Source: Trichoplax adhaerens (taxonomy: Eukaryota; Animalia; Placozoa). Taken from it: a DNA stretch of 13,853 nucleotides. This document shows, piece by piece, positions 1 through 13,853 of this stretch. Location of the stretch: contig NW_002061062.1 in the NCBI RefSeq assembly GCF_000150275.1, positions 1 through 13,853 of the forward strand. The letters are read 5' to 3'. The stretch's first letter is position 1. Every line of letters starts with the position of its first letter. Made by a program: the position numbers and the translations under genes. The notes beneath the pieces were generated by a model. The model ran no database searches. It saw nothing but the letters and a program-made list of their open reading frames with translations, and was not told the origin of the DNA.

Positions 1-864
1 AGGAATATGACTATGCGTATACCAAGGCATTAAATCAAGGTCATTGCTATCATAATTTAATATGAGGCATGTTTATTGGCCCTCCCAATGTGGGTAAATC
101 TTCTGTTAGAAAAGTATTTATTCAACAAGTATTAATCATTAATCAATCTCCTACACAAGTGGTTGAGAATTCTGATTTCATGGTGGAGACTGAATAGTAT
201 GGTATTCATAATTGAAAGAGTTGTGACTGGACTGAGGTAGTAGACGATAAAGTCAAAACAAGCATCGATAGTCAAGAGAATATCAATCAGTAAATTACCC
301 GTGTGCATCCAATACATCGACCCGTTTTAACAGATAACCTACCATTGCCAAATTTACAAAAAAGACAATGTGCAATCTCCTATAGTTGGTAATGCTACAA
401 AAGAAGTAGCCATACCATTGAAAGAGATTGAAATCAAATCAGCGTCTAAACTCGCCTTAACTCAATATTACTGTTCGTCTATCATCGATCAAAGAACCAA
501 TAAACGTAATAATAATCAATATGTTAAAATATGGAATTTCGGTGGTCATGCCATCTATCATGTTAATCATTCTCCATTGATCTCTGCTAATAGTATTTAT
601 ATTGTAGTCTTTAATATGAATCAAGACATTAATGACAAGGTATGAACAAGACAGAACGAATCACTGAACATGACTTATTTACAAGCTATGCAAGAATGGC
701 TTACGCCGACCATAGGTAGCCATAGAAGGCAAAGTACAATAAATGTAAACTTTAATAGCGAAGATGAACAGTATTCATTACTTATTATTATTTCTAGTAG
801 CTTCTTATAGCGATTGTATTACAAAACAAGAAGATTGAAAAACTCCATTTAATCAATTTGTATC
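1..864 (+). pseudogene. Decayed, 3'-truncated ROC (Roco GTPase) exon, paralogous to 12009-12750
   Basis: Frame 3 reads EYDYAYTKALNQGHCYHNLI*GMFIGPPNVGKSSVRK, a P-loop GxxxxGKS colinear with KYYNAYSKALKHGHCFNHLIRGMFIGPRNVGKTSVRK near 12023-12133. After a frameshift it reads YVKIWNFGGHAIYH..NSIYIVVFN..YLQAMQEWL. Lesions: in-frame stops at 63-65, 195-197, 213-215 and 643-645, frameshifts, and G3 Asp changed to Asn. Homology ends at about 864, before COR. Confidence 0.92.
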
Positions 865-868
865 GGGT

Positions 869-1899
869 CACATAGGGACCAATAGTTGTCAGTGTCGCAT
901 ATGGACTACTAAAGAGTAAAGCGCGACATAGCCACAGGCGTCAACTGGGATTTTTAGCCAAGCAAGCTTCATGGTTATCAATAGCGCCCTTCCTCATGCA
1001 GGACTTTTGCAAGGAGTACTTATAGGTATGAAATAACCAATGAATTAGTAGTCTGTAATCGCTGATAAGTGCGTGTATTTAGTGTATATGCACTTGGATA
1101 GAGCTGTTTAGCCGAGTAGAGTTTTATTTCACCTGTCCTCCTCTTTTATCCACTAGCTCCTGTTTGCAATAAGCAGTGCGCAGTCGGATTGATAGGATTA
1201 AATCTACATCACAGCAAAATCATCAAGTTGTTCTATTAGCCGATTTTTAAAACATCCATTGGTAAGTGACCTATTCCGTTTAGGTATCCATCATTATACA
1301 TTGTATTTCAAGTAAAAATAGAAATTATAGATAGGTAAACGACTCCAACGAAACTATATTACAAGCATCCTTTCTTATTTTGCACTATCATTGATGTGGC
1401 TAGCATTCATTTGCTGTTGTCTATCAGGATAAAACGATTGTTGTTTGACGGTTATTATGATTATGAGTATAATGTATTTGTAAGCTGGAGTGCATTTTAT
1501 TAATGTACACGTAAATTAGTCTACTCCTTGGATTTAGTTTGGTATTGATTGATGTCAGCACACGATTGTCCGATAGCGTTGTCTTCAGTAATTATCTACA
1601 GAGATTGATTGAATGATTTTCGGATAATCTTCCATGCGGAATTGATAGACGACATTGTAGAAGTTGATTTATTGATACTTGAAAATTGTGTATAATGGAA
1701 TAATTGATGTTGTTCTGTTGAACTACGACTAGCACGTAAGTACAACCATTCCGACATAACCTCATTAATACGCAGAGATAATATCGATCCGATGATTAGT
1801 CATTAATGGTTGCAACGAAGCTTGATTTCAATCTTATTTGTCTCTAACCTGTCGTTCAAGTCTTTAACTAACATACTATTGAATTGAGTGAAGGGAAAG
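869..1899 (+). repeat. Upstream (promoter/5'UTR) block of TPR gene copy A; segmental duplicate of 8951-9809
   Basis: Long colinear near-identity with 8951-9809 (e.g. cacatagggac, agcaagcttcatggtt, cacgattgtccgatagcgttgtcttcagtaattatctacagag), continuing into the coding region. Confidence 0.95.
1262..1893 (+). other. Putative 5'UTR intron of TPR gene copy A
   Basis: Consensus donor G|GTAAGT at 1262, branch-point-like ACTAAC at 1867-1872, and AG at 1892-1893, 6 nt before ATG 1900. Copy B has ACTAAC at 9777-9782 and CAG at 9801-9803; its donor position falls in the N gap. Confidence 0.5.
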
Positions 1900-2331
1900 A
1901 TGGCTGATGATGAATCTGTCTGTTCTACGAGTATGCTTCCTCACCATACCCGTATACAATCACTGTACGAAAAGGGTAACTCATTCAAGACTGCCTTCCA
2001 GTTGGTGGACGGACTATCTTGTTATACACAAGCTGTCGATGAGATTGCTTCGTTGTCGAATCCTAGTGCGGATATTGATCGACTTGCATGCGATATTTAT
2101 CTTGGTCTTTGTGATATTTACACTTTACAATTTAAATTCATGAAAGCTGTTGAATGGAGTAAAAAGGGACAAACTGTGGCTACTAAACTGCAAGATGAAG
2201 TGAGCATGGCTCAATGCTTACTAAGAGAAAGCGAGATTAAGAGATACCAAGAGGATTACAACGGAGCACTGCAAGACGGTAAGAAATCGTTGGAAATGAA
2301 ATTAAAATGGTTAAACGAAAAGGATGCTCGT

Positions 2332-3308
2332 CTTGCCGATAGTTATCATCAAATTGGGCGACTCTACTGGGACTTGTGCAAGTACGATCAGGCTCTAGAT
2401 ATGCATAACAAGTCACTACAAATTGGATTGTCAGTTCTTGGTCACAATCATCCCCATGTTGCAAAGTCATATCACAACATAGGAGTTGTCTATCATGACC
2501 AAGGCAAGTACGATCAGGCTCTGGATATGTATGACAAGTCACTGCAAATTGGATTGTCAGTCCTAGGTCACAATCATCCCGATGTTGCGTGGTCATACAA
2601 TAACATAGGAGTTGTCTATAGAAGCTAAGGCAAGTACGATCAGGCTCTGGATATGTATTACAAGTCACTGCAAATTGGATTGTCCGTCCTTGGTCACAAT
2701 CATCCCGATGCTGCGCGGTCATATGGTAGCATAGGAGTTGTCTATTTTGACTTGGGCAAGTACGATCTGGCTCTGAATATGTATGACAAGTCACTGCAAA
2801 TTGGATTGTCAGTCCTTGGTCACAATCATCCCCATGTTGCGAAGTCATATCACAACATAGGACTTGTCTATCATCGCCAAGGCAAGTACGATCAGGCTCT
2901 GGATATGTATGAGAAGTCAATTGGATTGTCAGTCCTTGGTCACAATCATCCCGATGTTGCGCGGTCATATAACAGCATAGGAGTTGTCTATCGTCACCAA
3001 GGCAAGTACGATCAGGCTGTGGATATGTATGGCAAGTCACTGCAAATTCGATTGCAAGTCCATGGCCACAATCATCCCGATGTTGCGTGGCCATATAACA
3101 ACATAGGAGTTGTCTATCATCACCAAGGCAAGTACGATCAGGCTGCGGATATGTATGACAAGTCACTGCAAATTCGATTGTCAGTCCTTGGTCATAATCA
3201 TCCCCATGTTGCCAACTCATATAACAACATAGGAGCTGTCTAAGTGTCTATCATCACCAAGGCAAGTACGATCAGGCTATGGATAACTTTAACAAGTCAC
3301 TCGATATC
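2332..3308 (+). repeat. Coding tandem array, 8 x 126-bp TPR units (copy A)
   Basis: Units start at 2332, 2458, 2584, 2710, 2836, 2956, 3082 and 3208. Consensus VAxSYxxIGxVYxxQGKYDQALDMYDKSLQIxLSVLGHNHPx. Confidence 0.97.
3236..3251. mobile_element. Probable hAT-type transposon excision footprint (CTGTCTAA GTGTCTAT)
   Basis: Relative to the repeat consensus, the 8-mer CTGTCTAT is duplicated and the two inner bases are replaced by their complements (T>A, C>G). The 8-mer fits the nTnnnnAn target preference of hobo/Hermes-type hAT elements. Confidence 0.65.
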
Positions 3309-3861
3309 GCAACCTTAAGCGGAAATGATCGCCTAGTTACAAGGACCAAAAAGAATATCGAAATCACTCTCCAGAAGCAGAAATCGTCGACATCAATAGA
3401 TGTCTATGAGCACCAAGGCAAGTACGATCAGGCTGTGAATATGCATGAGGATTATAAATAAATGTGCATGTTTTCATTGTAATGATTTTATAGTGTGTCA
3501 CTAAAAAAAAAAAAATATTTGATAAGATGATATCTTATGGAGTAATTTATATCGCTTAATTTATTTTGTTAAGTGAAGGGATGTTATGTATGTAAGAATA
3601 CAGTAACCTGTTGTACTGCACCTAACGTGTTAGCATAAGTTAAGGTATAATACATTATCACGGCTATACTATTTAAATGCAGTAAATCCTAAATAAAAGA
3701 GACTTTTAGTAAGCTTACTAGGAGGAGTGTATCAAAGTCTCTCGTGCTTACGTTAACGACTAAGAGTGGAAACACAACGGATAACAGCTGCTTTAATATA
3801 AGAAAAGTGAATGGCTGAACATGTTGTTGTTATTAATGTTCTTCTATTACTTTTGAGCCAG

Positions 3862-3933
3862 ATAACAATCTTAGATCAGGAAAAAGAAAAAAGAATCCAG
3901 CGAAATGTCATTTATTTCCAGGAATGCATCCAG
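3862..3933 (+). CDS. Tentative 72-nt phase1-phase1 exon (xNNLRSGKRKKNPAKCHLFPGMHP) upstream of the ZU5 exon
   Basis: Pyrimidine-rich tract plus CAG at 3859-3861, donor CAG|GTTAAT at 3934, and phase compatible with the acceptor at 4182. No recognisable motif. Confidence 0.3.
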
Positions 3934-4182
3934 GTTAATTTTGTTTTGATTGGAGATAGGAGTGCAGTTTTCGACAGTATCTTTCTATCCACAACCTTTT
4001 CTCTCTAAATTGTAGTCCCATTATGTAATGACAGAGCTATTCTATTTATTAGTGCATTAAAATCGAAGAGTACTGTTAACTAGAAAAAACGCAGGCATAG
4101 GAGAACATTTCTTGTCATTGACAGTACTATCTAAATCATCAATTTCATTTCTATTCTTATATAACGTCAACTATCGCAACAG

Positions 4183-5138
4183 CCAAAGCTGGCTATCCAA
4201 AGGTATCGAATAACTGTCAAGTTAATCAAGATCATGATTTAACCTTGCCTGAAGTACCTGGATTAAAATTTCATCTTCCAGCTCAGTGTATAACAACCGA
4301 AGCCGCCCTAACCATGACTGTATACTATGCAGATCCACCTTATAATCAAGGTTTACCAATTCCGAAAGATGCTGATGGTAAACACTTTATCCAGTTATCG
4401 CCAATCGTTTGCCTCGAGCCTGATGGGTATCAATTTACCCCTAATAGCACAAGGAAAGCTTTACTTCAAGTCCCCGTTCCATATATCAACCAGATAGTTA
4501 CACTTAAGAAAAATAACAACTTTAATACCCCAATAAAAATCATTTGTCGAAGCTATGGAGGTGTGAAGTGGGAACAGCAAGATGTAGAGTATGAATATAG
4601 CCGCGATAAAAATGGATATTATTGCCTTACTTTTGCAGTAAGCCATTTCTCTGACTATGTCGTCTATTCCTACGTCAAATCTACCATTTATTCAATCCGC
4701 AAGTATATCTTTCCATCTCACCAGCAACAAATTAAAACGTTAGCTTTCCTATCCGAAATAGACACAAGTGATGATACCGTCCATATGAAATTAATCTTAT
4801 CTAAAAAAGATGAAGATGAAACTGCTATCGTGTCAGCATTCGATCAGACATTTATTAGGATACGTTTAGCTACGACTGGACTTGAAAATACTATTCTAGA
4901 TAATGGTCTATACTTCGCTATATTTGAGAAACGAGGTTTAGATTATCCTGAAGGTTATTTAAAGCCAAAGAAAGTTACTATCAATTAGAATGAGTTTAGC
5001 TATCATGCTATCCATTACTTTTGCAAGGTTATCGATAAAGCAGCTATTGATATAGCTCAAATCTTTCTACAGCCTCAAGACCAGAAGCAAGACACCAATG
5101 AAAAGGCTTGCTACTTGAGGAGAGTAAATTCCAACGAG
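4183..5138 (+). pseudogene. Exon encoding a ZU5 domain plus UPA-like region, with one in-frame TAG
   Basis: ZU5 hallmarks: PGLKFHLPAQC, LSPIVCLEPDGYQF (4395-4436), LLQVP, and FAVSHFS (HFS at 4644-4652). The frame continues past TAG 4986-4988 (NEFSYHAIHYFCKV...NSNE) to a phase-0 donor GAG|GTAAAT at 5139. The candidate acceptor CAG at 4180-4182 is less certain. Confidence 0.75.
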
Positions 5139-5228
5139 GTAAATGAACAATATCTATAATCAACCTTGAAGTTGTGAAGTATATAGACTCTGTTTAATTT
5201 ACTAAGTAAAGTTTGTCATGTTTGGCAG

Positions 5229-5304
5229 CCCAACCCATCAAAGCGGTCTGATCCAGAAAAGCTGCCTGTTCTACCCACTAAAGATCATTCAGCATTACCA
5301 GATG
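5229..5304 (+). CDS. Linker exon (PNPSKRSDPEKLPVLPTKDHSALPD) of the ZU5-death domain gene
   Basis: Acceptor tttggcag at 5228 (intron 5139-5228, 90 nt) and donor G|GTAATT at 5305. Phases 0 and 1 join both neighbouring exons in frame. Confidence 0.75.
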
Positions 5305-5384
5305 GTAATTTTGCAATAGCGTAAACAATAGTTGATTATTATCAAGAATTATGTGATGTAATACTTTCAGCTACGTTTGTCACT

Positions 5385-5666
5385 GATGATATGATCGCAT
5401 ACAGTTTTACTAGATGATGATATCACCAACGAATTTTTTAAGATCGTCATTAGAATATTTAGCTACTAGTAAGCTACTTTTAAGCTTTTTTTTTACGTTT
5501 ATTATTCATAATTATAGTAATTAATTTGCCCATTTAATCATAATAGTGACCAGAAGTGATTATTATGTATGATATTATCGCACAAAGTTCTGTTAGCTAA
5601 TTAGAATACCAACGAATATTTCAGATTATAATTAGAACATATAAACTACTACTCCACTACTTTACT
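5385..5666. repeat. Degenerate ~185-bp-period duplication within intron 5305-5852
   Basis: tgatatgatcgcatacagttt...caccaacgaattttttaagatcgtcattagaata...ctactttt (about 5385-5480) recurs as tgatattatcgcacaaagttc...taccaacgaatatttcagattataattagaaca...ctacttta (about 5570-5665). Confidence 0.6.
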
Positions 5667-5852
5667 TGCGAGTATCCAACAATAAGTAAAATGAATTAGG
5701 TTAAATTAAAACAAATGTATCCACATTTAAATTATTGAGTCATATTGATGTACACAGCTGGGTATGCGGGTTCGGCTAGTCCATGATAAGATAATTTCAA
5801 TTTGTAATTTTAAGATGACGTATGTGGTAATATATTCATTCGTGCCTTATAG

Positions 5853-6109
5853 ATCCTGGAAACTATTTTCACTCGATCGCTAGTTGTGTTGGTGTAGACT
5901 GGATAAAATTAGCAACAGTCCTAGATCCAACGATTGATACTGAGGTTATCGAAGCAAAACATCGTGGCCATACCTATAACAGTGCTATCCAATTGCTTCA
6001 TCAGTGGTACAGAAGGAAATACCCAGAAGCTACCCTTATTCTATTGCGAAACGCTTTGGAAACGATTAACAGAAATGATATTATTATCCCAAACGAACAA
6101 AATTCCTAG
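5853..6109 (+). CDS. Terminal exon encoding a death domain
   Basis: After acceptor ccttatag (5852) it reads DPGNYFHSIASCVGVDWIKLATVLDPTIDTEVIEAKHRGHTYNSAIQLLHQWYRRKYPEATLILLRNALETINRNDIIIPNEQNS* (TAG 6107-6109). This matches the DD pattern WxxLAxxL...LLxxW...ATxxxLxxALxxIxRxDI. Not in the ORF track. Confidence 0.88.
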
Positions 6110-6195
6110 AGGACTAATCTTCTTTCGTCTACTATAGTGTAGATTCTAATTTATTGATGGTCTATTTGTGCTTATTTGCATTTTTTCAAGATCAA

Positions 6196-6201
6196 AATAA
6201 A
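6196..6201 (+). terminator. Candidate polyadenylation signal of the death-domain exon
   Basis: AATAAA 87 nt after the stop, with a second at 6243-6248. The hexamer is common in AT-rich DNA. Confidence 0.35.
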
Positions 6202-8017
6202 TAGCATTATAAGAAAATAATGTTTTATTTCGCCTTGGTTGAAATAAACCAACAATTTAATGGATAATATTAGCAATGCTCAATGTTATCGATTTCAATT
6301 TTTCAGCTTCGCCATCACAATCACGTTTTGTGTAAGAATCTGCTGATGTAAAAATTAAGTTTTTAACATTTTATTCCTGTGCACAACGAAATTGCAACAT
6401 TATAAGCATCATAAATTTACTTTAAATACTTATGGAGCACTTACAAATTGCTGGTGAAGGATAAAACATTTGTAATTGTAAAGCATTCTAAAGCGTTTGT
6501 TAATTACGGTTTCTATTCATTTTTGCTTGTACTAATCGTGAGTTAAACTTGTTAATGCTATACTATTTTATGCAAAGTGACGTTGTTTCAGACGGTAAAA
6601 TTAACCTACTTTATGATAAGTTATAAAGATCCTGACAATAAAGAAATCGTTTGCTATAATGAATTGTAAGAAGAGCTAGTTAATTGCCAGTTATCGACTG
6701 TGAATAGCTTCTAGTCATGATTGCTACGAAGTACGAAATTAAGACGAAATTGCTTTACTGTATTTGATCTTTCCATCTCGCTCCAGGCTTGTCCTGCCAA
6801 TTTGTACGACATTTCATCAAGACAGTATGAGCTAAAACGAGCAAAAGACTCTTGAATAATTTGAGTCAATGGAAGATCAAATGAATAAAACCAAGTAGAG
6901 TCCGTCTATGGTTCGTTTAAAATTGCACCATCGGTACCTTTCCTGTAATCGTCGAGCGCCACTGCTCATGGAGCGGGTACAATCTTTGTGGCTATTACCC
7001 AAGTTTGACAAGCTACTCTAGTACTCCTCATGGAGAAATTGATTAGTCTTGTACAGTAAACGGACTGTTTATAAGCTAGAATACATTAGTGTACTGCATC
7101 AAATCGCAGTTTCGATAGCATATCAGCTTCCACGAGAATGCTCCTGTCTTGATTATTTTAGACGAGTTAGTACTTGGTACAAGATGGTAGTACTGTACAG
7201 CTAGTGCACCTGTAAAATGTCATCACCTGTTTTAACCAGAGTTGAGCAAGTTACCCTGATGTTAACAGTTAACCGCTCAATATTGGTTTTGAACTTATTG
7301 CATTGGTATCAACTTCATGTAGAAACAGTTTAGGAAGCTTTAAGAAGTAGTTTACTTAAAATTACATAGTACAGCGTGGAGACTGTCCAAGATTGGTATA
7401 TTATTTTGACTAGGAATAATTTGTGAGCATGCACGTATAGCATAGACTTGGTAATTCTCCTCCATGTAGTTGATGAAAGTACCAACCATGTCCATTTTAG
7501 CTCTATCGTCTGAAGCCAACATTAGCGTGCCTTGGGCATCAATGTTAAAGTAGCGTAAATTAGTGCATACGAGAAATAAGCGTAGATGATTCTTTTAATG
7601 TTGCATCTTTTAGCCTCCTTGAATTAGTATAAAGATTGTTCTTCCGATGGCAGAAATTACTGTTGGCCACTGTTTTATTGGTGATCATCATCGACGATGA
7701 GTCCAATAACTAAGCCATCTTGCTGAATCGCTTGATATCATCTTCATCGTGCGCTACTGTATTCCGTTGATTTTTTACTGTCATTTGTCAAACAGTTTAT
7801 AAAAGTATACTAAAAATTTTCTTTAAATGGTGTATATTAACAACTCATTGATTGTTAATTATTGAATAAAATTAAGGTAGTAATCATATGGAATTGCTAT
7901 GGATTGCAGTACTTCCAGTATGTATGAAGGGTTACATCTTGTATCGATAGCATGCAATTTGCAATCAGGCCAAACAGTACTCACGCCAACCCTGTCAGGA
8001 GATTTTAATTTGATCTT

Positions 8018-8067
8018 NNNNNNNNNNNNNNNNNNNNNNNNNNNNNNNNNNNNNNNNNNNNNNNNNN
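8018..8067. other. Assembly gap (50 N)
   Basis: Run of N. Confidence 0.99.
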
Positions 8068-8950
8068 TATCCAATGTTGTAATCCGTTGTTGATGTATCT
8101 GGTTAGTCTAAAAAATTCATGATTGCGATTGTACAATCTTTATTAGTATGGCTTACAATTTGACCATGCAAATGTCTATCATTAATTCATCATCGGACTA
8201 CGAACGTTGTATACAAAATGATAATATTTGTTACAAGCAATATCTTTTATTAAATTTATGGCATTCTTTGTTGAGCTACAGTAGATTCAATGGATCGGAT
8301 AATGTCAATGATGTATATTGAAATAGACTGCTATCATTTCTCTATGTCTCTACAGTATGTTATATAATATTCATCGCTATTCTTTCTTGCAGTTTACTAT
8401 CAGAAACCTATCCTGAACAGTCGCTCCTTTAAGTTATTACTTGATGAATTTCATAGTTGATAATTTGAGAGTTTTATATGGCAGTAACAAGCTCATTATC
8501 AAATTGAATTGCAATGAGCACAGACTGCGGAGCCACGACAATAAATAGCGTACGGTAGACTGCAATCAAATTGTTGATAAAATGATAGCTTTATTGATAG
8601 ACTGTAATAGAAGAAAATGGATAAGGATAATATGTCAACTATCCTTACTTAGAGAGAACGATATTTTGTTGGTAACTTGTATCTACCCATGCAATAGTTC
8701 ATTGGCATCAAACTTTAGCAAATAATATGATTGACGGCTTACTAAGCTAACAAGACATAAGAAATTCGGTAGGGAAGATACTCGTAGGTTAATCTTAAAC
8801 TCGTATTTAATAAACTAATACAAATTAGAGCTGTTCTAATTTCATAAGGTCTTATGACTATGCACAAATCATTGCAAAGAAACCTAATTTATTTATTTAC
8901 CTTACCTTCATTTTATTTATTTACCTTTATCCGTCGGCTATCGCATCATC

Positions 8951-9809
8951 CACATAGGGACTACTTACGAATAAAAGCGTGTCATAGCCGCAGGTTTAAC
9001 TGGGATTTCTAGCAAGCAAGCTTCATGGTTACCAATAGTGCCCTTCCTCGTGCAGGACTTTGCAAGGAGTTTTTATAGTTAGGAAATAACCAATGAGTTA
9101 GTAGTCTGTAATCGCTGATACACTGTAGTATTTAGATGTGCTGATCAGTGCGTGTATTTAGTGTATATGCAGTTGGATAGAGCTGTTTAGCCGAGTAGAG
9201 TTTTATGTCACCTGTCGTTCTCTTTTTATCCATTAGCTCCTGTTGCAATAAGCAGCGCGCAGTCGGATTGGTAGGATTAAATCTACGTAACAGCAAAATC
9301 ATCAAGTTGTTATTAGCCGATTNNNNNNNNNNNNNNNNNNNNNNNNNNNNNNNNNNNNNNNNNNNNNNNNNNTCTATTAGAATAAAAAGATTGTTGTTTG
9401 ATGGTTATTATGATTATGAGTATAATCTATTTGTAAGCTGGAGTGCATTTTGTTAATGTACACGTAAGCACACGATTGTCCGATAGCGTTGTCTTCAGTA
9501 ATTATCTACAGAGATTGATTGAATGATTTTCGGATAATCTTCCATGCGGAATAGATAGGCAATATTGTAGAAGTTGATTTATTGATGCTTGAAAATTGTG
9601 TATAATGGAATAATTGATGTTGTTCTGTTGAACTACGACTGGCACGCAAGTACAACTATTCCGACATAACCTCATTAATACGCAGAGATAATATCGATCC
9701 GATGATTAGCAATTAATGGTTGCAACGAAGCTTGATTTGAATCTTATTTGTCTCTAACCTGTCGTTCAAGTCTTTAACTAACATATTTTTGAATTGAGTG
9801 CAGGAAAAG
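8951..9809 (+). repeat. Upstream (promoter/5'UTR) block of TPR-Roco gene copy B; duplicate of 869-1899
   Basis: Colinear with 869-1899. Shared CCAAT (1037-1041 / 9090-9094) and ACTAAC plus AG before the ATG. Confidence 0.95.
9323..9372. other. Assembly gap (50 N)
   Basis: Run of N; its flanks correspond to 1245 and 1420 of copy A. Confidence 0.99.
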
Positions 9810-11928
9810 ATGGCTGATGATGAATCTGTCTGTTCTACGAGTGTGCTTCCTCACCATACCCGTATACAATCACTGTACGAAAAGGGCATCTCATGCAAGA
9901 CTGCCTTCCAGTTGGTGGACGGACTATCTTGTTATACACAAGCTGTCGATGCGATTGCTTCGTTGTCGAATCCTAGTGCGGATATTGATCGACTTGCATG
10001 TGATATTTATCTTGGTCTTTGTGACATTTACACTTTACAATATCAATTCAAGGAAGCTGTTGAATGGAGTGATAAGGGACAAACTGTGGCTACTAAACTG
10101 CAAGATGAAGTGAGCATGGCTCAATGTTTACAAAGAGAAAGCGAGATTAAGAGACGCCAAGGGGATTTCAACGGAGCACTGGAAGACGGTAAGAAATCGT
10201 TGGAAATGAAATTAAAATGGTTAGACGAAAAGGATGCTCGTCTTGCCGATAGTTATCATCAAATTGGGTGCGTCTACTGGGACTTGTGCAAGTACGAACA
10301 GGCTGTGGATATGCATAACAAGTCACTGCAAATTGGATTGTCAGTTCTTGGTCACAATCATCCCCATGTTGCGAAGTCATATAACAACATAGGAATTGTC
10401 TATCATGACCAAGCCAAGATCGATCAGGCTATGGATATGTATGATAAGTCGCTGCAAATTGGATTGTCAGTCCTAGGTCATAATCATCCCGATGTTGCGT
10501 GGTCATACAATAACATAGGAGTTGTCTATGATCGCTTGTGCAAGTACGATCAGGCTGTGGATATGTATGACAAGTCGCTGCAAATTCGATTGGCAGTTCT
10601 TGGTCACAATCATCCTGATGTTGCCAATTCATATAACAACATAGGAGTTATCTATCGTCACCAAGGCAAGTACGATCAGGCTGTGGATATGTTGCACAAG
10701 TCACTGCAAATTGGATTGGCAGTCCTTGGTCACAATCATCCCCATGTTGCCAACTCATATTACAACATAGGACTTGTTTATCATGACCAAGGCAAGTACG
10801 ATCAGGCTGTGGATATGTATGACAAGTCACTACAAATTGGATTGTCAGTCCTTGGTCACAATCATCCTGATGTTGTGAAGTCATATAAAAACATAGGCAA
10901 TGTCTATAAAAGCCAACGCAAGTACGATCAGGCTGTGGATATGTATGACAAATCACTGCAAATTGGATTGGCAGTCCATGGTCACAATCATCCTGATGTT
11001 GCCAGCTCATATAACAAAATAGGCAATGTCTATAAAAGCCAAGGCAAGTACGATCAGGCTGTGGATATGTATGACAAATCACTGCAAATTGGATTGGCTG
11101 TCCTTGGTCATAATCATCCTGATGTTGCCAACTCATATAACAACATAGGACTTGTCTATGATGACCAAGGCAAGTACGATCAGGCTGTGGATATTTATGA
11201 CAAATCTCTGCAAATTCGATTGTCAGTTCTTGGTCACAATCATCCTGATGTTGCCAACTCATATAACAACATAGGCAATGTCTATAAAAGCCAAGGCAAG
11301 TACGATCAGGCTGTGGATATGTATCACAAGTCACTGCAAATTGGATTGGCTGTCCTTGGTTATAATCATCCTGATGTTGCCAACTCATATAACGACATAG
11401 GAGTTGTCTATCGTCACCATGGCAAGTACGATCAGGCTGTGGATATGTATGACAAATCACTGCAAATTCGATTGTCAGTCCTTGGTCATAATCATCCTGA
11501 TGTTGCCAACTCATATAACAACATAGGCAATGTCTATAAAAGCCAAGGCAAGTACGATCAGGCTGTGGATATGTATGACAAATCACTGCAAATTCGATTG
11601 TCAGTCCTTGGTCACAATCATCCCCACGTTGCGAAGTCATATAACAACATAGGACTTGTCTATCGTCGCCAAGGCAAGTACGATCAGGCTGTGGATAACT
11701 TTAAGAAGTCACTGTATATCGCAACCTTAAGCGGAAATGATCGCCTAGTTAAATGGACCAAAAAGAATATCGATATCACTCTCCGGAAGCCGAAATCGTC
11801 GACATCAACAGCGAGAAATTGGATCAAAAGTACCGTTGAACGGTTTCAACCGAATCAAATCAACAACGTTACAGCGCCAGCAAATACTATTGACGGCAGT
11901 CATAACAATCAACACGTACAAGAGAAAG
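9810..11928 (+). CDS. TPR-ROC-COR (Roco family) protein, coding exon 1: N-terminal degenerate TPRs, 12 x 42-aa TPR units, capping helix and linker
   Basis: Open frame from ATG 9810 (706 codons) ending at donor AAG|GTAATT 11929. The ORF track's tail (11929-12053) is intron read-through. Confidence 0.93.
10242..11720 (+). repeat. Coding tandem array, 12 x 126-bp TPR units (copy B)
   Basis: Exact 126-bp period from 10242 to the last unit starting at 11628. Consensus VAxSYxxIGxVYxxQGKYDQAVDMYDKSLQIxLxVLGHNHPx. Confidence 0.98.
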
Positions 11929-12008
11929 GTAATTGGAGTTTTAATACAGTAGTAGACGAGAGAGCGATGGATAACCGTAACCCTATTCTGTATTTTGTTG
12001 TTCTACAG
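11929..12008 (+). other. 80-nt phase-1 GT-AG intron joining the TPR exon to the ROC-COR exon
   Basis: GTAATT...tattttgttgttctacAG; splicing gives in-frame ...HVQEK-A-LQEKKYYNAY... Confidence 0.88.
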
Positions 12009-13853
12009 CTTTGCAAGAAAAGAAATATTACAATGCATATAGCAAAGCATTAAAACATGGTCATTGCTTTAATCATTTAATACGAGGCATGTTCATTGGT
12101 CCTCGCAATGTGGGCAAAACTTCTGTTCGAAAAATATTTACCAAGCAACCACTAGACAATCCATCTCCGACACAAGTGGCTGAGAATTTGGATATTATGG
12201 TAGAGACCGAATATTATAATATTCGTAACTTAGAGGGTTGTGATTGGACTGAAATACTAGACGATAAAGTCAAGACAGTCATACAACAGTTAGCCCAAAC
12301 AAGTATCAATAGTCAAGATAACATCAGTCAGCAAGTAACCGACATAGATCCAATAGAAAATCAAAATGCAGACAAAGACGAAAACAATCAGTATGTTAAA
12401 ATATGGGATTTCGCAGGTCATGCCGTCTATCATCTTACTCATTATCCCTTTATCTCCGTCAATAGTATTTATATTTTAGTATTTAATATTAATCAAGACA
12501 TTAACGACAAGGTAACAACAAGGAACAACCAATTACTCAAAACGACGTATTTACAAGCTATGCAAGAATGGCTTACATCAATCATAGCTGGCCATAGAAG
12601 CCAAAGTACCATCAATGTCAACATTAAAAGTGAAGATGAACAGCATTTACCACCTTCACAGCATTCATTACCTATTATTATTTTAGTAGCTTCTCATGGC
12701 GATTGTATTATCAATGAAGAAAATGGACGTACTCGATTCAATCAATTTGTGTCTACATTGACGTCTCGCATGCCTTCTTATGCCAATCATATCTATTCTT
12801 CTGGTATTATTTTTAATTGCAATCCTCTTGATAGTACTCCGTCGACACTAGAGCAGCGTCGACAATGTTGTCTTCGTTTACATGGTATCATTAAGGCATT
12901 TGTACAATCGCTGCCATTTATTACGAATCCTATACCTATTCGATGGTATATCATGGCTAGAATATTAAATAAATCGCTCCCTACTAACAGTAACAATCAA
13001 CCCGCATCTTCTATTATCAATCAAATTAGACATTCTCAAGTGCATAATATTATGACAATGCAACAAATAGTAAACTTGTCTCAACAATACGGATTATATG
13101 AAAACCATGATGAATTAATCGCTATGCTAATGTATCTACACGATTTAGGAGAAGTCATCTACTGTGATAAAGTAGGCGACGACGGAATTATTATAACTAA
13201 TGTCGATTGGTTATTAAATATATTTCGTTCTATTATTCAATTACAAGATTTTGTACAAGGAGGTGCACAGATAAAACGTGACTATGAGATAGCAAGCCAA
13301 AGAGGAAAATTATCAAGATCATACATTGATCATGCTATTTATAAATTTAATTTAGATGACAATAGTAAGCAAACTATATTGGCACTCATGCATGCTTATG
13401 ATATTCTATGTTCAATTACAAATGAGAAGAACGACAACGGCGAAGAATGTCAATACTTTGTTCCATATTTGTTACGATATGATGTTAAGCCATTTGATTT
13501 ATCAAAATATCATCAATCAGATTGGCTCTACATCGGATACGAGCATACAGATATTCCATATCTTCCAGATGGAATTTATTATTGCTTGTTATCTTCATGT
13601 TTAAAGGAATGGAATAATACGGACGTAGAATTATACTATCAATGTGCCAAATATTATTTAGCAAATGACAATCATTATCTTGTAGTCAAGAAAGAGGAAT
13701 CTCATATTGGTTTACAATATTGCTATCAGAAAATAAATGAGCCCGAGAGGAGTCAATCGATTATCGATAAAGTTACAAATTCTATATTTGTCAAACGGCC
13801 AGACGAAATTGTCAAGAATAAACTCATCTCTACTGTCAATGATAGGATGGTAA
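12009..13853 (+). CDS. TPR-ROC-COR protein, coding exon 2: ROC GTPase plus COR domain (open to window end)
   Basis: 614 stop-free codons from 12011. ROC motifs: G1 GPRNVGKT (12098-12121), G2 SPTQV, G3 WDFAGH (12404-12421), SIYILVFN, QEWLTSI, G4 ILVASHGD (about 12680-12703). COR motifs: IPIRW (12932), LHDLGEVIY (13136), DWLLNIFRSII, YFVPYLL (13454), LPDGIY (13562). Possible donor ATG|GTAA at 13850. Confidence 0.93.

What the first reader, a model, noticed from the sequence alone, without database searches (positions are those of the whole stretch)
1..13853. Cluster may encode a full TPR-ROC-COR-ZU5-UPA-death domain sensor-switch-effector receptor
Seen: the same-strand order is [ROC remnant][upstream block-TPR ... 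ZU5-UPA-like-DD][upstream block-TPR-ROC-COR ...]. The ZU5-DD exons have no obvious start of their own and lie directly behind TPR copy A, exactly where ROC-COR is missing. Inference: the ancestral unit was TPR-ROC-COR-(more exons)-ZU5-UPA-DD, and copy A lost the middle. That would combine a Roco switch with a PIDD/UNC5/ankyrin-like C-terminal death-signalling module, an architecture I do not recognise as characterised.
Basis: inference. Interest (0 to 1): 0.85.

Follow-up and report, generated by a model that had tools for sequence, protein, structure and literature searches.

The report
Decayed chimeric TPR–ZU5–death-domain gene, Trichoplax
This small Trichoplax adhaerens scaffold holds one intact TPR-Roc-COR receptor-like gene and, in front of it, a still-transcribed but broken patchwork gene in which a copied TPR array, PIDD-like ZU5-UPA exons and a death-domain exon taken from a Roco gene were joined by exon shuffling; it is not the remnant of one giant TPR-Roc-COR-ZU5-UPA-death receptor.

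Summary
The window is all of T. adhaerens scaffold C1295. On the + strand it holds a broken ROC fragment (1-864), TPR array A (1900-3417), ZU5-UPA-like exons (3862-3933, 4183-5138, 5229-5304), a death-domain exon (5853-6109), then intact TPR-ROC-COR copy B (9810-13853, cut by the scaffold end). RNA-run contigs confirm every predicted exon border. One contig also joins the TPR-A tail to exon 3862 through a GC..AG intron, in frame.

The 'ancestral TPR-ROC-COR-ZU5-UPA-DD' reading is not supported. Thirteen paralogous loci and Trichoplax sp. H2 gene models (1246-1304 aa) show TPR-Roc-COR-Death with no room for ZU5-UPA. ZU5-UPA-DD is a separate PIDD-like family; TRIADDRAFT_54879 has its own 5' end and TRIADDRAFT_54880 is TPR-ZU5-UPA.

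The copy-A unit is a three-part mosaic, with breakpoints at 3399/3506 and 5353/5354. It carries three lesions: TAA 2626, +8 nt near 3236, and TAG 4986. The TAG is present in spliced RNA.

Both assembly gaps are intergenic, and their flanks are collinear in paralogous loci.

TPR-Roco-DD genes in Trichoplax are already published (Civiero 2014). This scan has reported the same two families on other pieces of this genome. A Roco-DD-ZU5-UPA-DD gene at C1404/C1098 remains possible but untested.

The parts
1..864 (+). Broken ROC fragment (pseudogene piece): P-loop piece 66-194 in one frame, Roc core 331-642 in another, stop at 643-645. No COR follows. It is cut by the scaffold start.
   Evidence: blastn 70-78% to paralogous ROC exons over about 900 nt, ending at 864; Pfam Roc 21 bits and MMR_HSR1 P-loop; tblastn 84% to C1404.
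898..1899 (+). Upstream block of copy A, duplicate of the block in front of copy B (about 8953-9809).
   Evidence: Direct repeats 94-96%; 87-91% to upstream regions of copy-B-type genes in C1375, C1381, C1404 and C1239.
1900..3417 (+). TPR array A (KLC/NPHP3-type TPR_12 units of 126 nt) and its tail. Lesions: TAA at 2626-2628 where the repeat consensus has CAA, and an 8-nt insertion near 3236-3243 that shifts the frame. Homology to Roco-type genes ends at 3399. 3400-3417 is part of an extra TPR-unit fragment that supplies the splice donor.
   Evidence: Pfam TPR_12; repeats; lesions read from the sequence against copy B; homology end.
3418..3861 (+). GC..AG intron (donor AAG|GCAAGT) joining the TPR-A tail to exon 2. 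It contains the left breakpoint (homology to the ZU5 gene family starts at 3506) and a high-copy repeat at 3582-3783.
   Evidence: Joint 3415>3860, movable by 2, in one contig of RNA run X9 with 0 mismatches over 3310-3415; sequence; blastn.
3862..3933 (+). Exon 2, 72 nt, phase 1-1 linker exon (DNNLRSGKRKKNPAKCHLFPGMHP). It has an in-frame ATG at 3924-3926 that is conserved in paralogs.
   Evidence: Joints 3415>3860 and 3930>4180; the same frame is used in TRIADDRAFT_54879 and TrispH2_011975; splice sites.
4183..5138 (+). Exon 3: ZU5 domain (about 4185-4680), HFS motif at 4644-4652, then a UPA-like beta domain. There is a premature TAG at 4986-4988 where four paralogs have TGG.
   Evidence: Joints; profile vs PDB ankyrin-2 E 1.3e-13; AF2 pLDDT 90; Foldseek 4d8o E 8e-8; ZU5 Z 13.4; TAG vs TGG; a spliced RNA contig covering 4785-5136 with 0 differences carries the TAG.
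5229..5304 (+). Exon 4, 76 nt linker exon (phase 0 to 1).
   Evidence: Joints 5136>5227 and 5303>5852, GT..AG; splice sites.
5305..5852 (+). Last intron. The right breakpoint is at 5353/5354: ZU5-family homology gives way to the last intron of Roco genes.
   Evidence: blastn: C976, C1098 and C1414 homology ends at 5353-5392. From 5354 the match is 92-95% to introns behind ROC-COR exons in C1375, C1381 and C1404.
5853..6109 (+). Death-domain exon (phase 1, with stop codon), of the type that ends TPR-ROC-COR genes at C1404:947172 and C1381:440832 (about 90% aa).
   Evidence: Pfam Death 27.1 bits; paralogs; RNA joint 5303>5852.
8018..8067 (.). Assembly gap 1, intergenic. About 280 nt are hidden, judged from two collinear paralogous loci.
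   Evidence: C1381 718>998; C1375 19518>19798.
9323..9372 (.). Assembly gap 2, in the upstream block of copy B. About 175 nt are hidden, judged from C1375, C1381, C1404 and copy A.
9810..11928 (+). Copy B exon 1: N-terminal region plus 12 TPR_12 units, open frame.
   Evidence: ORF 9798-12050; Pfam; the donor at 11929 matches H2 models ...QEK|ALQEKKYYNAY.
11929..12008 (+). Copy B intron, 80 nt, GT..AG, phase 1.
   Evidence: Sequence and H2 gene models P0052 and P0064.
12009..13853 (+). Copy B exon 2: Roc GTPase and COR-A, open to the scaffold end. By paralogy about 160 aa (Cys-rich COR tail and a DD exon) lie beyond the scaffold.
   Evidence: Pfam Roc 43.1 and COR-A 43.4 bits; 83% to H2 P0052, which goes on to Death at 1159-1238; C1375 paralog (95% in the COR part) has a DD 1086 nt downstream.

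Best explanation
**What the scaffold is.** It is a piece of a tandem, fast-rearranging array of Trichoplax adhaerens TPR-Roc-COR-Death genes.

**Copy B.** Copy B is an intact member. A TPR array is spliced through an 80-nt phase-1 intron to Roc-COR. Its last exons, including the death domain, lie beyond the scaffold end.

**The unit in front of copy B.** It is a chimera made by recombination in introns (exon shuffling). Its three parts are:
1. a duplicated upstream block plus TPR array from a copy-B-type Roco gene (898-3399);
2. exons 2-4 of a PIDD-like ZU5-UPA-DD gene (3506-5353);
3. the last intron and death-domain exon of another Roco gene (5354 onward).

Every intron at the joins is phase 1, so the frames fit. 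When new, the chimera would have encoded TPR-ZU5(HFS)-UPA-DD.

**Its present state.** It is decayed: a nonsense codon and an 8-nt insertion in the TPR array, and a TGG>TAG nonsense codon in the UPA-like part. It is still transcribed and spliced. At most it can give a truncated ZU5 protein, starting from ATG 3279 or 3924 and ending at TAG 4986, without a death domain.

**How intact relatives probably work (inferred).**
- TPR-Roc-COR-DD: the TPR array binds a ligand, the Roc-COR GTPase acts as the switch, and the DD recruits DD partners.
- ZU5-UPA-DD proteins: these probably act like PIDD, with autoproteolysis at HFS and then assembly through the DD.
For: **Shown.**
- Domain content.
- Exon joints and the GC..AG link from the TPR-A tail to exon 2. 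Sequence and phases.
- Mosaic homology blocks and breakpoints at 3399/3506 and 5353/5354. C1098 shows the same switch from ZU5 gene to Roco intron plus DD.
- Lesions: TAA 2626, +8 nt, and TAG 4986 against TGG in four paralogs. The TAG sits inside a spliced RNA contig.
- Family architecture TPR-Roc-COR-A-Death: H2 models P0051 and P0052. The DD lies 430-1500 nt behind ROC-COR at 13 loci.
- Independent ZU5-UPA-DD gene TRIADDRAFT_54879 in a gap-free locus, with no TPR or ROC within 16 kb upstream.
- TPR-ZU5-UPA gene TRIADDRAFT_54880/RDD40932.
- ZU5 bodies 85-96% alike carry three unrelated DD exon types.
- Copy B intron matches H2 models.

**Inferred.** The order of the events, the former coding capacity of the chimera, and all statements about function.
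Against: - The TPR-A tail to exon 2 joint rests on one contig in one RNA run (X9). Another run (X4) shows exon 2 joined to a different upstream exon, but that exon maps to paralogs C976 and C1098.
- The two TPR lesions (TAA 2626 and +8 nt) were not checked against independent reads, because the laid stretch began at 3230.
- No listed contig is shown bridging 5353/5354. Support for that join comes from the RNA splice 5303>5852, from C1098, and from the H2 ortholog TrispH2_011919, which has the same ZU5 and the same DD.
- The UPA assignment is weaker than the ZU5 one. Multi-domain alignments have rmsd 11-18, and the domain is truncated in the window.
Confidence: 0.75

Rival explanations
1. One reading: the ancestral repeat unit was one gene, TPR-ROC-COR-(exons)-ZU5-UPA-DD. 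Copy A is that gene after deletion of ROC-COR, and copy B would continue into ZU5-UPA-DD beyond the scaffold end.
For: - TPR A is followed on the same strand by ZU5-UPA-DD exons and is spliced to them.
- At C1098/C1404 and at C1414:12602k a ZU5-like ORF lies 1.4-3.3 kb behind a ROC-COR exon on the same strand.
- JGI model TRIADDRAFT_62714 joins a COR tail, a DD and ZU5-UPA.
- The phases allow that path.
Against: - Copy B's closest full-length relatives end in a DD about 160 aa after the point where the scaffold stops: H2 P0052 (83% over ROC-COR, 1246 aa) and the C1375 paralog (95% in the COR part). Neither has ZU5.
- Homology of copy A to Roco genes stops at 3399. It resumes at 5354 inside the Roco last intron. 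The 1.85 kb between is 92-96% identical to a different gene family.
- TRIADDRAFT_54879 has its own 5' coding region.
- The H2 model P0054 of the Roco gene upstream of C1098 ends in a DD and a stop.
Confidence: 0.08
2. The chimera is a working TPR-ZU5-UPA-DD gene. The stops and the frameshift are errors of the 2008 draft assembly or are bypassed.
For: - It is transcribed and correctly spliced.
- All joins are in phase.
- An intact TPR-ZU5-UPA gene exists elsewhere (TRIADDRAFT_54880).
- The DD exon is intact.
Against: - TAG 4986 is present with 0 differences in spliced contigs of two runs (X4 and X9).
- Both public gene models (T. adhaerens and sp. H2) had to splice around that spot.
- Four paralogs have TGG there.
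- With the TAG, the DD cannot be translated together with ZU5.
Confidence: 0.07
3. Assembly artefact: scaffold C1295 is a false join of reads from several paralogs, so the order TPR A, ZU5, DD does not exist in the genome.
For: - It is a small unplaced scaffold with two gaps in a family of 85-98% identical repeats.
- 5354-13853 is 90-98% collinear with C1375.
- C1098 duplicates part of C1404 at 99.9%.
Against: - Independent contigs bridge 3399/3400 (X9, 3310-3415) and 3506 (X1 and X2, 3448-3571) without mismatch.
- RNA joints link 3417>3862 and 5304>5853.
- The H2 ortholog has the same ZU5 with the same DD.
- C1098 has the same right-hand switch.
Confidence: 0.05

Closest known systems
Trichoplax adhaerens ROCO gene set (Civiero et al. 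2014, PMC4104024) and Trichoplax sp. H2 models named 'Nephrocystin-3' or 'Kinesin light chain' (e.g. RDD45494.1)
   Same: Copy B and the donors of TPR A and of the DD exon belong to this set: TPR repeats, Roc, COR-A, and a C-terminal Death domain.
   Different: The published survey lists domain content only. It does not describe ZU5-UPA partners, DD exon swapping or this chimera.
DAPK1 (human ROCO protein: kinase-ankyrin-ROC-COR-death domain)
   Same: A ROC-COR GTPase is followed by a C-terminal death domain. This is established knowledge of the ROCO family and is named in PMC4104024.
   Different: The placozoan genes have no kinase, CaM-binding region or ankyrin repeats. An N-terminal TPR array takes their place.
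PIDD1 (LRR-ZU5-ZU5-UPA-DD)
   Same: - Distant sequence homologs of the window's ZU5 ORF are LRR-ZU5-Death proteins.
- The HFS motif sits at the ZU5/UPA border.
- A DD lies at the C-terminus, and the paralog's DD matches the PIDD DD (2of5_H) with Z 11.6.
   Different: - There is one ZU5, not two.
- There is no LRR. Upstream is a TPR array, a disordered region or another DD.
- Pfam ZU5 does not score on the window's copy.
- Cleavage is untested.
Ankyrin and UNC5 ZU5-UPA-DD supramodule
   Same: Best structural and profile matches: 4d8o and 6m3q (E 1e-13; Z 13.4-13.7) and UNC5b 3g5b.
   Different: Ankyrin and UNC5 ZU5 domains are not autoproteolytic. Sequence identity is only 12-18%, and the domain orientation differs (rmsd above 10 for the multi-domain fit).
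FIIND of NLRP1 and CARD8 (ZU5-UPA followed by CARD)
   Same: A ZU5-UPA pair stands in front of a death-fold domain. The intact paralog aligns over 226-236 residues to 7crw_A and 7jn7_B (Z about 9). A sensor-repeat array lies upstream in the TPR-ZU5-UPA relatives.
   Different: The output domain is a DD, not a CARD. The sensor is a TPR array, not NACHT-LRR. Nothing is known about function.

Membership tests
ROCO (Roc-COR) proteins - copy B | Roc GTPase domain with P-loop | tested here: met
   Pfam Roc 43.1 bits (cut-off 27) in 11981-13852. The P-loop GPRNVGKT and the DFAGH motif are read in the translation.
ROCO (Roc-COR) proteins - copy B | COR domain directly behind Roc | tested here: met
   Pfam COR-A 43.4 bits (cut-off 35.3), residues 345-498 of the ORF. 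COR-B and the tail lie beyond the scaffold end and cannot be read.
ROCO (Roc-COR) proteins - copy A unit | Roc-COR between TPR A and the DD exon | tested here: not met
   There is no Roc or COR match between 3461 and 5853 by Pfam or by tblastn with paralogs. That stretch is 92-96% identical to ZU5-family genes.
ZU5 domain (PF00791) | Sequence match to the family model | tested here: inconclusive
   Pfam gives no hit on 4122-4985 even at E 1. However, homolog P0005 scores 26 bits (cut-off 21), more distant homologs score 41-57 bits, and the family profile hits ankyrin ZU5-UPA at E 1.3e-13.
ZU5 domain (PF00791) | ZU5 beta-sandwich fold | tested here: met
   AF2 model pLDDT 90. Residues 1-165 align to ankyrin ZU5 3f59 with Z 13.4, rmsd 2.9, 138 aligned, and to UNC5b ZU5 with Z 9.4.
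UPA domain / ZU5-UPA-DD supramodule | Second beta domain behind ZU5 with the UPA fold, then a DD | tested here: inconclusive
   - The intact paralog P0002 has a confident beta domain at 517-646 and a DD at 677-766.
- ZU5 plus the second domain align to AnkB, UNC5b, CARD8 and NLRP1 over 226-317 residues, but with rmsd 12-18.
- The second domain matches a chain of the rat NLRP1 FIIND crystal structure (7crv_B) with Z 7.6, rmsd 3.4.
- In the window the domain is cut by TAG 4986.
Death domain (PF00531) | Match above Pfam's gathering score; six-helix fold | tested here: met
   Window 5831-6106 scores 27.1 bits against a cut-off of 22.6. The paralog's DD aligns to the FADD DD with Z 13.8, rmsd 2.4.
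PIDD-like autoprocessing ZU5 | HFS motif at the end of ZU5, and self-cleavage | not testable with these tools
   The HFS motif is present at 4644-4652 (model residues 154-156). It reads HFS in 28 of 46 aligned homologs. Cleavage itself needs an experiment.
PIDD1 orthologs | LRR, two ZU5 domains, UPA, DD | tested here: not met
   There is no LRR and only one ZU5 in the window or in close paralogs. LRR-ZU5-Death proteins are only distant hits (E 1e-14 to 1e-4).

The most novel reading that the evidence does not exclude
In placozoans, Roc-COR and ZU5(HFS)-UPA may be interchangeable middle cassettes between the same kind of TPR sensor array and death-domain output, exchanged by phase-1 exon shuffling. 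On this reading:
- intact TPR-ZU5-UPA(-DD) genes would be PIDD/FIIND-like autoproteolytic sensors with a TPR ligand-binding arm;
- at C1404/C1098 a single gene may even run TPR-Roc-COR-DD-ZU5-UPA-DD, as JGI model TRIADDRAFT_62714 suggests.

The window's chimera would be a dead snapshot of such an exchange.
Probability: 0.25. Interest if true: 0.6.

Novelty: new variant of a known kind. Interest (0 to 1): 0.38.

Why it matters
**Ordinary side.** A claimed new super-receptor turns out to be two gene families that are already annotated, plus a decayed chimera. The TPR-Roc-COR-Death family is published, and the scan has met both families on other scaffolds.

**Useful side.**
- It is a clean, breakpoint-resolved and RNA-supported case of domain shuffling in an early-branching animal.
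- A TPR codon run (CAC CAA G|GC AAG T) serves as a GC-AG splice donor.
- All the modules are bounded by phase-1 introns.
- Nearly identical ZU5-UPA bodies carry three unrelated death-domain exons.

Together these show how death-fold signalling genes in placozoans diversify. They also point to an almost undescribed TPR-ZU5-UPA family that resembles PIDD and the NLRP1/CARD8 FIIND module and is worth testing for autoproteolysis.

Tried and rejected
1. **Pfam on the ZU5 ORF (4122-4985) and the small exons.** No hit. The domain had to be shown by profile and fold.
2. **P0013 (TrispH2_009717, 1876 aa; TPR at 185-312, ZU5-like at 1441-1684) as a possible TPR-ROC-COR-ZU5 protein.** Rejected. It shows no similarity to the window's ROC-COR by BLASTP and has no Roc or COR in Pfam at E up to 1. 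The middle looks low-complexity.
3. **Locus C1414:12602k (TPR-like, ROC-COR 32%, a middle ORF, ZU5-like 23%).** Its ORFs give no Pfam hits, and no gene model was found among the fetched proteins. Whether it is one gene or two is unresolved.
4. **Public gene models TRIADDRAFT_62553 and TrispH2_011919.** They start at ATG 3811 and splice around the TAG. Both conflict with the RNA joints: the intron is 3934-4182, and there is no intron at 4986.
5. **The alternative 5' sequence seen in run X4 before 3860.** It is absent from the window. It maps to a 69-nt internal exon of paralogs C976, C1098, C991, C1383, C1414 and C1198, so it is not evidence about this locus.
7. **Kamm et al. 2019 (PMC6321704).** It does not treat Roco or ZU5 genes.
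8. Exons were searched by reference, and intact public paralogs were used for the whole-protein fold. No complex-prediction job was run.

Full report
**Source and layout**

The window is the whole of scaffold C1295 (13,853 nt) of a 105.6-Mb, 1414-contig assembly. The organism is Trichoplax adhaerens. The public protein TRIADDRAFT_62553 (P0049, 'Death domain-containing protein') is recorded on a 13,853-nt contig and matches the window's exons.

**Checking the observation**

All the parts are there, on the + strand.
- 1-864 is a ROC fragment, 70-78% identical to ROC exons of paralogs. It has a P-loop piece (66-194) and a Roc core (331-642, 21 bits, below Pfam's cut-off) in different frames, a stop at 643-645, and no COR.
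- 898-3399 duplicates the upstream block and TPR array of copy-B-type genes at 87-91%.
- Copy B has an open TPR ORF (9798-12050) and an ORF with Roc (43.1 bits) and COR-A (43.4 bits) that runs off the scaffold.
- Copy B's 80-nt GT..AG intron (11929-12008, phase 1) reproduces the junction ...QEK|ALQEKKYYNAY of Trichoplax sp. H2 gene models.
- 5831-6106 is a death domain (Pfam 27.1 bits, cut-off 22.6).

Pfam does not see ZU5 in 4122-4985. A whole-library HMMER search found 48 homologs. The distant ones are LRR-ZU5-Death proteins, that is, PIDD-like. A profile of the family hits the ankyrin-B ZU5-ZU5-UPA-DD tandem at E 1.3e-13. The AF2 model of the exon (pLDDT 90) matches 4d8o by Foldseek at E 8e-8 and ankyrin ZU5 at Z 13.4, rmsd 2.9 over 138 residues.

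The domain behind ZU5 is UPA-like, but less surely so. In the intact paralog TRIADDRAFT_54879, ZU5 plus the second beta domain align to AnkB, UNC5b, CARD8 and NLRP1 FIIND over 226-317 residues with high rmsd. The paralog's DD matches the FADD DD at Z 13.8. An HFS motif sits at the ZU5 end (4644-4652) and reads HFS in 28 of 46 homologs.

**Assembly gaps**

Both gaps lie between the DD exon and copy B, in non-coding DNA.
- The flanks of gap 8018-8067 are collinear in C1381 and C1375, with about 280 nt between them.
- The flanks of gap 9323-9372 are collinear in C1375, C1381, C1404 and in copy A itself, with about 175 nt between them.

No reading frame crosses either gap.

**Transcripts**

Contigs of four runs were laid on 3230-6600. 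Two runs (X1, X2) cover the introns as well and look like DNA. X4 and X9 behave like RNA, and X9 is RNA by its record.

| Joint | Intron or feature | Splice ends |
|---|---|---|
| 3930>4180 | 3934-4182 | GT..AG |
| 5136>5227 | 5139-5228 | GT..AG |
| 5303>5852 | 5305-5852 | GT..AG |
| 3415>3860 (one X9 contig) | 3418-3861 after a shift of 2 | GC..AG, donor AAG\|GCAAGT |

The X9 contig has no mismatch over 3310-3415, and the shift of 2 is allowed by the letters shared at both sides.

The phases fit. The TPR-tail frame ends in phase 1 at 3417. Exon 2 (72 nt) is phase 1-1. Exon 3 starts in phase 1 in the ZU5 frame. Exon 4 ends in phase 1, and the DD exon starts in phase 1.

The frame of exon 2 (DNNLRSGKRKKNPAKCHLFPGMHP) is the one used in TRIADDRAFT_54879 and TrispH2_011975. 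The public models for this locus start at ATG 3811, which is out of frame with the RNA-supported splicing. An in-frame ATG at 3924-3926 is conserved in paralogs, so the ZU5 part is not wholly without a start of its own.

**The unit is a mosaic**

blastn against 11 fetched paralogous regions gives the following.
- Roco-type homology runs from 898 to 3399.
- 3400-3505 is unique. It contains a TPR-unit fragment that supplies the GC donor.
- From 3506 to 5353 the sequence is 92-96% identical to the ZU5-family genes on C1098, C976, C1412, C1414 and C1404. In C976 and C1098 this homology begins inside the intron just after a 69-nt internal exon that the window lacks.
- From 5354 on, the sequence is 92-95% identical to the last intron, DD exon and 3' flank of Roco genes (C1375, C1404, C1381). 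5354-13853 is collinear with C1375.
- C1098 shows the same switch from ZU5 gene to Roco intron plus DD.

The DD exon is about 90% identical to the DDs that end TPR-ROC-COR genes at C1404:947172 and C1381:440832. It is only 44% identical to the DD of the closest intact ZU5 gene on C1412. It cannot be aligned to the DD behind the 96%-identical ZU5 copy on C1414. So ZU5 bodies that are 85-96% alike carry three unrelated DD exons.

**The unit is broken**
- TAA at 2626-2628 stands where the TPR consensus has CAA.
- Eight extra bases near 3236-3243 shift the frame between the array and its tail.
- TAG at 4986-4988 stands where four paralogs have TGG.

The TAG lies inside contigs of X4 and X9 that are spliced at 5138/5229 and have 0 differences. 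Both public models, and a third H2 model, splice around it. The two TPR lesions were not checked against reads.

Without the three lesions, the array, the tail, exon 2, ZU5-UPA and the DD would form one frame. This is an inference from the phases.

**What the family looks like**

Of 43 DD matches in the genome, 13 have a ROC-COR exon 430-1500 nt upstream on the same strand and 4 have a ZU5-like ORF. A ROC-COR hit lies within 5 kb upstream of only 2 of 24 ZU5-like hits.

H2 gene models give TPR (95-380), Roc (449-643), COR-A (811-961) and Death (1161-1235) in 1247 aa, and likewise in 1246 and 1304 aa. P0052 is 83% identical to copy B over ROC-COR and ends in a DD 163 aa after the point where the scaffold stops. 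No ZU5-UPA of about 300 aa fits.

On the other side:
- TRIADDRAFT_54879 (766 aa, gap-free locus on C1412) has a disordered 340-aa N-terminus, then ZU5-UPA, then a DD. No TPR or ROC lies within 16 kb upstream.
- Its neighbour TRIADDRAFT_54880 (H2: RDD40932) is TPR-ZU5-UPA.

Roc-COR-DD and ZU5-UPA-DD are two families that exchange exons.

**What stays open**

C1098:1-1976 is 99.9% identical to C1404 up to a scaffold gap. It carries, in order:
1. the Cys-rich tail of a ROC-COR exon;
2. two small exons;
3. an internal-type DD exon with a phase-1 GTATGT donor;
4. the 69-nt exon, exon 2, ZU5-UPA, and a Roco-type DD.

JGI model TRIADDRAFT_62714 joins the COR tail, the DD and ZU5-UPA in one gene. The H2 model of the same Roco gene (P0054, COR tail 100% identical over 64 aa) ends in another DD and a stop. 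The same DD exon type is used internally in an H2 TIR-DD protein (P0084).

A distant locus (C1414:12.60 Mb) has the same order: ROC-COR, a middle ORF, then a ZU5-like ORF. Its ORFs give no Pfam hits.

**Comparison with what is known**

Roc-COR with a C-terminal DD is the DAPK1 arrangement. Civiero et al. 2014 (PMC4104024) list at least 17 T. adhaerens ROCO genes with TPR, LRR, CARD and death domains. The ZU5-UPA-DD module is that of PIDD, ankyrin and UNC5, and ZU5-UPA plus a death-fold domain recalls the FIIND of NLRP1 and CARD8.

The variants here are a TPR array in front of a single HFS-bearing ZU5-UPA, and free exchange of the DD exon with Roco genes. Kamm et al. 2019 (PMC6321704) do not treat these genes.

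Earlier notes of this scan on other scaffolds of the same genome describe the same two families and similar exon swaps. I treated them as leads only. My own tests agree with them.

**Verdict**

The feature is a transcribed, decayed exon-shuffling chimera beside an ordinary member of a published family. Interest is moderate to low.

**Tool and procedure notes**

Exons were searched by reference, and intact public paralogs were used for whole-protein folding.

Noticed in passing
window 3582-3783: A high-copy repeat (MITE-like) lies inside intron 1 of the chimeric unit. Depth is 4000-9000 against 200-400 beside it, and contigs have loose ends at both edges in all four runs. Paralogs C1098 and C976 also carry it.
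   Followed up: partly
window 3236-3243: An 8-nt insertion (a local duplication of ...CTGTCTA...) shifts the frame of TPR array A just before its tail. Another first-stage note reads it as a hAT excision footprint. I only confirmed the extra 8 nt against copy B.
   Followed up: partly
window about 12340-12360 (copy B Roc): Copy B lacks, in frame, 56 aa that H2 models P0052 and P0064 have between the P-loop and the DxxG motif of Roc. This looks like a variable insert region of these Roc domains.
   Followed up: no
L018 (C1098) 1-1976 vs C1404:966510-968485: Small scaffold C1098 is 99.9% identical to C1404 up to a scaffold gap and probably fills that gap. JGI model TRIADDRAFT_62714 on C1098 fuses a COR tail, a DD and ZU5-UPA.
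   Followed up: partly
L018 2396-2465; L026 1830-1899 (also C991, C1383, C1414:12543141, C1198): A 69-nt phase 1-1 exon (AEPLQNLKKDDELSNSADREIQ) with a GC donor occurs at six loci. In run X4 it is spliced to exon 2 of ZU5-family paralogs. It has no ATG in frame, so those genes must start further upstream.
   Followed up: partly
C1412:7762703, C1414:13249282-13249560, window 5853-6109: ZU5-UPA gene bodies 85-96% alike end in three unrelated death-domain exon types. Two of these types also end Roco genes. This points to recurrent swapping of the terminal DD exon.
   Followed up: yes
P0084 (TrispH2_011687): This H2 protein has TIR plus the same internal-type death-domain exon as C976 and C1098, followed by a second DD-like stretch. 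It is another product of the same exon pool.
   Followed up: no
L030 (C1414:12602500-12612499, minus strand): A very divergent locus has the order TPR-like ORF, ROC-COR (32%), a 131-aa ORF, a ZU5-like ORF (23%) and a 67-aa ORF. None is recognised by Pfam. Whether it is one gene or several is unknown.
   Followed up: partly

What the first reader, a model, noticed from the sequence alone, without database searches (positions are those of the whole stretch)
9810..13853. Hidden intact TPR-ROC-COR gene: a hypervariable repeat sensor spliced to a Roco GTPase switch
Seen: an 80-nt intron joins the TPR ORF in frame to an unlisted 614-codon exon carrying ROC G1-G4 and COR motifs, giving at least 1321 aa. 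Known: ROC-COR is the dimerising GTPase switch of LRRK2, DAPK1 and MFHAS1, which usually carry LRR, ANK or kinase partners. TPR-Roco proteins are rare and lineage-restricted. Inference: a near-perfect tandem repeat array attached to an NTPase switch mirrors the design of fungal NLRs and brown-algal LRR-Roco proteins, suggesting a non-self receptor that uses a Roco switch instead of NACHT/NB-ARC.
Basis: partly seen in the sequence, partly recalled or inferred. Interest (0 to 1): 0.85.

Follow-up and report, generated by a model that had tools for sequence, protein, structure and literature searches.

The report
Truncated placozoan TPR-Roco GTPase gene
This is a real Trichoplax gene, cut off by the end of its contig, from an already published family that joins a fast-varying TPR repeat array to a Roc-COR GTPase switch; an immune-sensor role is plausible but untested.

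Summary
ATG 9810 opens a 706-codon TPR exon. An 80-nt GT..AG phase-1 intron (11929-12008) joins it in frame to an exon that stays open to the contig end (13853). That exon passes Pfam's cut-offs for Roc and COR-A. Its AF2 model aligns over about 600 columns to the LRRK1, LRRK2 and Chlorobium Roc-COR structures.

The genome is Trichoplax adhaerens (placozoan). It holds at least 45 Roc-COR loci, and at least 10 show the order TPR cap, Roc-COR, Death domain. Splice sites are invariant in six paralogues. A true RNA-seq run holds exactly the predicted junction, but on contigs I cannot assign to this copy.

"Hypervariable" is partly supported. The repeat scaffold is near-invariant, and excess non-synonymous change sits at TPR positions 2, 5, 9, 12 and 13, the concave ligand-binding face. 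Four gene-specific units lengthened the array to 12 units, against 5-7 in close paralogues.

"Intact" cannot be shown, because the contig ends inside the gene.

The architecture is not new. Civiero et al. 2014 catalogued Trichoplax ROCO genes with TPR, CARD and death domains. This scan has also followed up several other windows of this genome holding the same family. The NLR-like receptor reading remains inference.

I did not submit a joined spliced protein to any tool; all searches were exon by exon.

The parts
9810..10235 (+). Start codon and N-terminal cap of about 140 aa with degenerate TPRs
   Evidence: First ATG after an in-frame TGA. Residues 1-160 hit TPR_12 at 37 bits. Paralogues match from residue 1 at 89-95% identity.
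10236..11747 (+). Array of 12 TPR units of 126 nt (42 aa). The first and last are degenerate. Four 'NVYKSQ' units start at 10866, 10992, 11244 and 11496.
   Evidence: TRF, Pfam, register listing, unit identity matrix, per-codon substitution counts.
11748..11928 (+). Ser/Thr/Asn-rich linker at the end of exon 1
   Evidence: No Pfam domain. Conserved at 69-81% in paralogues just before the same intron.
11929..12008 (+). 80-nt GT..AG intron, phase 1
   Evidence: Sequence. GT and AG are invariant in 6 paralogues, with intron length 80 nt in the four close copies and somewhat longer in the two distant ones. RNA-seq run X14 has a joint 11926->12007 (cut +2, i.e. 11928^12009), and a 1374-nt contig starts at the acceptor preceded by the last bases of exon 1.
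12009..12910 (+). Roc GTPase domain (about exon-2 residues 18-300). G1 at 12098-12124, G3 at 12407-12418, G4 at 12692-12703. Disordered loops at residues 46-63 and 101-122.
   Evidence: Pfam Roc 43.2 bits, phmmer to LRRK2 Roc, AF2 model, Foldseek.
12923..13474 (+). COR-A
   Evidence: Pfam COR-A 43.4 bits at residues 335-488. Foldseek alignment to LRRK1, LRRK2 and CtRoco Roc-COR.
13475..13853 (+). COR-B-like alpha/beta part, with the frame still open at the contig end
   Evidence: AF2 pLDDT about 90. Foldseek alignments of 590-647 columns span the whole exon. Contigs of X1 and X2 run on past 13851 with letters that encode the same continuation as paralogue C1375.

Best explanation
Window 9810-13853 holds the first two exons of one member of the Trichoplax adhaerens family of kinase-less Roco proteins. 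Their layout is TPR array, Roc, COR, Cys4 motif, Death domain.

Shown here:
- The two exons join through a conserved phase-1 intron.
- The second exon has the Roc-COR fold.
- The TPR array has an almost invariant scaffold.
- Amino-acid replacements concentrate on helix-A positions of the concave, ligand-binding face.
- The array grew by copy-specific unit duplication.

Inferred:
- The TPR superhelix binds a protein or peptide ligand.
- Binding is coupled to the nucleotide state and dimerisation of Roc-COR, as in other Roco proteins.
- The C-terminal Death domain recruits death-fold partners for cell-death or inflammatory-type signalling. That domain is present in close paralogues and lies beyond the contig end here.

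This is a DAPK1-like and NLR-analogous design. I rate a surveillance role (microbe, danger or allorecognition) at about 35%. A generic regulated cell-death or scaffolding role makes up most of the rest.
For: Gene structure and motifs.

Domains and fold:
- Pfam TPR_12, Roc and COR-A are all above their cut-offs.
- AF2 model has pLDDT 80 and pTM 0.83.
- Foldseek E-values: LRRK1 8e05 1e-15, LRRK2 8fo9 9e-14, CtRoco 6hlu 4e-12, RocCOR 3dpu 6e-12, each over about 600 columns.

Family:
- Homologues are named Trichoplax adhaerens or Trichoplax sp. H2, with TPR+Roc+COR (P0001, P0026) or Roc/COR+Death (P0008, P0011, P0019).
- 99 Roc-COR matches in the window's own genome resolve to at least 45 loci, many in clusters and many with stop codons.
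- At least 10 loci show colinear TPR cap, Roc-COR and Death (for six fetched loci).

Splicing:
- Splice sites are invariant in 6 paralogues.
- The spliced junction is seen in a true RNA-seq run, and depth drops in the intron (3.9 against 44).

Repeat variation:
- Overall dN/dS is 0.52-0.74, but it is 2-3.3 at unit positions 5, 8, 12, 15 and 16.
- Position 5 has p = 1e-4 and position 15 has p = 6e-5, so both survive a correction for 42 tests.
- These equal TPR positions 2, 5, 9, 12 and 13 by the Pfam register. Those are the published concave-face ligand positions (PMC1261162).
- Unit number differs: 12 here against 5-7 in close paralogues.
- Four units are 91-96% alike and specific to this gene.
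Against: - The contig ends inside the gene, so the Cys4 motif, the Death domain and the stop codon are not seen for this copy.
- The junction evidence cannot be tied to this copy. The long RNA contig lying at the junction differs at 45 of about 1200 sites and carries 166 extra letters at 12356/7, as the paralogues do. It comes from another strain or species (organism B).
- The other runs laid are probably DNA, because their contigs cross both splice sites unspliced.
- No run holds more than 55% of the stretch's sampled words.
- All four runs show only the non-reference letter at some listed sites (e.g. 12434, 12534, 12597), and two or three of them do at most of the others.
- There is no experimental evidence on GTP binding, dimerisation, ligand or physiology.
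- My substitution counts use parsimony on a tree of recombining repeat units.
- The G3 motif is DFAGH where the family consensus is DFGGQ. Catalytic competence is therefore unknown.
Confidence: 0.65

Rival explanations
1. The copy in this window is a dead, unexpressed or mis-assembled paralogue: a small gap-containing contig in a region of tandem, decaying copies. It is not a working gene.
For: - The same 13.9-kb contig holds a Roc fragment with stops at 3-865.
- It also holds a second cap+TPR copy broken by a TAA at 2626-2628 and a frameshift near 3240.
- There are runs of N near 7.9 kb and 9.3 kb.
- The best public run holds only 55% of the sampled words.
- All four runs lack the reference letter at some listed sites, and two or three do at most of the others.
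- The copy lacks a 55-aa loop segment that the paralogues have.
Against: - About 1321 codons are open without a stop or frameshift across both exons.
- Splice sites are intact.
- G1, G3 and G4 are kept.
- The missing segment lies in a loop that the model predicts to be disordered.
- X1 and X2 hold pieces that are 99-100% identical, and they continue the frame past the contig end.
Confidence: 0.15
2. The gene is functional but is not a surveillance receptor. It acts as a housekeeping regulator of cell death, trafficking or the cytoskeleton, like DAPK1 or the LRRKs. The repeat variation would then reflect unequal crossing-over and relaxed constraint, not ligand-driven diversification.
For: - Known animal Roco proteins (LRRK1/2, DAPK1, MFHAS1) are signalling regulators.
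- Civiero et al. linked the placozoan expansion to chemotaxis and phagocytosis, not to receptors.
- Kamm et al. 2019, surveying placozoan immunity genes, do not mention Roc at all.
- Overall dN/dS of the array is below 1.
Against: - A housekeeping role does not predict at least 45 loci with clusters and many pseudogenes.
- It does not predict unit-number differences between 91-93% identical paralogues.
- It does not predict dN/dS of 2-3 confined to the concave-face positions.
Confidence: 0.3
3. There are two separate genes: a TPR-only protein ending at the stop at 12051-12053, and an independent Roc-COR protein.
For: The unspliced frame gives a 751-codon ORF 9798-12053. Contigs in X1 and X2 cross both splice sites unspliced.
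Against: - GT and AG are invariant at the same phase in six paralogues, while intron length and sequence drift in the distant ones.
- The exact junction is seen in RNA, and depth dips in the intron.
- Annotated homologues carry TPR and Roc-COR in one protein (P0001, P0026).
- X1 and X2 are probably DNA.
Confidence: 0.03

Closest known systems
Trichoplax adhaerens / Trichoplax sp. H2 ROCO expansion (Civiero et al. 2014, Chem Biol, Fig. 1; e.g. TRIADDRAFT_62498, TRIADDRAFT_63591; H2 'Nephrocystin-3, partial' P0001)
   Same: Same genome lineage. Same TPR_12 array, Roc and COR-A order, and same intron position. Close paralogues are 91-93% identical in Roc-COR and end in a Cys4 motif plus a Death domain.
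   Different: - This copy has the longest array among the close paralogues compared (12 units against 5-7), through four gene-specific units.
- It lacks a 55-aa disordered loop segment in Roc.
- It has DFAGH instead of the family's DFGGQ.
- It is cut by the contig end.
- No protein of 338-1074 aa identical to its Roc-COR exon turned up.
DAPK1 (kinase, ankyrin repeats, Roc, COR, Death domain)
   Same: The order is the same: helical repeat array, then Roc-COR, then a C-terminal Death domain. This holds at the family level.
   Different: There is no kinase or calmodulin-binding region; the protein starts at the TPR cap. It has TPR instead of ankyrin repeats. It is a large, fast-turning-over family rather than a single conserved gene. 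I did not test the sequence relationship to DAPK1 Roc-COR, because no solved structure was among the hits.
LRRK1, LRRK2 and Chlorobium tepidum Roco (solved Roc-COR structures)
   Same: The Roc, COR-A and COR-B fold aligns over about 600 columns at E 1e-15 to 1e-12. The G3 region aligns to LRRK2 Roc.
   Different: Sequence identity is 11-15%. There are no LRR, kinase or WD40 domains. Long disordered insertions lie between G1 and G3.
NLR / STAND receptors, including fungal NLRs with highly conserved internal repeats, and brown-algal LRR-ROCO candidate receptors (PMC11378527)
   Same: - Tripartite logic: variable repeat sensor, NTPase switch, death-fold effector.
- Near-identical repeats with a few diversifying surface positions.
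- Repeat-number variation.
- Clustered, expanded, pseudogene-rich family.
   Different: - The switch is a small Ras-like GTPase with COR, not a NACHT or NB-ARC STAND ATPase.
- The domain order is reversed: repeats are N-terminal and the effector C-terminal.
- The whole TPR array is one exon, so there is no exon shuffling as in brown algae.
- Function is untested.

Membership tests
Roco (Roc-COR) proteins | Roc small-GTPase domain with a P-loop (G1), DxxG (G3) and an LRRK-type G4 | tested here: met
   Pfam Roc 43.2 bits against a cut-off of 27. phmmer to LRRK2 Roc at 6.5e-5. GPRNVGKTS, DFAG and SHGD read in the sequence. D133, H229 and D231 are invariant or nearly so in the family alignment.
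Roco (Roc-COR) proteins | COR domain directly after Roc in the same polypeptide | tested here: met
   Pfam COR-A 43.4 bits against a cut-off of 35.3. The AF2 model aligns over 590-647 columns to Roc-COR of LRRK1, LRRK2 and CtRoco. COR-B is supported by fold only; there is no Pfam hit.
Roco (Roc-COR) proteins | Guanine-nucleotide binding and hydrolysis, with COR-mediated dimerisation | not testable with these tools
   A homodimer prediction for residues 335-614 gave no verdict. Biochemistry is needed.
Placozoan TPR-Roc-COR-Death subfamily | N-terminal cap plus KLC-type 42-aa TPR array, a linker, and a phase-1 intron just before the Roc exon | tested here: met
   the same order and the same intron position in C1375, C1239, C1381, C1404 and C1392.
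Placozoan TPR-Roc-COR-Death subfamily | Cys4 motif and a Death-domain exon downstream of COR | tested here: inconclusive
   The contig ends at 13853. Contigs of X1 and X2 continue the frame as in C1375. A Death domain is present behind at least 10 paralogous Roc-COR loci. It is not seen for this copy.
NLR / STAND receptors | Central NACHT or NB-ARC STAND NTPase | tested here: not met
   Neither exon has a NACHT or NB-ARC hit. Genomic NB-ARC hits do not lie next to the cap-type TPR hits. This is an analogue, not a member.
DAPK1-type Roco | N-terminal Ser/Thr kinase and ankyrin repeats | tested here: not met
   The protein starts at the TPR cap, right after an in-frame stop. Pfam finds only TPR families in exon 1.
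Repeat sensors with highly conserved internal repeats (fungal-NLR type) | Near-identical tandem units, repeat-number variation, and site-specific excess of replacements on the binding surface | tested here: met
   Units are 82-96% identical. There are 12 units against 5-7 in paralogues. dN/dS is 2-3.3 at TPR positions 2, 5, 9, 12 and 13 while the scaffold is invariant. Caveat: this is a simple parsimony count on recombining units.

The most novel reading that the evidence does not exclude
The placozoan TPR-Roc-COR-Death genes form a germline-diversified intracellular receptor repertoire, analogous to NLRs but built on a Roco GTPase. Concave-face TPR residues would evolve under ligand-driven positive selection, unit duplication would create new specificities, and the Death domain would trigger cell death or inflammatory signalling on recognition of microbes, danger or foreign placozoan tissue.
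Probability: 0.3. Interest if true: 0.7.

Novelty: new member of a known kind. Interest (0 to 1): 0.3.

Why it matters
If the receptor reading were proven, animals would have a second, independently built class of repeat / NTPase / death-fold sensors beside the NLRs. Roco proteins, the LRRK2 and DAPK1 family, would gain a clear ancestral logic as ligand-gated switches.

This window adds only modestly to that question. It gives one more paralogue, truncated by the assembly. It shows clean evidence that variation in its TPR array sits on the ligand-binding face, and that the array grew by recent unit duplication. The family and its domain combinations are already in the literature, and this scan has met them repeatedly in this genome.

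Tried and rejected
- Homodimer prediction of COR (exon-2 residues 335-614, two copies) scored 0.00 with no verdict. It is not evidence either way.
I did the census from coordinates only, so the counts are lower bounds and were done by hand.
- I tested whether the same cap-type TPR is attached to NB-ARC in this genome. No NB-ARC hit lies near a cap hit, so I dropped that argument for module swapping.
- tblastn with the Death region of H2 protein P0008 missed the Death exon behind C1375:191k. The Pfam-based genome search found it.
- Pfam and the PDB sequence search gave nothing for ORF 4245-4988. Only the language-model atlas suggests ZU5/UPA.
- A search of earlier findings by place returned nothing.
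- I rejected the two-separate-genes reading, and I rejected the antisense 330-aa ORF 10648-11640 as a by-product of the repeat.
So the full-length protein was not searched or folded, and I could not look up whether an annotated model longer than 1074 aa already covers this locus.
- Read laying was given 2,164 letters.
Full report
WHAT IS THERE

The window is a whole 13,853-bp contig (C1295) of a 105.6-Mb assembly in 1,414 contigs. All named homologues come from Trichoplax adhaerens or Trichoplax sp. H2, so this is a placozoan.

Reading the sequence gives this structure:
- An in-frame TGA at 9795-9797 is followed by ATG at 9810.
- The frame stays open to 11928.
- GT at 11929-11930 and AG at 12007-12008 bound an 80-nt intron in phase 1.
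- From 12009 the frame is open for 614 full codons to the last base of the contig.
- Without splicing, the frame stops at 12051-12053.

DOMAINS

Exon 1 (706 aa):
- A cap of about 140 aa holds degenerate TPRs (TPR_12, 37 bits).
- Twelve 42-aa KLC-type units follow (TPR_12 E 2e-213; TRF 126-nt period, 11.2 copies, 86% matches, no indels).
- A 60-aa Ser/Thr/Asn-rich linker ends the exon.

Exon 2:
- It passes Pfam's curated cut-offs for Roc (43.2 against 27 bits) and COR-A (43.4 against 35.3).
- It aligns to LRRK2 Roc around the DFAG motif.
- G1 (GPRNVGKTS), G3 (DFAG) and an LRRK2-like G4 (SHGD) are present. I did not locate G2.
- An AF2 model built on 25 family sequences has pLDDT 80 and pTM 0.83.
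- Foldseek aligns about 600 of its 614 residues to LRRK1 (E 1e-15), LRRK2 (9e-14) and the Chlorobium Roc-COR structures (4e-12 and 6e-12). Roc, COR-A and a COR-B-like part are therefore all present.
- The low-confidence segments are loops at residues 46-63 and 101-122.

I did not submit a joined spliced protein to any tool.

THE INTRON

- In six paralogues the GT and AG are invariant and the phase is the same. The intron is 80 nt in the four close copies and somewhat longer, with divergent sequence, in the two distant ones. The flanking exon sequence stays conserved.
- One true RNA-seq run (X14, another strain or species, 'organism B') contains a contig with a joint that skips exactly these 80 nt with GT..AG ends (depth 8, 22 nt on the shorter side).
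- In the same run a 1,374-nt contig starts at the acceptor and is preceded by the last eight bases of exon 1. Depth in the intron is 3.9, against 44 in exon 2.
- That long contig differs from the window at 45 of about 1,200 sites. It carries 166 extra letters at 12356/7, where the paralogues have a 55-aa loop insertion.
- Splicing is therefore proven for the family, but only indirectly for this copy.
- Runs X1 and X2 cross both splice sites unspliced and look like DNA.

THE FAMILY

- The Roc-COR exon finds 99 matches in its own genome. These resolve to at least 45 loci, often clustered (C1404 at 937-971 kb, C1392, C1389, C1372, C1414 at about 12.5 Mb). Many carry stop codons.
- Six fetched loci show the same order: cap, TPR array, linker, intron, Roc-COR, a CxxC...CxxC tail, an intron of about 1.2 kb, and a Death exon.
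- I combined coordinates from the cap search, the Death-domain search. At least 10 loci have cap, Roc-COR and Death colinear within a few kb. Further loci have a Death domain in front of Roc.
- The closest H2 protein over the COR part (P0008, 95%) is COR-A plus Death.
- Contigs of X1 and X2 run past 13851 with letters that encode the same continuation as paralogue C1375. The gene goes on beyond the contig, so 'intact' cannot be judged.

IS THE REPEAT 'HYPERVARIABLE'?

I cut the arrays of this gene and four close relatives into codon-aligned 126-nt units. I then counted synonymous and non-synonymous changes by parsimony on a unit tree.
- Overall dN/dS is 0.52 for 10 units of this gene and 0.74 for 29 units.
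- About two thirds of positions are invariant or nearly so.
- Unit positions 5, 8, 12, 15 and 16 have dN over mean dS of 2-3.3. Position 5 has p = 1e-4 and position 15 has p = 6e-5, so both survive correction for 42 tests.
- By the Pfam TPR_1 register, profile position 1 equals unit position 4. These sites are therefore TPR positions 2, 5, 9, 12 and 13.
- Magliery and Regan identified exactly this set as the variable, ligand-contacting concave face (PMC1261162).
- Unit number differs among paralogues whose Roc-COR is 91-93% identical: 12 here, about 7, 7, 6 and 5 elsewhere.
- Four 'NVYKSQ' units of this gene are 91-96% identical to each other and at most 91% identical to any unit of the other arrays. 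That points to recent amplification inside this gene.
- Caveats: this is a simple parsimony count, the units recombine, and it is not a population sample.

WHAT IS KNOWN

- Civiero et al. 2014 (PMC4104024) reported at least 17 T. adhaerens ROCO genes whose ROC-COR is surrounded by CARD, death, tetratricopeptide, LRR and AAA domains.
- A 2024 paper on brown-algal ROCOs restates this and also lists a TPR-ROCO-TIR protein in Chondrus (PMC11378527).
- Kamm et al. 2019, on placozoan immunity, describe NACHT and NB-ARC proteins with TPR or WD40 repeats but do not mention Roc.
- This scan's own notes list 19 findings on the same family in other windows of this genome, with follow-ups reaching the same verdict.
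- So the architecture is known. What this window adds is one more paralogue and the mapping of repeat variation onto the binding face.

HOW IT MOST LIKELY WORKS

This part is inferred. The TPR groove binds a protein or peptide ligand. The Roc-COR module converts binding into a nucleotide- and dimerisation-dependent state change, as established for bacterial Roco and LRRK2. The Death domain, seen in paralogues, recruits death-fold partners.

The nearest single protein by layout is DAPK1 (ankyrin repeats, Roc, COR, Death) without its kinase. By logic the design resembles an NLR. It fails NLR membership, because it has no STAND NTPase.

The expansion, clustering, pseudogenes, repeat dynamics and site-specific replacements favour a surveillance role. 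Nothing tests it. I put that role at about 30-35%.

DOUBTS ABOUT THIS COPY

- The contig also carries decayed relatives: a Roc fragment with stops at 3-865, and a cap+TPR copy at 1900-3395 with a TAA at 2626-2628 and a frameshift near 3240.
- The contig has two runs of N.
- No public run holds more than 55% of the stretch's sampled words.
- All four runs laid lack the reference letter at some listed sites (e.g. 12434, 12534, 12597), and two or three of them do at most of the other listed sites.
- This may be strain or allelic variation, old Sanger consensus error, or paralogue mixing in the assembly.
- The copy also has DFAGH where the family consensus has DFGGQ.
- I give about 15% to a silent or mis-assembled copy.

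VERDICT

This is a new member of a known kind and of modest interest.

Noticed in passing
window 3-865 (+): Fragment of another Roc domain, 55-59% identical to exon-2 residues 5-248, interrupted by several stop codons. It is the decayed remnant of a neighbouring paralogue at the left contig end.
   Followed up: partly
window 1900-3461 (+): Second cap+TPR copy: cap 89% identical, about 7 units. It has a TAA at 2626-2628 where sister units have CAA, a short duplication causing a frameshift near 3236-3250, and a truncated linker at 3285-3395. No Roc-COR lies behind it, so it is a pseudogene or a TPR-only remnant.
   Followed up: partly
window 4245-4988 and 5867-6085 (+): A 247-aa ORF with no Pfam or PDB sequence hit resembles ZU5/UPA proteins in the protein atlas (score 0.96, a lead only). 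A Death-domain match (26.2 bits) lies 0.9 kb downstream. This may be a ZU5-UPA-Death gene lying between the two TPR copies.
   Followed up: partly
window 12356/12357: Paralogues, an RNA contig of organism B and a contig of X2 all carry about 165 extra nt (55 aa) here, in a Roc loop predicted to be disordered. This copy lacks the segment.
   Followed up: partly
window 11690-13853: At some listed sites (e.g. 12434, 12534, 12597) all four public runs show only a non-reference letter. At most of the other listed sites two or three of the four do. Contigs are broken into pieces of about 100-250 nt. This could be strain or allelic polymorphism, reference errors, or an unassembled near-identical copy.
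   Followed up: no
own genome, e.g. C1410:8210347-8210781, C1384:247415-247834, C1406:881075-881500: The same cap-type TPR (about 40% identity) sits inside single open frames of 1300-1700 aa elsewhere in the genome. None is near an NB-ARC hit. I did not determine what NTPase or other domain they carry.
   Followed up: no
window 10648-11640 (-): A 330-aa antisense ORF lies inside the TPR array. It is most likely a by-product of the periodic, stop-poor repeat and not a gene.
   Followed up: no
window about 7.9 kb and about 9.3 kb: Runs of N (assembly gaps) lie upstream of the gene, so the promoter region is incompletely known.
   Followed up: no
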